In this document: positions 1 to 7,984 of the stretch, piece after piece | How positions within the stretch are numbered: position 1 is the first letter of the stretch | Layout of the letters: each line of letters opens with the position of its first letter | DNA from: a virus | Lineage: Duplodnaviria > Heunggongvirae > Uroviricota > Caudoviricetes | Strand: one strand, 5' to 3' | IMG/VR virus record: IMGVR_UViG_2850808358_000006 | Span: 1-7,984 of that record | Length of the DNA: 7,984 bases | The notes under the pieces: model-generated | Databases searched by the model: none | The model's input: the letters and a program-made list of their open reading frames with translations, nothing else | What the model was told of the DNA's origin: nothing | Translations under genes and position numbers: made by a program

Positions 1-57
1 GGTGCTGTCCTGTAAAGCAATGCGCCTGCGTTCCTCAAACTATGGCGCTGATAGTGG

Positions 58-363
58 CTATTCCTGCTCTTTGACCTTGCGTCGCTGGAGTTCTTCACGC
101 GCGACGGTGACGAGTTGCCCGATCTCCTCGGCGGCTTTGACTCCGATTTTTTCCACCTGCGCTAGGGCATCGAGCGAAGAAACCAGGAGGTTTTCTCCGC
201 TTCCTTCTGCCTGGCGGCGGGCGATTTCACCGCGCATGGCGGTTACTATGAATCCGGCGTTGCTTTCACCGTCCAGTTTTACGGATTCCATGCCTTCAAT
301 AACATCATGCGGGATCCGAGCTGTCAGTGATTGTGATTTTGCGTTTTTTGAACCTGTAGCCAT
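58..363 (-). CDS. ribbon-helix-helix (CopG/Arc-like) DNA-binding protein; candidate repressor divergent from the replication operon
   Basis: Minus-strand ORF (track 58..378, TTG start). I prefer the internal ATG at plus 363-361 because a GAGAGG Shine-Dalgarno lies 6-8 nt upstream (plus 369-377). The N-terminus SLTARIPHDVIEGMESVKLDGESNAGFIVTAMRGEIARR fits a beta-strand/helix/helix RHH pattern by eye. No database search run. Confidence 0.55.
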   Translation of the reverse strand: MATGSKNAKSQSLTARIPHDVIEGMESVKLDGESNAGFIVTAMRGEIARRQAEGSGENLLVSSLDALAQVEKIGVKAAEEIGQLVTVAREELQRRKVKEQE

Positions 364-379
364 CTGTAATCCTCTCAAT

Positions 380-465
380 GAAAGTGTAAGACAATATACA
401 CATAAAAAGTCTTACATAAAAGCATTGACATGTAAGCCACCTATAAATAAAGTTACTTACACCTT
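380..465. promoter_or_regulatory. divergent promoter/operator region: TTGACA (425-430), 17-bp spacer, TAAAGT (448-453), with two inverted-repeat operator candidates
   Basis: Inverted repeat 1: TGTAAGAC (385-392) and GTCTTACA (409-416), 16-bp spacer. Inverted repeat 2: TGTAAG (431-436) and CTTACA (456-461), bracketing the spacer and -10 of the rightward promoter. Lies between the divergent RHH gene and the plus-strand operon. Confidence 0.5.
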
Positions 466-559
466 GTTAATGCAAGGTGCAGAAACGACGAAACCCCGCA
501 CTGTAGGAGCAGTAACGGGGCTTCTAACCACCAACGATAGCAAGATTATCGAGGCAGCT

Positions 560-763
560 ATGAGAAATCATACCATACACCCGCAAGGGCGGGACTCGTA
601 CAACCTGAATAAATACATCTGGCGTTTTATCGCCCTGAGCACCGCACAACCGCGCGTGATTCACATCGTGGCCACCAGCGAACAGGAAGCACGCCAGCAA
701 TCCCCGGCTGGCTGCGTGATGGTATTCGCCGCCCGTATTCGTCAGGGGGTGTGCCATGCCTGA
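560..763 (+). CDS. hypothetical small protein (67 aa), first gene of the rightward operon
   Basis: ATG at 560 preceded by GAGG (551-554). Its stop TGA 761-763 overlaps the next start ATG 756 (ATGCCTGA), suggesting translational coupling. This is the C-terminal part of track ORF 2..763. No recognisable motif. Confidence 0.4.
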   Translation: MRNHTIHPQGRDSYNLNKYIWRFIALSTAQPRVIHIVATSEQEARQQSPAGCVMVFAARIRQGVCHA

Positions 764-1076
764 TATGTCAAATTACCAGTACCTGATTAATCCGCATTTT
801 AACTGTGAGCATGATATTGCTAAAAAGATTTATTCCGCTGCGGATGGGGCTACTGACAATATATCAATGGCTGTTGCGTCAATTGGTAGCCTGATGTGGC
901 ATGCGTCAGAAAATGAGGACTATGACGAAAAGGCCATGCGCATTGATATGGGTAATATCGGTTTGTTACTGGCAATGCTTGGACATTTTGATATTTCGTT
1001 ACGGTGCACCATTGAAAATGCCACAGATGCATTAAATGCTATAAAGAAAGCGAATACTGATTCAAATCGGGGATAA
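756..1076 (+). CDS. hypothetical protein (106 aa), AT-rich accessory-like gene
   Basis: Track ORF 756..1076. GGGGG run (745-749) 6 nt upstream of the ATG; overlaps the upstream stop. Visibly lower GC than flanking genes (by eye, not computed). No recognisable motif. Confidence 0.55.
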   Translation: MPDMSNYQYLINPHFNCEHDIAKKIYSAADGATDNISMAVASIGSLMWHASENEDYDEKAMRIDMGNIGLLLAMLGHFDISLRCTIENATDALNAIKKANTDSNRG

Positions 1077-1082
1077 ATAATC

Positions 1083-1382
1083 ATGAGAACGTATTTATCT
1101 GGCTTGACTGCCAGCGGTTATGCACACCCCCAAATTATCCCCGGCGCTATTTATCTGGATAAGAACGGTAACAGAGTAACGGTAAAAGAACTGATGTTTG
1201 ACCGTGTGTATTTTATCCGTGATGGCTATTCATTTCTTAGTTCGCTGAACGTGGAGATCTTTATTAGCAGATTCAGGCGGGAAATCCCGCTTTCCAGAAA
1301 TAACCATGTGTCATGTATGGATGTTGATAAAAAACTACAGGAACTAAAAAACATGATTGCCGCGTGGAGAGAGCAGAAATGA
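1083..1382 (+). CDS. hypothetical protein (99 aa), AT-rich accessory-like gene
   Basis: Track ORF 1083..1382. Stop TGA 1380-1382 overlaps the primase ATG 1379-1381 (ATGA), suggesting coupling. Lower GC by eye. No recognisable motif. Confidence 0.55.
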   Translation: MRTYLSGLTASGYAHPQIIPGAIYLDKNGNRVTVKELMFDRVYFIRDGYSFLSSLNVEIFISRFRREIPLSRNNHVSCMDVDKKLQELKNMIAAWREQK

Positions 1383-2500
1383 AAAAAGCGCCAAATTTAA
1401 AACACCAGCCGCGTGACAAAATGACGGAAGTCATCATTTTTGCGGGTAGTGATGCGTGGGCACATGCGAAACAGTGGCAGGAACAGGACGGGCGACTGGC
1501 TGGCGATAACGTGCCACCTGTCTGGCTTGGAGAGCAACAACTTGCCGAACTGGACAACCTGCAAATCGTACCGGACGGACGCTATCGCGTGCGTCTCTAT
1601 CAGGCGGGGTTATTGCGTCCGGGGCTTGTTAATACCATCGGGCAGAAACTGGCAGTGGCAGGTGTCAGGGATGCTGATTATTACCCTGAAGGAATGCACA
1701 GCCAGAAACGGGAGAACTGGCGCGAATATCTGGAACGTGAACGGGCAGAGCAGGCGGAAAAGAAAAAGGTAGTTGAACTGCCTGTAAAGAAAAAAGAGCC
1801 ATGCTATCAGGATGATGAATTAAAGCCCCGCGTTGAAAGTCGCGTCGATGGTGTTTTCTGGGTAACGCCCAAAGTGGATAAGCAGTCAGGCGAAATTATC
1901 CGGCCTGAGACGTGGTTATGTTCTCCGCTTGAACTACTGGGAACGGGGACGATCGGTAAAGAGCATTACCGCGTGATGCGCTGGAAAAAATTAGCAAACC
2001 ATGAAGTCATCACAATGGCGATCCCGTGTGGTGGCATTGGCGACCGTGACGGCTGGCGGTTGCTTAAAGATCACGGGCTGAACGTGACAACAAACGGCAA
2101 ATACAGGGCTATCCTGGCTGACTGGATGCAGTTAAGCGGAAGCCATGAGGAATGGCAGCTAAGCACAACAACGGGCTGGCATTTTGGCGCGTATATCATG
2201 CCGGACGGCTCAATCATTGGTGATTCTGAAAAACCGATCCTGTTTACCGGAAAAAGTGCCGCTGTTAATGGCTATTCGGTTGCGGGTACGGCGGAGGGCT
2301 GGCGCGACTGCGTGGCGCGGCTGGCTGGTGGCAATCCGTCCATGATGCTGGGTGTTGCCACGTCACTGGCAGCACCTTTGATTGGCCTTGTTGGTGCTGA
2401 CGGCTTCGGGTACATCTTTTCGAACAGTCATCGGCAGGGAAAACCACCACGCAGAACATCGCATCAAGTTTATGGGGAGAGCCGGACGCACAACGGCTGA
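1379..2500 (+). CDS. primase-helicase, N-terminal fragment (Toprim-like primase region); reading frame breaks near 2411-2416
   Basis: Track ORF 1364..2500 (GTG). I prefer ATG 1379, preceded by GGAGAGAG (1366-1373). Toprim-like segment TEVIIFAGSDAW ... RDADYY by eye. The frame-2 tail after about 2413 (IFSNSHRQGKPPRRTSHQVYGESRTHNG) looks like out-of-frame translation because the conserved helicase motifs continue in frame 1. Confidence 0.6.
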   Translation: MKKAPNLKHQPRDKMTEVIIFAGSDAWAHAKQWQEQDGRLAGDNVPPVWLGEQQLAELDNLQIVPDGRYRVRLYQAGLLRPGLVNTIGQKLAVAGVRDADYYPEGMHSQKRENWREYLERERAEQAEKKKVVELPVKKKEPCYQDDELKPRVESRVDGVFWVTPKVDKQSGEIIRPETWLCSPLELLGTGTIGKEHYRVMRWKKLANHEVITMAIPCGGIGDRDGWRLLKDHGLNVTTNGKYRAILADWMQLSGSHEEWQLSTTTGWHFGAYIMPDGSIIGDSEKPILFTGKSAAVNGYSVAGTAEGWRDCVARLAGGNPSMMLGVATSLAAPLIGLVGADGFGYIFSNSHRQGKPPRRTSHQVYGESRTHNG

Positions 2501-2601
2501 CCTGGTACGGCACAGCGTTAGGTATCGCTAACGAGGCAGAGGCGCACAACGACGGGCTGTTACCCCTGGATGAAATAGGCCAGGCCGGAAACGCGCGGGA
2601 G

Positions 2602-3501
2602 GTGTCCACGTCAGCCTATACGTTGTTTAACGGTTCCGGGAAATTACAGGGGGCGAAGGACGGCGGCAACCGGGAGATAAAACACTGGCGCACGGTGGCA
2701 ATCAGCACCGGAGAAATGGACGTTGAGACATTCCTCAAAACGGAGGGGATAAAAGTCAAAGCGGGGCAGCTTGTCCGCCTGCTTAACGTTCCGATGGAAA
2801 AAGCCACGCACTTTCACGAATACAGCACCGGAAAGGCGCACGCAGACGCGTTAAAGGATGCCTGGACAGAAAATCACGGGGCAGCGGGTCGTGAGTGGGT
2901 TAAATGGCTGGCAGGCCACCAGCAGGAGGCAAAGGATACGGTAAGGGAATGCCGCGAACGGTGGCGCAACCTGATACCGGAGAGCTACGGCGAGCAGGTC
3001 CACCGCGTGGGTGAGCGTTTCGCCATACTGGAGGCCGCGCTTGTGCTTTCCTGTCATGTAACTGGCTGGGCCGCGCAGGAATGCCGGGACGCAATACAGC
3101 ATAACTTTAATGCCTGGGTGAAGGAGTTCGGCACGGGTAACAGGGAATTTAAACAGATGGTTGAACAGGCTGAGGCGTTTTTGTCGTCGTTCGGGTTCAG
3201 TCGATACCTTCCTTACCCAAACAGTGATGAACGTGATTTACCGATTAAAGACCTTGCCGGATACAGAAAGGGGAGTATCAGAAATGAAGATGATGAGTTC
3301 CGTTTTTACACGTTTCCTCATGTGTTTGAGGGGGAGATCGCACAGGGATTTAACCCGTCCCACTTTGCCCGCGCGTTGAGTGCTGCCGGAATGCTGGAAG
3401 CGGGTAACGATCGCCGTTACAAGAAAAAGGCTCTCGGCAAAATTGGGGGGAAGCAGCATGTTTTTTACGTGCTGATGTTCCAGCCTGAGGCAGAAGATTA
3501 A
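2602..3501 (+). CDS. primase-helicase, C-terminal fragment (SF3/D5-like or DUF927-like helicase); homology extends upstream to about 2413 in the same frame
   Basis: Track ORF 2602..3501 (GTG). My manual frame-1 translation from 2413 gives HLFEQSSAGKTTTQNIASSLWGEPDAQRLTWYGTALGIANEAEAHNDGLLPLDEIGQAGNAREV, with Walker A (GKTT) at 2437-2448 and a Walker B-like LLPLDE at 2557-2574, then running into the track ORF. This means the two fragments are one gene split by a frameshift. Confidence 0.6.
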   Translation: MSTSAYTLFNGSGKLQGAKDGGNREIKHWRTVAISTGEMDVETFLKTEGIKVKAGQLVRLLNVPMEKATHFHEYSTGKAHADALKDAWTENHGAAGREWVKWLAGHQQEAKDTVRECRERWRNLIPESYGEQVHRVGERFAILEAALVLSCHVTGWAAQECRDAIQHNFNAWVKEFGTGNREFKQMVEQAEAFLSSFGFSRYLPYPNSDERDLPIKDLAGYRKGSIRNEDDEFRFYTFPHVFEGEIAQGFNPSHFARALSAAGMLEAGNDRRYKKKALGKIGGKQHVFYVLMFQPEAED

Positions 3502-3523
3502 CCCCCTGTGTGAGGTGAAAAGT

Positions 3524-3840
3524 TGCGGGTTATGCGGGTTACTCTGTGTATAAGTGCATTAACTGCATGAATAAAAAGGAAATCAATAACCCGCACGTAA
3601 CCCGCAAAACGGCAGTTATAACCCGCAAAAGTGCGATTATAACCCGCAGATGAATAACAGGAAGTGACAGCAAACAGCCACGCGTAACCCGCAGAAAAAA
3701 AACCGTTTGCGGGTTATTTTGAGCATTTTGCGGGTTACGCCACGGCTAAACAGTAAACAGTTAATTTTGTAATGTATTGATATTAAGGAATAAAAAATAC
3801 TTAGCAAGCGAAGATAACCCGCTAACCCGCATAACCCGCA
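3524..3840. repeat. iteron array (9-mer TAACCCGCA / TGCGGGTTA, about 12 copies) around an AT-rich core; putative origin of replication
   Basis: Reverse copies at 3524-3532, 3533-3541, 3708-3716, 3729-3737. Forward copies at 3587-3595, 3598-3606, 3619-3627, 3640-3648, 3685-3693, and three tandem copies across 3814-3840. AT-rich stretch about 3740-3812. Sits immediately 3' of the helicase gene, as in SaPI/PICI-type origins. Confidence 0.7.
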
Positions 3841-3879
3841 CTGTTTTGTATATATATACGAAAAATTGAGATCTGAACT

Positions 3880-4122
3880 ATGAAGGCAAACCGCAAACAA
3901 CCACACTACCGCGCTATTGACCTTACAGAGCACTGGCTGAGAGTGGCGATAAAAATCATCGACCGAAACACGGGGGAAGGATATGCAAAAGCACATCCCG
4001 AACTGATAAGCGCATTCATGACAACGGCAGCTGCAAACTTTGCCACGTTGACAGAACGGGAGATTGCCGAAGCGGAACAGGTAACAACCATCAACGTTAA
4101 AACCGGAGAGCAGACAGCATGA
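3880..4122 (+). CDS. hypothetical protein (80 aa)
   Basis: Track ORF 3880..4122. Stop TGA 4120-4122 overlaps the SSB ATG 4119 (ATGA). Weak Shine-Dalgarno. A TATATATA box (about 3849-3858) immediately follows the last iterons. Confidence 0.5.
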   Translation: MKANRKQPHYRAIDLTEHWLRVAIKIIDRNTGEGYAKAHPELISAFMTTAAANFATLTEREIAEAEQVTTINVKTGEQTA

Positions 4123-4541
4123 CAGCACAGATAGCGGCTTACGGGCGGCTGGTGGCTGACCCGCAGTTAAAGACCACCAGCAAGGGTACACAAATGACGA
4201 TGGCTAGTATGGCGGTACCCCTTCCGTGCAGCCAGGCAGATGACGGAACGGCGACGATGTGGTTATCCGTCCTGGCGTTTGGCAGACAGGCCGACGCACT
4301 GGCAAAACACCACAAAGGCGAACTGGTGAGCGTGGCGGGTAACATGCAGGTAAGCCAGTGGACAGGCCAGAACGGCGAAACGCGGCAGGGCTGGCAGGTT
4401 ATCGCAGACAGCGTAATCAGTGCGAGAACGGCGCGACCGGGCGGAAAAAAAGGCCAGCAGGGGCAGGCTACTGACGCACTGAACAGGGCAAAACAACAGG
4501 CGGGTAACGATGATCCGTACGGGGATAACATACCGTTTTAA
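4119..4541 (+). CDS. ssb: single-stranded DNA-binding protein (SSB family, short form, 140 aa)
   Basis: OB-fold pattern similar to E. coli SSB by eye: MWLSVLAFGRQADALAKHHKGELVSVAGNMQVSQWTGQNGETRQGWQV compared with [43 protein letters not shown]. Gly/Gln-rich linker and C-terminal tip DDPYGDNIPF, matching the conserved SSB protein-interaction tail that ends in IPF. Confidence 0.8.
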   Translation: MTAQIAAYGRLVADPQLKTTSKGTQMTMASMAVPLPCSQADDGTATMWLSVLAFGRQADALAKHHKGELVSVAGNMQVSQWTGQNGETRQGWQVIADSVISARTARPGGKKGQQGQATDALNRAKQQAGNDDPYGDNIPF

Positions 4542-4556
4542 ACAACGAGTAACAGA

Positions 4557-4579
4557 AGCCGGAGAAGTCCGGCTTTTTT
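4557..4579 (+). terminator. rho-independent terminator after ssb
   Basis: Stem AGCCGGA (4557-4563) and TCCGGCT (4568-4574), loop GAAG, followed by a T-run through 4579. Confidence 0.75.
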
Positions 4580-4585
4580 ATGCCC

Positions 4586-4626
4586 AAAAAAAGCCCGATA
4601 AGGTCAGAGGGTCTTATCGGGCTTTT
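4586..4626. terminator. second hairpin, bidirectional-terminator-like (A-run, 11-bp stem, T-run)
   Basis: A7 (4586-4592); stem AGCCCGATAAG (4592-4602) and CTTATCGGGCT (4613-4623); 10-nt loop; TTTT (4623-4626). Confidence 0.55.
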
Positions 4627-4707
4627 GCATATGAGGCTTTTATCTAACAGTATGGTAACTACTGTTGTCGGAGATAATTTCATAATTTGCAACACAACTC
4701 AACATTA

Positions 4708-4764
4708 TTGCGTAAAATGAAATCATGATTATAATCACAACTGGATGAACATCCAGTTGTGATT
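4708..4764 (+). promoter_or_regulatory. candidate promoter of the capsid operon (TTGCGT -35, perfect TATAAT -10 at 4730-4735) overlapped by a perfect 15-bp palindrome
   Basis: AATCACAACTGGATG (4733-4747), 2-bp centre, CATCCAGTTGTGATT (4750-4764), then TTTT. The palindrome begins inside the -10 hexamer, so it is either an operator for a dimeric regulator or an RNA hairpin. Confidence 0.45.
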
Positions 4765-4791
4765 TTTAACGTCAAAGAGGAATTTCCGACT

Positions 4792-4998
4792 ATGGCAGAA
4801 GAGAAAAAAGGCGGGGTGACAGTTTACATAAGCCCAGACATCGTGGAGGCGCTCAGGGAACGCCACCAGCAGAACGTAAAAGCAGGCATTGCGGCAGGAC
4901 TTGATCCGCTGGCGATGGTTGAGCCGTCAACAGGCTGGCAGGTACGCGCCTATTTACGCGCGGCGCTGGGCATGAATCAGACGCATGGAGGTGAATAA
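4792..4998 (+). CDS. hypothetical small protein (68 aa) preceding the major capsid gene
   Basis: Track ORF 4759..4998 (GTG). I prefer ATG 4792 with AAGAGG (4775-4780) upstream. Stop TAA 4996-4998 overlaps the capsid ATG 4998 (TAATG). Function unknown; a scaffold or regulatory role is speculation. Confidence 0.45.
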   Translation: MAEEKKGGVTVYISPDIVEALRERHQQNVKAGIAAGLDPLAMVEPSTGWQVRAYLRAALGMNQTHGGE

Positions 4999-6053
4999 TG
5001 GCAGGCAAAGCAACGGCACTTAACACTAACCAGCTTTTCGCGTACCTGAATCGCGGGGATATTGCGGAATTTAAATTCAGTCCGCTGTTTACCACGCTGT
5101 TTTTCCCGAACGTGGCGACATTCAACACCCAAAACATCATGCTGGACACCCTGGACATTGAAGAGGTTACGATGTCGGCGTTTTGTTCGCCTATGGTGGG
5201 TAGTCAGGTCCAGCGCGATAAAGGGTACGAAACCAGCACGATTAAACCTGGATACATGAAGCCGAAGCACGAAATCGATCCAACGAAAACCATCATGCGT
5301 ATGGCTGGAGAAGATCCGGCACAGCTTAATGACCCAACCTATCGCCGTATGCGCCTGATTACTGGCAACATGCGCCGCCAGATAAACGCCATTAAGGCAC
5401 GCGTGGAATGGCTGGCGGTGAATGCGATAACGACCGGAAAAAACATCATTGAGGGCGAAGGCATAGAACGCTATGAAATAGACTGGAAGATCCCAAGTAA
5501 AAATATCGCCAGACAGGGACCGGGTAAAAAGTGGTCAGAGGCAGATAAGGAAACACACGATCCAATCTATGACATCGAGCTTTATGCTGATCAGGCTGGT
5601 TGCCCCGCAAACGTCATGATTATGGGCGCTGAGGTATGGCGCACGTTACGCAGCTTTAAAAAATTCCGTGAGCTGTACGATCTTTCCCGTGGTTCAGAAT
5701 CCTCCGCCGAACTGGCCTGTAAAAACCTGGGCGAAGTGGTGAGCTTTAAAGGCTATCTGGGCGATATTGCCCTTATCGTCTATTCCGGCAAATACGCCGA
5801 CAGCGACGGCACAGAAAAATATTTCCTTGAACCTGATTTGCTGGTCCTGGGCAACACCAACAATAAAGGGCTGGTGGCCTATGGTGCGATTATGGATCAG
5901 GACGCAGTAAGAACGGGGGCAACGCAAAACATGTACTACCCGAAAAACTGGATTGAGGACGGCGATCCGGCGATTGAGTACGTGCAGACGCACAGCGCAC
6001 CGCAGCCGGTTCCGGCAGATATTCGCAAATTTGTTACTGTCAAAATTGCTTAA
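4998..6053 (+). CDS. major capsid protein, phage lambda gpE family (351 aa)
   Basis: Colinear with lambda gpE by eye along the whole length. Examples (window vs lambda): FKFSPLFTTLFFPN vs FKFDPLFLRLFFRE; KPGYMKPKHEIDPT vs TPGYVKPKHEVNPQ; DPTYRRMRLITGNMRR vs DPAYRRRRIIMQNMRD; FKGYLGDIALIVYSGKY vs YKGMYGDVAIVVYSGQY; VLGNTNNKGLVAYGAIMDQDA vs VLGNTQARGLRTYGCIQDADA; YYPKNWIEDGDPAIEY vs RYPKNWVTTGDPAREF. GGAGGTGA Shine-Dalgarno at 4987-4994. Confidence 0.9.
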   Translation: MAGKATALNTNQLFAYLNRGDIAEFKFSPLFTTLFFPNVATFNTQNIMLDTLDIEEVTMSAFCSPMVGSQVQRDKGYETSTIKPGYMKPKHEIDPTKTIMRMAGEDPAQLNDPTYRRMRLITGNMRRQINAIKARVEWLAVNAITTGKNIIEGEGIERYEIDWKIPSKNIARQGPGKKWSEADKETHDPIYDIELYADQAGCPANVMIMGAEVWRTLRSFKKFRELYDLSRGSESSAELACKNLGEVVSFKGYLGDIALIVYSGKYADSDGTEKYFLEPDLLVLGNTNNKGLVAYGAIMDQDAVRTGATQNMYYPKNWIEDGDPAIEYVQTHSAPQPVPADIRKFVTVKIA

Positions 6054-6064
6054 CGGGGGATTCT

Positions 6065-6400
6065 ATGGACACTCCATACATTGAGTTATTTGCAGGCAGC
6101 CAGCAGGTATCCACGACGCTGGTACATTTTGCCGCTGATGCTGGCGTTATTCAGGAATTTACCCCGCTGATGCTGGCGGACAATGGCGAGTTTAAGGCGT
6201 GGGATGGTCAGGAATCTGGCAAGGCTGTTTATCTGACCTCGTACCCCGTGGACACGTCGACGCAGAAATCAGCACAGTGTTACAAGACGGGGATATTTAA
6301 TATCGCCGCCGTTAACTGGCCTGAGAGCGTCGACACCGACGCGAAAAAATGCGCCGCCTTTGCGGGTTCTGGTGTATCTGTTCAGCCGCTGGCGCGATAA
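6065..6400 (+). CDS. head decoration protein, phage lambda gpD family (111 aa)
   Basis: By-eye alignment with lambda gpD: TPLMLADNGEFKAWDG vs TPLMLDTSSRKLVAWDG; YKTGIFNIAAVNWPESVDTDAKKCAAFAGSGVSV vs [40 protein letters not shown] Shine-Dalgarno at 6055-6060. Confidence 0.85.
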   Translation: MDTPYIELFAGSQQVSTTLVHFAADAGVIQEFTPLMLADNGEFKAWDGQESGKAVYLTSYPVDTSTQKSAQCYKTGIFNIAAVNWPESVDTDAKKCAAFAGSGVSVQPLAR

Positions 6401-6413
6401 GCAGGGGGGAACG

Positions 6414-6827
6414 ATGGCAACGAATGAAAGTATCATGGCGCTACCGCTGGCGAGTAAATTTAAAGCTGAAGCGCGGGCAATGGCTGACAGATGTCTATCA
6501 ACCTACGAAGCTATATATCAACTTAACAAACTGGAAGAACAGGACAAGCCGCGCGCTGATGCGATTATGTCGCTTCATGAATCTGACGACTATCAGCCGC
6601 TGTTACGTGCAATGGCAAACGTGCCTTGTATTGATGTTGATACGGCTAAAAACATCCTGAACATGACCATAGAGCAGGAACGCCAGAAGGTTGCACCAGA
6701 GCTTACCGCAGCCTTTGAAAACTTTATGGACATGCACAGCCCACAAGCCGTATCAGCTGGCATGGCATACGATGGCAGAAACCCGGGCGATGACGGCGAC
6801 ATTGATCGCATACTGAAAACCATCTGA
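6414..6827 (+). CDS. hypothetical protein (137 aa), last gene of the capsid operon
   Basis: Track ORF 6360..6827 trimmed to ATG 6414, which follows a GGGGGGA run (6404-6410). Followed by a terminator. No recognisable motif; not obviously lambda FI or FII. Confidence 0.6.
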   Translation: MATNESIMALPLASKFKAEARAMADRCLSTYEAIYQLNKLEEQDKPRADAIMSLHESDDYQPLLRAMANVPCIDVDTAKNILNMTIEQERQKVAPELTAAFENFMDMHSPQAVSAGMAYDGRNPGDDGDIDRILKTI

Positions 6828-6833
6828 GACAAG

Positions 6834-6855
6834 GCCGGAGAAATCCGGCTTTTTT
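6834..6855 (+). terminator. rho-independent terminator after the capsid operon
   Basis: Stem GCCGGA (6834-6839) and TCCGGC (6844-6849), loop GAAA, T-run 6850-6855. Nearly identical in sequence to the terminator at 4557-4579. Confidence 0.75.
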
Positions 6856-6976
6856 GCGGGTCCTTTCCGGCATATGGACCTGTTACGGGGCGGCGACCTC
6901 GCGGTTTTTCGCTATTTATGACGTTTTTCCGTGAAGGTGACACCACCACCACTTGATTAACATTTAACCAGTTAAT
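6856..6976 (+). other. lambda-type cos site (cosQ-like 6858-6870, cosN cohesive-end core GGGCGGCGACCT 6888-6899, short cosB-like region)
   Basis: GGGTCCTTTCCGG ... GTTACGGGGCGGCGACCTCGCGGTTTTTCGCTATTTATGA matches the joined lambda right end and left end (GGGTCCTTTCCGGTGATCCGACAGGTTACG + GGGCGGCGACCTCGCGGGTTTTCGCTATTTATGAAAATTTTCCGG), recalled from memory. Downstream CGTTTTTCCGTG (6922-6933) resembles the lambda R3 element CGTTTCCGTTCT. Followed by CACCACCACC and the palindrome TTAACCAGTTAA (6964-6975), then the Nu1-like gene. Confidence 0.8.
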
Positions 6977-6988
6977 TGAGGTAACATT

Positions 6989-7423
6989 ATGATTGATAAG
7001 ACTTGTTTTGTAAGTCAGCAGGAAATAGCTGAACATTTCAAGGTAAACAGAACCACTATTCGCGCATGGACCAAACAGGGGATGCCGTATCTTAATGCGG
7101 ATCGCGGAAAGTCCGGCGGTTATCACATCGGGCATACATTGCTTTGGTCTTCAGGTAAAAGCCATCTTGAGGCCATTGGATATCACGTAGAAACCAGTGC
7201 GCTGGAAAAAATTATGGTTGCCAGGCTGCTTTCATCTGAGCGTGACGAGTACTCCAGTGAAGAAACAGAACATCGATTTGATGAAGGTTTGCAGATTTAC
7301 GGCTATTCACCGGAAGATGTGAGCAAAGCACGAAATAAAATGGCTGGCTTTCTGGCTGGGTGGCGTCATGCAGTAAGCGTTCGCCGTGCCAGCATGGAGC
7401 AATCAGCCGATACCGAACAGTAA
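6989..7423 (+). CDS. Nu1-like small terminase subunit homologue (winged-HTH DNA-binding domain), 144 aa; possibly a packaging-redirection (Rpp-like) factor
   Basis: N-terminus QQEIAEHFKVNRTTIRAWTKQGMPYL matches lambda Nu1 KKQLADIFGASIRTIQNWQEQGMPVL by eye. About 35 aa shorter than Nu1. No large-terminase gene follows. TGAGGT Shine-Dalgarno at 6977-6982. Lies directly downstream of the cos site. Confidence 0.75.
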   Translation: MIDKTCFVSQQEIAEHFKVNRTTIRAWTKQGMPYLNADRGKSGGYHIGHTLLWSSGKSHLEAIGYHVETSALEKIMVARLLSSERDEYSSEETEHRFDEGLQIYGYSPEDVSKARNKMAGFLAGWRHAVSVRRASMEQSADTEQ

Positions 7424-7479
7424 AGCCGATAACTTGTTAATCACTCGCAGCAATGCGTGTGATTTGTGCACACTTTCGG

Positions 7480-7670
7480 TTAACTGGTTCGATGTCCGGT
7501 TTTAGTGTCTGTTTTTTGCGCATGTCCGGTTCATGGAAAGCATGTTTTTGTATTTTTCATATAGTTAACTTGAAGAGAAGCCGGACATGGCTCCTGGAAA
7601 ATTTTCATAAATAGCGAAAACCCGCGAGGTCGCCGCCCCGTAACGGGCCATAATTCCAGGAAGGACCCGA
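7480..7670 (-). other. second cos-like site in inverted orientation (cosN core on the minus strand at 7627-7638, cosQ-like at 7656-7668, cosB-like region with three ATGTCCGG-type repeats)
   Basis: The reverse complement of 7594-7640 reads CGGGGCGGCGACCTCGCGGGTTTTCGCTATTTATGAAAATTTTCCAG, near-identical to the lambda cosN left flank. Repeats ATGTCCGG at 7492-7499 and 7522-7529 and the inverted CCGGACAT at 7581-7588 occupy positions like lambda R1/R2/R3, with an AT-rich stretch between them. TTAACTGGTT (7480-7489) mirrors the palindrome in the first cos site. Confidence 0.65.
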
Positions 7671-7702
7671 CGACACCAGACTATCAGAACGATGGGGGCA
7701 CA

Positions 7703-7984
7703 ATGACAGAAGCCGAAATACTGGGATTAATCCGTCGCGTTACCGGAATCAGCCAGCAGGCTGACGAACAGACCACGCAGCCGGACAGCGTGACAGCCGA
7801 AAACTATGCGCGTGTTGTGGCTGAGGTGATGCGCCGTGATGGTATTGAGCTTAACGGCGAGGATATGCGCAACATACGAACCAGAGTTCTCGGGTTGTTG
7901 TCATACCGTCGCCGTTCTCAACAACGGAGGGAGAGCGCGAAAAATACTTACCAGTGGAAGAAGCCGGAACGGCTGCGGCGGTAA
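7703..7984 (+). CDS. hypothetical protein (93 aa)
   Basis: Track ORF 7703..7984. GGGGG run at 7694-7698 upstream of the ATG; stop TAA at the window end. Basic C-terminus (RRRSQQRRESAKNTYQWKKPERLRR). No recognisable motif. Confidence 0.5.
   Translation: MTEAEILGLIRRVTGISQQADEQTTQPDSVTAENYARVVAEVMRRDGIELNGEDMRNIRTRVLGLLSYRRRSQQRRESAKNTYQWKKPERLRR

Follow-up and report, generated by a model that had tools for sequence, protein, structure and literature searches.

In the immI region of phage P22, the small ribbon-helix-helix repressors Mnt and Arc act at divergent, back-to-back promoters, with operators that are placed on the promoter elements. These P22 operators are single sites of 17–21 bp whose half-sites lie about one turn apart, and in Mnt an N-terminal ribbon-helix-helix domain is combined with a C-terminal coiled coil that joins two dimers. 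NikR, which carries a nickel-binding C-terminal domain and has one operator, recognizes GTATGA-N16-TCATAC over the promoter, the 6-bp half-sites being 22 bp apart (centre to centre) and each being occupied by one dimer of the tetramer. In omega (pSM19035) and the CopG/ParG-type repressors, it is the N-terminal strand that gives specificity. In the Gram-positive PICIs, whose master repressors are Stl/Rpr, the repression exerted by Stl is relieved by a helper protein.

For the Gram-negative islands, no regulator other than the activator AlpA is described, it has been called unclear whether a repressor exists, and the contrast with the Gram-positive islands has been called a mystery (PMC6092414). 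Reporter fusions of EcCICFT073, the prototype Gram-negative PICI (adjoining phoQ in strain CFT073), showed that downstream expression needed AlpA, which was also required for induction (PMC6092414). A ylcI/ynfO gene is merely listed in Enterobacter cf-PICIs by one survey (PMC13612085). In a literature search of incomplete coverage, we found neither YlcI/YnfO proteins as regulators of PICI satellites nor a paper discussing the module of regulator and Icd-like gene in EcCICFT073. Here we describe the regulatory region of such a module, the repeats that it contains and the way in which these repeats change together with the protein encoded next to them.

Genomic context of the window

The window (i.e., the whole stretch of 7,984 nucleotides that was analysed) carries on its plus strand, in this order, genes for an Icd-like protein, a hypothetical protein, a DUF4222 protein, a DUF927 primase, an SSB, a lambda-E-type capsid protein, a decoration protein and a TerS-like protein. 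The Icd-like gene (560..763, plus strand; NF033153, 71.2 bits versus a cut-off of 25) is the first of the rightward operon, and the regulator gene is divergent from it. The order int, alpA, (regulator), icd-like, DUF4222, primase, SSB, capsid E, decoration, TerS-like is found in two related loci (L001 and L094) as well as in EcCICFT073, and since the window has this gene order in common with L094 and EcCICFT073, it is part of an EcCICFT073-type satellite (Gram-negative PICI). Positions 1–1799 are identical to island DNA of E. coli Ecol_224, where they follow downstream of integrase and AlpA-type HTH genes; int and alpA lie to the left, outside the window, and alpA is convergent with the regulator gene. 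Related sequence is present in roughly 1600 E. coli genomes.

The corresponding module of EcCICFT073 (L108 6474–7053, equal to E. coli CFT073 NC_004431.1 1380473–1381052) encodes a 59-aa regulator of the short form described below, with the strand KSQALKARV, that is likewise divergent from an Icd-like gene. Both small genes bear late-added locus tags (C_RS30120 and C_RS30125).

The primase gene of the window is split into two ORFs (1364–2500 and 2602–3501), which match residues 1–371 and 412–710 of an intact 710-aa DUF927 protein in L094; a frameshift, a pseudogene or a sequencing error may be the cause. Directly after the SSB gene, at 4556–4649, A and T runs border a pair of G+C-rich hairpins, which probably form an intrinsic terminator that acts in both directions and separates the replication module from the capsid module; the Rfam matches at this place (ncr1175 and NsiR1) were weak and sub-threshold.

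Repeat array

Two pairs of TGTAAG-type repeats had been noted at 380–465, and both are there with the stated spacing: the first consists of TGTAAGAC (385–392), N16 and GTCTTACA (409–416), thus covering 385–416 overall, and the second of TGTAAG (431–436), N19 and CTTACA (456–461), covering 431–461. TGTAAG or CTTACA was counted six times on both strands of the 7984-base window, and four of the six copies fall within the 77 bp of 385–461. This clustering is far beyond chance: the number of TGTAAG copies per 80 nt never exceeded three across 2000 first-order Markov simulations of the window, and four copies were reached in none of 50,000 simulations with intergenic composition, the model for which was trained on sequence including the TGTAAG repeats themselves. 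When the pattern is extended to RTGTAAGN[CA], it has four occurrences in the window, all of which are sites of the array. An Rfam search of the window gave no match at the repeats.

The unit of the array is a site of about 9 bp with the consensus RTGTAAGNC, and four such sites occupy 384–462 (about 80 bp). Site 1 (384..392, plus strand, GTGTAAGAC) overlaps the predicted leftward start point at about 386, and site 2 (409..417, minus strand; bottom-strand sequence ATGTAAGAC) extends over the spacer and the weak −35 of the putative leftward promoter. Site 3 (430..438, plus strand, ATGTAAGCC) adjoins the −35 of the rightward promoter and takes in the first part of the spacer, and site 4 (454..462, minus strand; bottom-strand sequence GTGTAAGTA) adjoins the −10 of this promoter and takes in the predicted start at about 459–461. 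The unit centres, taken at the sixth base, are 23, 23, and 22 bp apart. The whole is mirror-symmetric about position 423 (midpoints at 423 for sites 1 and 4, at 423.5 for sites 2 and 3, and at 423 for the two −10 hexamers), which is why the repeat finder also reported the nested inverted repeats 381–390/456–465 and 411–417/430–436, an equally valid way of pairing these units. The same program reported an inverted repeat CACCTTG/CAAGGTG (460..479, plus strand) at the 5′ end of the rightward transcript; this repeat may form a hairpin in the 5′ RNA or be the remnant of a fifth site. A clear fifth site, about 112 nt from the regulator ATG, is present in other types (L041, L006, L038, L101).

Predicted promoters on both strands

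A rightward sigma-70 promoter (425..453, plus strand) is predicted from its match to the consensus and from its conserved position. It consists of TTGACA (425–430), a spacer of 17 nt and TAAAGT (448–453), with 10/12 matches in a sigma-70-like scan, and it is kept in nearly all of 24 representative loci, with TTGAC at the same offset and TAnnnT 16–18 nt further on. This promoter, which is overlapped by the cores, heads the icd-like, DUF4222, primase, and SSB genes. Both repeat pairs were originally thought to bracket it, and this holds for one of them: sites 3 and 4 flank the −10, site 3 beginning at the final base of the −35 and site 4 immediately past the −10, so that the second pair encloses the spacer and the −10, but sites 1 and 2 lie upstream of the −35.

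A putative leftward promoter of the regulator gene (393..420, minus strand) combines a −10 TATATT (398→393) with a weak, T-rich −35 TTTATG (420→415). It was not called by the promoter scan because of its poor −35. A TATAnT-like hexamer is nevertheless found on the bottom strand at a fixed offset in nearly all types (as TATACT, TATATT, TATAAT, TATAGT, or TATTGT), and we infer that TATATT at 398→393 is the −10 of the regulator's own promoter. The position of sites 1 and 2, which flank this conserved hexamer, suggests autoregulation.

The divergent regulator protein

The regulator gene (58..363, minus strand) encodes a 101-aa protein of the YlcI/YnfO family. The N-terminal domain model NF041551 (NCBIfam) matches residues 9–50 with 71.4 bits versus a cut-off of 30, and the identical gene in Ecol_224 carries the YlcI/YnfO annotation in RefSeq. 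Pfam scans gave no match for the protein of the window; 22 of 34 relatives had weak matches to PF07704 (best E 0.00098), and some sources label relatives as 'Arc-like' or 'CopG family'. The NikR-type C-terminal metal-binding domain was absent in the Pfam scans, which places the protein outside the NikR family.

The divergent protein had originally been taken for a ribbon-helix-helix protein, and this remains plausible, although it is weakly shown. In favour of it, the AF2 monomer (mean pLDDT 77.7) has helices at residues 19–28 and 35–52, the positions expected for a ribbon-helix-helix fold; against it, hhalign gave a probability of 4.5% for Arc (in a register that places R16-x-P18 on R13-x-P15 of Arc), and residues 8–16, the strand segment, were modelled as a low-confidence helix (pLDDT 50–64). 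We therefore speak of a presumed N-terminal ribbon-helix-helix domain, which in the domain layout is accompanied by a long C-terminal helix, modelled with confidence at residues 59–100. A Foldseek search with the AF2 model returned no match. In a PDB profile search, only a C-terminal helix-hairpin-helix-like stretch was hit, with a weak match to Hef; the helix-hairpin-helix reading (PF12826 E 0.09) was dropped, as the model shows one continuous helix at this place.

In the alignment of relatives, K9, S10, Q11, R16, and P18 are invariant or nearly so, and residues 12–15 (SLTA in the window) are hypervariable strand positions. Relatives come in two size forms, a long one (about 100 aa) with the confident C-terminal helix and a short one (59–61 aa; L008, L010–L012, and L108) with a basic tail at the end. 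Since short homologues without the C-terminal helix keep the same site spacing as the long form, the helix would not be essential for reading the array.

No match to the regulator protein was obtained by tblastn against 50,697 phage records, hence bona fide phages gave no context. YlcI of the E. coli K-12 prophage region DLP12 (L093 6252–6834) is divergent from nohD and lies beside cos; no comparable repeat array was seen upstream of it, and it thus gives no information on mechanism.

Strand residues and site cores across related loci

The regulatory region was compared across 105 loci with relatives of the regulator, made up of 11 loci from a one-genome-per-species set, 80 viral contigs, 10 loci from an exact-protein look-up, EcCICFT073, L001, L094, and the window. 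They originate from Escherichia, Enterobacter, Klebsiella, Yersinia, Photorhabdus, Xenorhabdus, Pantoea, and others. A common frame is kept in these loci, with units at about 21, 45, 66, and 90 nt from the regulator ATG (sometimes also at 112 nt), TTGAC at 61 nt and the bottom-strand TATAnT at 30–35 nt. An element (C)AGTATACAC, located between sites 1 and 2 at 30–38 nt from the ATG, is conserved in all types. The equivalent of site 1 (about 21 nt from the ATG) shows the type-specific core in nearly all related loci, and in some types (L010, L012, and EcCICFT073) degeneracy among the four positions is greatest at site 2. EcCICFT073 follows the same frame, with GGTGTGGCCCA units at positions 3 and 4.

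Within this frame, the core changes together at every unit of a locus and tracks regulator residues 12–15. The core TGTAAG goes with the strands SLTA, SLTV, SVTA, and SVTV, TGTGTTTC with LTTV and LFTV, TGTATNTC with MTT(I/L/V), TGTGATT (also given as TGTGATTC) with QISI, G(C/G)(G/T)ATTC with QLNA, TGTG(C/T)AT with IKNV and LKNI, TGTGTAC with MKNI, TGTAG(G/T)C with MIST, GTGT(T/A)NAC with ALAA, and TGTGGCC with the ALKA of EcCICFT073; TGT opens nearly every core. Each type's core is present two to four times in the region to which it belongs and is practically absent from the regions of other types (17 strand types, 105 loci); when the 17 types are tabulated against ten motifs, the table is nearly diagonal. 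The core of a strand type is kept in distant genera despite otherwise diverged intergenic DNA: TGTAAG is common to E. coli and Xenorhabdus, TGTGTTTC to E. coli and Photorhabdus, and TGTGATTC to E. coli and Yersinia.

The orientation of the units depends on the type (+ + − − in IKNV/LKNI, + − + + + in MTTI/MTTL), while their positions are fixed, and the phasing of 22–23 bp is also seen in the direct-repeat types and in those with a fifth unit. As orientation varies at fixed positions, each unit is more likely a self-contained site for one dimer. The original prediction, in which the repeats were half-sites of two operators, had therefore probably chosen the wrong unit.

Two natural recombinants bear on the pairing of strand and core. 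One locus (L064) matches the window with at least 99% identity from 521 rightwards and with about 85% over the C-terminal part of the regulator; the differing block (305–520) contains only regulator codons 1 to about 20 and non-coding DNA, and here the strand is LTTV and the sites are TGTGTTTC. In the second (P0014/L106), which is a chimera with an SLT strand on MKNI-family helices, the units are still TGTAAG. The strand codons are only 20–70 bp away from the sites, and one recombination tract may for this reason account for some of the association; that four to five separate sites change in concert within a conserved frame makes linkage alone less likely. Cores that follow the N-terminal strand over 105 loci and 17 strand types speak for the earlier proposal that the repeats are sites of the divergent protein, and this covariation supports, without proving, specific binding by the YlcI/YnfO protein. 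The repeats are very probably operator sites.

Leader and a possible antisense RNA

A conserved leader hairpin (490–524) folds far better on the bottom strand (RNAalifold −22.3 versus −10.2 kcal/mol), contains 63 G.U cells (A.C on the top strand) and has covarying pairs. On the bottom strand, related loci can be aligned collinearly with E. coli SymR, which is antisense over the symE start codon; their Rfam symR matches are sub-threshold (30–36 bits versus a gathering score of 61), and the window's own variant gave no symR match in Rfam. Candidate parts of an antisense RNA (575→480, minus strand) include TGGTATGAT (575→567) as an extended −10, followed by an anti-SD hairpin (551→535), the hairpin at 524→490 and a U-rich tail (493→480). 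It is possible, going by these elements, that the bottom strand of 480–575 encodes a cis-antisense RNA similar to SymR, which would be about 78 nt long (from about 560 to about 481) and would overlap both the ribosome-binding site and the start codon of the icd-like gene. The bottom-strand folding and the SymR alignment make such an RNA worth testing as a second, independent control layer. A leader hairpin covarying with the operator type was considered and rejected, the TGTAAG array being found with two hairpin variants (L024, L028, and L030). A LexA box at the conserved CAGTATACAC, considered by analogy with symE, was rejected as well because CTG-N10-CAG is absent.

In some loci that have the same promoter-operator module (L030 996–1194 and L037 195–393), the strand opposite the regulator gene carries a truncated icd-like gene followed by Rfam matches above threshold to isrK (66–80 bits) and C4 antisense RNA (76–78 bits). 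These matches can be read as a link between the promoter-operator module and the RNA immunity regions of the P1/P4 type.

Proposed mechanism and alternative explanations

We consider it probable, on the basis of the sequence comparisons, that 384–462 is a binding array for the divergent 101-aa protein, which would repress both back-to-back promoters of the PICI. The YlcI/YnfO protein would act as an Arc/Mnt-like ribbon-helix-helix dimer whose N-terminal strand (residues 9–17, with 12–15 variable) reads the core, with one dimer per unit, the dimers being aligned on roughly one face of the DNA at intervals of about two helical turns and, in the long form, possibly linked through the C-terminal helix. 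Since the units lie directly against the −35 and −10 hexamers and extend over both predicted starts, their occupancy should block RNA polymerase, excluding it from the rightward as well as from the leftward promoter. To the right, the icd-like/DUF4222/primase/SSB replication operon would be silenced, and to the left the repressor would limit its own synthesis (negative autoregulation). The protein would then behave as a homeostatic repressor and not as a bistable switch, and release would come from an outside input, for example AlpA or a helper phage. The need for AlpA in EcCICFT073 (PMC6092414) is compatible with a promoter that is repressed.

The protein could also bind these sites in a different role, either by activating one promoter and repressing the other or as an antitoxin-like autoregulator of a two-gene operon, which we regard as unlikely. 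Mnt activates one promoter and represses the other (Pmnt, Pant), and at the present locus sites 1 and 2 occupy the putative promoter of the regulator gene. Related loci have a gene of 48–67 aa for a small basic protein 3′ of the regulator on the same strand, and weak VapB-type matches were obtained among the relatives. This small downstream protein, however, has no family match, and sites 3 and 4, which directly adjoin the −35 and −10 of the rightward promoter and overlie its spacer and start, have a position that is repressor-like rather than activator-like.

Binding of the repeats by another factor, such as AlpA, the Icd-like protein, or a protein of the helper phage or the host, seems quite improbable to us. 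Among regulators of these islands, AlpA alone is known from experiment (PMC6092414), the Icd-like protein matches phrog_6196 and phrog_1743, both labelled 'transcriptional repressor', and the (C)AGTATACAC element that separates sites 1 and 2 is conserved in all types and could be recognized by a shared factor. Yet different cores are found with identical AlpA alleles (located by tblastn) and likewise with identical Icd-like alleles, and a host factor could not explain about ten mutually exclusive cores in one species. In addition, the N-terminus of the divergent protein is the only coding sequence in the co-varying block, and among the proteins of the element that could be tested in this way, only this N-terminus tracks the site cores.

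A third explanation, in which the phased repeats are replication-origin iterons for the primase or another initiator, is very improbable. The phasing of 22–23 bp resembles the spacing of plasmid iterons, and the array is located upstream of replication genes, but units of about 9 bp in mixed orientation are not of the iteron kind. The cores are also independent of the primase type: the TGTAAG array is paired with two different primase C-terminal regions, and primases that are 79–93% identical are paired with TGTATATC units. Published placements of the origin count against this explanation too, the origin of EcCICFT073 having been placed in the replication region cloned with rep (PMC6092414) and those of GN-PICIs, by a later paper, downstream of pri (PMC10111431). 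That the repeats are there by chance, or form RNA or DNA hairpins without any sequence-specific protein, is barely credible even in an A+T-rich region and with short inverted repeats being common in promoters, given the Markov simulations, the three of four units that lie upstream of the predicted rightward start, the direct units that some types have at the same positions and that are unable to form hairpins, and the cores that change in concert.

If the divergent protein is indeed a repressor acting through this array, it would provide a handle on the silent state of these satellites. The 200-bp block differences among near-identical islands would be explained as immunity or exclusion groups, and the natural strand/operator pairs would amount to a recognition table, usable as orthogonal repressor-operator pairs. 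A wider reading is put forward tentatively and strikes us as rather doubtful: the protein would be the missing master repressor of Gram-negative PICIs, the strand/array types would represent at least ten immunity groups among satellites that are otherwise nearly identical, and induction by AlpA or the helper phage would overcome the repression, e.g., by transcription from the convergent alpA gene that passes through the repressor gene in antisense and continues into the replication operon.

Comparison with known systems

In kind, the locus would correspond to the Arc/Mnt-type arrangement: divergent promoters, a small repressor encoded beside them and, within this repressor, a domain layout like that of Mnt. 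The likeness to Mnt would lie in the combination of an N-terminal domain with a C-terminal helix, as modelled for the protein of the window, and the likeness to Arc in the aligned register R-x-P-x-(D/E)-V, which is common to both proteins although there is no significant sequence relationship between them. Kinship in sequence with Arc/Mnt, NikR, or omega is not demonstrable. Compared with the single P22 operators, the array has four to five units, two turns apart, that extend for about 80–100 bp over both promoters. The N16 geometry of the first repeat pair is the same as in the NikR operator; unlike NikR, the protein has a single C-terminal helix or, in the short forms, none, and it faces an extended array. 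With the omega system, the array would share non-palindromic units that are direct or inverted, variable in number and presumably bound by one dimer each, whereas the omega heptads are contiguous (7-bp period) and the units described here are 22–23 bp apart.

Stl proteins are, to our knowledge, not ribbon-helix-helix proteins and are unrelated in sequence to the regulator described here. The arrangement is nevertheless similar to that of Stl/Rpr in Gram-positive PICIs (PMC6092414), in that the regulator is transcribed away from the replication operon, from divergent promoters and at the boundary between integrase and replication genes. Should the YlcI/YnfO protein indeed repress the replication operon, its function would correspond to that of Stl.

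Follow-up and report, generated by a model that had tools for sequence, protein, structure and literature searches.

The locus described here has its nearest known parallels in two systems. The first is RgdR (ECs1581) of EHEC O157:H7 Sakai Sp7/CP-933C (OI-51), a basic protein of 99 aa belonging to Pfam family DUF4222, with an orthologue in C1493 of CFT073 (Flockhart et al. 2012, PMC3378721). RgdR activates LEE1 and the T3SS, represses motility and raises Congo-red binding. Its DNA binding is weak and non-specific, it alters host transcription, and these activities have been reported for ECs1581 and C1493 only (PMC3378721). Residue 20, part of an RGD motif, is important for its activity, and deletion of rgdR has a phenotype in uninduced EHEC (PMC3378721), so RgdR is produced and has an effect on the host outside the satellite replication phase. 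The gene ends 4 nt inside the primase gene ECs1582, forming an ATGA junction, and a small acidic helical protein, ECs1580, is encoded just upstream. The second is the early operon of satellite P4. Here, Cnr (ORF106, DUF5375), a protein of 106 aa that controls replication copy number (PMC8628076), is encoded immediately upstream of the primase alpha, and the small helper derepressor epsilon (Ash family) is also encoded upstream of the primase in this operon. In P4-like satellites, two small gene families are frequent between epsilon and alpha (PMC8628076).

We analysed a 7,984-nt stretch of viral DNA (the window), which by gene content is a PICI-type phage satellite of E. coli. Elements of this type were taken to have an integrase, a regulator, a primase or replicase followed by an iteron ori, a packaging/capsid module, a length of ~10-15 kb and a specific att site. 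The window holds the primase, an iteron-rich ori after it (~3520-3900) and genes for capsid and packaging functions (major capsid, decoration protein and a terS-like gene), together with an SSB gene. The rest is seen in homologous islands (L001-L006), where an integrase, an HTH regulator, a YlcI/YnfO-family gene annotated as in the window, an Icd-like gene, the pair of small genes studied here, a primase, SSB and capsid genes lie between chromosomal flanks of cspD/clpS or rcnR/thiM. The features of the early region are collected in Table 1. The promoter candidate lies upstream of the Icd-like gene and is identified by its consensus match alone, sigma-70-like sites being no more frequent in the region than in shuffled sequence. 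The primase gene is broken into ORFs 1379-2500 and 2602-3501 by the loss of 1 nt from a G-run near 2405, and intact homologues of 2124 nt are present in L002-L004.

Table 1. Features of the early region, in window coordinates.
Feature	Position	Strand	Properties
YlcI/YnfO-family gene	58..378	-	Divergent transcription; NCBIfam NF041551, 71 bits; left edge of conserved regulatory block
Sigma-70-like promoter candidate, early operon	425..453	+	TTGACA, 17-nt spacer, TAAAGT; 10/12 consensus matches
Icd-like gene	560..763	+	67 aa, pI 10.3; first gene of operon; NCBIfam phage_ICD_like, 71 bits
orf106	756..1076	+	106 aa, acidic, pI 4.8; predicted long two-helix hairpin; phrog_15327
DUF4222 gene	1083..1382	+	99 aa, pI 9.6; Pfam PF13973; divergent positional counterpart of RgdR/ECs1581
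DUF927-type primase/helicase gene	1379..3501	+	Pfam DUF927, phrog_1139
Replicase N-terminal domain	1379..1799	+	~140 aa; conserved block with the pair; 100% identity to L001

The original prediction had described orf106 and the DUF4222 gene, at the positions given in Table 1, as an AT-rich, translationally coupled cassette inserted between the regulatory region and the primase, at a position that in satellites often holds cargo for helper derepression, interference or anti-phage defence. The AT-richness, the coupling and the variation between islands were borne out; the insertion and the cargo role were not. Positions 756-1382 have 40.8% GC, against 51.1% for the remainder of the window, and the lowest GC of any 627-bp segment starts at 761, with 0.38% of such segments equally low. 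All three codon positions are AT-shifted, with GC3 values of 0.38 (orf106) and 0.46 (DUF4222 gene) compared with 0.53-0.66 in the adjoining Icd-like and primase genes; the DUF4222 gene is not unique by GC3 alone, because GC3 falls to 0.43 in a distant gene (6989-7423). GC below that of the flanks recurs in unrelated lineages of both families, and therefore provides no evidence of recent insertion.

The pair is joined to its neighbours by overlapping or near-abutting stop and start codons. The orf106 ATG at 756, which has a GGGGG run 6 nt upstream and a second in-frame ATG at 765, overlaps the end of the Icd-like gene (TGA, 761-763) by 8 nt, as in 70 of 72 loci. Between the orf106 stop (TAA, 1074-1076) and the DUF4222 ATG at 1083 there are 6 nt, a junction kept in 71 of 72 loci, and the DUF4222 stop (TGA, 1380-1382) overlaps the primase ATG (1379-1381) as ATGA, with the same 4-nt overlap in 152 of 152 loci. 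On the plus strand, no promoter-like or terminator-like sites were found inside the pair. Positions 1-1799 form a single block, 100% identical in another strain (L001), that spans the regulator, the pair and the first ~140 replicase codons, after which the L001 replicase diverges. Since the pair lies inside this block, it has no recombination junctions at its borders. Both genes are under purifying selection, with pN/pS values of 0.36 for orf106 and 0.31 for the DUF4222 gene (0.48 for the adjoining replicase N-domain).

The second gene had been thought to lack any recognisable motif. It is in fact a clear DUF4222 member, scoring 60.2 bits against a Pfam cutoff of 27 (PF13973, E 1.4e-16, residues 17-67), and it also matches phrog_285 (E 2.7e-21). 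Like RgdR, it is a basic protein of 99 aa encoded in a satellite directly upstream of the primase, with the same ATGA junction and with a small acidic helical protein encoded just upstream. RgdR orthologues share >77% similarity over 99 aa (PMC3378721), whereas the window protein is 29% identical to ECs1581, with 49% positives, and 33% identical to the RgdR-type protein in L006, and so falls outside that group. In place of RGD its residues 20-22 are PGA (P20-G21-A22), of which G21 is the sole position invariant across DUF4222 types, and its upstream partner, orf106, is unrelated to ECs1580. Our guess from the sequence is that DUF4222 proteins may fold as a small beta-rich core with a C-terminal helix.

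The first gene, orf106, belongs to an uncharacterised Enterobacterales group of ~100-aa acidic helical hairpins. It matches the full-length ~100-aa profile of phrog_15327 (E 5e-71), contains the core IGxLMFxA...NExY...DMxxIGxLL and aligns without gaps with distant members; the family comprises 133 clusters by profile search, and a scan of genome contigs with the orf106 profile yielded 7 loci. No match was obtained in Pfam (E <= 1), NCBIfam or PADLOC. An AlphaFold2 model built from a 114-sequence alignment (pLDDT 86.9) predicts helices at residues 19-51 and 58-104, replacing a poor earlier model from a 7-sequence alignment (pLDDT 54). Foldseek searches of this model against PDB and BFVD returned generic hairpins alone (EsxB-like, ROP-like; all E > 0.4), and PDB sequence searches with both families gave chance-level matches alone, with no relative of solved structure. 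Many Klebsiella records misname the orf106 family 'ubiquinol-cytochrome C reductase'.

How this position is occupied in related islands was surveyed in 154 IMG/VR loci (~180 loci sampled overall), of which 152 have a readable replicase junction. A DUF4222 gene lies directly upstream of the replicase in all 152 readable E. coli-type loci, whichever replicase family follows: both DUF4222 types occur with D5_N-type and DUF927-type replicases, and the arrangement is likewise found with a RepA-helicase replicase. The three replicase types have a common N-domain, for which there is no Pfam match. Its clusters are mostly linked to the DUF4222 type, with 6 of ~150 loci discordant, which argues against tight co-adaptation of replicase and DUF4222 and is neutral as to an interaction between them. 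Where the upstream side is readable, the partner gene belongs to one of few families. The window-type DUF4222 gene is preceded by orf106 (72/72 loci), while other islands carry an unrelated gene of 75-80 aa followed by an RgdR-type DUF4222, 29-33% identical to that of the window. Of 77 RgdR-type loci with a readable upstream gene, 76 have one of the ECs1580/orf75 family. Proteins of the ECs1580 family are acidic and helical, have 72-80 aa and are encoded 5 nt upstream of DUF4222, in the position of orf106. A relationship between the two partner families was considered and rejected, as neither sequence nor profile-profile comparison revealed any similarity (hhalign probability 0.3%). Every version keeps one charge pattern, an acidic helical partner (pI 4.8-5.1) with a basic DUF4222 protein (pI 9.1-10.2). 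Among 5,426 complete E. coli genomes, the shared replicase N-domain occurs in 2370 places, the window-type pair in 513 places (474 genomes), almost invariably complete and at 95-100% identity, and the RgdR-type DUF4222 in 1836 places, the DUF4222 places (513 + 1836) thus roughly equalling those of the N-domain.

A third version is found in Klebsiella, where the order is orf106-like, ECs1580-like, a short DUF4222 and then a D5 primase. Both partner families are present in this one operon and are therefore not simple substitutes for each other. In L194, an orf106-family gene (31% identical to the window protein) is followed after 2 nt by a DUF4222 gene (48%), which overlaps by 4 nt an 893-aa Zn-finger/DUF927 primase. 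The triad of orf106-family gene, DUF4222 gene and primase is ancient, recurring in deeply diverged lineages. Satellites of Hafnia and Serratia have an orf106-family gene, then an unrelated basic protein of 112-115 aa, then the primase, and DUF4222 is therefore dispensable for that architecture; the Hafnia protein, orf115, was tested as a divergent DUF4222 and rejected.

DUF4222 also precedes replication genes of lambdoid phages. In SfIV, the Klebsiella phage ST101-KPC2phi6.3 and the K-12 prophage e14, an O-like replication gene begins within a DUF4222 ORF (Pfam E ~1e-19), the two overlapping by 11 nt. As in the window, the core is present and the end of the ORF overlaps the start of the initiator gene. 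In contrast, these proteins are shorter (59-73 aa) and without the C-terminal helix region, the initiator is an O-like wHTH protein and not a primase-helicase, and the ORF is nested out of frame within an annotated gene (ymfM in e14). A tblastn search with both window proteins against 50,697 GenBank phages, P4 included, gave no match at E <= 1e-3; in the GenBank phage search the RgdR-type query alone reached the e14/SfIV-like phages, and weakly.

With a constant junction between DUF4222 and the replicase, few versions, purifying selection and no match to defence families, the locus is best described as a core early-operon module and not a cargo hotspot. We give an even chance to the reading in which the pair is a conserved part of the early operon, for induction and replication, of enterobacterial PICI-type satellites, and not inserted cargo; the slot most likely serves replication or induction. 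Because the DUF4222 stop codon overlaps the replicase start, ribosomes would re-initiate on the replicase and the two proteins would be made together. The small basic DUF4222 protein would bind DNA, by the precedent of RgdR, and could assist replicase expression or origin function as an accessory factor. The acidic hairpin of orf106 would serve as a protein-binding partner or modulator. The data establish the anatomy, the conservation, the selection and the family membership, from which any role in replication and any physical interaction would follow by inference. By the same precedent, which suggests side effects on host transcription, any influence on host genes could be incidental to the action of a small basic DNA binder. 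The position of DUF4222 is comparable to that of P4 Cnr, which is the closest functional model for a small primase-adjacent gene. The likeness is positional only: cnr is separated from alpha by a 14-nt gap, in contrast to the overlap in the window. A relation of either window protein to Cnr or epsilon was rejected, there being no Pfam, BLAST or hhalign similarity. The hhalign probability to Cnr is 0.1% for each family, DUF5375 matches P4 Cnr and neither window protein, and at E <= 1 neither protein matches the epsilon/Ash family (PF10554) in Pfam, where the second gene matches DUF4222 alone.

Several points weigh against a replication role. The functional data for the family come from RgdR alone, concern host gene expression and include an effect in uninduced cells; DUF4222 is absent from the Hafnia and Serratia satellites, and orf106-family genes occur in Yersinia prophages without a nearby primase. 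The helical hairpin of orf106 is of a generic kind, and its structural matches are uninformative. Synteny and coupling could reflect operon history alone. Recombination between the versions is precluded by their divergence, so that orf106 could stay with one DUF4222 type through physical linkage only.

Roughly half as probable as the early-operon reading, and compatible with it, is that the pair is a host-directed regulator, a moron-like accessory in which DUF4222 reprogrammes host transcription as RgdR does and the acidic partner tunes it. The effects of RgdR on LEE1, motility and Congo-red binding and the phenotype of its deletion in uninduced cells point this way (PMC3378721), and RgdR is already counted among accessory virulence genes in the literature on PICIs (PMC6092414). 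However, the window protein, just 29% identical to RgdR and without the RGD motif, is a distant relative; accessory genes are seldom locked to a replicase by a 4-nt overlap, and at nearly one to one in number; and DUF4222 precedes phage replication genes as well. In a variant of our own inference, DUF4222 would counter H-NS-type silencing and would thereby also aid expression of an AT-rich island, with which the AT-richness of the pair is consistent. The phenotypes concerned, namely LEE derepression, loss of motility and curli/Congo-red binding, are reminiscent of those of hns loss-of-function mutants. However, an involvement of H-NS was neither proposed nor tested in the study of RgdR (PMC3378721).

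Somewhat more speculative, the early-operon reading may extend to all of the initiator genes concerned. DUF4222 would then be an unrecognised, near-universal companion of initiator genes in enterobacterial satellites and e14/SfIV-like phages, translationally coupled to them and acting as a small DNA-binding factor needed for origin firing or for lifting H-NS-type silencing. The acidic hairpins would modulate it, virulence control by RgdR would be a side effect, and part of the effects ascribed to the overlapping e14 gene ymfM might likewise be a side effect of DUF4222.

That the pair is a swappable cargo cassette for helper derepression, helper interference or anti-phage defence, as originally proposed, is improbable. 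The GC contrast with the flanking genes fits such a cassette, as do a slot whose first gene comes in at least two non-homologous forms and whose DUF4222 comes in two deeply diverged types, the further variable small acidic genes upstream in RgdR-type islands, and a Yersinia prophage in which an orf106-family gene adjoins a repressor gene, a typical moron position. The model behind the proposal is P4 epsilon, a derepressor encoded upstream in the primase operon; in related islands, Ash-family genes, where present, are separate and lie upstream of the Icd-like gene. Against this, a search of PADLOC-DB v2 (E <= 1) found no defence families for the orf106, DUF4222, Icd-like or YlcI-like proteins, to which the lack of epsilon/Ash and Cnr similarity can be added. 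Defence hotspots typically hold many unrelated systems, and the slot holds a handful of versions, each highly conserved, with DUF4222 constant in all of them. The depth of the triad and the uninterrupted block reaching into the replicase also argue against insertion, and the recurrence of low GC across unrelated lineages removes composition as evidence of a recent one.

Least probable, by a little, is a pairing of orf106 with the Icd-like protein in place of DUF4222, as an acidic, antitoxin-like antagonist or chaperone of a basic cell-division inhibitor ('Icd-like' being a family name for a putative function): the 8-nt overlap, the opposed pI values (10.3 and 4.8), a Pantoea orf106-family gene directly downstream of an Icd-like-domain protein even without DUF4222, a like case in Serratia with a short ORF between and a Yersinia locus (L016) whose Icd-like gene directly follows the orf106-family gene would all suit it, but L194 and Klebsiella have a gene other than an Icd-like one before their orf106-family gene, and RgdR-type islands have the Icd-like gene followed by other acidic proteins.

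For annotation, it follows that the pair should not count as defence cargo, and that a conserved DUF4222 ORF is missing from the records of e14 and related phages. In about one third of complete E. coli genomes there is a satellite replicase whose start is joined to a DUF4222 gene, and the family is so far known functionally from a single member, RgdR, by its effect on type III secretion and motility of EHEC. If the pair does supply replication or induction factors, the virulence effect of RgdR would need a new interpretation, there would be a mechanistic link between satellite induction and host virulence regulation, and a conserved component hitherto unrecognised would be added to PICI biology.

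The two small genes between the Icd-like gene and the primase of the window, orf106 (gene 1) and a DUF4222 gene (gene 2), lie within a conserved early-operon module. To follow this arrangement, we gathered 156 IMG/VR loci with window-type DUF4222 proteins and those of the diverged RgdR type (named after RgdR, ECs1581 of EHEC Sakai) as queries, and analysed the 154 that contain a called DUF4222 ORF. In every one of the 152 loci with a readable downstream side, the DUF4222 stop and the replicase start overlap by 4 nt, an arrangement that, as read from the sequence, translationally couples DUF4222 to the replicase. Upstream, orf106 precedes window-type DUF4222 in 72 of 72 loci (6-nt gap in 71), while RgdR-type DUF4222 is preceded by the ECs1580/orf75 family, acidic helical proteins of 75-80 aa, in 76 of the 77 loci with a readable upstream gene; the sole exception carries an apparently related 86-aa protein. 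No profile similarity was found between the ECs1580/orf75 family and orf106, and the constant pairing is that of a basic DUF4222 protein with an acidic helical partner. The original prediction had proposed comparing related islands for swapping at this position: in these loci partner genes and DUF4222 types do alternate, and DUF4222 itself, with its replicase overlap, stays in place. In RgdR-type islands, a variable string of small, mostly acidic helical ORFs (50-170 aa) lies 5′ of the ECs1580-like gene, beginning after the regulator or the Icd-like gene (comparison loci L007, 26732-28299, and L179, 3967-4657, and the IMG/VR RgdR-type loci); this string is the genuinely variable portion of the pre-primase region.

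Replicases of the D5_N and DUF927 types each occur with both DUF4222 types, and the same arrangement is found before a RepA-helicase-type replicase. Such free combination is explained by an N-terminal domain of ~140 aa that is common to the D5_N/Pox_D5 primase, the DUF927 primase and the RepA-family helicase, with recombination breakpoints just 3′ of it; no Pfam match was found for this domain. Across 5,426 complete E. coli genomes, the domain occurs at 2370 places (1734 genomes), the window-type pair at 513 places (474 genomes; 95-100% identical, nearly always complete) and RgdR-type DUF4222 at 1836, so that nearly every such replicase seems to be equipped with DUF4222. The counts are approximate, since truncated rgdR copies occur elsewhere (PMC3378721).

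Features of the window and of comparison loci
Feature	Sequence	Position	Strand	Source
YlcI/YnfO-family gene, divergent	window	58-378	-	family scan
Promoter-like site	window	425-453		
Icd-like gene	window	560-763		
orf106	window	756-1076		
DUF4222 gene (gene 2)	window	1083-1382		
DUF927 primase/helicase	window	1379-3501		
Iteron-rich, AT-rich region	window	about 3520-3900		
SSB, major capsid, head decoration, small-terminase-like gene	window	3′ of iteron region, in that order		
Shared replicase N-domain	window	1379-1799		
Shared replicase N-domain	L001	9680-10100		
Shared replicase N-domain	L179	4959-5350		
Nested DUF4222 ORF	L202 (E. coli K-12 MG1655, e14)	5002-5181		
Nested DUF4222 ORF	L200 (phage SfIV)	3438-3659		
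Nested DUF4222 ORF	L201 (Klebsiella phage ST101-KPC2phi6.3)	3480-3659		

By its ORFs, its family-scan matches and BLAST comparison with complete E. coli genomes, the window is a PICI-type phage satellite of E. coli. In complete genomes, homologous islands carry an integrase and an HTH regulator on their left side and are inserted in the cspD/clpS or rcnR/thiM intervals. BLAST against the complete genomes shows a three-part mosaic, with 1-1799 identical (100%) to strain Ecol_224, 459-4542 98% identical to AR_0077 and the capsid half (4557-7984) 91-93% identical to SCU-172 and 2014C-3307; just 2 of the 5,426 genomes cover at least 80% of the window. The Ecol_224-identical block extends from the regulator across the pair and ends inside the replicase gene, so that no junctions bound the pair. 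In the iteron region 3′ of the primase, at least seven direct copies of AACCCGCA(A/G)A are flanked on both sides by inverted copies (TTGCGGGTTA), repeats that fit the iteron-type ori known from E. coli PICIs (PMC6092414). Compared with the intact 2124-nt primase genes of three homologous islands (L002-L004), the DUF927 gene lacks 1 nt of a G-run (GGGG to GGG at ~2405, just 5′ of the Walker A motif) and so falls into two ORFs; it is either a pseudogene or the product of a homopolymer sequencing error.

The GC content of the pair is 40.8% against 51.1% elsewhere in the window, the minimum among its 627-bp stretches, and the shift affects all three codon positions (GC3 of 0.38 for orf106 and 0.46 for gene 2, versus 0.53-0.66 in adjacent genes), which bears out by computation the earlier impression of an AT-rich pair. 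The proposed translational coupling likewise agrees with the sequence: the Icd-like gene and orf106 share 8 nt at the stop of the one and the ATG of the other, orf106 and gene 2 lie 6 nt apart, and the stop of gene 2 shares bases with the primase start in an ATGA junction, with no promoter-like or terminator-like site found inside the pair on the coding strand. A second in-frame orf106 ATG lies at 765, 1 nt past the Icd-like stop (window 756-767). Position 765 aligns with the start Met of most family members in a 114-sequence alignment, and an upstream GGGGG run argues for 756; tight coupling is kept with either start. Low GC recurs elsewhere, with means for pair versus flanks of 0.41 versus 0.52 in window-type loci and 0.44 versus 0.53 in RgdR-type loci, mostly limited to the helical partner gene in the latter and to DUF4222 in Klebsiella loci. 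AT-richness is thus a genuine signal and a recurrent trait of these small genes, giving no evidence of recent insertion into this island; with no junctions at the pair, the idea of an inserted cassette is not supported. Both pN/pS values (0.36 for orf106 and 0.31 for DUF4222, about 50 alleles each) fall below that of the adjacent replicase N-domain (0.48), which marks orf106 and DUF4222 as real, constrained genes.

Gene 2 encodes a clear DUF4222 protein by Pfam (99 aa, basic, pI 9.6), and the earlier impression that neither gene carries a recognisable motif survives only for orf106, which has no match in Pfam, NCBIfam or PADLOC and is assigned to phrog_15327, a function-unknown group. The orf106 protein is acidic (pI 4.8), and AlphaFold2 with the 114-sequence alignment predicts with confidence (pLDDT 86.9) a long hairpin of two helices, for which fold searches returned generic hairpins only. 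An exhaustive HMMER search of 1.84 billion proteins yielded only 20 representatives, and a profile search yielded 133 family clusters from Klebsiella, Hafnia, Serratia, Yersinia and relatives. Many members in Klebsiella, Serratia, Raoultella and Phytobacter (including P0075, P0079 and P0084) go by the name 'ubiquinol-cytochrome C reductase' in both NCBI and UniRef. The present results lend this name no support, as the family lacks a Pfam match and sits in satellite early operons; it is probably an annotation error passed on between records.

The association extends to distant lineages. In Klebsiella, the operon order is orf106-like, ECs1580-like, short DUF4222, D5 primase. This Klebsiella element (L008-L010, 1-12321) has two integrase-family genes and phage structural genes on both flanks (capsid and cement proteins left, Dit-like and tail genes right), resembling the helper-embedded satellites of PMC10111431. 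Locus L194 has an orf106-family gene, a 2-nt gap, DUF4222 and a 4-nt overlap with an 893-aa primase bearing a different Zn-finger N-terminus; its two small proteins are 31% and 48% identical to those of the window, and GC is again low (0.50 versus 0.57). In Hafnia and Serratia, an unrelated basic protein of 112-115 aa is encoded between the orf106-family gene and the primase, and in Yersinia genes of this family occur in lambdoid prophages without a primase. True lambdoid phages (SfIV and ST101-KPC2phi6.3) and K-12 prophage e14 also have a DUF4222 ORF, 59-73 aa long (Pfam E about 1e-19) and missing from the annotation, which extends 11 nt into the O-like replication gene. It is nested out of frame in the 3′ half of ymfM (in e14 the 'cell division inhibitor' gene), and most of it would be present in the published ymfM clone. 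Where the two frames overlap, SfIV and the Klebsiella phage are 86% identical in the DUF4222 frame and 54% in the ymfM frame, and all four nucleotide differences that separate SfIV from e14 are synonymous for DUF4222. The satellite primase-helicases behind DUF4222 have several different N-termini and catalytic cores; with the O-like wHTH proteins, at least two unrelated kinds of initiator therefore lie directly downstream of DUF4222. In the part of the DUF4222-naming literature covered by a limited full-text search, no description was found of the strict start coupling, the alternative partner genes, the orf106 family or the nested e14 ORF.

With moderate confidence, we regard the pair as a core replication/induction accessory, a reading that overlaps with a host-directed one. 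P4 offers the best functional precedent: its ORF106/cnr, directly 5′ of primase alpha, controls copy number (PMC8628076); Cnr is unrelated in sequence to the window proteins. RgdR is already counted in the PICI literature among the accessory genes carried by E. coli satellites (PMC6092414). At the Sakai locus, ECs1581 lies within 'prophage Sp7', a capsid-encoding satellite, directly 5′ of primase ECs1582, which it again overlaps by 4 nt. The window protein shares DUF4222 membership with RgdR, but identity between the two is only 29%, and PGA stands at the position of the RGD motif of RgdR, making gene 2 a divergent positional counterpart rather than an orthologue. To our knowledge, RgdR is the sole DUF4222 protein to have been studied. 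It is a 99-aa protein (pI 10.1) that activates the LEE1 promoter, represses motility, raises Congo-red binding and binds DNA weakly and non-specifically (Flockhart et al., PMC3378721). A small, basic DNA-binding protein that perturbs host transcription could account for such phenotypes; that the pair is primarily a host-directed regulator is unlikely, though worth weighing. As an idea, the phenotypes resemble those of hns loss of function. This likeness is not discussed in the RgdR paper (PMC3378721). Cargo or interference is improbable: the anti-phage role once suggested gives way to a conserved early-operon module in which PADLOC found no defence signature. An Icd-like gene lies 5′ of orf106 in 70 of the 72 window-type loci; a pairing of the Icd-like protein with orf106 is likewise improbable. 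As a core replication/induction accessory, DUF4222 would assist replicase expression or origin function, and orf106 may modulate DUF4222 or the upstream Icd-like protein; the pair is in itself ordinary, a common and conserved component of these satellites.

Follow-up and report, generated by a model that had tools for sequence, protein, structure and literature searches.

The described system closest to the one studied here is EcCICFT073, a PICI whose Pri-Rep was analysed by Fillol-Salom et al. (2018, PMC6092414). In E. coli PICIs such as this one, an iteron origin lies 3' of pri-rep, and four allelic Pri-Rep variants have been reported (PMC6092414). Work on EcCICFT073 itself has shown that both rep and ori are required for plasmid maintenance, and that two of its genes, c1499 and c1500, code for a capsid and a decoration protein respectively (PMC6092414). 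On the protein side, helicases with a DUF927 domain resemble Cch and the Rep of SaPIbov1, and related helicases of the COG3378/D5_N kind are often mis-annotated as primases (PMC10061031). In this study, we have explored a stretch of 7,984 nucleotides (the window) taken from an island of the same kind, in which the rep gene is split in the sequence by the loss of a single G from a run of four.

Look-up of exact products located the window in the 5.13-Mb chromosome CP026877.1 (GCA_002950035.1), which, judging by the names attached to its proteins, probably belongs to Shigella boydii. The island is about 11.5 kb long and lies between rcnR and thiM (source locus L003). Its first part carries, in order, int (406 aa), DUF6387, AlpA, small genes, a DUF4222 gene (1083-1382, + strand), the split DUF927 gene, an 80-aa gene and the SSB gene of the island (4119-4541, +). 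The DUF4222 gene overlaps the rep start through an ATGA and is the conserved upstream partner of rep in all related islands. The second part consists of a 68-aa gene, a full-length gene for a lambda gpE-like major capsid protein of 351 aa (4998-6053, +), a full-length gene for a gpD-like head decoration protein of 111 aa (6065-6400, +), a 137-aa gene, a 144-aa gene whose product has a weak N-terminal match to the small terminase (6989-7423, +), and a 93-aa gene. The island thus has capsid, head-decoration and small-terminase-like genes without tail or lysis genes. Directly 3' of rep, a putative replication origin (3523-3840) contains at least 13 copies of the iterons TAACCCGCA / TGCGGGTTA, in both orientations, around an AT-rich stretch.

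We find here int, alpA, rep with its ori, a single direction of transcription, an iteron origin directly 3' of rep, and a size within about 10-15 kb, with att direct repeats on both sides and a specific site in the chromosome. To judge by this gene content and layout, the host element is a Gram-negative PICI of the EcCICFT073 type, which is a known kind. The rep gene occupies the position of the EcCICFT073 Pri-Rep gene in the same kind of island, with all genes pointing rightward, and an 85-aa member of the cluster that contains the window's 80-aa protein is named as a protein of a CFT073 prophage. The likeness to EcCICFT073 is one of organisation, and the difference is that the gene is here broken by a one-base loss.

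The upstream reading frame of the gene (frame 2) starts at GTG 1364 or ATG 1379 and ends at the stop 2498-2500. Its translation runs through GADGFGYIFSNSHRQGKPPRR and closes with LVGADGFGYIFSNSHRQGKPPRRTSHQVYGESRTHNG. Frame 1 stays open between 2401 and its stop codon (3499-3501), and reads RLRVHLFEQSSAGKTT and onwards to LLPLDEIGQ (in its longer form, RLRVHLFEQSSAGKTTTQNIASS and onwards to GLLPLDEIGQ). The frame-2 ORF and the frame-1 continuation are the two halves of one 707-aa DUF927 protein. The N-terminal Rep fragment (1379-2500, +), delimited by the ORF listing, its translation and a Pfam DUF927 match, is a product of 373 aa, in which 344 native residues precede 29 that are out of frame (YIFSNSHRQGKPPRR through to NG) and the stop. 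The C-terminal 363 codons, V345 to D707, lie in frame 1 (2410-3501, +) and align with the SaPI Rep 8tch and with Cch 5dgk. Both translations and the ORF listing place the shift inside 2398-2420, after G344 and 10 codons ahead of K355, the lysine of Walker A, so that the original prediction of a frameshift just upstream of Walker A is borne out. Read directly in frame 1, the Walker A codons GGG AAA ACC (G354 K355 T356) stand at 2437-2445 (+), where they align with STGKT of 8tch. They are followed at 2557-2583 (+) by LLPLDEIGQ, a Walker B-like hydrophobic strand and then D-E, in a region aligned to the solved members of the family.

Alignment of the window to two E. coli loci that are 99.8% identical to it revealed a single gap, at a GGG (2408-2410, +; about 1,593,199-1,593,201 in CP026877.1) where the relatives have GGGG. 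The relatives read TTCGGGGTACAT and the window reads TTCGGGTACAT, aligned as TTC-GGGTACAT. On these alignments, the cause of the split is the loss of one G from the G4 run. The base had been proposed to be a C missing from GGGTAC(C)ATCTT, which would give GFGYHLF; the relatives correct this to the extra G of the G4 run and to GFGVHLF. As had been anticipated for a single-base repair, inserting this G in silico gives one ORF of exactly 707 aa (1379-3501), in which the intact peptide is GFGVHLFEQSSAGKTT / GADGFGVHLFEQSSAGKTT. The gap is the sole indel over 4 kb of island in comparison with one of the E. coli relatives (L002). The other (L001) has one further difference, 16 bases of copy number in the ori repeats at 3815, where it carries two more 8-bp units. 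Alignment of the Rep gene to its relatives detected no second, compensating indel. The gene differs from the common allele by four substitutions, two of which change an amino acid, and the repaired 707-aa protein accordingly has two changes relative to WP_000710147.1, A93V and G559C.

We also considered a natural division of pri and rep into two genes. The break interrupts the DUF927 domain, 10 codons short of the Walker A lysine, and the earliest start codon of the downstream frame is GTG 2602, which is already past the P-loop; this reading was therefore rejected. As the 373-aa product is without a P-loop and the downstream frame has no start until GTG 2602, neither piece, as predicted from its sequence, could be an ATPase.

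The intact 707-aa protein matches Pfam DUF927 (PF06048) with 162.7 bits against a cut-off of 22.6, over residues 168-435 and profile positions 15-283 of 284. The N-terminal fragment alone reaches 74 bits and covers profile positions 15-204 only. Further matches of the intact protein are to PHROG 1139, which carries the label 'DNA primase' (E = 1.6e-180), to PDB 8tch ('Pathogenicity island protein', of the SaPI Rep type; E = 4e-15, 58 bits, residues 218-602) and, weakly, to PDB 5dgk, the SCCmec Cch helicase (E = 0.003). Both SSAGKTT (Walker A) and LLPLDE (the acidic strand) of frame 1 align with 8tch and 5dgk. The P-loop SSAGKTT corresponds to STSTGKTFT in the SaPI Rep, and the next D-E strand aligns too; the similarity is nonetheless distant, the protein described here has about 165 extra N-terminal residues, and its host is Gram-negative. 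With SCCmec Cch, it shares the P-loop ATPase core, and its score against NCBIfam NF047345 (Cch; E = 6.6e-10, 38 bits) is far under the equivalog cut-off of 700, which makes it a relative and not a member. These matches support the assignment of the gene product as a DUF927 initiator helicase of the SaPI Rep/Cch type. Of the earlier label, primase-helicase, the helicase/initiator part is upheld by Pfam DUF927 and by 8tch and 5dgk. The primase part is not: searches with residues 1-190 gave nothing in Pfam up to E = 10 and nothing among the PDB sequences, hence no primase domain is detectable in the N-terminal 190 aa and the name 'DNA primase' comes from PHROG family labels only.

The distribution of the deletion was explored in several collections. 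Of 5,426 complete E. coli genomes searched by megablast with 1364-3501, 186 carry the gene at a coverage of at least 80%. The best 30 of these 186 rows all span 2,139 bases against the 2,138 of the query and are annotated as a single 'DUF927 domain-containing protein'; in the two loci that we inspected, the gene is a CDS of 2,124 nt (WP_000710147.1). When a 101-base query laid over the site was used, 88 complete E. coli genomes matched and none did so at 100% identity, and the 40 rows listed for these 88 all span 102 bases. The metagenome collection contains no exact match to the deleted form. All the contigs matched there by a neighbouring 38-mer taken from the window (11/11) have GGGG, and the 10 complete copies among them have open frames of 711-723 codons through the site. 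The collection of species-representative genomes is without any copy of the gene, and the absence of the deleted form from it carries no weight. As for the predicted products, the 373-aa and 299-aa proteins were found on one contig only, the source CP026877.1, and a search of the Logan read-set assemblies detected neither.

Comparison of the repaired window gene with its metagenome homologues gave dN/dS values of 0.08-0.15 overall. Taken separately, the halves upstream and downstream of the site gave 0.07-0.13 in most comparisons, with one upstream value of 0.45. A continuous frame over the N-terminal region and the ATPase core is absent in the window and present in every relative examined. 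Thus the comparison with orthologous islands, which had been suggested together with the original prediction, finds the frame intact in all of them. Based on the GGGG of the relatives, their open frames and the low dN/dS, the single ORF is the functional, selected form, and the split state of the window is unique.

The intact form of the gene was also found in the same lineage. The repaired 707-aa protein, including A93V and G559C, is at the protein level an exact match to RIF78669.1/WP_119181811.1, which is named Shigella boydii, and this allele is present both in an NCBI draft and in a Logan assembly. What led us to this sister assembly was the 144-aa island protein, the exact sequence of which is otherwise recorded only in S. 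boydii data. Contig QWSJ01000104.1 of the draft (GCA_003572525.1, S. boydii) matches the source at every one of 11,157 flanking bases, without gaps, and a Logan contig of SRR6049580 is identical to the source over 1,224 bases. By comparison, identity in the source flanks peaks at 98.5-98.9% among the 5,426 E. coli genomes. Because of these identities, the draft and Logan data come, as far as sequence can tell, from the same strain as the source or from a near-identical one, with an intact gene.

These observations leave the question of why the source assembly differs. The original prediction had held a programmed shift to be less likely than a true inactivation or a sequencing error and had reported no slippery heptamer. 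We did find one: G GGA AAA at 2437-2443 has the X XXY YYZ form, is in phase for a -1 slip from frame 2 to frame 1 and lies upstream of the frame-2 stop. A slip at this heptamer, whether programmed or as accidental leaky suppression, would restore a protein of 707 aa. The heptamer is however explained by the GKT codons of Walker A read out of register, and GGGAAAA occurs in the window at chance frequency; we estimate the chance of such a heptamer in the overlap at about 0.13 (about 33 codon positions at 1/256 each). Its presence is thus best regarded as accidental. We detected no stable RNA structure downstream, the fold of 2437-2530 being -24 kcal/mol with z = -0.43 against shuffles. The two-frame arrangement is not conserved either, as every relative examined has a single ORF, and the homologues have one uninterrupted frame of 707-723 codons under purifying selection on both sides of the site. 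With the single ORF conserved, the downstream structure absent and the motif at chance level, programmed frameshifting was rejected, in agreement with the original ranking. Furthermore, the computed slipped product, although 707 aa long, has VHLFEQSSA replaced by YIFSNSHRQ, which removes the conserved SS-x before GKT (aligned with STSTGKT in 8tch and SSTGKS in 5dgk), and would probably be inactive. We consider it very improbable that recoding of any sort restores the protein. More improbable still is a combined reading, in which the deletion is real and a few ribosomes slip by -1 on the accidental G GGA AAA 27 nt downstream, leaving the island weakly replication-competent. If such leaky slippage did take place, the cell would make a full-length Rep with a substitution of nine residues beside the P-loop, and the locus would represent a natural case of a frameshift mutation whose own register change created a slippery site that partly suppresses it.

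The two live options are then the ones that had been named at the outset, a real inactivation and a sequencing error. In the first, one G would have been lost by strand slippage, very recently and in this strain alone, with the inactivation of Rep as the result, and we regard this as quite possible, if not the reading that we would choose. Homopolymer runs are natural indel hotspots. The assembly is not grossly error-prone, as it agrees with the independent draft over 11 kb without an indel and has no coding indels in its 4.5-kb right flank. In addition, there are private disruptions nearby in the left flank, a C5 to C4 frameshift in yehC (L003 69) and a 5-bp tandem duplication of TTGCT in yehB (L003 230), both outside the window in the fimbrial operon yeh that adjoins the island; among 5,276 E. 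coli genomes matched (best identity 97.2%), none has the two changes together. The duplication in yehB is not a typical sequencing error and suggests that this genome accumulates pseudogenes, as Shigella-type genomes do, and a real frameshift would therefore be unremarkable here. Against a real deletion, no second dataset has the deleted form, a dataset with identical flanks has the intact allele, private substitutions included, and apart from its four substitutions (two of them amino-acid changes) the gene is undecayed, as is the rest of the island. Given a one-base gap in a G run, its uniqueness, the intact allele in the lineage and the lack of other decay, we lean, with modest confidence, towards a homopolymer-length consensus error in the CP026877.1 assembly, and we infer that sequencing or assembly, and not a mutation in the cell, produced the gap. 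One G would have been dropped from the G4 homopolymer in the consensus of this one assembly, the strain itself would carry the intact 707-aa gene, and the PICI would then be normal and replication-competent. This preference also reflects that, at such divergence, a new neutral frameshift in a given gene of 2.1 kb is less likely than a residual homopolymer error, a relative likelihood which comes from our own rough rate estimates and not from the output of a tool. A search for literature on the assembly (CP026877.1 / GCA_002950035) found nothing relevant. Homopolymer indel artefacts and ordinary frameshift pseudogenes both present the same picture, a single loss in a G/C run that is private and leaves the gene and its neighbours otherwise intact, and neither shows a difference that would distinguish it from the present case.

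A broader decay of the element was also considered, since the split gene had been taken as a possible sign of a decaying or helper-dependent element. All the other genes are full length, at the same lengths as in intact relatives, and neither the ori iterons nor the att repeats are missing. Islands related to this one but inserted at different att sites share its backbone and its gene lengths. We therefore rejected decay, and the frameshift alone is no ground for classing the island as degraded. Helper dependence, for its part, is not a consequence of the frameshift, as all PICIs share it regardless of the condition of this gene.

A real deletion would leave the island with an inactive Rep and unable to replicate from its own origin, while a helper phage could still induce, excise and package it. 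By analogy with the pri-rep deletion of EcCICFT073, for which a transfer of 37-87 was reported against 3.4-8 x 10^3 for the parent (PMC6092414), transfer would be expected to fall about 100-fold, or by roughly two orders of magnitude. Even so, the interest of this would be minor and limited to the strain. Descriptions of the gene, of its family and of the island type already exist, a private one-base homopolymer indel is routine, and both of its possible causes are ordinary. The result has little weight for biology, and its practical value is in annotation: the 373- and 299-aa ORFs need to be annotated together, as a single 707-aa DUF927 Rep gene and not as two genes, with a flag for a frameshift or a possible sequencing error.

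Several further features of the locus and its relatives can be recorded. In related islands (L011-L020), three unrelated replication genes interchange in the slot between DUF4222 and SSB, namely DUF927 (707 aa), AAA_25 (466-471 aa) or D5_N/DUF5906 (584-605 aa), and this variation is module swapping within one PICI family. The window is itself a mosaic, with a replication half (459-4542) that shares about 98% identity with islands located at the cspD site, and another part at 4543-7700. For the whole window, including the capsid half, no complete E. coli genome combined 80% coverage with an identity above about 90%. Near the left end of the window, a 253-aa ORF (2-763, +) overlaps a 101-aa YlcI/YnfO-like gene (58-363, -) and a 67-aa Icd-like gene (560-763, +), and is almost certainly not a gene.

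The island is bounded by a 14-bp direct repeat, AGAAATACCCGTAT, at L003 5727-5740 and 17192-17205 (outside the window), the left copy of which sits in the TPP-riboswitch leader upstream of thiM. Just inside both ends is a 70-bp direct repeat (L003 5826-5895 and 17059-17128, also outside the window), whose copies are 94% identical and are located upstream of int and close to attR. The 540 bases upstream of attR are also present in an E. coli strain (L005).

Follow-up and report, generated by a model that had tools for sequence, protein, structure and literature searches.

The region at 3502-3879 of the window (the whole stretch of 7,984 nucleotides that was analysed) is very probably the vegetative replication origin of a Gram-negative phage-inducible chromosomal island (PICI), read by the DUF927 Pri-Rep that the island itself encodes upstream. 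The interpretation as an iteron origin, already proposed in the original prediction, is strongly supported at the sequence level by the position of the region, its 12-site architecture, the covariation of the repeats with the replicase and the homology of this replicase to SaPI Rep.

Origins of this design have already been published for SaPIs and E. coli PICIs, and the DUF927/TAACCCGCA replicon is a further example. SaPI and PICI origins lie directly 3' of rep, with sets of iterons around an AT-rich region (PMC6092414). The SaPI iterons point oppositely on the two sides of the AT-rich centre (Ubeda et al. 2007, summarised in PMC9371898), and the SaPI Reps are MCM-like self-loading helicases whose C-terminal winged helix reads 6-12 iterons just past the rep ORF (PMC9371898). 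E. coli PICIs have the same origin organisation as SaPIs, and deletion of the EcCICFT073 origin lowered the maintenance of a pri-ori plasmid (Fillol-Salom 2018, PMC6092414).

The comparison with the 2018 catalogue of E. coli PICIs covered eight islands (CFT073, IHE3034, ATCC25922, RM13514, Ecol_224, 11368.1, 042 and RM12579), all of which have other replicases and lack the DUF927/TAACCCGCA replicon; ED1a, K1516, 11128, 18098, EC2733.1 and DI14 were left out of it. When the 9-mer string was searched for in the literature, the 10 matches listed, of 64 papers that contain it, were all unrelated uses (primers and the like).

The island and its replicase gene

The window belongs to an E. coli PICI. 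Its ORFs encode an Icd-like protein, a DUF4222 protein, a DUF927 'DNA primase', a small ORF product, an SSB, a lambda-E-like major capsid protein, a gpD-like decoration protein and a small terminase. A near-identical stretch from E. coli AR_0077 (L001) is the full element, with an integrase and an alpA-like HTH regulator besides the genes of the window, and is inserted, according to its annotation, between cspD/yljB and clpS. Both the cspD-clpS att site, listed in their Table S1, and the gene order are those of the E. coli PICIs of Fillol-Salom 2018 (PMC6092414). The element fits the definition of a Gram-negative PICI (int, an alpA-type regulator, pri-rep, unidirectional genes, a size of ~10 kb, a specific att site and phage-derived packaging genes or cos). 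A 551-bp query spanning the repeats (3400-3950) had matches in 393 of 5426 complete E. coli genomes, all of them chromosomal. In the phage collection the origin was found in no phage, the sole match being 89 bp in an unannotated 2.2-kb record. The Rfam scan of the window returned no RNA family.

A lambda-type cosN (GGGCGGCGACCT plus flanks) is located at ~7596-7644 on the minus strand, and the same match is found in thousands of E. coli genomes via lambdoid prophages; 6852-6921 gives a short match to the cos/terminase/IHF region of phage 21. Both are packaging signals of the island, apart from the iteron array.

In the window, pri-rep is present as two ORFs (1364-2500 and 2602-3501), which alignment with L001 and L005 attributes to the loss of 1 bp from a G-run at ~2408, directly ahead of the Walker-A codons. 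In the relatives rep is intact and encodes 707-710 aa (707 aa in L001, 6979-9102, WP_000710148.1). As rep is frameshifted, the origin would work here only with an intact Rep of the same class supplied in trans, and this copy of the origin may be non-functional. A 299-aa protein that matches the downstream rep fragment has been called in other assemblies too (P0001). In sequence searches, Rep matched SaPI Rep (8TCH, over the full protein, E 6e-15) and SCCmec Cch (5DGK).

Table 1. Features of the rep-origin region and of the genes on either side of it in the window
Feature	Position	Strand	Remarks
pri-rep, DUF927 primase / MCM-like helicase-initiator	1364..3501	+	Pfam DUF927, PHROG 'DNA primase'
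Rep C-terminal ~104 aa coding region, predicted winged-helix iteron reader	3187..3498	+
Iterons 1-2, abutting reverse copies	3524..3541	-	Left arm of module 1; 23 bp past the rep stop
AT-rich spacer 1 (31% GC, 45 bp)	3542..3586		Holds a consensus DnaA box
Iterons 3-6, four forward copies, spacings 11/21/21	3587..3648	+	Right arm of module 1
Iterons 7-9	3685..3737		Forward 3685-3693 head-to-head with reverse 3708-3716 and 3729-3737; left arm of module 2
AT-rich spacer 2 (77 bp, 31% GC; 25% in 60-nt windows)	3738..3814		Holds an IHF consensus
Iterons 10-12, three abutting forward copies, first degenerate (TAACCCGCT)	3815..3840	+	Right arm of module 2
Conserved non-iteron motif GTTTTGTATATATATAC, directly past the last iteron	3843..3859	+	Contains the TATATATA run
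Small ORF, PHROG 1231	3880..4122	+	ATG at 3880; downstream shared module 3880..4541
ssb	4119..4541	+	Downstream shared module 3880..4541

Twelve 9-mers around two AT-rich spacers

Between 3524 and 3840, TAACCCGCA is present in eleven exact copies and one copy with a single mismatch (TAACCCGCT, 3815-3823), in both orientations, which confirms the count of about twelve that had been predicted. When up to one mismatch was allowed, 15 matches were found in the 7984-bp window against 2.1 +/- 1.5 expected, a number reached in none of 200 dinucleotide shuffles. All 11 exact copies in the window fall inside the 3524-3840 region and none outside it. On the minus strand the copies start at 3524, 3533, 3708 and 3729, and on the plus strand at 3587, 3598, 3619, 3640, 3685, 3815, 3823 and 3832; taken in order along the DNA, the start-to-start spacings are 9, 54, 11, 21, 21, 45, 23, 21, 86, 8 and 9.

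The predicted flanking of an AT-rich core was correct in that AT-rich DNA lies between the sites, but there are two such spacers (3542-3586 and 3738-3814, 31% GC each) and not one core; GC is 26% in the stretch after the array and 50% in the window. The array thus divides into module 1 (two reverse sites, the 45-bp AT-rich spacer and four forward sites) and module 2 (one forward and two reverse sites, the 77-bp AT-rich spacer and three forward sites), with a gap of 36 bp between them. As in origins of the PICI/SaPI type, the 12 iterons are divergent, two or more of them to each side of AT-rich DNA, and the array is directly 3' of the initiator gene (rep stop at 3501, first iteron at 3524).

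Spacer 1 contains a consensus DnaA box (TTATACACA, 3545-3553, minus strand), kept in both TAACCCGCA sub-lineages, and spacer 2 contains the window's sole IHF consensus match (TATCAATACATTA, 3770-3782, minus strand). Both are single sites, conserved only partly in other iteron classes, and as possible host-factor sites they are leads and not findings.

On the pattern of conservation, the twelve 9-mers are shown to be under selection. Among 12 distinct TAACCCGCA-type origins (~80-99% identical), 4 of 107 iteron columns were variable compared to 80 of 271 other intergenic columns (Fisher p 3e-9); as these origins form essentially two sub-lineages, the column test is supportive and not independent of phylogeny.

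The repeats are exchanged together with the replicase

E. coli islands that share the flanking modules of the window carry three unrelated replicase bodies, namely DUF927, a D5-like 'DNA primase family' protein (EcCICFT073) and a RepA/AAA_25 helicase. In blastn comparisons with islands of the other replicase types, homology ended at ~1743-1767 and resumed at 3908-3943, which puts the left boundary of the swap after the first ~125 codons of rep and the right one ~10-20 codons into the small ORF. Therefore, rep body and repeat array are swapped together as a single cassette, which leaves the small ORF past ~codon 10 and ssb outside. The first ~125 rep codons (1338-1767) are common to islands with unrelated replicase bodies (72-75% nucleotide identity), and they appear to be a common N-terminal module fused to different helicase/initiator bodies that marks the left recombination boundary of the cassette.

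Each replicase has its own repeat at the same intergenic place: TAACCCGCA for DUF927, CTGTCTACC/GGTAGAYA for the CFT073 type, AAAAGTGAGG or AAAAGTGGGG for RepA, and CTGTTCACC for the RM13514/Ecol_224 primases. The iteron is thus specific to the cognate Rep allele, as in PICI/SaPI-type origins, going with the replicase type and, within DUF927, with the lineage of the C-terminal domain.

Two other island proteins were considered as readers of the repeats and ruled out. An identical AlpA-like protein (WP_000953272.1) was found with all three replicase types and an identical DUF4222 protein (WP_000770163.1) with two of them, so that the same proteins co-occur with different iteron classes and neither reads the repeats.

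In L096 (EcCIRM13514, 8055-8545) and L097 (EcCI224, 6713-7433), at least nine copies of CTGTTCACC/GGTGAACA follow rep. We take this octamer to be the P4 type I iteron, and its presence suggests a P4-alpha-like specificity in bona fide PICIs.

The layout is kept while the repeat word changes

Distant relatives were collected by scanning one genome per species, which gave 20 loci with DUF927 replicases 55-75% identical to that of the window, from Escherichia albertii, Winslowiella, Cedecea, Serratia, Rahnella, Pantoea, Yersinia, Citrobacter, Pectobacterium, Tenebrionibacter, Apirhabdus and an uncultured Enterobacteriaceae MAG. In all 19 distant loci with the rep stop inside the sequence, an array begins 21-29 bp past that stop, and the same range (+21 to +29) and the same orientation of the first pair hold for 21 of 21 relatives analysed. 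None of these 19 loci has TAACCCGCA; their classes are TAACCCAC, TGAACCACG, TGAACCAAC, TGAACCG.. and TGGGAYAAG.

Across the DUF927 loci, which include 11 other genera, there are six iteron classes and one 2-4-3-3 layout of orientation and spacing. The conserved order begins with two abutting reverse sites, separated by an AT-rich gap from four forward sites (11/21/21). After another gap, a forward site stands head-to-head with a pair of reverse sites (~24/21), and a further AT-rich gap leads to three abutting forward sites. Conservation of the layout while the repeat word changes is as expected for protein sites read by a diverging DNA-binding domain.

When 18 Reps were aligned, identity over the last ~100 aa was 0.76-0.83 within iteron classes compared to 0.40-0.57 between them, whereas the helicase core was indistinguishable (~0.87 within and 0.83 between). 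In this alignment only the last ~100 residues of Rep appear to track the iteron class, in a sample of related sequences dominated by the large TGAACCAAC class. The last 104 aa, modelled alone, gave a pLDDT of 84 and a helix-turn-helix followed by a beta-hairpin wing, and the best fold match of the model was the C-terminal domain of SaPIbov1 Rep, which reads iterons. The Rep C-terminal domain is therefore predicted to be a winged-helix iteron reader, and the initiator would be, as in PICI/SaPI-type systems, of the self-loading helicase type with such a reader at its C terminus.

The TAACCCGCA iteron class is also found in the Sakai prophage Sp7, a capsid-forming PICI of the EcCIEDL933 type whose origin is identical to that of L005. 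EcCIEDL933 replicates upon induction (preprint 10.1101/2022.09.08.507074), which lends indirect functional support to the origin reading; its origin is not described in that preprint. In Yersinia pekkanenii (L015, 4280-4540 and 5400-5720), the whole origin is present a second time, in a slightly degenerate copy inside a stretch that matches rep, which looks like a duplication or an insertion disrupting rep.

The two modules are separable

The pair of 9-mers at 21-bp spacing was found in 67 IMG/VR stretches, 12 of them with the fused array and many with a 2+4 or a 3+3 module alone; in at least 17 IMG/VR contigs, one 2+4 and one 3+3 module are present kilobases apart. Module 1 (two reverse sites, AT, four forward sites) is always with rep. 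In some relatives, module 2 (one forward and two reverse sites, or three reverse sites, then AT, three forward sites and GTTTTGyWTATATATAC) is 2-10 kb off. Such split origins are found in three iteron classes, and the stand-alone module 2 always carries the iteron of its own Rep. Coordinates are 2051-2166 plus 9710-9890 in L053, 6955-7100 in L006 and 5990-6135 in L023, and further cases are L042, L047, L051, L052, L069 and L076.

In three of the IMG/VR loci (L053, L042 and L047), rep and sites 1-6 join straight to ssb, and module 2 with its motif is found ~7.5-9 kb off, in a non-coding stretch that no plus-strand gene follows. In these three a reverse site replaces forward site 7 and is followed by sites 8-12. 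A stand-alone module 2 is also found in the TGGGACAAG class (L006) and in the TGAACCAAC class (L023). Each module alone shows the arrangement typical of SaPI origins, with divergent sites around AT-rich DNA.

An element of ~87 nt located after the last gene is single in fused-type islands, at their right end (L001, 13480-13563), and doubled around the stand-alone module 2, which indicates that the fused and split forms differ by rearrangement. The element holds a 20-bp palindrome (GAGTTGCAGATCTGCAACTC) and was located at 9559-9645 and 9993-10079 in L053 and at 10686-10772 in L097, besides its position in L001. The sequence from ~10081 onward in L053 abuts the right-hand repeat, and the island end is interrupted there by an insertion sequence; this sequence is presumably an IS903-like terminal sequence.

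The existence of two separable 6-site modules is, as judged from these arrangements, a detail beyond the published origin design and may be new. We tentatively consider, as a possibility that falls well short of an even chance, that the 12-site array consists of two fused autonomous 6-site modules bridged by Rep. It would then be a bipartite, ori plus crr-like origin for an MCM-like self-loading helicase, in which module 2 with the TATA-motif would be the start of unwinding or priming and module 1 the loading or enhancer site, or the reverse.

The motif past the last iteron behaves as part of the origin

The TATATATA run at 3850-3857 falls within a motif of 17 nt, GTTTTGyWTATATATAC. Over the 148 kb of DUF927 loci, all exact matches to TTTTG[CT][AT]TATATA lie 4-5 nt past the last iteron of an origin copy, in any iteron class; L015, with its duplicated origin copy, has minus-strand matches also, which overlap the same sites. 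The full motif is conserved across all iteron classes irrespective of what lies downstream. In the split-origin relatives L053, L006 and L023 it stays with the right-hand module, in non-coding DNA and kilobases from the ssb operon. Since the motif travels with the right-hand module even when this is far from the operon, it behaves as part of the origin, and it is a candidate for the unwinding or start element.

The original prediction had placed the last copies over a downstream promoter and suggested that the initiator regulates the operon. As to the arrangement, the final three tandem copies do abut the TATATATA run ahead of the ORF at 3880, although the triple begins at 3815 and not at 3814. 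The regulatory part found no support. No sigma-70-like site (-35 and -10 hexamers 16-18 nt apart) was found by scanning 3300-4200, and manual inspection at TATATATA showed no suitably spaced hexamer in which A2 and T6 are both present. The motif persists whatever lies downstream, and the ssb of L053 directly follows the left module, with neither triple nor motif in between. A promoter at TATATATA that is weak or depends on an activator is possible.

In its stronger form, the array, or at least the triple at 3815-3840, would be mainly an operator through which the initiator or another regulator controls a promoter at TATATATA driving the small ORF/ssb/capsid operon. We consider this unlikely. 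The triple does abut an AT-rich, TATA-like run 20-30 nt before the ATG, and a Shine-Dalgarno sequence and ATG are found at a similar distance past the motif in several relatives. Plasmid Rep proteins are known to autoregulate through iteron binding. Against these points, besides the negative promoter scan, the TATATA lacks a conserved final T and there is no -35 hexamer at a workable spacing; the motif is kept where no plus-strand gene follows (L053, 9860-10080; L009, L016 and L015); and ssb in L053 comes directly after module 1. In the RepA-type islands the iterons reach within 12 nt of the ATG, which leaves no room for a promoter, and Gram-negative PICIs are described as transcribed one way from the alpA end (PMC6092414). 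Origin-proximal promoters and iterons are not covered in the EcCIMP1 and cf-PICI papers.

The inverted pair as a site geometry

The forward site at 3685-3693 and the reverse site at 3708-3716 are separated by a 14-nt loop, GAAAAAAAACCGTT, and followed by TTTT. The hairpin predicted for this pair can indeed form its 9-bp stem at those coordinates, but as DNA the stem is weak (-8.7 kcal/mol, z -1.9, equalled by 9 of 200 shuffles), and the site at 3685 is predicted to make a more stable stem with the second reverse copy, at 3729, than with that at 3708. Moreover, any forward/reverse pair of iterons can form a stem, so that the hairpin follows automatically from the mixed orientation of the sites. 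What is conserved is the head-to-head placement of two sites 14-15 nt apart, with a spacer made of an A-run and then G/C, which is kept in every iteron class and likewise in origins of the CFT073 and RepA types. The T-run that follows the pair is not conserved, the TGAACC and TGGGA classes having AAA(A) in its place, and the terminator-like look is therefore incidental. Judged by this conservation, the head-to-head pair is plausibly a protein-site geometry for opposed Rep assemblies.

That the inverted pair (3685-3716) and its T-run are instead an intrinsic terminator of the rep transcript, with the repeats acting as RNA or DNA structure and not as protein sites, is very improbable. A GC-rich stem of 9 bp (11 with G-U) followed by UUUU would suit a terminator, and so would the RNA fold of 3670-3745 (-28.4 kcal/mol, z -3.3). 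However, the 14-nt loop exceeds the 3-8 nt of rho-independent terminators, the U-tract is not a conserved one, and the plus-strand terminator scan gave no match; in the minimum-energy fold, 3685 pairs with 3729 instead. The site geometry is kept in the very classes that have AAA(A) in place of the T-run, and a terminator would leave the other ten copies unexplained.

Finally, the array is short repeated DNA in a mobile element that does have packaging signals, but the idea that the 9-mer has nothing to do with replication, being a generic genomic repeat of the REP/ERIC kind, a cos/pac packaging site or a set of recombination arm sites, can be practically dismissed: every exact copy in the window sits in one intergenic region, eight other PICI loci (~100 kb) have the 8-mer core only as scattered single copies, each island has one array, always past a DUF927 rep or as its cognate second module, cos is elsewhere (the cosN and phage-21 matches given above), and the array is distant from int and att. 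The common genomic repeat that the original prediction had named as its own possible refutation was thus not what was found.

Relationship to known origins

The closest parallel is with the SaPI and Gram-positive PICI origins, in which the array likewise starts right past the rep stop and 6-12 short divergent iterons surround AT-rich DNA. The likeness extends to the initiator, an MCM-like, AAA+ self-loading Rep with its specificity in a C-terminal winged helix, of which the Rep of the window is a homolog by sequence and by predicted structure (8TCH, 5DGK). Unlike the SaPI origins, that of the window has 9-mers in place of penta- or hexamers, an E. coli host and two tandem origin units instead of one. 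It also has GTTTTGyWTATATATAC after the last unit and a DnaA box and IHF consensus in the spacers.

With the pri-rep-ori region of EcCICFT073 (PMC6092414), the window shares the island family, the gene order, the capsid/decoration genes, cos packaging and the att sites. In both cases the origin lies in the interval from rep to the small ORF/ssb, opens with a tandem pair past the stop, has a head-to-head pair inside and closes with a tandem pair ahead of the next gene. The replicases differ, being DUF927 (MCM-like) in the window compared to a D5-like/SF3 primase-helicase or a RepA-like protein in the E. coli PICIs described there, and so do the iterons (TAACCCGCA compared to CTGTCTACC).

The alpha protein of P4 is a fused primase-helicase-initiator, D5/SF3-like, whose C-terminal domain reads short TGTTCACC type I iterons in both orientations. 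The resemblance to P4 ori/crr is that of a satellite replicon with a fused primase-helicase-initiator, and the relatives L053, L042, L047, L006 and L023 have iteron clusters separated by kilobases. In the window itself, unlike P4, the modules are 36 bp apart and do not form separated clusters. The Rep of the window is also a DUF927 protein with no D5_N or Pox_D5 domains and its iteron is TAACCCGCA and not TGTTCACC, so that it is not of the P4 type; the C-terminal domain of P4 alpha was not among the fold-search matches of the Rep C-terminal domain.

Iteron plasmid origins (RK2, R6K, pPS10 and F) are similar in having initiator repeats beside AT-rich DNA, with possible help from DnaA and IHF. 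Whereas those plasmids have direct repeats of 17-22 bp and a non-helicase, winged-helix Rep that recruits the host DnaB, the window has 9-mers of mixed orientation, and its initiator carries its own AAA+ helicase and primase, which sets it apart from plasmid origins.

A model for replication of the island

From the homology with SaPI Rep, a working sequence of events can be proposed for the origin. Replication would start only once induction of the helper phage has turned on the rightward operon of the island. The C-terminal winged helix of Rep would bind each 9-mer, and Rep hexamers would load themselves at both flanks of the AT-rich DNA and melt it, with no need of a separate loader. Synthesis would be primed by the N-terminal primase domain of Rep, and the SSB encoded downstream would coat the single strands.

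The general picture of PICI replication is unchanged by the DUF927 origin. What it adds is a concrete origin and an iteron code assigned to the DUF927 class of enterobacterial PICI replicons, the capsid-forming EcCIEDL933 included. The six iteron classes, with the corresponding Rep C-terminal domains, constitute a specificity table relevant to cross-replication and incompatibility between co-resident satellites, to PICI delivery vehicles and to the re-tuning of winged helices. Finally, the 2-4-3-3 layout and its split variants offer a tractable bacterial model for the positioning of MCM-like self-loading helicases on DNA.

Follow-up and report, generated by a model that had tools for sequence, protein, structure and literature searches.

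A putative LexA operator in the predicted capsid-gene promoter of EcCICFT073-type phage-inducible chromosomal islands of Escherichia coli

In this study, we report that the centre of a perfect 32-bp dyad, located upstream of the capsid gene homologue of an E. coli phage-inducible chromosomal island (PICI), is probably an operator for the host SOS repressor LexA. The putative operator occupies positions 4739-4758 of the window (the whole stretch of DNA that was analysed, 7,984 bp in length) and lies over the predicted start site of the capsid-gene promoter. It conforms to CTG-N10-CAG and scores among the published E. coli LexA boxes, and CTG-N10-CAG is retained in distant islands, some of which have lost the outer arms of the dyad.

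The island and its late operon

The window represents the right-hand two thirds of a PICI of the EcCICFT073 type, the biology of which has been published (PMC6092414, PMC6739421). Region 4300-5300 was matched in 1,428 of 5,426 complete E. coli genomes, with CFT073 among the matches. The gene order in annotated relatives is integrase, AlpA, Icd-like, DUF4222, primase, ssb and a small hypothetical gene, followed by the major capsid, head decoration, connector-like and Nu1-like 'terminase small subunit' (Rpp) genes; in the phoQ-adjacent islands L001-L003 the locus is bounded by phoQ on one side and by roxA, or the int end of the locus, on the other. The features of the window outside the promoter are listed below.

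1364-2500 and 2602-3501: DUF927 replication gene, in two pieces
3524-3840: iteron origin
4119-4541: ssb
4558-4579, + strand: intrinsic terminator 1, 3' of ssb, GCCGGA-GAAG-TCCGGC then T6, found by reading the sequence
4589-4626: intrinsic terminator 2, perfect 14-bp stem AAAAGCCCGATAAG / CTTATCGGGCTTTT, found by inverted-repeat search and kept in relatives
4775-4782: ribosome-binding site of orf68, AAGAGGAA
4792-4998, + strand: orf68, first gene of the operon, 68 aa, phrog_3255, annotated in relatives and matched to PHROG
4998-6053, + strand: major capsid protein homologue, lambda gpE family, PF03864
6065-6400, + strand: head decoration protein homologue, lambda gpD family, PF02924
6414-6827, + strand: 137-aa protein, phrog_1999
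6834-6855, + strand: intrinsic terminator closing the operon, GCCGGA-GAAA-TCCGGC then T6, found by reading the sequence and absent from the list of the terminator scan
6888-6899, + strand: lambda-type cosN, GGGCGGCGACCT
6989-7423: rpp
7627-7638, - strand: second cosN, inverted, GGGCGGCGACCT

Terminators 1 and 2 together isolate the late operon from early transcription, and the motif of terminator 1 was flagged as terminator-like in L003 as well. At the other end, the cos sites and rpp, which is flanked by the cosN pair, lie beyond the terminator at 6834-6855 and are therefore outside the four-gene operon; one last ORF is also present in the window. The 137-aa protein is similar to the C-terminal portion of head-maturation proteases (phrog_53); we take this portion to be their scaffold (Nu3-like) part. 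The product of orf68 carries no Pfam domain and belongs to a PHROG family without known function. Its AlphaFold2 model (pLDDT 80) consists of a beta-hairpin and two helices, and comparison of this model with the solved folds of the PDB using Foldseek gave no match (best E = 2; single-chain Arc, E = 9.7). A search of the genome contigs for the capsid gave no match.

The dyad and the LexA-like box

The elements of the promoter region, most of which overlap, are as follows.

4708-4713, + strand: -35-like hexamer TTGCGT, 3/6 matches to the -35 consensus
4708-4722: second dyad over the -35 and the spacer, TTGCA-N5-TGCAA, with TTGCGT as its left half; degenerate in the window
4730-4735, + strand: consensus -10, TATAAT, 16 bp 3' of the -35
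4733-4764: 32-bp dyad with 15-nt arms and a 2-nt spacer, found by inverted-repeat search
4739-4758: putative LexA (SOS) box AACTGGATGAACATCCAGTT, from heterology index and conservation
4763-4767, + strand: T run, T5 in the window and T6-T7 in most relatives

The two arms of the 32-bp dyad (4733-4747, AATCACAACTGGATG, and 4750-4764, CATCCAGTTGTGATT) are 100% complementary over their 15 nt, exactly as the original prediction had it. The dyad was also correctly said to start inside the TATAAT box, the left arm beginning at 4733, and to lie upstream of the capsid operon, given that the ribosome-binding site, the 68-codon ORF and the capsid gene are all found 3' of it. The TTTT that was described as following the dyad does correspond to a T run, but was overstated, as two of the five T residues lie inside the right arm. 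An origin by chance, which had been called unlikely, is excluded: the half-site was found nowhere else in the window when up to 3 mismatches were allowed, and the dyad occupies the same position in all close relatives examined.

Due to the 3/6 match of its -35 hexamer, the TTGCGT-16-TATAAT arrangement was not listed by the promoter scan. This predicted promoter would drive orf68 and the capsid, decoration and scaffold-like genes. Further symmetry surrounds it. The TTGCA-N5-TGCAA dyad is clear in most relatives and duplicated in Edwardsiella, the -10 is embedded in a 14-bp palindrome, ATGATTATAATCA(t), at 4725-4738, which is perfect in the consensus of the relatives, and the elements TGATT/AATCA are repeated at 4727-4731, 4733-4737 and 4760-4764.

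The E. coli LexA operator, recognised by CTG-N10-CAG around an A/T-rich centre, has the consensus TACTG(TA)5CAGTA (PMC6590174). For scoring, a matrix was built from the symmetrised counts of the 18 E. coli boxes listed in PMC3009722 (Table 4) and the Berg-von Hippel heterology index (HI) was calculated; the values obtained with this matrix differ from those of Lewis et al. 1994. The putative box has an HI of 7.3, compared with 2.0-17.0 for the 18 published boxes (leave-one-out), and the second-best 20-mer in the window has an HI of 14.7. None of 200 shuffles of the window reached 7.3, the best having an HI of 9.0. As the LexA motif is itself palindromic, random perfect 15+2+15 palindromes were used as an additional control, and 33 of 200,000 reached 7.35.

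The dyad-symmetric core CTG-N10-CAG, CTGGATGAACATCCAG, lies at 4741-4756. The box starts 3 nt past TATAAT and ends 34 nt ahead of the start codon, and it covers approximately -3 to +17 relative to the start site, both promoter and start site being predicted. In tightly LexA-controlled genes the SOS box often overlaps the start site (PMC8072944), and a position over -10/+1 is typical of LexA-repressed genes.

The closest kin of the putative box at the sequence level are the SOS boxes of ruvAB (CGCTGGATATCTATCCAGCA) and cho (CACTGGATAGATAACCAGCA), which are likewise 16-bp CTG-N10-CAG palindromes with an A/T-rich centre located by a promoter. The ruvA box shares CTGGAT-N4-ATCCAG with the island site, and 12 of the 16 core bases are identical. 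The HI values are also comparable, the leave-one-out values of these two CTGG...CCAG boxes being 8.6 (ruvA) and 8.0 (cho). Unlike the ruvAB and cho boxes, the island site is carried by a mobile satellite, precedes homologues of virion proteins rather than repair genes, and forms the centre of a longer palindrome that reaches into the -10.

Conservation in related islands and alternative readings

Homologous promoters were collected from E. coli genomes and IMG/VR contigs, giving 168 loci with 63 distinct 200-nt upstream sequences; the 31 distinct indel-free versions of a 52-nt core region served as the variant set for pairing counts. The arms contain no mismatch in 7 of these variants, one mismatch in 12 and two to four in the remaining 12, so that full 15-bp perfection is a property of this window and a minority of its relatives. 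In contrast, CTGGAT...CAT.CAG, that is CTG-N10-CAG, never varies among the 31 variants, whereas positions 4738-4740 in the middle of the left arm are the most variable of the whole region, with the right arm mostly not following. The box was found at -53/-54 from the ATG in 166 of the 168 loci, with HI values of 6.1-10.2. Among close relatives only three substitutions were observed in the core: G9A (the last base of the left arm), A10T (spacer AA to TA or TT) and C15A (CCAG to ACAG). All three leave the LexA score unchanged or better, whereas G9A and C15A each disrupt a hairpin pair and are never compensated.

The surroundings are conserved as a promoter and leader. TATAAT is retained in 29 of the 31 distinct variants, as well as in the Salmonella, L394, L396 and L397 lineages, and the ATTGC of the -35 is conserved over 57 variants and across genera. 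An upstream block, TTTCATAATTTGCAAC, the T run (invariant at five positions among the variants) and the ribosome-binding site are conserved too, and the spacing from TATAAT to the ribosome-binding site is fixed.

More distant lineages were reached via capsid and orf68 homologues. Sites of the same type were found in two Salmonella-type islands (GACTGGATGAAAATCCAGTA, HI 7.45), a Lelliottia island (CACTGTTTTTTCATACAGTT, HI 6.85), L396 (near-consensus CACTGTATATAAATTCAGTT, HI 7.7), L397 (GACTGGATGCACATACAGTT, HI 8.86) and L394, the small-ORF protein of which is named Pluralibacter gergoviae in NCBI (AACTGGATGTTTGTCCAGTT, HI 9.07); no other site in any of these distant loci had an HI better than 13.9. 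In L394 the box is shifted by 12 bp and has no outer arms, and the outer arms have also been lost in L397 and Lelliottia, while CTG-N10-CAG stays. CTG and CAG are thus invariant in six further lineages beside the 31 variants, although the centres between them differ (GATGAACATC, GATAAACATC, GATGAAAATC, GATGTTTGTC, GATGCACATA, TATATAAATT, TTTTTTCATA). Turnover of centre and flanks with retention of CTG-N10-CAG by the promoter is what a LexA operator would be expected to show, whereas neither a specific RNA stem nor a site bound by a sequence-specific island protein would be expected to behave in this way. The box was absent from E. coli lineage L381/L382 (65% capsid identity), where CAG is changed to ATG, from Edwardsiella (L383) and the lineages of 52-55% identity (L386-L393), and from the capsid-forming island L005, in which the shared promoter ends at TATAAT. 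It would therefore be an optional rather than a universal feature of these islands.

The same alignments bear on the reading of the dyad as RNA. The original prediction had considered a hairpin acting as a terminator or attenuator that requires antitermination, a role that the data do not favour and that we consider quite unlikely. Under this explanation, RNA from read-through or from a weak promoter would fold the 15-bp stem and stop at the U run, transcription entering from upstream by read-through of the two ssb terminators or from TTCATA-18-CATTAT at approximately 4679-4708, and the late operon would then have only antitermination or the embedded promoter as a way in. The folding potential itself is considerable. 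The dyad RNA with its downstream leader has a folding energy of about -26 kcal/mol (z = -5.6), and the stem gives z = -4.95 in CFT073, -2.65 in O157 and -3.2 in Salmonella. It has 14-15 bp, only 40% G+C, an A/U-rich base and a loop of 2-4 nt, compared with the G+C-rich stem of 5-14 bp and the loop of 3-8 nt of an intrinsic terminator. The O157 version was flagged as terminator-like, with a promoter-like TTCATA-18-TATCAT flagged upstream; there, 5 T follow the full stem and 7 make up the run, and the terminator was called for an inner 8-bp stem. Across the 31 variants 94% of the cells are paired, three pairs are changed on both sides and left-arm A-to-G changes at two pairs yield G-U (in 7 and 5 sequences), although such pairing controls are lenient, since the structure was derived from one aligned sequence and the sequences are closely related. 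Perfect arms are nevertheless the exception, a mismatch occurs at pair 17-38 in 12 of 31 variants, and no compensation was seen for core change G26A or C32A. Moreover, Lelliottia and L394 retain the box and not the extended stem, whereas the hairpin-less lineages L382 (z = -0.8) and Edwardsiella (z = +0.6) keep the T run, which is therefore probably a feature of the leader rather than a terminator tail, for all its invariance. In the window only 3 T lie beyond the stem and the scan did not call a terminator; two strong terminators are already present 110-180 bp upstream. A transcript from TATAAT, starting at about 4741-4743 inside the left arm, would also be without most of that arm, and the fold from 4742 has a z of -0.47.

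That last value, which is no better than for shuffles, equally weakens the idea of a 5'-terminal mRNA stem-loop, CUGGAU-GAAC-AUCCAG, protecting the transcript from 5'-end-dependent decay, as 5'-end hairpins such as that of the ompA leader do for their transcripts. The invariant part of the dyad does begin approximately at the start expected 6-8 nt past TATAAT, and UGGAU/AUCCA is the first element folded from 4742. However, this short stem loses stability in the G26A and C32A variants, the A/T-rich centres of Lelliottia and L396 allow only marginal stems, and the spacing of CTG-N10-CAG is kept even where the stem is lost, making such a role very improbable. The hairpin potential appears to be mostly a by-product of a palindromic operator whose left flank is constrained by the -10 and whose right flank, GTT[A/G]TGATTTT, keeps its sequence even if no partner is present (Edwardsiella); it may have a minor insulating effect on read-through RNA. 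Searches for non-coding RNA were negative, with no tRNA and, at the dyad, no Rfam match at E <= 1, the sub-threshold matches being only on the upstream terminators.

The other role considered in the original prediction, an operator for a helper or island regulator, fares better in its general part: an operator is supported by a dyad lying over the -10 and the predicted start of a conserved promoter. With regard to the regulator, CTG-N10-CAG, its HI and its retention in distant lineages point to host LexA instead. It is unlikely that another protein, from the island (for example orf68 as an autoregulator) or from a helper phage, acting alone or beside LexA, recognises the 32-bp dyad in full or the repeats TGATT/AATCA. 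Conservation of the outer arms AATCA/TGATT in E. coli and Salmonella exceeds the requirements of LexA, and the palindrome around the -10 and the conserved dyad over the -35 would suit such a protein; the strand-helix-helix layout of the orf68 model is one that a ribbon-helix-helix protein could share. A ribbon-helix-helix autoregulator was nevertheless given low weight, in view of the pLDDT of 80 and the lack of a Pfam domain, a PHROG function and a PDB fold match for orf68. Against any sequence-specific protein of this kind, variability in the region peaks in the middle of the left arm (4738-4740), the outer arms are gone in L394, L397 and Lelliottia where CTG-N10-CAG is kept, and Edwardsiella has retained the right-arm sequence GTTGTGATTTT with no left partner to pair with it. 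The suggested search for the same dyad in helper phages was performed and was negative: blastn of 4300-5300 and of 4726-4772 against 50,697 GenBank phage records returned nothing meaningful, and in IMG/VR the 16-bp core was found outside PICIs in unrelated contexts, without promoter or ribosome-binding site, several recurring sets reading L-D-E-H-P in frame. As no similar dyad occurs in these phage genomes, there is no sign of an operator shared by helper and island. A 17-nt promoter pattern searched against the genome contigs gave chance matches only. Since the promoter has more symmetry than LexA needs, further factors probably act on it. A composite of the two ideas, which we regard as rather unlikely, would be a two-input switch in which the AATCA/TGATT arms and the -10 palindrome make up a second operator around the LexA box, TTGCA-N5-TGCAA being one more site. 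Expression of the operon would then require LexA cleavage, following DNA damage to the host, to coincide with a helper or island factor (an AND gate), an arrangement convergent with that of the staphylococcal pathogenicity islands (SaPIs) but built differently, and early transcription would in addition be kept out of the operon by the hairpin.

Several other identities were rejected. A cos site is not located here, as the cosN pair is far from the dyad (6888-6899 and 7627-7638). The sequence TCACA...TGTGA has neither the order nor the spacing of a CRP site and lacks conservation, most relatives having CATAAC, and a conserved leader mini-ORF (GTG/ATG ATT TTT...) was dismissed because its frame and stop vary between lineages.

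Proposed regulation, known systems and biological meaning

If the LexA reading is correct, a LexA dimer bound at approximately -3 to +17 in an undamaged cell would prevent either the opening of the promoter complex or the escape of the polymerase from the promoter. DNA damage, which also induces lambdoid helper prophages, would lead to RecA-stimulated self-cleavage of LexA and free the promoter. Given the two upstream terminators, the TATAAT promoter would be the sole route into the operon at 4792-6827, and the four genes, orf68, capsid, decoration and scaffold-like, would be walled off by terminators at both ends. The outer arm parts AATCA and TGATT would be dispensable for LexA function, the left one being largely the -10 hexamer and the right one leader sequence conserved even without a partner. 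LexA binding, the start site and SOS inducibility are all predicted here from the DNA sequence.

Some observations count against this reading. The half-sites are CTGG/CCAG, while CTGT/ACAG is commoner, although the ruvA and cho boxes also have CTGG/CCAG. The complementarity of the outer arms, with three two-sided pairs in 7 cells and retention in Salmonella, is not accounted for by LexA. In Gram-negative PICIs, activation is described as depending on AlpA, the activator induced by the helper, and not on SOS, and in EcCICFT073 the induction of alpA is reported to be helper-dependent and SOS-independent (PMC6092414). LexA-like sites between int and alpA in relatives were set aside for this reason, and also because the better-scoring one is without CAG. 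Published deletions of the capsid and decoration homologues of EcCICFT073 did not restore lambda plaque formation, and neither gene accounts for interference; the SOS independence of alpA and this dispensability both make a biological benefit of SOS control less evident. The location of rpp and cos outside the operon fits the published interference with lambda in the absence of the capsid or decoration genes.

At the level of the system, the closest kin would be the LexA control of SaPI operon I, a packaging operon reported to be LexA-controlled by Ubeda et al. (2007, Mol Microbiol 65:41), as cited in PMC6092414. On that account, both are late morphogenesis or packaging operons with their own promoter and a gate set by the host SOS repressor, predicted in the case of the island, and in both the gate would be separate from the helper-dependent switch for excision and replication. 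The island operon has its own -35/-10, a LexA-like box on the promoter, upstream terminators and the closing terminator at 6834-6855. The Gram-positive LexA box is GAAC-N4-GTTC, and the two systems differ in host phylum, LexA motif, promoters and operon contents: the island operon carries gpE, gpD and scaffold-like homologues, with the packaging-redirection gene rpp outside, behind a terminator, whereas the contents of the SaPI operon are unrelated. Control of the SaPI operon is experimental in the cited account, as opposed to the control proposed for the island. As host phylum, LexA motif and operon content differ, the relation to the SaPIs would be one of convergence and not of homology.

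LexA-repressed switch genes are also known from temperate elements, namely tum of coliphage 186, the Gifsy antirepressors and the rstA promoter of CTXphi. In these, as proposed here, a mobile element has a host SOS box on its own promoter and needs no cleavable repressor of its own, but their boxes control induction (antirepressors, replication), whereas the putative island box is on structural-type genes. The lambdoid late promoter pR', at which Q antiterminates transcription through a promoter-proximal terminator, resembles the island region in having a strong -10 and a stable hairpin with a T run within approximately 40 nt, before head genes; the attenuator reading corresponds to this arrangement. 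Unlike at pR', the island hairpin begins inside the -10 and would not be fully transcribed from that promoter, no sequence similarity to phage late regions was found, and retention of the box is not accompanied by conservation of the hairpin.

Among searchable papers, none was found that describes a Gram-negative PICI with a late operon under LexA control (LexA or SOS box with PICI, AlpA or satellites), and the Gram-negative PICI papers that could be searched do not deal with late-gene control and mention LexA only when citing SaPI work. LexA control of satellite genes is known for staphylococcal satellites and apparently has not been reported for Gram-negative ones. The presence or loss of the box among lineages offers a possible marker for the sub-classification of these islands, and the proposed operator provides researchers of satellites and of the SOS regulon with a concrete hypothesis that is cheap to test. 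If it is true, the capsid, decoration and scaffold-like genes of the island would respond directly to DNA damage, as does SaPI operon I, representing an independent, convergent solution in a different phylum. The apparently dispensable capsid homologues would then be made in any SOS-induced cell, even without a helper, which bears on their purpose.

Dyad elements of the late promoter

The promoter that contains the LexA box, a putative SOS box, also carries the following symmetrical elements in the window.

4708-4722: second dyad, TTGCA-N5-TGCAA; consensus in relatives ATTGCAcaaaaTGCAAT
4725-4738: 14-bp palindrome enclosing the -10, ATGATTATAATCA, followed by c (t in most relatives)

The TTGCA-N5-TGCAA dyad spans the -35 together with the -35-proximal half of the spacer. 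The window copy is degenerate (TTGCG TAAAA TGAAA); most of the E. coli relatives, Salmonella and the E. coli lineage L382, which has no LexA box, show a clear version, and the Edwardsiella locus L383 has two copies. This dyad is a likely regulator-binding site. Three copies of the pentamer TGATT/AATCA surround the LexA box (within 4725-4738 and at 4760-4764), and TGAT-N4-ATCA, the core of the -10 palindrome, resembles FNR-type half-sites.

L005, a capsid-forming phage-inducible chromosomal island of E. coli JNEC-KY176 whose head and terminase module is complete, has the late-promoter region TTTCATAATCTGCAAC...TTATAAT (L005 ~6975-7050) in common with the family of the window and departs from this family directly after the -10. 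No LexA box was found at the L005 late promoter (~6975-7050), and a cosN-like sequence, GGGGCGGCGGGGTCGCGG, lies upstream.

LexA-like sites between int and alpA

Outside the window, four related islands also have LexA-like 20-mers in the intergenic stretch that separates int from alpA.

L001: 3329-3348 and 3440-3459
L002: 942-961
L003: 1261-1280 and 1372-1391
L004: 1618-1637 and 1729-1748

These 20-mers, for example TACTGGATAAGCACACAGAT and TACTGGTTTTTTATACATTA, recur at fixed positions with a heterology index (lower values indicating a closer match to a LexA box) of 8-12.5, and in the better-scoring one CAG is replaced by CAT or CAC. Since alpA expression is reported not to be SOS-dependent (PMC6092414), they may instead be recombination or AlpA sites.

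Scaffold-like gene, terminators and cos sites

6414-6827: scaffold-like gene, labelled 'head-tail connector' or 'hypothetical' in relatives
4558-4579 and 6834-6855: terminator cassette, GCCGGAG-AA-TCCGGC then T6 (in L003, 6523-6540 and 6887-6904)
6888-6899, + strand: exact copy of the lambda cosN core, GGGCGGCGACCT
7627-7638, - strand: exact copy of the same core

For the 6414-6827 product, the match to head-maturation protease families lies at their C-terminal end (positions 493-567 of the 583 in the phrog_53 profile), presumably the scaffold (Nu3-like) part, and the island may therefore encode a scaffold fragment beside the capsid and decoration homologues. Several module boundaries of the island use the same terminator cassette, which in this respect resembles a portable junction element. 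The inverted cosN cores flank rpp (6989-7423), in agreement with the pair of cos sites reported in EcCICFT073.

Replication gene and expected origin

1364-2500 and 2602-3501: DUF927-type replication gene, two ORFs
3524-3840: iteron array, direct and inverted TAACCCGCA

The iterons lie downstream of the replication gene, densely packed around an A/T-rich tract, and are expected to be the island origin of replication. The replication gene itself, which encodes ~700 aa in L389, L394 and other relatives, is broken up in the window into two ORFs in different frames with a gap of 100 nt, suggesting a frameshift or a disrupted gene, and this copy of the island may consequently be unable to replicate.

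Follow-up and report, generated by a model that had tools for sequence, protein, structure and literature searches.

The window, by which we mean the whole 7,984-nucleotide stretch of viral DNA that was analysed, holds a replication block, a cassette of late genes and a packaging block, with the following features.

1364–3501, + strand: PICI pri-rep gene encoding a DUF927 primase/helicase (Pfam DUF927, E 2e-20)
3523–3840, no strand assigned: replication origin with direct and inverted TAACCCGC iterons (repeat search, families D1-D5 and I2-I5)
4119–4541, + strand: single-strand DNA-binding protein, SSB (Pfam SSB, E 4e-16)
4558–4579, + strand: hairpin and T-run GCCGGAGAAGTCCGGCTTTTTT at the end of the replication block (repeat search, sequence read)
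4670–4791, + strand: conserved leader and putative promoter region of the cassette (five-PICI alignment)
4792–4998, + strand: orf68, c1498-like, 68 aa (93% identity to CFT073 c1498; PHROG 3255, no assigned function)
4998–6053, + strand: lambda gpE-type major capsid (coat) protein of the satellite clade, c1499-like, 351 aa (Pfam Phage_cap_E, E 2e-50)
6065–6400, + strand: head decoration protein of lambda gpD/phage 21 SHP type, c1500-like, 111 aa (Pfam HDPD, E 9e-18)
6414–6827, + strand: c1501-like 137-aa protein, predicted stand-alone homologue of the gpC C-terminal scaffold (Nu3) domain (PHROG 53, hhalign)
6834–6855, + strand: hairpin and T-run at the end of the capsid cassette (repeat search; 95% identical to the 4558–4579 hairpin)
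6857–6930, + strand: cos1, with the exact lambda cosN 12-mer GGGCGGCGACCT at 6888–6899 (exact-match search)
6989–7423, + strand: rppA, c1503-like, 144 aa, predicted to redirect the helper TerS to the PICI cos (97% identity to CFT073 c1503)
7596–7669, − strand: cos2, an inverted copy of cos1 with the exact cosN at 7627–7638 (exact-match and repeat search)
7703–7984, + strand: conserved PICI protein, 93 aa (77% identity to the CFT073 homologue; PHROG 1561, no assigned function)

The encoded proteins are 92–97% identical to c1498–c1503 of EcCICFT073 with identical gene order, and on this sequence comparison positions 4792–6827 almost certainly represent the late (capsid) cassette of a classical cos-type Gram-negative PICI of the EcCICFT073 family. 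The cassette comprises four co-directional, tightly packed genes (orf68, an E-type coat gene, a D-type decoration gene and a 137-aa Nu3-like gene), with the stop codon of orf68 overlapping the start of E (TAATG, 4996–5000) and gaps of 11 nt between E and D and 13 nt between D and the 137-aa gene. It is placed between the ori/SSB block and the cos1-rppA-cos2 packaging block, with hairpin terminator twins on both sides. Of the features that define classical cos PICIs, the window contains an Rpp protein, helper-type cos sites and a pri-rep gene with a 3' iteron origin; it begins past alpA, with int and the att ends lying beyond it, and stops inside the last gene of the island. No Rfam family was matched in the window.

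Five complete relatives (~11 kb each, with chromosomal genes at both edges) carry int and alpA at the left end, fall within the ~10–15 kb size of the class, have a specific att and lack lysis and tail genes, their head/tail genes being limited to the cassette. The nearest complete relatives terminate a few hundred bases beyond the 93-aa gene, flanked by clpS, phoQ, tqsA or narP-side host genes. As an earlier note on this DNA had claimed, portal, protease and large terminase are absent: none was matched by any window ORF in Pfam or PHROGs, and none is annotated in the five complete relatives. The larger set typical of cf-PICIs (portal, head protease, head-tail connectors, TerS and TerL) likewise gave no Pfam or PHROG match within the window and is not annotated in the complete relatives. 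A rearranged or defective lambdoid prophage, with its other head and tail genes lying beyond the window, would account for the lambda-like character of E, D, cosN and the Nu1-resembling HTH, but this is hardly credible given that the closest complete relatives are ~11-kb islands ending soon after the 93-aa gene against host genes, that a PICI-type replication module (DUF927/primase, DUF4222, iterons) is present and that the Nu1-resembling gene is rppA. The earlier view of the element as a satellite rather than a phage is upheld by the RppA-like protein, the two cosN sites and the island relatives with chromosomal flanks, and its separation from both P4-like satellites and cf-PICIs agrees with the lack of Sid and Psu families and of a full head and packaging set. 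Gene content and class membership led us to reject three identities outright: defective prophage, cf-PICI and P4-like satellite.

The replication and packaging context described in that note (a DUF927 primase-helicase, iterons, SSB and an exact cosN followed by a short HTH gene) was also recovered. A 1-nt deletion within a G-run close to 2348 appears to break the pri-rep gene into two frames; tblastn with the intact pri-rep proteins of two relatives (L002 and L001) placed the frame switch between 2410 and 2479, with a one-base gap relative to L002. The position of the origin 3' of pri-rep is as described previously for PICIs (PMC6092414). cos1 and cos2 form a 74-nt inverted repeat (6857–6930/7596–7669), and two cos sites have been reported for EcCICFT073. 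The RppA-like protein, whose EcCICFT073 counterpart c1503 was named RppA in PMC6739421, matches the RppC structure PDB 6HLK (E 8e-32), and its N-terminal HTH resembles Nu1. Helper induction and high-frequency transfer have been demonstrated experimentally in EcCICFT073, for which the packaging route is established; for the window the same route is predicted from 97% identity. A lambdoid helper would induce the island, which would replicate from its own origin; RppA would bind the small terminase subunit of the helper and redirect the helper terminase to the island cos site, and island concatemers would then be packaged in phage-sized heads.

Both shell proteins recognised in the earlier note as gpE- and gpD-like are well supported. 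The coat protein matches PF03864 at 172 bits (curated cut-off 22.9) over profile positions 14–328 of 329, a full-length match, and shares 43% identity with lambda gpE across 328 aa (E 4e-92) and 95% with CFT073 c1499; it also matches PDB 7VI9 (E 3e-82). PDB 3BQW is ~96% identical to it, and a crystal structure thus exists for a near-identical coat protein. The alignment with gpE runs end to end, with indels confined to two single residues and the N-terminal arm, which is 8–10 residues longer than that of gpE. The decoration protein matches PF02924, also over its full length, at 64.9 bits (curated cut-off 29.1); among solved structures its best match is 1TD0, the decoration protein of phage 21 (E 3e-14), followed by lambda gpD 1C5E (E 3e-10), to which it is 38% identical over 76 aa; identity to c1500 is 96%. 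The E-then-D order (4998–6053, then 6065–6400), opposite to the Nu3-D-E order of lambda, is likewise borne out.

By contrast, the claim that the locus has no scaffold gene was overturned, as the ORF at 6414–6827 very probably encodes a homologue of the Nu3-type scaffold domain found at the C-terminus of lambdoid gpC. The 137-aa protein matches PHROG 53 (head maturation protease) at E 2e-8, over profile positions 482–567 of 583, and aligns collinearly with residues 416–493 of a CFT073 prophage gpC (BLAST E 1e-8). Comparison of the satellite family with phage gpC C-termini by hhalign gave a probability of 97% (E 3e-11), and an exhaustive search returned a gpC C-terminus lying upstream of D-E (P0041, E 2.6e-5). 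The protein has two 'IMxL..(A/P)..V(D/E)xAxxIL' repeats, as against three in the CFT073 helper-type gpC, followed by FExFMxxHSPxAV and an acidic tail ending DxxxxLxT; its C-terminal motif FENFMDMHSPQAV is close to FEHFMANHSPAAV of the CFT073 prophage gpC, the overall identity being 33%. It is 92% identical to CFT073 c1501, a 137-aa gene according to the published supplement. Less sensitive comparisons were negative: tblastn against deposited phage records gave nothing at E ≤ 0.01, and a word-indexed search yielded nothing beyond near-identical proteins of E. coli. No solved homologue was found, and a single-sequence AF2 model was all-helical with low confidence (pLDDT 45), too poor for a fold search. 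The NCBI name 'phage head-tail connector protein', attached to some 137-aa homologues, is unsupported in Pfam, NCBIfam, PHROGs and hhalign.

The orf68 family is restricted to Enterobacterales and is found directly 5' of satellite E in E. coli, in the divergent satellite L014 and in Edwardsiella. Its AF2 model (pLDDT 78) has a beta-hairpin and two helices, for which a fold search gave no significant match. Upstream of orf68, ~125 nt of leader are kept across five aligned PICIs, and the sequence farther 5' has diverged. This leader contains a TATAAT at ~4729–4734, a 15-bp perfect palindrome at 4733–4764 followed by T5, and the RBS AAGAGGAA, and its predicted RNA fold is stable (−26 kcal/mol, z −5.6). 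We do not claim a helper Q-dependent late promoter here: the leader showed no similarity to phage sequence and the hairpin overlaps the putative −10.

The cassette is widespread, being matched in 1201 of 5426 complete E. coli genomes (22%), in islands that vary in their integrases, att sites, replication genes and Rpp or TerS genes. A scan of genome contigs with a single E protein as query confirmed no relative, its patterns being too specific; repeated with a satellite-only alignment, the scan gave four loci. Across E. coli, Kluyvera and Edwardsiella satellites, E is 53–95% and D 52–96% identical, compared with 40–47% (E) and 32–42% (D) between satellite and helper or phage, and none of 50,697 deposited phage records contained an E more than 46% identical to satellite E. 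The orf68-E-D order is kept from E. coli to Edwardsiella, even where the helper C-D-E genes directly adjoin. Satellite E and D thus form an old clade of their own rather than a recent capture. The ORFs of the cassette are intact at every locus examined, and simple pairwise Nei–Gojobori estimates from six sequences gave dN/dS values of 0.05–0.3 (coat 0.10–0.15, decoration 0.05–0.15, Nu3-like 0.16–0.3, orf68 0.2–0.3), comparable to those of the island SSB (0.06–0.27), indicating that E and D are under purifying selection. The complete four-gene set is not universal: in a sister lineage (L002, Kluyvera and others) E-D is retained, orf68 is lacking and an AlpA-family HTH gene occupies the position of the Nu3-like gene. 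In L014, divergence is far greater for the Nu3-like protein (42% identity) and orf68 (62%) than for E and D (84–86%), and this coincides with a different cos type. Three further relatives sit within helper late genes, two inside the E gene (L010 and L011) and one inside the portal gene (L012).

These patterns bear on whether the cassette is mere baggage, either late genes that were recently acquired from a helper or what is left, in decay, of an ancestral phage. Published knock-outs had no phenotype and helper late-gene capture by some satellites is documented (Tommasini et al.), both as non-functional baggage would predict, but the reading is disfavoured and very improbable in view of the intact ORFs, the SSB-like dN/dS, the low identity of the satellite clade to phage, an order that is reversed relative to the helper even where the two adjoin, and the presence of the cassette in more than a fifth of complete E. 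coli genomes.

The cassette itself is already known, having been described as the capsid-gene cassette of a common E. coli satellite, so that the strategy which the earlier note thought unusual had in fact been reported: the capsid gene c1499 and decoration gene c1500 of EcCICFT073 were described and deleted by Fillol-Salom et al. in 2018 (PMC6092414). In that study, which thus contains the gpE-like knock-out and transfer assay suggested in the earlier note, deleting c1499 or c1500 left transfer by the CFT073 prophages unchanged and did not relieve interference with lambda, and the packaged EcCICFT073 DNA was phage-sized, the only form found with lambda. An island lacking the coat gene (c1499::cat) transferred at 1e5–1e6 per ml, which together with the deletions shows that these genes are not required for transfer with at least three helpers. 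When post-ori genes were expressed singly from pBAD18, only c1503 was inhibitory to lambda (PMC6739421), the others inhibiting neither lambda nor phi80. Tommasini et al. 2022 (bioRxiv 10.1101/2022.07.18.500453) reported that 21 of the 29 Gram-negative PICIs in their reference set possess a capsid gene and that capsid genes are the commonest late gene in such islands, and proposed a backup copy as its role. What the present analysis adds is that the fourth gene resembles the lambda scaffolding protein, as predicted from profile and motif similarity. We found no published mention of satellite E/D as an old clade of its own (≤47% identity to phage E), of the orf68-E-D order kept from E. coli to Edwardsiella or of purifying selection, or of the fact that both marker strains used in the published EcCICFT073 tests (c1501::tetA and c1499::cat) disrupt a cassette gene.

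The best overall explanation, which we hold to be on balance probable, is that of a PICI late cassette carrying a conditionally useful shell-building set. The role itself is proposed more tentatively: a working set of the satellite lineage, in which coat, decoration and short scaffold proteins would co-assemble with, or replace, helper E, D and Nu3 on the helper portal and protease. The benefit would be conditional, and with the helpers examined to date transfer does not depend on the cassette. A backup role is suggested by relatives that sit in the helper E or portal gene; a benefit may arise in such integrations, or where the late proteins of the helper are in short supply or match poorly.

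Rather unlikely is that the cassette represents an intact satellite-specific shell system that nucleates on the helper portal and gives shells which are satellite-made or mixed and whose size or stability may be altered. Such a system could have been overlooked, because c1501::tetA and c1499::cat each knock out one of its parts and the other genes were tested only singly. If true, it would fill a gap between classical PICIs, which take over whole capsids, and cf-PICIs, which take over tails only.

The model raised in the earlier note would, in its strong form, be that E and D build the satellite's own small or chimeric capsids on the helper portal and protease and are needed for transfer, a half-way state between classical and capsid-forming PICIs. 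The trio of coat, decoration and scaffold genes under purifying selection fits this, as do the longer coat arm and the two rather than three scaffold repeats, which we infer can alter assembly; precedents are SaPIbov5, whose coat homologue Ccm redirects the shape of the capsid (PMC8569155), and PmCI172, which has a capsid homologue and small heads. Nevertheless, we consider it unlikely, as the island without a coat gene still transfers, deletion of c1499 or c1500 has no effect on transfer and only phage-sized DNA was found with lambda. In its obligatory form, a self-made small capsid is therefore unsupported for the helpers tested. In favour of the idea, all of these published assays used c1501::tetA or c1499::cat islands, in which the cassette was not intact.

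It is similarly doubtful that satellite E, D and Nu3-like proteins serve to poison or titrate prohead assembly of helpers or of competing lambdoid phages. PICI interference through capsid assembly is common, and the Nu3-like protein, for example, might compete with helper gpC/Nu3 for its binding site on the coat, just as CpmB of SaPI1 competes with the 80alpha scaffold. Its C-terminal motif mimics that of the prophage gpC despite low overall identity, and the much faster divergence of the Nu3-like gene and orf68 than of E and D, seen in L014 alongside a different cos type, is as expected from a helper-facing interaction. Against this, lambda plaquing was not restored by deletion of c1499 or c1500, post-ori genes other than c1503 were not inhibitory when expressed singly, and no cassette protein matched a PADLOC defence model. 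The knock-outs that bear on interference are those of c1499 and c1500 singly.

With about one in five complete E. coli genomes carrying the cassette and published tests giving no phenotype, the retention of a coat gene by satellites is an acknowledged loose end. The predicted Nu3-type homologue, the old lineage under purifying selection and the marker-disrupted cassettes turn the 'dispensable gene' into a testable hypothesis. If the cassette proteins enter particles, this would bear on satellite host range, particle stability and PICI-based delivery vehicles; if they are absent from particles, the cassette is an unusually well-conserved puzzle.

Among known systems, the closest is EcCICFT073, which resides in E. 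coli CFT073 and is the prototype of classical Gram-negative cos PICIs (Fillol-Salom et al., ISME J 2018 and Mol Cell 2019). With it the window shares the order SSB, c1498, c1499, c1500, c1501, cos1, rppA, cos2 and 93-aa gene, the lambda cosN, an iteron-type origin and proteins 92–97% identical (77% for the 93-aa protein). It differs in its DUF927-type, frameshifted rep gene, where CFT073 has a 'DNA primase family' gene, and in lacking a PerC gene between SSB and the cassette. Helper-embedded satellites (HES, e.g. 11capE; Tommasini, Mageeney and Williams) have the same four-zone layout with Phage_cap_E and HDPD in the late zone, and those at L010, L011 and L012 carry satellite-clade E-D in the order of the window; however, the nearest complete relatives of the window sit in chromosomal sites rather than in prophage late genes, and the HES and L002-type relatives examined lack a Nu3-like gene. 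SaPIbov5, with its Ccm, is similarly a cos-packaged satellite that encodes a homologue of the helper's HK97-fold coat. CpmB of SaPI1 is a scaffold mimic, a short helical protein with a C-terminus like that of the helper scaffold, and offers an analogy to the Nu3-like protein. Neither Ccm nor CpmB is related in sequence to the cassette proteins, and both redirect capsid size or shape and interfere, whereas no such phenotype was found for EcCICFT073. P4-like satellites are marked by a Sid external scaffold, a Psu decoration protein, a Delta/Ogr-type activator and an alpha primase; in the window the rep gene is of PICI-type DUF927, and the families matched by the cassette proteins are those of lambda E, D and Nu3 rather than Sid or Psu. 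The cf-PICIs (e.g. EcCIEDL933) share the int-alpA-rep backbone and encode their own capsid protein, but they carry an HK97-type coat, protease, portal, connectors, HNH, TerS and TerL and form their own small capsids, whereas the window island has only a coat, a decoration protein and a scaffold fragment and would use the helper terminase via RppA. The lambda head-shell genes are homologous in coat (43%), decoration (38%) and scaffold C-terminal domain, but the satellite order is E, D, Nu3-like against Nu3, D, E in lambda, the coat N-terminal arm is longer, protease domain, portal and terminase are lacking, and the scaffold homologue is a free-standing 137-aa gene, that of lambda being an in-frame C-terminal product of the protease gene.

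Among Gram-negative phage-inducible chromosomal islands (PICIs) the model element is EcCICFT073, found at L004:36931-47655 in the E. coli CFT073 chromosome; the window is closely related to it and shares its gene order. Published sizes for the island genes are 68 aa (c1498), 351 aa (c1499), 137 aa (c1501) and 60 aa (c1502) (Fillol-Salom et al. 2018 supplement, PMC6092414), and c1503 has been named RppA (PMC6739421); its homologue here, the 144-aa protein, also matches the crystal structure of RppC (PDB 6HLK, E 8e-32).

Features of the window, with amino acid identity to CFT073 counterparts
1364-3501, DUF927 primase-helicase gene (Pfam)
3523-3840, TAACCCGC iterons
4558-4579 and 6834-6855, hairpin-plus-T-run elements GCCGGAGAA[G/A]TCCGGCTTTTTT, 1 mismatch in 22 nt
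4670-4791, conserved leader
from 4792, orf68, first gene of the cassette (c1498, 93%)
4998-6053, coat gene E, 351 aa (c1499, 95%)
6065-6400, decoration gene D, 111 aa (c1500, 96%)
6414-6827, orf137, the Nu3-like gene, encoding the 137-aa protein (c1501, 92%)
6857-6930 and 7596-7669, arms of a 74-nt inverted repeat, 84% complementary
6888-6899, exact lambda cosN 12-mer, followed by a short helix-turn-helix (HTH) gene
between the repeat arms, rppA, encoding the 144-aa protein (c1503, 97%)
7627-7638, second exact cosN 12-mer, inverted
gene for a 93-aa protein (last gene of the CFT073 island, 77%)

The replication block also includes an SSB gene (Pfam). The DUF927 gene is 99-100% identical to that of locus L002 except that one base is missing from a GGGG run near 2348, which splits it into two frames. 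The break falls within 2340-2480, shortly before the Walker-A region, and marks either a genuine pseudogene, which would leave the island replication-defective, or a homopolymer sequencing error. The two opposed cosN sites, both held in the inverted repeat that brackets rppA, match the two cos sites of EcCICFT073, cos1 and cos2 (PMC6092414), and no explanation for keeping an inverted second cos on a cos-packaged element was found in the literature on that island. Five complete relatives are islands of ~11 kb with the layout int, alpA, Icd-like, DUF4222, replication gene, SSB, cassette, Rpp or TerS-like gene and 93-aa gene, lying between ordinary chromosomal genes (cspD/clpS, tqsA, roxA/phoQ, tRNA-Pro/yejM), which all but excludes a rearranged prophage. 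The earlier note had recognised primase-helicase, iterons, SSB, cos and a short Nu1-like gene, all correctly (Pfam, repeat search, cosN match), and had read them as a satellite rather than a phage, which is borne out by the EcCICFT073 match and the layout of the relatives; it had named a complete lambdoid head and tail module in the flanks as grounds for refutation, and the five relatives have chromosomal genes there, an outcome favouring the satellite.

The coat protein matches Phage_cap_E across the whole profile (Pfam, E 2e-50), lambda gpE (43% identity over 328 residues, E 4e-92) and the lambda capsid structure 7VI9 (PDB, E 3e-82), and is ~96% identical to PDB 3BQW, deposited as a 'putative capsid protein of prophage'. 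The decoration protein matches HDPD (Pfam, E 9e-18), its closest solved relatives being phage 21 SHP (1TD0, E 3e-14) and lambda gpD (E 3e-10). The gpE-like and gpD-like genes proposed at first reading are thus confirmed, as is their E-then-D order, the reverse of the lambda map (C/Nu3, D, E); portal, prohead protease and large terminase, which that reading had reported missing, found no match among the scanned window ORFs (Pfam, PHROGs). Within the decoration gene, an exact 15-nt direct repeat, CCGCTGATGCTGGCG (6132-6146 and 6164-6178, 32 nt apart), may be chance.

The further statement that the cassette lacks a scaffold was wrong, as sequence comparison identifies the product of its last gene as a Nu3-type scaffold homologue. 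The 137-aa protein has no match in Pfam or NCBIfam, and its match to PHROG 53 ('head maturation protease', E 2e-8) is confined to profile positions 482-567 of 583. It aligns with residues 416-493 of gpC (501 aa) of both CFT073 lambdoid prophages (E 1e-8), collinearly along its whole length. In the lambda annotation the C-terminal region of gpC is translated separately as Nu3, the internal scaffold. A repeat of the type 'IMxLxEAxGRE..PGMTVExAxxIL' occurs twice in the 137-aa protein, three times in prophage gpC and once in lambda Nu3, and is followed by the motif FENFMDMHSPQAV (FEHFMANHSPAAV in prophage gpC) and an acidic tail ending in IDRILKTI (VKMLMAMP in the prophages, VNDLLNTPV in lambda). 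Profile-profile comparison of 15 satellite sequences with 7 phage gpC C-termini gave a probability of 97% (E 3e-11), and an exhaustive search of 1.8 billion representatives recovered only two distant relatives: P0040, the Nu3-like gene of a diverged PICI cassette, and P0041, the C-terminal end of a gpC that immediately precedes D and E, the arrangement seen in phages. With this homology the cassette encodes coat, decoration and a short scaffold-like protein, the last of which we found no mention of in the literature on these PICIs. Some NCBI records for the family (window 6414-6827, P0001-P0035) are named 'phage head-tail connector protein', a name that found no support in any search run and is probably a misannotation, since the scaffold (Nu3) end of lambdoid gpC is all that the family significantly resembles.

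The four genes are tightly packed, with the orf68 stop overlapping the E start (TAATG) and gaps of 11 nt between E and D and 13 nt between D and orf137, and the twin flanking hairpins make the cassette look as if it were a bounded, exchangeable module. Upstream of orf68, ~125 nt (4670-4791) are conserved among five PICIs, beyond which the sequence differs; this leader contains TATAAT and, at 4733-4764, a perfect 15-bp palindrome with T5 after it, which may act as an operator that overlaps the promoter or as a terminator of the leader. Where other islands differ in the palindrome arms, the changes are in part compensatory or allow G-U pairing. The host islands vary in integrases, att sites, replication genes (three kinds) and in carrying a 144-aa Rpp or a 180-aa TerS-like gene. 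A query of window 4759-7423 matched 1201 of 5426 complete E. coli genomes, covering at least 80% of the query in 592 of the 1201.

Pairwise Nei-Gojobori estimates, from a small sample of six sequences, gave dN/dS of 0.10-0.15 for E (0.17-0.25 against a 54%-identical lineage), 0.05-0.15 for D, 0.16-0.3 for the Nu3-like gene and 0.2-0.3 for orf68, compared with 0.06-0.27 for SSB. Among the satellites of E. coli, Kluyvera and Edwardsiella, E proteins share 53-95% identity with one another and 40-47% with E of lambda, the CFT073 prophages and the Edwardsiella helper, which share 59-94% with each other; D parallels E (52-96% within satellites, 32-42% between clades), and none of 50,697 deposited phage records contained an E >46% identical. 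On these identities satellite E and D form their own clade. The E-then-D order, kept even beside a helper's C-D-E, is thus a stable mark of an old satellite lineage and not the product of recent capture or rearrangement. Selection and ancestry likewise stand against the cassette being non-functional baggage, which is very improbable.

That neighbouring C-D-E is found in Edwardsiella tarda (L012, 1-11893), where the satellite has the helper's portal gene as its insertion site, so that its orf70-E-D adjoins the helper genes. In Cedecea (L010, 2903-14203) and Kosakonia (L011, 2596-14459) it is the helper's lambda-type E gene that the satellite interrupts. All three belong to the helper-embedded satellites that Tommasini et al. 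described, and the helper gene stays split until the satellite excises. The sister lineage (L002, L008-L011) retains E-D, with a second AlpA-family HTH gene replacing the Nu3-like gene after D (L002 18165-18548 and the same slot in L008-L011; Pfam Phage_AlpA, E 1e-8), and L002 lacks orf68 upstream of E. In a diverged PICI cassette (L014, 1-3671; Logan ERR3372453) identity to the window is 84-86% for E, D and Rpp, compared with 42% for the Nu3-like protein and 62% for orf68, and the cos sequence differs, without a lambda-type cosN. The shell genes evolve much more slowly than the Nu3-like gene and orf68, whose divergence may track helper type.

For EcCICFT073, packaging proceeds through helper induction, replication from its own origin, RppA-TerS redirection and phage-sized heads (PMC6092414, PMC6739421), and by homology the same route would apply here: a lambdoid helper would induce the island, RppA would pair with helper TerS and redirect the helper terminase to the island cos site, and multimers replicated from the island origin would enter phage-sized heads. 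For the cassette itself we tentatively favour, at less than even confidence, a functional shell-building set whose products would co-assemble with, or replace, helper E, D and Nu3 on the helper portal and protease. Its benefit would be conditional: it could, for instance, provide a backup where a satellite has inserted into a head gene of its helper, or be of use where helper and satellite are poorly matched.

Separate deletions of c1499 and c1500 left both interference with lambda and transfer unchanged, and packaged EcCICFT073 DNA was phage-sized only (PMC6092414); the PICI capsid gene, present in 21 of 29 reference Gram-negative PICIs as their commonest late gene, is not needed for transfer (Tommasini, Mageeney and Williams, bioRxiv 10.1101/2022.07.18.500453). 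An obligatory role for the gpE-like gene is therefore unsupported, its deletion, a check the earlier note proposed, being already published without a change in transfer. The transfer data also make it improbable that the cassette redirects head size or shape in a way on which transfer depends. Interference by scaffold mimicry would suit the Nu3-like gene, which evolves fast and whose product has a helper-like motif at its C-terminus, but has a similarly low probability given the deletion data and the 2019 study in which genes downstream of ori were expressed singly (PMC6739421). The published negative results need qualifying, since the marked islands, 'c1501::tetA' and 'c1499::cat' (PMC6092414; c1501 being the 137-aa gene, supplement), are each broken in one cassette gene. 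The c1499 and c1500 deletions were built in the c1501::tetA background and transfer by lambda and phi80 was tested with the c1499::cat island (PMC6092414). For the packaged-DNA size test the paper does not name the marked island, which was presumably one of the two, and as far as their texts show the EcCICFT073 studies contain no assay of an island with all cassette genes intact. This gap leaves room for a function needing the full set and is no evidence of one.

Of the earlier interpretation, the satellite stands through its EcCICFT073 identity, the lack of a scaffold falls to the Nu3-type homologue, and the parasitism strategy is not novel, capsid and decoration genes having been known since Fillol-Salom et al. 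2018 (PMC6092414). The scaffold-like gene, the cassette as a unit, and its selection and ancestry are added here, and what makes the cassette of interest now is its function, its homology to a scaffold and the gap in experiments left by the marked islands. The cassette might represent a shell system peculiar to satellites, halfway between classical and capsid-forming PICIs, but this is doubtful; as a capsid cassette it is already known, and the window adds one further example to a family that is very common.

Follow-up and report, generated by a model that had tools for sequence, protein, structure and literature searches.

The second, opposed cos site of an EcCICFT073-type island of Escherichia coli as a candidate helper-range cassette

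Why does a satellite that depends on helper phages keep a second cos site, opposed to the first, that lowers its transfer by lambda? The DNA analysed here, a stretch of 7,984 nt that we call the window, raises this question, since it holds two lambda-type cos cores facing each other, 6858-6921 on the plus strand and 7605-7668 on the minus strand, around a gene for a 144-aa protein. The region belongs to an EcCICFT073-type phage-inducible chromosomal island (PICI), a helper-phage-dependent satellite of E. coli, in which it forms the DNA-packaging module. Below, we compare both sites with the cos sites of phages, prophages and related islands, and propose that the second site serves a class of helpers other than the one served by the first.

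A packaging module known from strain CFT073

The window aligns with EcCICFT073 of E. coli CFT073 and its relatives at 92-94% nucleotide identity (~93% to EcCICFT073), and an island matching it is found in 64 complete E. coli genomes, CFT073 among them. The CFT073 copy lies between roxA and phoQ and contains integrase, AlpA-type regulator, primase, SSB and capsid-like genes. The window keeps the gene order of EcCICFT073-type PICI: primase, SSB, capsid-like genes, cos1, rpp, cos2 and a 93-aa gene. The int and alpA genes and the att sites lie beyond its 7,984 nt and are present in two matching loci, L001 and L002. Because both sites equal those printed as CFT073 cos.1 and cos.2, the region is the published EcCICFT073 packaging module; the cosN region of cos1 is the 'CFT073 cos.1' of PMC6092414 Fig S5. 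Gene order, convergent sites and cosB sequences are shared with the cos1, rppA (c1503) and cos2 of EcCICFT073 (PMC6092414, PMC6739421), a near-identical module in which rppA is 97.5% identical at the nucleotide level and the cosB of cos2 93.8% identical. The window differs at a few positions, having for example TTAACCAGTTAA for CFT073 TTAACCATGCAGTTAA, and its primase gene is frameshifted. It is an ordinary ortholog of a known, experimentally characterised system, and two facing cos sites with an Rpp gene between them are already published; there is nothing new in the arrangement.

Could the two sites have been brought together by accident? An assembly artefact was rejected, as the identical arrangement is found in many complete genomes, and so was an origin from a cosmid or vector, as the two sites differ and their surroundings are a natural island. 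The same packaging module occurs at five chromosomal sites, adjoining phoQ, clpS, allC, thiM and yejO. A preliminary description of this DNA had considered two elements abutting head to head, or a second site belonging to an adjacent prophage remnant. Both ideas had to be abandoned: cos2 is internal to the island, since the conserved 93-aa island gene and the flanking host DNA lie beyond it, the module recurs at the five sites, and homology to phages runs exactly from cosQ to R1.

The function of the CFT073 orthologs has in part been tested, cos1, RppA and cos2 of EcCICFT073 having been described by Fillol-Salom in 2018 (ISME J, PMC6092414) and 2019 (Mol Cell, PMC6739421). Either CFT073 site supports plasmid transduction by lambda or phi80, at a level below that of the cos native to the phage. 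RppA mimics the DNA-binding domain of TerS and requires the helper's TerS (PMC6739421); it binds this TerS, and the complex leaves the phage cosB and uses the cosB of cos1, as established with cosB swaps and a chimeric phi80 (PMC6739421). RppA increases the transfer of cos1 plasmids, an effect that tracks the cosB of cos1 in the swaps, and both TerS binding and redirection to the island cosB are published for RppA and RppC alike. Deletion of cos1 lowers island transfer, with cos2 supporting what remains; deletion of cos2 raises it, significantly with lambda; deletion of both abolishes it. Among the CFT073 prophages, deleting #4, which is 21-type, abolished induction and island transfer, and deleting any other had no effect. 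The two papers (2018, 2019) identified a phage cosB in neither site and posed the reason for two sites as a question.

Anatomy of the two sites and of the gene between them

According to the preliminary description, a TerS-like gene is flanked by two convergent cos sites of lambda type, whose cosB regions differ and which share a near-identical core with the lambda cohesive end. Its coordinates and anatomy are correct. The two sites form an inverted repeat of 74 nt that is 84% complementary (6857-6930 and 7596-7669), and the 20-mer ACGGGGCGGCGACCTCGCGG, which holds the lambda cohesive end, has exactly two copies in the window, at 6885-6904 (+) and 7622-7641 (-), with 0 expected from 200 shuffles. 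The two cosN lie 739 bp apart. Over the 40-nt cosN-I2 core, cos1 and cos2 share 39 positions, cos2 is identical to the cores of prophage cos sites (40/40), and the match of cos2 to lambda is 100% over 49 nt. At both sites, the cosQ motif GGGTCCT stands 30 nt upstream of the cohesive end and aligns with that of lambda, phage 21 and PhiR12, and the lambda-like stretch extends downstream to CTATTTATGA. Downstream of the core, the cosB parts of cos1 and cos2 are unrelated (52%). Nine two-cos loci of E. coli were examined, and in every one the sites converge; in the integrated island cos1 is directed to attR and cos2 to attL. The features are collected in Table 1.

Table 1. Features of the packaging module, in coordinates of the window
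Feature	Position	Strand	Basis or remark
Terminator-like GC hairpin with T-run, GGCCGGAGAAATCCGGCTTTTTT	6833..6855	+	Read from the sequence; ends the upstream gene just before cos1
cosQ of cos1, GGGTCCTTTCC	6858..6868	+	Pattern scan; aligns with cosQ of lambda, phage 21, PhiR5 and PhiR12
cosN-I2 core common to cos2	6882..6921	+	39/40 identical
cosN of cos1, 12-nt lambda cohesive end, GGGCGGCGACCT	6888..6899	+	Identical to lambda
cosB of cos1, single R3-equivalent GACACCACCACCAC (6939-6952), then TTGATTAA	6939..6960	+	Conserved among Rpp islands
Small palindrome, TTAACCAGTTAA	6965..6976	+	Directly precedes the rpp ribosome-binding site
rppA ortholog, 144 aa, redirecting-phage-packaging protein	6989..7423	+	Homology to RppC and CFT073 c1503
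R1 box of cos2, CCGGACAT	7492..7499	-	Phage homology stops here
R2 box of cos2, CCGGACATG	7521..7529	-	Repeat scan and alignment
AT-rich spacer of cos2, at the position of lambda I1	7540..7575	-	Gapless alignment to PhiR12 and prophage cosB
R3 box of cos2, CATGTCCGG	7581..7589	-	Inverted relative to R2 and R1
cosN of cos2, GGGCGGCGACCT	7627..7638	-	Published 'CFT073 cos.2' (PMC6092414)
cosQ of cos2, GGGTCCTTCCT	7658..7668	-	Pattern scan
93-aa island gene, phrog_1561	7703..7984	+	Downstream of cos2; conserved among islands

The cosB of cos1 has one conserved box only. The stretch CGTTTTTCCGTG (6922-6933), earlier taken for its R3-like element, aligns with lambda AAAATTTTCCGG and not with R3. 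It belongs to the common core and is no Rpp-specific box, because Klebsiella and Salmonella islands have lambda sequence there; the alignment of cos1 across islands thus rejects it as R3. In this alignment of E. coli, Klebsiella and Salmonella islands, an invariant block ACACCACCACCAC followed by (T/A)TGATT occupies the R3 position (6939-6960 in the window), with GACACCACCACCAC as the conserved R3-equivalent, and the block stays equally far from cosN in islands with any of four cosN variants. Murialdo and Feiss 2022 (PMC9026076), who described the single R3-equivalent in cos1 and left cos2 undiscussed, had proposed an 'R3-PICI' at bp 48-65 in which bp 55-63 are invariant, and the block matches it. 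We propose 6939-6960 as the candidate binding site of the RppA-TerS complex. The palindrome of Table 1, earlier described as common to both sites, is not conserved: cos1 has TTAACCATGCAGTTAA in CFT073 and TTAATCGCATGATTAA in other islands, so that the arms are kept while the centre varies (TTAAC..GTTAA or TTAATC..GATTAA), and only in the window does it match the far end of cos2. The terminator-like hairpin before cos1 is conserved in CFT073 and strain 2014C-3307; a consensus terminator scan of 6700-7984 did not list it, and the promoter and terminator scan of this interval gave a result no better than shuffles.

What is the protein encoded between the sites? Its gene had been called Nu1-like, that is, of terminase type. 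It encodes no terminase subunit; it is RppA. The 144-aa protein matches the RppC structures 6hlk and 6hn7 with E = 8e-32 (6hlk over residues 2-125), its matches to structures of the lambda TerS DNA-binding domain are weak, and a Pfam search with it returned no Phage_Nu1 match. At 144 aa, RppA is without the TerL-binding C-terminal domain, and its alignment to Nu1-family TerS stops before that conserved domain. RppA has a TerS-like winged-helix domain, whose DNA-contact residues R21, T22, R25, K29 and K41 are invariant in an alignment of 11 Rpp sequences. Rpp relatives were gathered by exact-protein look-ups, a scan of species-representative genomes having confirmed none.

Phage relatives of cos2 and the exchange of its cosB

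Read on the minus strand from 7670 to 7492, cos2 is 90.5% identical over 179 bp to phages PhiR12_1 to PhiR12_5, where the match lies between Rz and a Nu1-type terS, the place of a phage cos. These phages are described as viable; a literature search on them returned nothing relevant. The homology begins exactly at cosQ and stops immediately after R1. As the alignment is gapless, the spacing of the boxes is preserved. Within cosB, 105 of 112 positions (94%) agree with PhiR12 in the window and 110 of 112 (98%) in the CFT073 island. The repeat ATGTCCGG has three copies in the window, all of them in cos2, at 7492-7499 (+), 7522-7529 (+) and 7581-7588 (-); 0.28 are expected by chance, and no shuffle reached 3. 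The R3 of cos2 has the same distance from cosN as the R3 of phage 21 and lambda. The arrangement as first read, R3, an AT-rich spacer, R2 and R1, holds for the three boxes and their order; it fails for the orientation of R1, which is that of R2 here and that of R3 in lambda and phage 21. No IHF consensus with at most one mismatch was found in the AT-rich spacer, nor was the pattern enriched across the window; the homologous cosB upstream of phage terS has the same three boxes and AT-rich spacer. To judge from its sequence, cos2 is a complete minimal phage cos, running from cosQ through cosN, R3, the AT-rich spacer and R2 to R1, and this is among the new findings here.

The closest relatives of cos2 are the cos sites of PhiR12 and of prophages with the TerS WP_000235436.1, such as the CFT073 potB prophage and prophages of O157:H7. 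They share with it cosN, R3, spacer, R2, R1 and spacing, with cosB 84-98% identical. In the phages, by contrast, cos is preceded by lysis genes and followed by terS and terL, whereas the island cos2 is inverted, ends right after R1 and has no cognate terS. Its cosQ-to-cosN spacer is also island-specific, with 14-16 of 24 positions identical to phage (16/24 to PhiR12). We call cosB of this kind, with ATGTCCGG boxes, type A; it is carried, for example, by the window, L001 and L002.

Which terminase reads a type-A cosB? Of 5,426 complete E. coli genomes, 1,185 contain it, at 1,910 places in all, and at three sampled prophage places it lies directly upstream of terS WP_000235436.1, with terL; PhiR12 has the same TerS sequence. 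One terS family would be preceded by a cos2-type cosB in about 1,100 E. coli genomes. This TerS aligns with lambda Nu1 only from residue 86 onward (46% identity), its first ~70 residues having no detectable similarity to lambda Nu1. The published Rpp-escape residues of lambda TerS (V3, Y50, A55, E65, D68-R70) lie in the part that lacks homology between lambda and type A, and type-A TerS is probably insensitive to Rpp. In CFT073 itself, a type-A prophage at potC/potB has its cos at 1,348,503-1,348,720 and terS WP_000235436.1, and ends ~5 kb from the island integrase. An IS200 is inserted in it, and its R2 box, CCGGGCATG, is a variant. This resident is no sufficient helper, because only the deletion of prophage #4 affected transfer; it may have a defect, or may fail to induce alpA.

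The convergent layout recurs, with a different cosB at cos2, in other E. coli islands that carry rppA-like genes. Type B, with boxes GGTTGTTGT and ACAACAACC, is found for example in the islands L019-L022; it matches a cosB in prophages of O111 and other strains, where terS WP_001426432.1 or WP_001519435.1 follows. Type C, with boxes CACTTCCGG and CCGGAAGT, is found for example in the island L023 and matches a prophage upstream of terS WP_201479400.1, a TerS class assigned from a Pfam match alone. Type-B and type-C cosB had no match in deposited phage genomes and were matched in prophages of E. coli genomes; the identity between the common type-B island cosB and the prophage cosB is 76%. Compared directly, type-A and type-B TerS have near-identical C-terminal halves and different N-terminal domains. 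Within the cassettes, invariant columns are concentrated in the R boxes relative to the spacers, both for type A (25/26 in boxes vs 64/88 outside, p = 0.013) and for type B (16/18 vs 70/124, p = 0.009).

How might one cosB be replaced by another? Type-A and type-B islands agree at 24 of 24 positions in the cosQ-to-cosN spacer of cos2; the site is therefore a mosaic, and the left boundary of the exchanged segment falls in the common cosN core. One locus, L024, together with about a dozen genomes found by a partial-match pattern, is without rpp and has a forward type-A cosB at the position of cos1, facing a type-B cos2, from which it follows that inversion and exchange across cos cores occur. 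Both L020 and L024 have the cosN variant GGGCGTCGACCT at their two sites, which suggests conversion between the inverted cores. The second site is dispensable, since in Klebsiella and Salmonella Rpp islands, which have cos1 alone, no second cos was found within 2.5 kb; all the sampled rpp islands of E. coli have cos2.

Do islands live beside prophages of the matching class? Among genomes with a type-A island, 41 of 57 have a further type-A cosB against a background of ~21%, a comparison that is confounded by clonal relatedness and in which the second cosB is confirmed as a prophage only in CFT073. For type B there is no enrichment, as 3 of 35 island genomes have a second type-B cosB against a background of ~4.4%.

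A possible role for an opposed second site

We consider it probable that cos1 is the Rpp-dependent site and that cos2 is a phage-class site for a second class of helpers, with a swappable cosB and a convergent layout. As the work on the CFT073 counterpart established, RppA together with the TerS of a lambda-, phi80- or 21-type helper reads cos1, starts packaging rightward and starves the helper of terminase. Type-A phages are lambdoid, and their Nu1-family TerS, of WP_000235436.1 type, is unrelated in its N-terminal DNA-binding domain; their terminase would bind cos2 directly, without Rpp, and package leftward, so that two helper classes could mobilise the island. Recombination with prophages in the common cosN core would swap the cosB cassette of cos2. 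The preliminary description offered dual-helper exploitation with two cosB specificities among four explanations; it is the best fit to the comparative evidence. The wider formulation, to which we give an even chance, is that the second cos is a modular helper-range cassette in which recombination in the cosN core with lambdoid phages, whether resident or newly arriving, swaps cosB among at least three classes, with an Rpp-dependent cos1 and an Rpp-independent cos2 insulated from each other by convergence.

Why should the sites face each other? Termination in lambda uses cosQ and cosN, does not need cosB and depends on polarity. Were the second site in direct orientation, it would end the runs begun at the first. 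The convergent orientation would avoid such a premature stop, and a motor setting out from one site would disregard the other. When the helper is non-cognate, as lambda is, stray cutting at cos2 would break concatemers and make cos2 a liability, which fits the published rise of lambda-mediated transfer after deletion of cos2.

That same rise is also what one expects if cos2 were a relic of neutral or slightly harmful effect, a cos taken from a phage through recombination or through inversion and duplication, with no function in the island. The Klebsiella and Salmonella Rpp islands do without a second site, type-B islands rarely co-reside with type-B prophages, and the close relatives L021 and L022 have strongly divergent 12-nt cohesive-end regions at cos2, which may be decay. 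A relic, however, should hardly extend so exactly from cosQ to R1 and retain every box and the spacing, nor have boxes more conserved than its spacers, nor exist as three cassettes at one position and in one orientation in diverged islands with two cosN families. The site works in plasmid transduction and supports residual island transfer when cos1 is deleted, and a costly relic should disappear, yet no sampled E. coli rpp island lacks cos2; we regard a relic as unlikely. An alternative with a purpose is that cos2 acts mainly in interference, replicated copies of a cognate cosB soaking up the type-A terminase that Rpp cannot bind, with packaging secondary. The sequence evidence for it is that for our preferred reading, a cognate cosB and an unrelated TerS N-terminal domain, and helper interference is a hallmark of these islands. 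An intact cosQ, cosN and cosB would nevertheless be cut and packaged and not merely bound, and cosB alone would be enough for titration, yet cosQ and cosN are kept, so we find this idea unlikely too.

Could cos2 instead serve the native 21-type helper of CFT073, prophage 4, the only prophage of that strain needed for transfer? In an alignment of the phage 21 and phi4 cos with cos2, the phage 21 R boxes CGTGTCGG, CCGACATG and CATGTCGGG resemble ATGTCCGG, and their distance from cosN is equal. A one-base insertion distinguishes the boxes, however, the orientation of R1 is opposite, and a far closer match (94-98%) is to the cosB of another TerS family; moreover, Rpp is reported to bind TerS-21 (PMC9026076), which indicates cos1 as the route of this helper and makes its use of cos2 very unlikely. 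Geometry raises one further thought: with cos1 toward attR and cos2 toward attL in the integrated island, convergent sites might drive outward packaging in situ before excision and take host DNA from both flanks, a two-way lateral transduction. Each site faces inward across rppA first, so that the first headful from cos2 would be mostly island DNA, and no transfer of a chromosomal marker was detected from CFT073 lysates, lac being the only marker tested. We hold this to be highly improbable.

The reading that we prefer, in which the two sites answer to different helper classes, sets the island apart from its nearest models. In lambda, phage 21 and N15 (PMC9026076), as in the island, specificity lies in cosB and the TerS N-terminal domain while cosN is common; cos1 has a single R3-equivalent as in N15, and cos2 has three R boxes and an AT-rich spacer as in lambda and phage 21. 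The R boxes do not have the same sequence (ACCACCACC, ATGTCCGG). In lambda and phage 21, R1 and R2 have opposite orientations, and in cos2 they are direct repeats; the window also unites two specificities on a single replicon. The cos-type staphylococcal islands SaPIbov4 and SaPIbov5 are likewise satellites with a helper-type cos in place of their own terS, and SaPIbov4 is said to have two putative cos sites, but their sequences and hosts are unrelated and they have no Rpp-like adaptor. The satellite P4, like the island, holds a copy of the cos of its helper, P2, and is packaged by the helper terminase; unlike the island, it has only one cos, of P2 type, and lacks both a second specificity and an adaptor that binds TerS.

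The question that remained was why an island should retain an opposed cos at a cost to its transfer by lambda. That cos2 is a precise copy of a common prophage-class cos, with a cosB that comes in at least three interchangeable versions, each linked to a different TerS DNA-binding domain, makes this question testable and names a candidate helper class. If our proposal is true, satellites follow the diversification of packaging specificity in their helpers by exchanging cassettes, and the set of phages expected to disseminate these islands, with their cargo, among pathogenic E. coli would be wider.

Replication, regulatory and capsid-like genes

Can the copy of the island in the window replicate? 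Its DUF927 primase-like replication gene is broken across two frames: in tblastn, the 710-aa protein that strain 2014C-3307 has in unbroken form aligned with its residues 1-371 in frame 2 and its residues 348-710 in frame 1. The split marks either a frameshift pseudogene or a sequencing error, so this copy of the island may not replicate. A separate 253-aa ORF begins at the window edge, so that its true start may differ; over its 90 C-terminal residues it matches families of transcriptional repressors from phages (phrog_6196, E = 2e-50).

Three capsid-like genes lie in the window. One island product is a major capsid protein resembling lambda gpE (Pfam E = 2e-50), another is a gpD-like decoration protein, and a third, 137 aa long, resembles the C-terminal part of a head maturation protease/scaffold (phrog_53 positions 493-567). 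Capsid morphogenesis genes are absent from the island according to Fillol-Salom et al. (ISME J, 2018, PMC6092414), who did, however, delete c1499 and c1500 and saw no phenotype.

The prophage between potC and potB of CFT073 appears almost complete. An IS200 separates its antiterminator gene from its lysis genes, and it has several pseudogenes. These lesions may account for the lack of effect of its deletion on island transfer.

Coordinates of features in the window and in the comparison loci
Feature	Sequence	Position	Strand
253-aa ORF	window	2-763	
DUF927 primase-like gene, two parts	window	1364-2500; 2602-3501	
Capsid-like genes	window	4998-6053; 6065-6400; 6414-6827	
IHF near-match cluster	window	6946-6994	-
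Two cos sites, island	L020	1370-1433; 2137-2200	
cos2 cohesive-end region, island	L021	2115-2177	
cos2 cohesive-end region, island	L022	2116-2178	
Two cos sites, rpp-less island	L024	1741-1804; 2273-2336	
rpp-less variant	L024 (NZ_CP080260.1 3783234-3787303)	1741-2336	
potC-potB prophage	L027 (CFT073)	1325000-1374900	

Cohesive ends and surroundings of the cos sites

In two E. coli islands, L020 and L024, both cos sites carry the cosN variant GGGCGTCGACCT. How might two facing sites come to share it? Its presence at both sites of one island would fit conversion of one inverted core by the other, or joint selection by a helper TerL. Islands L021 and L022 have an alternative cosN family at cos1, GGGCGGCAGACG. 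Close relatives though they are, these two islands diverge strongly in the cohesive-end region of cos2 (GGGGGTAGCCATACGCGC versus GGGGGTCATGGGACGCGC), which may reflect decay or a further cosN type. The cosN of the Salmonella Rpp loci L014 and L017 differs again (GGGCGACGCGCT or GGGCGGAGCGCT), and an additional gene of ~142 aa stands between cos and rpp. Like published helper-embedded satellites, these Salmonella loci adjoin late genes of a phage (FI, head-tail attachment, Z, U).

At cos1 of the window, three near-matches to the IHF consensus, each with one mismatch, fall inside 50 nt and overlie cosB and the start of rpp. Across the whole window, the IHF consensus pattern is not enriched.

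An rpp-less island and the apparent exchange of cosB

In L024, the cos1 position is occupied by a type-A phage cosB in forward orientation. Next come, in this order, a piece of the rpp 3' flank in reverse orientation, a forward remnant of the rpp 3' end and a type-B cos2 that faces the type-A cosB. Judged from the pattern of partial matches, this layout is common to about a dozen genomes.

The TerS proteins of type-A and type-B prophages (L008, L025, L026 and L003) are near-identical over the C-terminal half, which starts at about residue 95, whereas their N-terminal domains are unrelated. Lambdoid prophages thus appear to swap the DNA-binding domain together with its cosB, as a unit.

Follow-up and report, generated by a model that had tools for sequence, protein, structure and literature searches.

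A probable rppA allele between two inverted cos sites of an EcCICFT073-family island

The gene at positions 6989-7423 of the window, by which we mean the whole 7,984-nt stretch of DNA analyzed here, is very probably rppA, the "redirecting phage packaging" gene of a cos-type PICI of the EcCICFT073 family. An earlier, sequence-only reading had proposed an Rpp-type packaging-redirection factor at this position, and its functional idea is right; at 97% identity to RppA and 43.65% identity to RppC, the product would be such a factor, and it is a near-identical allele of a protein that is already known, so that the finding is not new. A 2019 publication had already described what the gene product does, its partner, its DNA target, and its structure; the present gene is one more allele, which opens no new question. 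Its value is for annotation, where RefSeq, Pfam, and NCBIfam leave the RppA-type protein either "hypothetical" or without a family. What our analysis establishes directly is the identity of the protein, its DNA-reading residues, the cosB of the adjoining cos site (cos1), and the gene context.

The gene, its product, and the Rpp family

The gene and the parts of its product are as follows.

6989-7423, + strand: probable rppA coding sequence, 144 aa and stop (ATG at 6989; the stop codon ends at 7423)
6978-6981, + strand: Shine-Dalgarno GAGG, 7 nt 5' of the rppA ATG, read from the sequence
6989-7180, + strand: N-terminal winged-HTH (wHTH) DNA-binding domain, residues 1-64, with limits taken from the RppC structure; predicted to mimic the TerS DNA-binding domain
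7181-7420, + strand: C-terminal helical dimerization domain, residues 65-144, with a long last helix and without a TerL-binding domain; aligned to RppC residues 65-127

The 144-aa open reading frame proposed by the earlier reading is real, with the GAGG ribosome-binding site 7 nt before its ATG. To identify the product, we compared it with the CFT073 protein WP_000565609.1, to which it is identical at 140 of 144 positions (97%) over the full length (144/144). WP_000565609.1 is encoded by the CFT073 gene at the matching island position, is likewise 144 aa long, and is annotated as a "hypothetical protein"; the island concerned, EcCICFT073 of E. coli CFT073, was matched at 92.9% identity (megablast, query 6800-7984). 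The EcCICFT073 gene c1503 has been reported to encode RppA, a protein of 144 residues (Fillol-Salom et al. 2019, PMC6739421), and the CFT073 gene agrees with both the RppA sequence (MIDKACFVSQQEIAEHFKVNRTTIRAWTKQGMPYLNADRGKSGGYHIGHT...) and the c1503 primers in the PMC6739421 supplement; in CFT073, RppA thus goes by c1503 and AAN79972.1 / WP_000565609.1. Among all PDB chains, RppC (6HLK; 6HN7) was matched by phmmer at E=8e-32 over residues 2-125, and the window protein shares 55 of 126 aligned columns with the RppC of 6HLK. The resulting identity of 43.65% is the value quoted in PMC6739421 for RppA versus RppC, and it comprises 51% identity in the DNA-binding domain versus 37% in the C-terminal part.

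Relative to CFT073 RppA, the window protein carries four substitutions, namely T5A, H59R, G63R, and V77F (window residue first), all of which lie outside the recognition helix and the wing. Three of these window residues recur in relatives, with H59 and G63 present in the RppA-like protein P0001 and V77 in P0003, and the suggestion that the gene might be a distinct variant is not borne out. H59 and G63 are located in or near helix α3, which is part of the TerS interface in RppC.

A search of a 5.8-billion-protein collection found 17 relatives, which comprise E. coli proteins of 144-146 aa (84-93% identity), Klebsiella and Phytobacter proteins of 139 aa, and Salmonella proteins of 141-148 aa. 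All of them are "hypothetical" and without a Pfam domain, and the 146-aa E. coli forms at 84-85% identity are probably the published RppB type. In a 16-sequence alignment (Escherichia, Klebsiella, Phytobacter, and Salmonella), 55 columns are invariant. Among these, R21, T22, T23, R25, W27, and K29 of the recognition helix, as well as R39, G40, and K41 of the wing, are identical in 16 of 16 sequences, and further invariant residues are spread across the C-terminal half. Invariance along the whole length of Rpp argues for a selected, functional protein. At the megablast level, about 100 of the 5426 complete E. coli genomes carry DNA resembling rppA, without exception on the chromosome, and a tblastn search of RppA against 50,697 phage records returned no phage homolog.

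The window protein thus shows the features of the published Rpp proteins: homology over its full length to RppA, along with the match to RppC; a size within 139-154 aa, with a wHTH and a helical dimerization domain and without a TerL-binding tail; R21/T22 and the other DNA-reading residues of helix α2 and the wing; a gene placed just 3' of an island cos in which a lambda-like cosQ/cosN is combined with a nonphage cosB; and a PICI (int, alpA, pri-rep) without its own terminase. A consensus scan for promoters and terminators in 6700-7750 gave no excess over shuffled sequence, and a 39-nt direct repeat (7064-7102 / 7392-7430, 72% identity) was taken as chance.

Domain architecture and relation to the small terminase

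The dimerization role of the C-terminal domain is known from the RppC structures (PMC6739421). In the N-terminal domain, the recognition-helix residues R21, T22, R25, and K29 and the wing residues R39 and K41 are all present in the window RppA. An AlphaFold2 model built from the 16-sequence alignment was of low confidence (mean pLDDT 51, pTM 0.35), and a Foldseek search of this poor model against the PDB returned nothing at E<=0.001, without recovering 6HLK, which is uninformative because of the quality of the model. For a structural comparison we therefore rely on how well the sequence matches RppC, the structure of which is solved. The low-confidence model places helices at residues 10-16 and 21-29, strands at 36-38 and 46-48 (a β hairpin), and four helices beyond these, among them 71-85, 91-103, and the long terminal 108-143, and this order of secondary-structure elements agrees with RppC.

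The function of RppA is known from published experiments. When c1503 is expressed by itself, lambda and phi80 are blocked, whereas HK97 is not (PMC6739421 / Penades-lab work), and escape mutations of the blocked phages map to terS (Penades-lab work). In the crystal structure of RppC with lambda TerS(1-98) (6HN7), the RppC wHTH fills the place of the second TerS DNA-binding domain, while the C-terminal helices of RppC both dimerize Rpp and contact TerS helix α3 (PMC6739421). RppA lowers the transfer of plasmids carrying lambda/phage cos and raises the transfer of plasmids carrying cos1, but not cos2, and cosB swaps locate the specificity in the cosB of cos1 (Penades-lab work). Moreover, an R21A/T22A RppA mutant keeps interference, whereas its cos1 packaging is lost (PMC6739421).

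The mechanism has been established for the 97%-identical CFT073 RppA and for RppC, and it is carried over to the window allele by near-identity. Rpp would form a homodimer joined via its C-terminal helices, and its N-terminal wHTH would mimic the DNA-binding domain of a lambda-type TerS (gpNu1) and stand in for the second such domain of TerS, giving an Rpp2-TerS2 complex. The recognition helix, through R21 and T22, would then read the island-specific cosB of cos1, immediately 5' of rppA, and the free C-terminus of the captured TerS would recruit the helper TerL, leading to a cut at the lambda-like cosN of the island and to the entry of island DNA into helper capsids. By homology, we infer TerS binding, interference, and cos1 redirection for this allele as well.

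The earlier reading had called the N-terminus "clearly Nu1-like" and the protein a truncated Nu1. The first description holds in part, in that the PHROG 57 "terminase small subunit" profile matched at E=5e-8, but over residues 8-46 only. A Pfam scan of RppA gave no match to Phage_Nu1 (PF07471) at E<=0.01, whereas a genuine phage Nu1 scanned likewise scores 67.9 bits, and the DNA-binding-domain chains of lambda and phage 21 TerS (1J9I, 7LW0, 7LWR, 7LXS, and 6HN7_B) were reached by phmmer in the PDB at no better than E=0.13-0.22. The second description fails, since the protein aligns with Rpp proteins over its whole length; its resemblance to TerS chains and PHROG 57 does not extend past residue ∼55, and the C-terminal half, which aligns with Rpp proteins alone, corresponds to the Rpp dimerization domain. 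Judged by sequence, the N-terminal wHTH of RppA is distantly TerS-like, but taken over its full length the protein is an Rpp rather than a Nu1 cut short. Descent from the Nu1 of PhiR12-type phages was considered and rejected (BLASTP E=0.05, 31 residues only).

We consider it very unlikely that the gene encodes an autonomous, shortened small terminase of the island, which would bind the island cos and recruit helper TerL without helper TerS. The PHROG 57 match, the position of rppA directly 3' of a cos (like Nu1 in lambda), and the name "terminase small subunit" given by PGAP to some related island genes are what such a protein would lead one to expect, but the features of a lambda-type small terminase are absent, namely the Phage_Nu1 match, similarity to TerS beyond about residue 55, a TerL-binding C-terminus, and an adjacent co-oriented terL. 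Rpps are described as being without a TerL-binding C-terminus (Murialdo and Feiss, PMC9026076). Further, deletion of phi80 terS abolishes EcCICFT073 transfer (Penades-lab work), which shows that helper TerS is required.

Pfam and NCBIfam contain no Rpp family model, and the only matches to their profiles were subthreshold and of a generic HTH kind, with HTH_17 at 17.0 bits (cut-off 27), MerR_1 at 16.4 (21.6), and NCBIfam BldC at 17.2 (77), besides HTH_36. Such matches could be expected of a MerR-, Xis-, or BldC-like HTH regulator of island or phage late genes, the packaging effects of which would be secondary; yet none reaches the curated cut-off that would place the protein among MerR/excisionase-type regulators, and they span only the ∼25-residue HTH. 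Since the terS escape mutants, the crystallized Rpp-TerS complex, and the cosB swaps all point to an effect on cos recognition, we regard a regulator as even less credible than an autonomous terminase, and an Rpp as the preferred reading.

The two cos sites

The cos features on either side of the gene are as follows.

6857-6930, + strand: cos1 core, with cosQ-like GGGTCCTTTCCGG (about 6858-6870), cosN, and the first ∼40 bp rightward; one arm of the inverted repeat
6888-6899, + strand: cos1 cohesive end (cosN) GGGCGGCGACCT, exact match; packaged island DNA is numbered from 6888 as its bp 1
6935-6952, + strand: candidate Rpp site "R3-PICI" AGGTGACACCACCACCAC, bp 48-65 from the nick, in the cosB of cos1
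7490-7669, − strand: cos2, the second cos, in inverted orientation; it comprises cosQ, cosN (cohesive end 7627-7638), and a cosB of phage type that bears three CCGGACAT boxes; its matches are L002 3501-3679 and L004 2501-2609
7581-7588, 7522-7529, and 7492-7499: CCGGACAT boxes of the cos2 cosB

The gene lies between two cos sites, as the earlier reading had it. The lambda cohesive end GGGCGGCGACCT occurs in exactly two copies in the window, at 6888-6899 (+) and 7627-7638 (−), as against 0.03 expected by chance, and two matches were found in none of 200 shuffles. Both copies are enclosed by a 74-nt inverted repeat (6857-6930 / 7596-7669, 84% complementary), and rppA is thus bracketed by two cos cores that face each other.

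The cos1 core is about 97% identical to the cos1 of EcCICFT073, and the island cosQ and cosN are known to resemble those of lambda and phi80 (PMC6739421 and companion paper). The rppA ATG lies at bp 102 from the cos1 nick (bp 1 = 6888), which is the spacing reported for PICI-C by Murialdo and Feiss (PMC9026076), who also proposed the Rpp site "R3-PICI" at bp 48-65. In the window, the cos1 cosB segment that includes bp 48-65 is 100% identical to that of CFT073. The cos1 cosB (6900-6990) had no match in the 50,697 phage records, which agrees with published work, where the cosB of the island is described as differing from that of the helper.

The "lambda-like R element" that had been seen in cos1 does not stand up to comparison with the lambda left end: CGTTTTTCCGT is not lambda R3 and, lying at cos1 bp 35-45, presumably corresponds to lambda bp 31-52, before R3. 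Upstream of cos1, a hairpin (GCCGGA-GAAA-TCCGGC, followed by TTTTTT) is located at 6834-6856, right after the 136-137-aa open reading frame and directly before the cosQ-like GGGTCCTTTCC. This hairpin resembles an intrinsic terminator, which would part the head genes from cos1-rppA, and it was not among the results of the consensus terminator scan.

The second cos site is 98% identical to the cos2 of EcCICFT073. In the published EcCICFT073 work, cos2 does not respond to Rpp, and transfer by lambda or phi80 does not need it. Two Penades-lab papers state that no phage cosB is identifiable in either island cos, in a comparison with lambda, phi80, and CFT073 phage 4 only. We found that cos2, read as the reverse complement of 7492-7670, shares about 90% identity across 179 bp with the cos of the phages PhiR12_1, _2, _2_star, _4, and _5, where this cos sits ∼50 bp upstream of the Nu1/A terminase genes. 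The alignment spans cosQ, cosN, and all three CCGGACAT boxes and breaks just past the third box. Counted from the cos2 nick, the boxes fall near bp 51-58 (inverted), 110-117, and 140-147, a spacing that we take to resemble the R3 / R2 / R1 layout of lambda cosB.

The "novel repeats" attributed to cos2 do exist, as ATGTCCGG copies at 7492-7499 and 7522-7529 and an inverted copy at 7581-7588, but they are not novel, being the cosB type of real lambdoid phages. Of the 5426 complete E. coli genomes, 1080 carry the cosB part of cos2 (median, two copies), and in the one O157:H7 prophage inspected, a cos2-type cosB lies ∼50 bp upstream of terS-terL. Sequence comparison thus identifies the cos2 repeats as R boxes that belong to a genuine cos of lambdoid phages, represented by the PhiR12 phages and the O157:H7 prophage. 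The 169-aa Nu1 of the PhiR12 phages matches Phage_Nu1 (Pfam) over residues 49-150 only, and its N-terminus shows no detectable resemblance to the DNA-binding domain of lambda TerS in the PDB, with no TerS chain among the matches even at E<=10.

Given its match to the PhiR12-type cos, cos2 looks like the native site of a lambdoid terminase with a third specificity. PhiR12-type helpers might escape capture by Rpp, in which case cos2 would permit direct, Rpp-independent packaging. We raise, as a tentative idea that is the less probable side of the question, that rppA flanked by inverted cos1 and cos2 could form a dual-specificity packaging module, with cos1 served by a lambda/phi80/21-type TerS captured by Rpp and cos2 by a third-class terminase without Rpp. 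The phage-type cos2 is the sole potentially new point of this work, and it could explain why these islands retain a second cos although lambda and phi80 can do without it.

The island and its relation to known systems

The window is 100% identical to GenBank CP026877.1 (assembly GCA_002950035.1) over all 7984 bases, and the same protein is encoded there. In that genome (locus L005), the island runs from an integrase gene through DUF6387, AlpA, small open reading frames, DUF4222, a split DUF927 primase, and an 80-aa open reading frame to SSB, a 68-aa open reading frame, capsid-E, decoration-D, a 136-137-aa open reading frame, cos1, rppA, cos2, and a 93-aa open reading frame. The remark that no terL follows the gene proved correct: neither terS nor terL is present in the window or in the whole island (CP026877.1), and chromosomal genes adjoin the 93-aa open reading frame. 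The first two chromosomal products carry the Pfam domains HK and Phos_pyr_kin, and the genes are apparently thiM/thiD-like. The structural and terminal genes are listed below.

4998-6053: lambda E-like major capsid protein (Pfam Phage_cap_E, E=2e-50)
6065-6400: D-like decoration protein (HDPD, E=9e-18)
6417-6827: 136-137-aa protein (PHROG 1999), weakly matching head maturation proteases in their C-terminal part (PHROG 53, E=3e-8)
7703-7984: 93-aa open reading frame (PHROG 1561, unknown function), the last island gene before the chromosome

The 136-137-aa protein of PHROG 1999 is possibly a Nu3-like scaffold. According to the 2018 paper, interference persists when either the capsid gene or the decoration gene is deleted, and small capsids are not formed. 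The 93-aa open reading frame had no Pfam or NCBIfam match. A "phage head-tail connector protein" appears among the features under the 6800-7984 match in one RefSeq genome.

The island is a mosaic. Its right half (4557-7984), which takes in everything from the capsid genes onward, shares 92.6-93.1% identity with the islands of CFT073 and 2014C-3307, and its left half (1-4580) is 82-87% identical and alignable only in part. The 4541-4759 gap contains no open reading frame that could be a counterpart of the PerC-family regulator gene that follows ssb in CFT073. In addition, the DUF927 primase/helicase gene (1364-3501) has lost 1 nt from a run of G near 2407, which splits it into open reading frames of 378 aa and 299 aa. 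The homolog in 2014C-3307 is intact, at 710 aa (L003 3944-6076), and CP026877.1 as deposited carries the split as well.

This split may be a real pseudogene, which would make the island replication-defective, or a homopolymer assembly error. If it is real, the island may not replicate, leaving redirection without DNA to package, and one can then picture an island decaying in this strain, in which rppA is kept only as an anti-phage interference gene that sequesters TerS, with no productive transfer. The intact gene in 2014C-3307 and the R21A/T22A mutant, which separates interference from redirection, fit with this picture. However, assemblies typically err in the length of homopolymers, so that the frameshift may not be real, and cos1 and rppA are fully intact. 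We judge decay to be improbable, though considerably less so than the terminase and regulator readings, and the protein mechanism would be unchanged either way, with the gene read as rppA.

Among the known systems, RppC shares with the window RppA the wHTH, the helical dimerization domain, and residues R21, T22, R25, K29, and K41, whereas it has 153 aa and its dimerization residues are poorly conserved relative to RppA. RppA and RppC do not heterodimerize (PMC6739421).

Lambda gpNu1/TerS (PF07471; 1J9I) resembles the window RppA in the wHTH fold class over the first ∼55 residues and in the placement of its gene 3' of cosB, and both proteins read a cosB element. However, gpNu1 is 181 aa long, as compared with 144 aa for RppA, the C-terminal domain of which is unrelated and without a TerL-binding region, and the two differ in their dimerization surfaces as well as in the DNA sequences recognized. 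EcCICFT073 has the same layout as the window island, with rppA between cos1 and an inverted cos2 and without terS or terL, but it is integrated next to phoQ and not next to thiM/thiD-like genes, and it encodes a 584-aa "DNA primase family protein" where the window island has the DUF927 primase. We know of no sequence relationship between Rpp and SaPI Ppi, which is likewise a small satellite protein that binds the helper TerS and blocks helper packaging. Ppi inhibits only, and its SaPIs supply their own TerS, whereas Rpp both inhibits and re-targets the TerS that it has captured.
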